Shown: piece after piece, positions 1 to 10,016 of the stretch
Numbering within the stretch: the stretch's first letter is position 1
Layout of the letters: every line of letters begins with the position of its first letter
NCBI GenBank assembly: GCA_038893355.1
Contig: JAWARQ010000014.1
Coordinates: 1 to 10,016, forward strand
DNA from: Sulfolobaceae archaeon
GTDB lineage: Archaea > Thermoproteota > Thermoprotei_A > Sulfolobales > Sulfolobaceae
Reading direction: 5' to 3'
DNA: 10,016 nt
The notes under the pieces: generated by a model
Told to the model about the DNA's origin: nothing
What the model saw: the letters and a program-made list of their open reading frames with translations, nothing else
The model's database searches: none
Translations under genes and position numbers: made by a program

Positions 1-129
<129 letters not shown>

Positions 130-147
130 TTACTCATTGTCTACAGA

Positions 148-162
148 AATATAAATTTTTTT
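148..162 (-). promoter_or_regulatory. BRE/TATA promoter of mcr (leaderless)
   Basis: Minus strand AAAAAAA-TTTATATT; the TATA octamer (155-148) is followed by 21 nt and then the ATG at 126. Confidence 0.7.
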
Positions 163-171
163 AACAATAAG

Positions 172-185
172 ATATTATAATAGTT
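172..185. promoter_or_regulatory. Candidate transcription-factor site ATATTATAATAGTT (copy 1)
   Basis: Identical 14-mer also at 4333-4346; core TATTATAATA is a perfect palindrome; lies upstream of the mcr TATA box. Confidence 0.5.
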
Positions 186-233
186 CAAGCATGTTCAATC
201 ATGAAAAATAAATATAGTATAAATTGTTTAAAC

Positions 234-1685
234 TTACTTCTCACTTATTAAATTCTTCGCTAGCTCTTCAGCTCTGGAGAAATCATATTCCCTATATAAT
301 GCTATTTTTGAAGCTGCCATTGAACCTTCAGCGTGAATCATCCACCCTAACATGTAACCTGTAAAAGGTCCTCCAGCTAATTCTCTAGCTAGTCTTAATA
401 CTTTGAATCTTTCTTCTCCACTATAATTTGGATTTGCCTTAAGATATTTCTCGATAAACGCTCTTTCCTCCGGATTTTTGAAGTCTTCAGTACTAGGCAA
501 TGTGGAGATTATTCCTCCAGTAATATCTACTAGACCTCTCAAGACATTAACGAAGTTTGTATTAGAATATAATTTACCAATATTAGTATATATTGGATTT
601 GGTATAGCAATTCCTGTACTTTGATCTATTAATGCTTCTAATGCGGCTAATCTTGCCCCCATATACATTATTTCCCTATACAATACTATATCCAATATCT
701 CATCTCTAACATGTGACACATTATCTAAACCGTTGACTTTAGCTACTAGCCTTGCAGTTCCTAGATATAGATCTGCTTCGATTATTCTATAAGAAATTGC
801 AGTAAATCTATGATATAATGCGAAAAGATTAGCTAATTCCCCAGCATATTTCCACTCTTTAAACATGAATACTCTTTCCCAGGGTATAAAAACATCATCT
901 AAAATTGTCATTGTTTCTGCTTCTGCATGCCGTGAACTCAATGGTGCATCTTCTCTTGATGGTAAGCCTTCTATTTCTATCATAGGTCTTACAATAAGTT
1001 TTAAACCTTTAGTATTAGTTGGTATTGCAAATGCTACTGCATAATCCTTATCATCCTCAACCATGGTTCTATATGGTAAGAAGATAATTTCGTTCGATGC
1101 GATACTCTGTGTTGTATGAACTTTTGCACCTCTTACAATTATTCCATCATCTCTTACATCTACTATCCTAACATATAGGTCTTTATCGATTTGCTCATGT
1201 GGCCTTTTGGTTCTATCACCCTTTACATCTGTTTGTGCTACGGCTAATGCTAAATCATTTTTTGCAACGTACTCATAATATCTTTTTACTCTTTCAGTAT
1301 AACCCTTATTATTTTCTGCATCCATCTTTTTAGCTACTATAAATAAGGCATGTAATGCATCACTTCCAATAGCCTGTACTATATTAAATAGACCACCACT
1401 AAGCCTTGTAGTCTCTTGAATTATTTTAGATCTATACCATAAATCTTCTGGGGATTTGCATATTTTGTAAAAGCCACTTATTTCACCTAGAGTAGGATCA
1501 TTTATTACTAGTAGCTTTCTTAACTCTTCATTTACATCCCTTAATTCGTAAAATCTTTTAGCGTGGGTAATAGGTATTGATAGTACGGGATGTGTTGTAA
1601 CATCTTCTACCCTCTTTCCCCTATAATAGATTTCTCTACCATCCCTTAAACTATTAAGGTATTCTTTTGAATTTTTTAAAGTCAT
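234..1685 (-). CDS. 4-hydroxybutyryl-CoA dehydratase / 4-hydroxyphenylacetate 3-hydroxylase (AbfD/HpaB) family flavoprotein lacking Fe-S ligands ('type-2' crenarchaeal homolog)
   Basis: Family motifs YLNSLRDGREIYYRG, QTDVKGDR, DGIIVRGAKVHTT, E257-TMTILDDVFIPWERVF, YHR (H292). The CxxxC position reads NIVQA (101-105), HxxxxxxC reads HRFTAISY, and the whole protein has only one Cys (C76). Confidence 0.9.
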   Translation of the reverse strand: MTLKNSKEYLNSLRDGREIYYRGKRVEDVTTHPVLSIPITHAKRFYELRDVNEELRKLLVINDPTLGEISGFYKICKSPEDLWYRSKIIQETTRLSGGLFNIVQAIGSDALHALFIVAKKMDAENNKGYTERVKRYYEYVAKNDLALAVAQTDVKGDRTKRPHEQIDKDLYVRIVDVRDDGIIVRGAKVHTTQSIASNEIIFLPYRTMVEDDKDYAVAFAIPTNTKGLKLIVRPMIEIEGLPSREDAPLSSRHAEAETMTILDDVFIPWERVFMFKEWKYAGELANLFALYHRFTAISYRIIEADLYLGTARLVAKVNGLDNVSHVRDEILDIVLYREIMYMGARLAALEALIDQSTGIAIPNPIYTNIGKLYSNTNFVNVLRGLVDITGGIISTLPSTEDFKNPEERAFIEKYLKANPNYSGEERFKVLRLARELAGGPFTGYMLGWMIHAEGSMAASKIALYREYDFSRAEELAKNLISEK

Positions 1686-1706
1686 GAATTGGATTATCTA
1701 ATACTA

Positions 1707-1724
1707 CTTAAAAAATTTATATTA
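1707..1724 (-). promoter_or_regulatory. BRE/TATA promoter of the AbfD-like gene
   Basis: Minus strand TAATATAAATTTTTTAAG, then 21 nt, then ATG at 1685. Confidence 0.7.
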
Positions 1725-1731
1725 ATCTCGT

Positions 1732-3159
1732 TTACGACTTCTTTCTTTGATCTACGAAAACTTGTAACTTATATCCAGTCCATATAGCCTCCCCTGGCCT
1801 TAACCACTCTATTTCAATATCATCAGCATTTATCCCTATTCTTGAAGCTAGTATTTCTTTAGCTAATCTTTCATAGTTTTTATCAATATTTTCCTTCCTT
1901 TTACTTTCAATTCTTATTTTAAGCTTATCCATTTCATCTTTATATACAATTATATTAAACATTCCAGTAGTGTCAGGGATTTCATTAATTGCATCTTCTA
2001 TATATACTGGTAACAATATTTTTCCCTTAACTTTAAACAACCATTCTACCCTACCAGGAATGGGTTCTGCAAATCGCATATGTGTTATCCCGAAAACTGG
2101 ATCTGGATCTTTTATAAATTCATTCTTAACATAATCTCCTAAGCTATATCTTATTAACGGCATTGTGAAATGATTAAGTAAGGTAGCTATTAACTCTCCT
2201 CTTTCACCTTCACCTACTGGTTCATCAGTTTTTGGATCCACAACATCAAATATTTCCATATCTTCCCATATTACGAGCTGATTATCAGAGCCAGGAACTT
2301 CAATTGCCATATGTCCATCAGTAGTGCCCCATACATTAATTGCTAGTTTAGCATTAGGATGAACTTTAAATAACTTATGCTTCGTATTTTCAGCTGATGC
2401 ACCACCGTGAAGTAACAATACCTTAAAGGGGGTCTCCCAACCTTGCTCAATAGCTTCCTCTCCTATTAACCTATGTAACCATGGTGTAGTTGCAAAGACA
2501 TCAATTTTCCATAATTTAAATAGTAGCATATGTCTATTCTTCCAACTAAAGAATGTCTCCCCACCTCCTGCAATTGCTGTGGCACCACACCTCCACATTG
2601 CAGTTTCTATTAACGGAGGGCCCCAACTATAAAATCCACTCATATTTAAATAATTTGCATAAACTATTGTAGGTCTTAATCCTGCAAATGTCCATAAATA
2701 TCTAGCCTGACCCTCTTCAAAATAGTCTAACTCTAATTTTCCCCACCCTTGGAATGTTGGCATTCCAGTAGATCCAGAAGTTGCTCCAACAAATCTAATT
2801 CTCTTCGCGAGTTCTGGATGCATGATACTTCCAAATGGAGGGTTTGACTGTATATCTGCCCTTAATTTATCTTTTCTTAATATGGGAATCTTTACAATAT
2901 CATTAACATCCCTTAATTTATCTGGTTCAAATCCATTTTCTTTCCAAAATTTTCTATAAAATGGAATATTTTCCCAAGCCCACTTAACTATCCTTTTTAG
3001 CCTGAATAATTTTATCCTCTCTAGCTCCTCTCTCTTCATTTTCATTATTTTTTCATTCCACAATCTTTCTGAAGGATCTGGTGGATACTCATTTCTTATG
3101 TAACCTTCTTCTCTTAATTCTTTATGAATTGCCTCATATTCTTCTAAAGCACTAATCAT
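1732..3159 (-). CDS. Phenylacetate-CoA ligase (PaaK)-family AMP-forming acyl-CoA ligase; candidate 4-hydroxybutyrate-CoA ligase
   Basis: Motifs [23 protein letters not shown] (P-loop), [25 protein letters not shown]-terminal K...VDQRK. Start moved from the track's TTG at 3204 to ATG at 3159 (475 aa) because TTTTTAAA sits 21 nt upstream of that ATG. Substrate is inferred from context only. Confidence 0.85.
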
Positions 3160-3180
3160 AGATATAAGTTGTATAAGCAT

Positions 3181-3200
3181 TTTAAAAATATAACTGATTT
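3181..3200 (-). promoter_or_regulatory. Promoter of the ligase gene
   Basis: Minus strand AAATCAG-TTATA-TTTTTAAA (TATA 3188-3181), then 21 nt, then ATG at 3159. Confidence 0.7.
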
Positions 3201-3204
3201 TCAA

Positions 3205-4299
3205 TTACTTTGGAATTATTAAACTTCTGATAACCTCACCTTCTTCAAGTAATTTAACTGCGTCATTTATTTCTTCTAATTTAAACTTACCAGTAATTTG
3301 CTTAGATGGGTTAAACTTACCAGTTCTCACTAATTCTACTAATTTTACCATATCTATTCTAGGTCTTCCCCCATAGCTACCTATTATAGATATTCCATTT
3401 CTCACTATTGTTGAAATCCTTAAGGGAACAGTTAAATATGTTGGTGGTAGTCCTATTAAAATTATTTTACCACCAAGTCTTACCATTTCTATCGCATTCA
3501 TAATTGCATCTTGATTCCCTGATGCCTCTATAACTACATCAGCACCTCTAGATAATATCCTTCTTACCTCCTTTACTGGATCTTGTTGTTTAACATTTAT
3601 GACATCAGTGGCACCAAGTTCTAAAGCCTTATCTAACTTCCACTTTTTAGTACCTAGAGCTATTATCCTACCCGCACCTATAACCCTTAAAAGCTGAATT
3701 ATTGATAATCCTACACCTCCTACACCTATCACCACTACTGTATCGCCAGGCTTAATATTTGCGGAGTTTATTGCACCGTATGCAGTAATTCCAGCGCAAC
3801 CTAATATTGCTAGATCTTCTAATTCTTCATTAGAGGAAAAGTTAACATTAACTAATGCATTTTCATGAACTATTGCATATTCCGCAAATCCCCCACCTAA
3901 AAATGCTCTAACTGGTCTACCATCTTTTAATCTTATTCTTGTAGTACCATCAAACATTGTACCTTTAAGTCTTACTGCTGAAAAGACTTCGCATAAATTT
4001 TCATTACCAGATATACAATTTAAGCACTTACCACATGGGTGAATAAAAGTTGAAATAACTTTATCCCCCTCCTTCACTCTAGTTACATTATTGCCGATTT
4101 TCCTAACTATTCCAGCGATTTCATGGCCCGCTATTACTGGAGTAGGTACTGGTGTAAATCCAAAAAATACATTCAGATCAGAATGACATAACCCAGTAGC
4201 TCTCACTTCTAATAGAACCTCATTTTCTTTAGGCTCCTCTATCTCAACATCTTCTATCCTTAAAGGTTCTTTATAGTTGAATAATACTGCAGCCTTCAT
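3205..4299 (-). CDS. Zn-dependent alcohol dehydrogenase (MDR family), succinic semialdehyde reductase (NADPH)-like
   Basis: Catalytic Zn motifs GLCHSD, GHE, LGCAG; structural Zn CGKCLNC-x7-C; GVGGVG nucleotide fold followed by GTKKWK (no acidic residue, consistent with NADP). Closely resembles my recollection of the Metallosphaera succinic semialdehyde reductase throughout (e.g. [33 protein letters not shown]). Confidence 0.88.
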
Positions 4300-4320
4300 A
4301 GTTTCATTATCTTTAAACTT

Positions 4321-4338
4321 CTTAAAAAGCTTATATTA
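4321..4338 (-). promoter_or_regulatory. BRE/TATA promoter of the Zn-ADH gene
   Basis: Minus strand TAATATAAGCTTTTTAAG, then 21 nt, then ATG at 4299. Confidence 0.7.
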
Positions 4339-4346
4339 TAATAGTT
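4333..4346. promoter_or_regulatory. Candidate transcription-factor site ATATTATAATAGTT (copy 2)
   Basis: Identical to 172-185; lies between the divergent ADH and FNR promoters. Confidence 0.5.
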
Positions 4347-4368
4347 ATATCTTAATAGATCACATTAT

Positions 4369-4388
4369 AAATCAGAAAAATTTAAATA
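4369..4388 (+). promoter_or_regulatory. BRE/TATA promoter of the FNR gene
   Basis: AAATCAG-AAAAA-TTTAAATA (TATA 4381-4388), then 21 nt, then ATG at 4410. Confidence 0.7.
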
Positions 4389-4409
4389 GAATAAATCAGA
4401 TTATAGAAT

Positions 4410-5432
4410 ATGAATGAATATGATATAACGATAATAGGAGGAGGACCCACTGGCTTATTTGCTACTTTTTATGCAGGATTAAGGGATATGAAGACACTCC
4501 TTATTGATGGTCAAGAAGAATTAGGAGGGCAATTAGTTTCAATATATCCAGAAAAATATATTTACGATGTTGGCGGATTTCCTAAAGTTCTGGCTTATGA
4601 ATTAGCTCAAAACTTGATAGAGCAAGCAAAAACATTTTCACCAGAAATAAGAGTAAAGGAGTGGGTTGAACAAATTTCAAAATCAGAGGATAGTTTATGG
4701 TTAATTACTACAGATAAGGGTAATATATATAAATCAAGAACAATACTTATTGCGACAGGAATAGGAAAAATTGTACCTAATAGGCTTGGCGTTAAAGGGG
4801 AAATAGAATATGAAGGGAGGGGTGTATATTATAGTGTGAAAAGAAAGAAGGATTTTGAAGGAAAGGATGTCCTGATAGTAGGTGGTGGTGATTCTGCAGT
4901 AGATTGGGCTTTAAATTTATCCACAATTGCAAATTCCGTGACATTAATACATAGAAGGGATAAATTTAGAGCACATGAAAGGAGTGTTACAGAATTATTT
5001 AAGGTCGCTAAGGTCTATCTATGGCATGAATTAAAGGAAATTATAGGAGATGGAAAGTCGGTAAAAAAAGCTATAATCTTTGATAATAGAACAAAGGAGG
5101 AAAAGGTTTTAGATGTAGATGCAGTTATAATAAGTATAGGTCATAAGGGCGATCTAGGAAATTTACCAAAATGGGGAGTTAATATGAAGGGTAGAGAGGT
5201 AATAGTTAACAGTAAAATGGAAACAAATCTTCCAGGGGTATATGCTGCGGGAGATATAGCTTATCAAGAAGGTCTACCGAAAATGAGCTTAATAGCTATC
5301 GGCTTTTCTCAGGCTGCAGTTGCCATAAGTATGGCTAAGAAGTATATAAATCCAGATTCATCAGCCTTTGCGGGTCATAGTTCAGAAATAATGAAGACTA
5401 AGATTAATAATAGTAATTTAAAATTTGAATAA
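4410..5432 (+). CDS. Ferredoxin-NADP(+) reductase, thioredoxin-reductase fold (YumC type)
   Basis: FAD motif [27 protein letters not shown] motifs GGGDSA and [17 protein letters not shown]-terminal GHSS. The redox CxxC of true TrxB is absent (region reads GRGVYYSVK). Confidence 0.88.
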
Positions 5433-5492
5433 AGTGTTTAAAGAGTTACTACGAAAATTTAAAATAAACATGAAAAGAGAATCATATACAGA

Positions 5493-5500
5493 TTTTTAAA
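5493..5500 (+). promoter_or_regulatory. TATA box of the CBS gene
   Basis: TTTTTAAA, then 21 nt, then ATG at 5522. Confidence 0.65.
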
Positions 5501-5521
5501 AACTTTAAATGATATAATCAT

Positions 5522-6010
5522 ATGAGTCTAAAGGTTTATACGTTTGCACGTAAGCCGGTAATTGTAATTAGGGAAAATGAAAAGATAGTTACTGCTGCAA
5601 GGGAAATGAAAAACCATAATATAGGTTCTTTGTTAGTTTTAGATTCACAAGATAAAATTGTCGGAATTATAACTGAAAGGGACATCGTAAGAGCTTTTGC
5701 AGATGAGAGAATAAATGCAGAGGTCAAAGAATACATGACGAGAGATGTTAAAGGTATAAGAATGAATGCAAGTATTTACTCTGCATTAAAGGTAATGATT
5801 GAGAATGGATTTAGGCACTTGCCAGTGTTATCTGATGATAATAAAAAGATTTATGGAATAGTATCAATAAGAGATCTAGTTAGGGGCTTAATTGATTTAG
5901 ATAATGTCTCAGAAAAAGAGGAAGAAGGATTAGAAAGTCAAGTATGCCCAGTATGTGGATTAGAAATTGATGAGTATGGATATTGTGGATGTGGTGCTGG
6001 CTCAGATTAG
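5522..6010 (+). CDS. Tandem CBS-domain protein with C-terminal Cys-rich tail
   Basis: Two CBS repeats (IGSLLV...VGIITERDIV; FRHLPV...GIVSIRDLV), an acidic linker, then CPVC-x9-CGC. Confidence 0.9.
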   Translation: MSLKVYTFARKPVIVIRENEKIVTAAREMKNHNIGSLLVLDSQDKIVGIITERDIVRAFADERINAEVKEYMTRDVKGIRMNASIYSALKVMIENGFRHLPVLSDDNKKIYGIVSIRDLVRGLIDLDNVSEKEEEGLESQVCPVCGLEIDEYGYCGCGAGSD

Positions 6011-6137
6011 AAATTTTAAGCCTAAATTAGGGAAAGTAAGCTTACCCACTGATCCTTGTTTCCTTTTAATAACTTTTGCAGTTTGATTACCTATCGTAGA
6101 GAATAAATTTAATTAAGTTTATCCCCAATTCTTGTTT

Positions 6138-7160
6138 ATGACAAAAGTTAAGCCTATGATTTTTGGAAATTTTTTAAGGTTAATTAAAGGAAGAGCAATT
6201 AAAAAACTCCCCTTAATAGCAGGACACAAATTACTTTATTCTTGTAACTTAAGGTGTAGAATGTGTCCATTTTGGAGAAGAAAAGATGAAAGAATTTTGA
6301 CATTAGAGGAAGAGATAAAAATGATGAATAAATTACAAGAAGCTGGAGTACTCTTTATGGGTTTTGAAGGAGGAGAACCGTTATTAAGAAGTGATTTACC
6401 ACAAATCCTTGAAGAATCAAATAAAAGATTTTACACATCAATAGTTACGAACGGATGGTTATTAAAAGATAAGATAAGTAAAATTAGTGAATATTTAGAC
6501 CATATTTTCGTTTCCATTGATGGTATTGGAGAGACCCATGATAAATTAAGGGGTGTTCAAGGTTCTTTTGACAGAGCTATAGAAGGCATTAAGGAAAGTA
6601 TTAAGAGGGGAATACCAACATCAATTAGCTTTACACTAACTAATGAAAATACAGACGAAGTATTTCAGGTTGTTGATTTAGCTGAAAAATTAGGAATAAC
6701 TATCAGTATTCAAATAGCATATGATTACTCAACCGCAGAAAAAATGTCCCCTAATAAAGAAAAGCTAAAAAGAGTTTTAGAAGGATTATTAGAATTAAAG
6801 AGAAAAGGCAAGCCAATAATAGAAAGTGACTATTACTTTAAGGCTATTATCAATAGTTGGTTTTATAATATTCCTTGGATCTGTAAACCTTGGTTAACGA
6901 TTAATATTGACCCTGAAGGAAGAATAATCCTACCTTGTTATGTATGGAATGAGTATAATGGTAAAGAAAAAATTTGGGAAGTTGATATAATAAAATTATG
7001 GAACGAGTACGATTGGAATAGATATTCTTACTGTAATAGATGTGCTCTAGCATGTTATCTTGAACCTTCTCTCTTTACCTGGAAAAATTTAAGAATTGTT
7101 AAAGAAAAGATTATAAATCCTATGTTTAGTATAATTTATTCATATATGTTAAAATTTTAA
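6138..7160 (+). CDS. Radical SAM protein with C-terminal SPASM/twitch-like Cys cluster; probably the archaeal PTO1314 family, function unknown
   Basis: CNLRCRMC (CxxxCxxC), GGEP, VTNG, VSIDG..HDKLRG; C-terminal CKPW...PC...CNRCALAC; about 340 aa. Start moved from TTG 6132 to ATG 6138, which has an AT-rich TATA-like element (6108-6116) at leaderless spacing. The subfamily name is from recollection. Confidence 0.85.
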   Translation: MTKVKPMIFGNFLRLIKGRAIKKLPLIAGHKLLYSCNLRCRMCPFWRRKDERILTLEEEIKMMNKLQEAGVLFMGFEGGEPLLRSDLPQILEESNKRFYTSIVTNGWLLKDKISKISEYLDHIFVSIDGIGETHDKLRGVQGSFDRAIEGIKESIKRGIPTSISFTLTNENTDEVFQVVDLAEKLGITISIQIAYDYSTAEKMSPNKEKLKRVLEGLLELKRKGKPIIESDYYFKAIINSWFYNIPWICKPWLTINIDPEGRIILPCYVWNEYNGKEKIWEVDIIKLWNEYDWNRYSYCNRCALACYLEPSLFTWKNLRIVKEKIINPMFSIIYSYMLKF

Positions 7161-7415
7161 AATAGAAATTTAGTAAAATATTTAATTAATTTTATTGAAA
7201 AGAAAGGAATAAAATAGTATTTATACAAAATTTGAAGAGATAATCTAAGAATTTCGAATGAGCCATGGTAAAGGCTAAGATTTCTAAGCTTTTTCCTGCT
7301 TCATCGTATCTAAATAGAGAGATAGATAATCCTTGTATTTTAAAAAGTAGGTACTTTCACTGGTACTCTATTCGTTAAATGCATAAGTTACCGCGACTTC
7401 TCTACTTCACCACAT

Positions 7416-8756
7416 TTACTTTTCCTCCTCTTCTTTTTGCTTTACTATATCTATTATTTCAGCAACCATGAATCCAGAAAGGAGCCATAATATAAAGGCA
7501 TCTAATGCTATTGTAGTAACAGAGGGTACAGAAGTTATTAGGATATAAAGAGTAAATATTGCAGAGGCTAAGGAGATAGCAATTTCAAATTTCCTCTTCT
7601 TTAACCTCTTTAAAGATATTCTAAATAATGAAAAGTCGGTAGCCAGATGAACATACAAATTTCCTAACATAGCCATTAAACCTACTAAAGTAAAAGCGTT
7701 AAACGCATCTCCTCCAGATAAAGATAATGAGGTGAAGATAATAAACCAGTAAGCTATAACTGTTACGACCATTGCATTAAATGGCTCCCTACTATTCTTA
7801 AGTTCTGCTAACTTACTATGGAATAAACCGTTTACGGCCATTGCATAAATTGTCCTTGAAGTAGCAAACATAAAAGTTAAAGTTGCTAATATACCGTCGT
7901 TAACTGCAGCAATAGCAGCAAGTACTAATGTTATCAATCCAAATTTATCCTCTATGAGTTGCAGAAAAGATATTGAAGAGTTAAGTTGTAAGTTGTAGTA
8001 TATAATATGATCTACGATAGCATAAATATCGAAAGCAGCTAAAAGCCCGCCGAGTAAAATTACCGTTATAATTGCAATAGGTACAGTCTTTTTTGGATCT
8101 TTAACCTCACCAGATAGTGGCGTGATTGAACCATATCCAGTAGGAATACCAGAACCAAAAATTATGGCTGTAGCTATTGCAGAAAGAGGAGGTACCTCAT
8201 GAAACGGATTATAGAAAGTAAAGTGAGTTGAGTATAGGAATGCTAAGGCTAGTAGACACATCATGAGAATCTCTAAAGAGCTTGCAAACATAGCATATTT
8301 AAATGAAGGCCTTTTTCCAAGAAGCGCGAATACCGATGCTATTATGAGGAATATAATTGATAACTCATAGACGTTTAGGAACGGAAGCACAGTGGCTATC
8401 GAGGCTATTGCTCCAAGTGTGTAAGCACTTCCGTATAGTGCAGAATAGTATAAATATGTCCAACCGGTTTCAAAACCTAATCTTTTGGTAAGGGAATAAT
8501 AAGTATATGTATAATACCCTCCGCTTTGAGTGAACTTCATAGAAAGCTTATATACTACAAGACCATTCATTAAAACTAGCAAAGTTCCTAGAACTACTGC
8601 TATTGGTGCAAAAGCACCTCCTTTAGAATATGCCACAAGACCGTAAACTAATATACTTAAAAATGGAGATTGACCTCCAATACTCATAAAGACTAGATCT
8701 CTAAGACCTACTTCTCTGATAGGTTTCTGAACCCCTCTTTGAGATGATCTAGGCAT
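7416..8756 (-). CDS. APC-superfamily amino acid/polyamine permease
   Basis: About 12 hydrophobic segments; motifs SIGGQSP, SGGYYTY, GYG.ITPLSGEVKDPKKTVP, SRTIYAMA. Confidence 0.9.
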   Translation of the reverse strand: MPRSSQRGVQKPIREVGLRDLVFMSIGGQSPFLSILVYGLVAYSKGGAFAPIAVVLGTLLVLMNGLVVYKLSMKFTQSGGYYTYTYYSLTKRLGFETGWTYLYYSALYGSAYTLGAIASIATVLPFLNVYELSIIFLIIASVFALLGKRPSFKYAMFASSLEILMMCLLALAFLYSTHFTFYNPFHEVPPLSAIATAIIFGSGIPTGYGSITPLSGEVKDPKKTVPIAIITVILLGGLLAAFDIYAIVDHIIYYNLQLNSSISFLQLIEDKFGLITLVLAAIAAVNDGILATLTFMFATSRTIYAMAVNGLFHSKLAELKNSREPFNAMVVTVIAYWFIIFTSLSLSGGDAFNAFTLVGLMAMLGNLYVHLATDFSLFRISLKRLKKRKFEIAISLASAIFTLYILITSVPSVTTIALDAFILWLLSGFMVAEIIDIVKQKEEEEK

Positions 8757-9122
8757 TTGCCATTCCTCTTTTTCTCATTAACTTATAAAAGATTGTCTAG
8801 TTAAATTACAATTAAGTATTTAAATTTCTATAATTATATAAAAATTATTATTATTAAAAACAATTTTATTAGGAAATATACATAAAATTATGAAAATATT
8901 ATTATTATTCATGAAACGAATAGACCTAATTTCAAATCCTGATAAGCATATGGTAATTGATAAAAAAGAAACGAGACGGTGAATATAGAACGAGAAGTCA
9001 ATATCTCAATTAAATTTAGAGCGATTTAATATGCATCTGATATATTTATTCTCAAATAAGGAAGTGACCTTCTATTAAGTTATTCATGTAGCATTTATTG
9101 GAAAATCCGTACAGGTTGAGGA

Positions 9123-10016
9123 GACCTTGAAAACTTTTTAAAAATTAACTAAACAAAATATCGAATGAGTATAAACTCGTTAACCCAAGAGTATTACGAG
9201 GCGCTTCAAGAAGCACTACAACGAATATCCACAACCTTGAAGACCTTGAGGAGAGACACATTAAAAAGGCTAGTATTAGGGGGAGTAATAGGTAGCACAG
9301 CAGCACAAGAAACAAAAATGGACTACGAAACAGTACTAAAAAACCTAGACAAACTAGCAAACACTAGCCTAATAGAGACAGTAAAAGAGATAGTAAAGAA
9401 CCATCCAACACAACTAATAGTAGACGACACGCATGACCATAAAGCAAGGGCAATATTAGCACCAAGAAACTGCACACAAAAAATATACTACTGCAGAGAA
9501 CACAAAAGATTCGAGCCAGCAATACAGTCATAATAGCAATAAAAGACTTGAAGACAAACGAGACTTACATAGTAGCAATAATACCCTACATACCACAAAA
9601 AGTAGCAGAAATACTCAAAGAAAGGGGTGAAGAGGCAGAGTTCAAGACGAAAATCCAACTGTATCTAGAGGTCTTACCAATACTCTTGAGGGAATTCAAC
9701 GTTGTTGTAACCTCCTTCGACTCTTGGTACGTTAATTCTAAGACTCTTTTGCCTAATATTATCAAGGAACTCAAGGCCAACTTGCTGGCAACTGAGGGTG
9801 GTAGGTCCTTGCTAGTTTGCGAGTTCCCCGAGGGGGAGTAGCTAGTCGAGTACCTAGGTATCCCCATAAAGTTACTCGTAGTCGAGGGTTTGGGTAAGAG
9901 GTACTTCTTCTCAACCAACATAAATGACACCCCTGAGGACATAATTACTGCTTGGGAAAATAGGTGGATATTGAGGTTTTAATTAGGGAGTTGAAGGCTT
10001 TAGGGTTAGAAAAGGG
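9123..10016 (+). mobile_element. Degenerate Sulfolobus insertion sequence, ISC1217-like (ISNCY/IS4-like DDE); right end outside the window
   Basis: Fragmented DDE transposase and a base-composition shift from the host DNA. The left end is placed tentatively at GACCTTGAAAAC (9123), upstream of a TATA (9135-9143); the partner inverted repeat is not visible. The family name is from recollection of the protein. Confidence 0.75.
9165..10016 (+). pseudogene. Transposase pseudogene
   Basis: DDE motifs LIVDDT, SFDSWY and RW-IEVLIRELK are split by a frameshift near 9528, an in-frame TAG at 9839-9841 and a second frameshift near 9968. Confidence 0.88.

Follow-up and report, generated by a model that had tools for sequence, protein, structure and literature searches.

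A type-2 4-hydroxybutyryl-CoA dehydratase paralogue lacking cluster cysteines carries an invariant glutamate at a candidate catalytic-base position in a Sulfolobaceae archaeon

Introduction

Both archaeal 4-hydroxybutyrate CO2-fixation cycles have 4-hydroxybutyryl-CoA dehydratase (4HBD) as their signature enzyme, the presence of which is used to score genomes for autotrophy. For the C. aminobutyricum enzyme, T190, E257, Y296 and E455 are named as important in the accessible part of a preprint (bioRxiv 10.1101/2020.02.05.935528), which also gives T190/T194, E257/E260 and H292 as residues of catalysis in AbfD/N. maritimus 4HBD, and assigns protonation of the flavin semiquinone to the E260/T194 pair. 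In M. sedula, a second 4HBD candidate, Msed_1220, is tabulated as not up-regulated and "not determined", and the activity of the putative ligase Msed_1422 is likewise tabulated as "not determined", in the accessible text of PMC7078158.

A second type of the protein, type-2 4-BUDH, known from Crenarchaeota and Aigarchaeota, has been described from Calditenuis aerorheumensis (PMC4681859). According to the accessible text of that paper, an aigarchaeote without a type-1 gene transcribes its type-2 gene very highly, and the type-2 protein was proposed to be possibly functional. The same text characterizes the type by a conserved His292 and absent cluster cysteines, features also found in the protein analyzed here, to which an Aigarchaeota protein is 64% identical; it mentions the His and the missing Cys only, and not the Glu453/Tyr299 pair presented below. 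Our literature search, which covered such sources in part, found no account of this pair or of an alternation between type-1 and type-2 genes next to a single ligase orthologue. An active-site hypothesis for the type-2 clade, comprising E453, Y299, H292, E257 and T192, and a genomic argument from this alternation are what the present analysis adds.

Results

The window, by which we mean the whole analyzed stretch of 10,016 nucleotides from a Sulfolobaceae archaeon, carries at 234..1685 on the minus strand a gene for a 483-aa protein with HpaB_N and HpaB_C domains, assigned as a type-2 4HBD paralogue from Pfam, PDB matches and an AF2 model. The Pfam search gave PF11794 at 3.6e-88 and PF03241 at 5.8e-55, and the closest PDB entries by sequence were 6vjr (1.3e-67) and 1u8v (5.9e-66). 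The reading frame is intact, and is identical in the contigs of an independent run over positions 98-1209 and 1239-2731. A single-sequence AlphaFold model (pLDDT 33) was discarded in favor of an alignment-based AF2 model with a pLDDT of 95.1. Comparison of this model by VIA-align gave Z scores of 48.1 to 1u8v, about 44 to HpaB and about 23 to acyl-CoA dehydrogenases (ACADs), so that the HpaB_N + HpaB_C fold is nearest to the solved 4HBDs (TM 0.93-0.94, Z ~48). The likeness to AbfD/type-1 4HBD extends over the full length, with 476 residues aligned at an rmsd of 1.8 Å and 30% identity. PF11794 was matched in this genome by the window gene and by one HpaB-like paralogue only, the latter lying elsewhere beside an extradiol-dioxygenase-like gene. 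Since the metagenome-assembled genome is 83.76% complete, a type-1 gene may be merely unassembled.

The whole protein contains a single cysteine, C76. HMMER alignment to 1u8v and 6vjr gave C99>L99, C103>A105, H292=H292, Y296>A296, C299>Y299, K300>R300 and E257=E257; of the four AbfD cluster ligands only H292 is thus retained, and the other three have given way to L99, A105 and Y299, which bears out the claim of cluster loss in the initial annotation. In the HMMER and MAFFT alignments, the segment L99...A105 (1371..1391, minus strand), replacing the ligands Cys99 and Cys103, has a two-residue insertion relative to CFQ--RC. The segment H292...A296...Y299-R300 (789..812, minus strand) keeps the ligand His and has Ala for Tyr296 and an invariant Tyr for the ligand Cys299. 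Two further residues of AbfD are preserved in these alignments and invariant among homologues, Glu257 (915..917, minus strand; AbfD E257, N. maritimus E260) and Thr192 (1110..1112, minus strand; AbfD T190, N. maritimus T194, the flavin N5 contact). We found that T192, E257, H292, A296, Y299, R300 and AEGS are invariant in 119/119 close homologues.

The protein combines a conserved His292 with absent cluster cysteines, the features that define type 2, and groups with Aigarchaeota and Caldarchaeales members with an SH-like support of 98 (FastTree). By sequence, the window clade is the already described "type-2 4-hydroxybutyryl-CoA dehydratase".

The loop motif GYMLGWMIHAEGSMAASK, spanning residues 443-460 (306..359, minus strand; located by script and in the AF2 model), consists of the end of helix 440-452, E-G-S, and helix 456-466. 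The block 451-460 has a pLDDT of only 75, the lowest within the core of the model. The position and motif that the annotation had reported for this HAEGS loop were reproduced by script, and E453 is present in 119/119 full-length close homologues. H451-A452-E453-G454-S455 is, moreover, invariant in 56/56 aligned homologues at identities of at least 50%. These two counts indicate that the motif is more than chance. In the HMMER alignments to 1u8v and 6vjr, ...YRTE-SMHGAGSPQAQR of AbfD pairs with GYMLGWMIHAEGSMAASK, and the Glu noted directly before GS stands opposite AbfD Ala460; its codon lies at 327..329 (minus strand; ttc on the plus strand), and its match to the ACAD catalytic Glu is a proposed one. 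It had also been suggested that the Glu of AbfD is replaced by Trp448. The absence of an acid there held, as positions 447 and 448 (342..347, minus strand) are variable in the clade and, going by the commonest residues in the table of 119 close homologues, never acidic. The identity of the replacing residue depends on the alignment: HMMER sets AbfD E455 opposite G447 and makes W448 a one-residue insertion, and an ungapped MAFFT alignment places E455 opposite W448.

We examined the covariation of E453 with the cluster ligands, as had been proposed, in 101 representatives scored for C103 and C299. E453 occurred in 0/47 two-Cys, 1/6 one-Cys and 21/48 zero-Cys sequences, and so does covary with Cys loss. 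Both E453 and Y299 were found in 17 representatives, E453 alone in 5, Y299 alone in none and neither in 79. Compared with the catalytic set of AbfD, the equivalents of Thr190 and Glu257 are invariant, Tyr296 has become Ala and Glu455 Gly/Trp, and an invariant Tyr and Glu have appeared at 299 and 453. These data suggest that the lost Tyr296 and Glu455 of AbfD reappear as Y299 and E453, which would make the pair, as judged by alignment, a coupled relocation of Tyr and Glu.

We compared the loop with those of ACADs, of which this genome encodes four, with loops reading IYEGAN, TYEGTN and IGEGTD. If the last helix is ungapped, the VIA-align ranges bring model residue 453 onto pig MCAD 376, rat SCAD 368 and human SCAD 392, which we take to be the numbers of the ACAD catalytic bases; the range arithmetic (1udy, 1jqi, 2vig, 8sgs) reaches these numbers only with such an ungapped alignment. 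The pattern E/A-G-[ST]-x-x-x-[QS]-[RK] is common to both families and fits the same register. The proposal that the Glu is in register with the ACAD base agrees with both observations, and E453 may well occupy the ACAD catalytic-base position. C-terminal hhalign comparisons gave the E-to-E register in 2/3 windows, at non-significant scores (E 0.06-0.12, probability <=1%), and full-length hhalign of the family against three ACADs of this genome (probability 27.6%) ended at residue 404, before the loop. The window protein shares with pig MCAD (1udy), rat SCAD (1jqi) and human SCAD (2vig) the three-domain fold (Z 22.7-23.6, rmsd 3.3-3.4 Å, 322-328 residues aligned), a Glu in a helix-E-G-[ST]-helix loop at the presumed equivalent position and, likely, an acyl-CoA substrate. 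It differs from them in its low identity (12-16%), in about 45 additional residues between the GG motif and the EGS loop, in extra invariant His, Tyr and Glu residues, and in the lack of an ACAD Pfam match (PF02771, PF02770 and PF00441, none at E <= 0.001).

The genes around the type-2 gene lie in the order Zn-dependent alcohol dehydrogenase (ADH), CoA ligase, type-2 gene and malonyl-CoA/succinyl-CoA reductase, the first three being co-directional and nearly abutting. A PaaK-family acid-CoA ligase (1732..3204, minus strand), identified by profile searches and conserved in the family as a single-copy orthologue, lies directly upstream of the type-2 gene with a 46-bp spacer, and is abutted by the ADH (3205..4299, minus strand; profile searches), a candidate succinic semialdehyde reductase by synteny. 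Both the ligase-type-2 and the ADH-ligase junctions were found in contigs of another study with 0 differences. Downstream and co-directional are the N-terminal 42 codons of the reductase (1..126, minus strand), cut by the contig end and identical at 38/42 positions to PDB 4dpk (E 2.3e-18). The contig-end 127 nt carrying this start also ends another contig (C3) and is covered about twice as deeply in another run, which points to a branch or repeat and weakens the link to the reductase. A divergent thioredoxin-reductase-like flavoprotein gene (4410..5432, plus strand; profile searches) is syntenic with the island in the family genome G009, where a type-2 gene is lacking. On this gene content, the four genes from the ADH to the reductase constitute a 4-hydroxybutyrate-branch island. 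The 3HP/4HB cycle is documented only in part: the genome also contains methylmalonyl-CoA mutase and carboxyltransferase, and its best match to the acryloyl-CoA reductase equivalog reached 175.6 bits against a 500-bit cut-off.

The best solved relative of the ligase is 2-hydroxyisobutyryl-CoA synthetase (6hdw, 7.6e-37). We also considered an aromatic-acid pathway composed of a PaaK-like ligase and an HpaB-like hydroxylase, and rejected it because the ligase is nearest to 6hdw and its orthologues adjoin type-1 4HBD genes.

Orthologues of the ligase, 75-81% identical, are present in 42/47 family genomes, this genome counted. Comparison of positions by hand placed the ligase less than 200 bp from a homologue 35-38% identical to the window protein (type-1) in six genomes (G005, G011, G083, G109, G013 and G158), and 2.7 kb from it in G009 and G045. 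This homologue keeps CFQ--RC, YHRQGYGGCK and ESxHGAGSP at 13/13 loci checked. That the same ligase orthologue adjoins the Fe-S dehydratase in six genomes points to 4-hydroxybutyryl-CoA as the ligase product. The G009 island comprises, in this order, the type-1 gene, the thioredoxin-reductase-like gene, ADH (71%), ligase (77%) and reductase (81%), with no gene between the last two. In the genome G085, the ligase (77%) and a 3-hydroxybutyryl-CoA dehydrogenase are followed by a type-2 gene that is 70% identical and has the same loop; the ADH orthologue of this island is 64% identical, and G085 also has a type-1 gene. The type-2 gene thus fills the slot downstream of the conserved ligase that the Fe-S dehydratase fills in relatives. 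Many family genomes hold both types, with the type-2 gene far from the ligase. The type-2 genes of most family genomes are only 53-59% identical to the window gene, the nearest relatives of which come from metagenomes and Caldarchaeales (64% identity).

The Cys-less type-2 paralogue is widespread, and was found at 75 genome loci in Sulfolobales, Desulfurococcales, Thermoproteales, Caldarchaeales, Nitrososphaerales and Thermoplasmata. A gene of acyl-CoA metabolism lies within 7 kb at 51/75 of these loci; AMP-forming acyl-CoA synthetase was present at 40/75, and within 500 bp at 18/75. Among beta-oxidation neighbours, ACAD was found at 19 of the 75 loci, hydratase at 18, 3-hydroxyacyl-CoA dehydrogenase at 11 and thiolase at 8. 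The ligase family of the window was found at 0/75 distant type-2 loci. In view of the fatty-acid beta-oxidation genes beside the clade in Thermoplasmata and other lineages, a dehydrogenase or isomerase fits this context equally well.

Discussion

The comparisons above indicate, as far as alignments and a model can, that GYMLGWMIHAEGSMAASK is the active-site loop of a "type-2" Fe-S-free paralogue with the AbfD/4HBD fold. Our best reading, held tentatively and at somewhat less than even confidence, is that the window protein works as a 4-hydroxybutyryl-CoA dehydratase/isomerase without a cluster, in which E453 is the Calpha base. The enzyme would bind FAD and act on the product of the upstream ligase, an acyl-CoA that is most likely 4-hydroxybutyryl-CoA, converting it and/or vinylacetyl-CoA to crotonyl-CoA without a cluster. 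By analogy with the equivalent Glu of ACADs, E453 would take the Calpha proton, and, as in AbfD, the Cbeta hydrogen may be handled by FAD together with the retained T192/E257 pair. The cavity left by the cluster would be filled by H292 and the newly acquired Y299, which would stand in for the Lewis-acid iron as the acid acting on the C4 hydroxyl. The residue inventory of AbfD (His, Tyr, two Glu and Thr) would thereby be kept, with the Tyr and one Glu moved.

Such a protein resembles AbfD/type-1 4HBD in its fold, in the kept equivalents of His292, Glu257 and Thr190, in its place beside a CoA-activating enzyme and in occupying the genomic slot of the archaeal Fe-S enzyme. It is unlike them in having L99, A105 and Y299 for the Cys ligands, Ala for Tyr296, Glu453 for Ala460, no acidic counterpart of Glu455, and a one-residue insertion before the loop. 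Because the type-2 gene sits where relatives keep the metal enzyme, it may encode a metal-free version of this carbon-fixation step, and could act as an isoenzyme of the Fe-S dehydratase that is independent of oxygen and iron. We regard as possible, but less likely than not, the proposal that this sublineage of type-2 proteins is a genuine 4-hydroxybutyryl-CoA dehydratase that is Fe-S-free and insensitive to oxygen. The "impossible" gamma-dehydration would then be achieved by FAD alone, a Glu recruited to the ACAD base position removing the alpha proton and a His/Tyr pair replacing the Lewis-acid iron, and the protein would, behind the same ligase, alternate with the Fe-S enzyme or back it up, much as fumarase C does for fumarase A. 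Abstracting a beta-hydrogen that is not activated and expelling a hydroxyl is difficult chemistry if no Lewis acid assists, which weighs against a cluster-free dehydratase. Also counting against it are the chance that a type-1 gene is unassembled here, the distance of the type-2 gene from the ligase in genomes with both types, the type-1 gene of G085, the beta-oxidation neighbours in other lineages, the absence of the ligase family from the 75 distant loci, the M. sedula table entries, the shared contig end before the reductase and the low pLDDT of the loop. A precedent for flavin-only C4 elimination from an acyl-CoA in the ACAD superfold is BbuA, gamma-butyrobetainyl-CoA TMA-lyase, an ACAD-like enzyme with flavin as its only cofactor, described in the accessible part of a preprint (bioRxiv 10.1101/2021.01.25.428109) as eliminating a C4 leaving group to give crotonyl-CoA. 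As described there, however, BbuA is set apart from the window protein by being a true ACAD family member that is about 10% identical to 4HBD, and by releasing trimethylamine and not hydroxide.

A close rival, which we consider possible but clearly short of probable, is that the protein performs no dehydration and is a redox flavoenzyme or plain isomerase with E453 as the sole essential base, that is, an acyl-CoA dehydrogenase (e.g. butyryl-CoA to crotonyl-CoA), an enoyl-CoA reductase or a 3-enoyl-CoA to 2-enoyl-CoA isomerase. The presumed ACAD base position of E453, the common fold (Z ~23 over model residues 33-470), a precomputed PF02770 (ACAD middle domain) match in some homologues, and the beta-oxidation genes and acyl-CoA synthetases around the clade are all consistent with ACAD-type chemistry. 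Vinylacetyl-CoA is isomerised by ACADs via their Glu, and AbfD after oxygen damage retains vinylacetyl-CoA isomerase activity, both of which favor this alternative. Beyond crotonyl-CoA, butyrate oxidation and the 4-hydroxybutyrate branch use the same enzymes; the G085 operon, which includes a 3-hydroxybutyryl-CoA dehydrogenase, therefore fits this alternative too, and the coexistence of type-1 and type-2 genes in many genomes suggests different jobs. However, an ACAD needs one base, yet H292, E257, T192, Y299 and R300 are all invariant here, three of them being AbfD catalytic residues; no ETF gene was seen among the 15 largest conserved neighbour clusters, and in six genomes the same ligase orthologue has the Fe-S dehydratase as its neighbour, which points to 4-hydroxybutyryl-CoA as its product. 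With ordinary ACAD genes adjoining the type-2 gene at 19/75 loci and four ACADs in this genome, a second dehydrogenase is not obviously needed. The initial annotation had predicted ACAD-like chemistry rather than radical dehydration; we do not follow it in this exclusion, because T192, E257 and H292 are invariant, Tyr296 and Glu455 appear to have been re-established as Y299 and E453, and the gene stands in the Fe-S dehydratase slot.

The Pfam domain names and the fold (2yyg/2yyj and 6qyi, Z ~42-45) liken the protein to the 4-hydroxyphenylacetate 3-monooxygenase HpaB, and a two-component monooxygenase, in which reduced flavin and O2 hydroxylate a possibly CoA-tethered substrate, could find a candidate partner in the divergent flavoprotein reductase-like gene. 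The best-supported split (FastTree) does not separate the E453 clades from HpaB-like sequences, and 3/14 HpaB-like sequences also have Glu at this position. We nevertheless judge a monooxygenase improbable, as the protein scores far under the NCBIfam HpaB equivalog cut-offs (216.2 vs 480.2 bits and 159.1 vs 885.2 bits) and, in alignment to 2yyg, has I106, A110 and V149 for R100, Y104 and H142 of T. thermophilus HpaB. These Arg, Tyr and His are presumably the phenol-binding residues. Moreover, the context of the window gene is acyl-CoA metabolism, the 15 neighbour clusters scanned contained no flavin-reductase family, the thioredoxin-reductase-like gene keeps its synteny in G009 without a type-2 gene, and the real HpaB-like paralogue of this genome is located elsewhere. 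Still less likely, in our estimation, is a chance outcome of rearrangement or transfer that left a protein with no catalytic role in this pathway beside the ligase, as might be read from the metagenomic and Caldarchaeales relatives being nearer than the type-2 genes of the family, from the G009 island lacking a type-2 gene, and from an IS fragment 8 kb from the type-2 gene within the window. The ligase-type-2 pair recurs in G085 (77% and 70% identity), the active-site residues are strictly conserved, and the open frame is intact and confirmed by the independent run, all of which argue against mere chance.

If the window protein is indeed a cluster-free dehydratase, it would represent a new route to radical-type dehydration and would supply synthetic CO2-fixation and 4-hydroxybutyrate pathways with an enzyme that withstands oxygen; predictions of autotrophy would also shift, for Aigarchaeota among others. 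Type-2 proteins are currently annotated as putative dehydratase or putative aromatic hydroxylase; if the enzyme is ACAD-like instead, many database names would be wrong.

Predicted active-site residues of the type-2 protein

The type-2 gene (234..1685, minus strand) is an ORF of 483 residues, and C76 is the sole cysteine of its product. Pfam searches with the protein returned HpaB_N (3.6e-88) and HpaB C-terminal (5.8e-55) domains and no acyl-CoA dehydrogenase (ACAD) domain, and the closest solved structures by sequence were the 4-hydroxybutyryl-CoA dehydratases (AbfD) 6vjr (1.3e-67) and 1u8v (5.9e-66). In alignments to these two structures, the AbfD cluster ligands C99, C103 and C299 are replaced by L99, A105 and Y299, Y296 and K300 are replaced by A296 and R300, and H292 and E257 are retained. 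The loop motif GYMLGWMIHAEGSMAASK was located by script at residues 443-460 (306-359, minus strand), with the Glu453 codon at 327-329 (minus strand). Thus, the initial annotation had correctly described the position of the motif, the Glu directly before GS and the replacement of the Cys ligands. Since LGWMIHAEGSMAASK of the type-2 protein aligns opposite the AbfD loop TE-SMHGAGSPQAQR, Glu453 corresponds to Ala460 of AbfD. The annotation had also paired AbfD Glu455 with Trp448; the loss of the acid was confirmed, and the exact partner differed between alignments, being W448 itself in the ungapped MAFFT alignment and G447 with W448 inserted in that of HMMER.

Structural model and the position of Glu453

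An alignment-based AlphaFold model of the type-2 protein had a pLDDT of 95.1 and a pTM of 0.93, the block 451-460 being the weakest in the model core (pLDDT 75). In the model, the motif comprises the end of helix 440-452, then E-G-S, then helix 456-466. Foldseek/VIA-align ranked AbfD as the top match (TM 0.93-0.94, Z 48.1, rmsd 1.8 A), followed by HpaB monooxygenases (Z about 40-45) and by ACADs (Z 22.4-23.9 over model residues about 33-470). Provided that the last helix is ungapped, model residue 453 falls on residue 376 of pig MCAD 1udy (ranges 33..470 and 44..393), residue 368 of rat SCAD 1jqi (33..472 and 38..387) and, by the same range arithmetic, residue 392 of human SCAD 2vig and 8sgs, which we take to be the numbers of the catalytic Glu. 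The ACADs encoded by the window's own genome carry IYEGAN, TYEGTN and IGEGTD. A full-length profile comparison of the type-2 family with these ACADs stopped aligning at residue 404, and a local C-terminal comparison placed WMIHAEGS opposite VMKIYEGA in two of three windows, without significance. In the model, Glu453 likely occupies the position of the ACAD catalytic base, as proposed in the initial annotation.

Conservation and covariation

A word-indexed homologue search, in which 8000 candidates were scored, gave 3109 matches at E <= 0.001. The best 120 of these were 50-100% identical to the type-2 protein, and H451, A452, E453, G454 and S455 were invariant among the 56 that were aligned. 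With an exhaustive phmmer search against 50%-identity representatives, 2684 matches reached E <= 0.001, and the best 150 were kept. The joint alignment, from which 50 of 270 proteins were left out on length, held 220 proteins of 430-560 residues, namely 119 close homologues and 101 full-length representatives. T192, E257, H292, A296, Y299, R300, A452, E453, G454 and S455 were present in all 119 close homologues and H451 in 118, and positions 447 and 448 were variable. Glu453 is accordingly conserved among the close homologues.

The proposed covariation of the EGS motif with Cys loss was also observed. When C103 and C299 were scored, the poorly aligned C99 column being left out, Glu453 occurred in none of the 47 representatives with both ligands, 1 of 6 with one and 21 of 48 with none. 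Among all 101 representatives, 17 had both Tyr299 and Glu453, 5 Glu alone, 0 Tyr alone and 79 neither. On an unrooted FastTree tree of 108 rows related by descent, a branch with support of 100 separated all two-Cys sequences from all Glu453 sequences; Glu453 required at least five changes, and Glu was also found in 3 of 14 HpaB-like rows. Because of this split and the kinship of the rows, the covariation reflects largely one old split with few independent events.

Alternation of type-1 and type-2 genes beside one ligase

In the window, the type-2 gene is preceded by a co-directional PaaK-family ligase gene (1732-3204, minus strand; spacer 46 bp), itself preceded by a co-directional Zn-ADH gene (3205-4299, minus strand; spacer 0 bp). 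Downstream lies the start of a malonyl-CoA/succinyl-CoA reductase gene (1-126, minus strand), whose 42 residues are identical to 4dpk at 38 (E 2.3e-18, versus 5.5e-05 to an aspartate-semialdehyde dehydrogenase). The nearest solved relative of the ligase is 2-hydroxyisobutyryl-CoA synthetase, a short hydroxy-acid enzyme (7.6e-37).

Ligase orthologues, 75-81% identical, occur in 42 of 47 family genomes including the window's own. The type-2 query detected two homologue classes in these genomes, one 50-71% identical (type-2) and the other 35-38% identical and about 500-546 residues long. The latter is the Fe-S type-1 enzyme, since CFQ--RC, YHRQGYGGCK and ESxHGAGSP were present at all 13 loci checked. 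When coordinates of the separate homologue searches were compared by hand, the ligase and the type-1 gene were separated by 101-151 bp in six genomes (G005, G011, G083, G109, G013 and G158; the type-1 assignment in G083, G109 and G158 is by identity and length only), the ligase being upstream and co-directional in the first four. The distance was 2.7 kb in G009 and G045 and 7.5 kb in G007, and in the other family genomes the ligase was far from the type-1 gene or on a different contig. The G009 island has the order type-1, TrxR-like (73%), ADH (71%), ligase (77%) and reductase (81%), with no gene between the last two; compared with the window, it is the same island minus the type-2 gene and plus the type-1 gene. 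G085 has a 3-hydroxybutyryl-CoA dehydrogenase gene, then the ligase (77%) and, a few bases further on, a type-2 gene (70%; loop GYMLGWMIHAEGSVAASK), together with a divergent ADH gene (64%). In gene order, this matches a Metallosphaera sedula cluster of putative 4-hydroxybutyryl-CoA synthetase, 3-hydroxybutyryl-CoA dehydrogenase and succinic semialdehyde reductase, as given in the part of PMC7078158 consulted. Thus, downstream of one ligase orthologue, some genera carry the Fe-S enzyme, and the window's genome and G085 carry the Cys-less one.

The window's own genome (83.76% complete) yielded no homologue besides the type-2 gene itself and a single HpaB-like paralogue. The paralogue (494 aa) has the loop ...RFSRGDPTIR, with no Glu at the 453 position, and overlaps (1477-2961 of locus L002, contig C6) the end of an ORF judged by eye to be extradiol-dioxygenase-like (542-1489); these two genes probably encode a genuine aromatic hydroxylase and a dioxygenase. 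On contig C10 of G056, type-1 and type-2 genes (63754-65187 and 68518-69906) are 3.3 kb apart. In G010 (99% complete), the searches detected no type-1 gene and no ligase, and the type-2 gene (C1 2305166-2306314, locus L093) is broken up, with residues 3-391 in one frame and 391-479 in another.

Neighbors across the type-2 clade

The clade was found at 75 genome loci, in Sulfolobales, Desulfurococcales, Acidilobaceae, Vulcanisaeta, Pyrobaculum, Caldarchaeales, Nitrososphaerales, Nitrosocaldus, Thermoplasmata, Marsarchaeota and others. ORFs within 7 kb of the 75 genes were clustered, and cluster representatives were scanned against Pfam. The neighbors included AMP-forming acyl-CoA synthetase (40 loci), ACAD (19), enoyl-CoA hydratase (18), SDR (17), ABC ATPase (13), 3-hydroxyacyl-CoA dehydrogenase (11), MFS transporter (11) and thiolase (8). 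An acyl-CoA synthetase lay less than 500 bp from the type-2 gene at 18 loci, on the same strand at 6, and no homologue of the window's PaaK-type ligase was found in the 75 loci. Since at least one acyl-CoA gene occurred within 7 kb at 51 of the 75 loci, the type-2 substrate is very probably an acyl-CoA. At six loci from Desulfurococcales and Sulfolobales MAGs (L012, L014-L016, L123 and L124), a five-gene branched-chain-amino-acid-type ABC importer is followed directly by the type-2 gene, with acyl-CoA synthetase and SDR genes on its other side, suggesting that these genes form a unit for the uptake and breakdown of some organic acid.

Possible function of the type-2 protein

Besides the ligands, AbfD residues T190, E257, Y296 and E455 are reported as important, and the E260/T194 pair of the Nitrosopumilus maritimus enzyme has been put forward as the proton source for the flavin semiquinone (bioRxiv 10.1101/2020.02.05.935528, in the part consulted). 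The equivalents of the AbfD Thr, Glu257 and His292 are invariant in the type-2 clade, and the Tyr and second Glu appear, from the alignments, relocated to 299 and 453 rather than lost. Given these residues and the genomic context, we tentatively favor a cluster-free AbfD reaction on 4-hydroxybutyryl-CoA and/or vinylacetyl-CoA. In such a reaction, Glu453 would act like the ACAD base and abstract the alpha proton, the beta hydrogen would be handled by FAD with T192/E257, and H292/Y299 would replace iron in protonating the leaving hydroxyl. A precedent is BbuA, a flavin-only C4 elimination to crotonyl-CoA (bioRxiv 10.1101/2021.01.25.428109, in the part consulted). A close rival, which we consider only slightly less likely, is the proposal of the initial annotation that the protein is an ACAD, reductase or isomerase instead of a radical dehydratase. 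This proposal is favored by the chemical difficulty of cluster-free dehydration, by the beta-oxidation genes that are neighbors clade-wide, and by the many genomes that hold both types with the type-2 gene away from the ligase; the additional invariant residues and the alternation beside one ligase orthologue argue against it.

A canonical HpaB monooxygenase was considered and rejected, as the NCBIfam HpaB equivalogs gave only 216 versus 480 bits and 159 versus 885. R100, Y104 and H142 of Thermus thermophilus HpaB, presumably phenol-binding, align with I106, A110 and V149. A monooxygenase function is unlikely in our view, and a non-functional or chance-placed gene even more so. The clade has been published as a biochemically uncharacterised "type-2" 4-hydroxybutyryl-CoA dehydratase with conserved His292 and without the cluster cysteines, and its very high transcription in an aigarchaeote lacking a type-1 gene suggests that it is possibly functional (PMC4681859, in the part consulted). 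In a full-text literature search, we found neither the Glu453/Tyr299 pair at AbfD Ala460/Cys299 nor the type-1/type-2 alternation beside one ligase; the invariant pair and the alternation are thus apparently new, an earlier mention being possible.

Contig end and other features of the window

The first 127 nt of the window, at the contig start, recur unchanged but inverted as the end of contig C3 (L085 1485-1611), and in a sequencing run of another study this piece had a depth of 12.1 versus 5.5 for the adjoining piece. The shared piece and doubled depth indicate a reductase gene with two upstream contexts or two copies, and the shared 127 nt point to an assembly-graph branch from two gene copies or two strain arrangements. 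The same run carried window pieces 98-1209, 1239-2731 and 2751-4361 with 0 differences, so the type-2/ligase/ADH order is not a one-sample assembly artefact.

The ligase gene may begin downstream of its TTG at 3204, with the true start perhaps about 15-20 codons further in, because in many orthologues a match beginning at query residue 3-7 runs through one or two in-frame TAG/TAA, and in others the match starts no earlier than residue 14-17. By eye, the spacers 1686-1731 and 127-233 hold A/T-rich TATA-like boxes on the coding strand (TTAATATAAAT and AAATTTATATTT), about 25-38 nt ahead of the ATG of the type-2 and reductase genes, so that transcription of the type-2 gene may start from a promoter of its own, independently of the ligase's. 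A radical-SAM protein with a DUF3463 C-terminal domain (6132-7160, plus strand) adjoins a two-CBS-domain protein with a Cys-rich tail (5522-6010), and G018 and G007 have CBS homologues beside the type-1 dehydratase gene. At the window's far end, two adjacent ORFs (9165-9533 and 9548-9841, plus strand) match successive stretches (2-125 and 135-230 of 327) of PF04693, the transposase family of archaeal ISC1217, and look like a broken IS copy.
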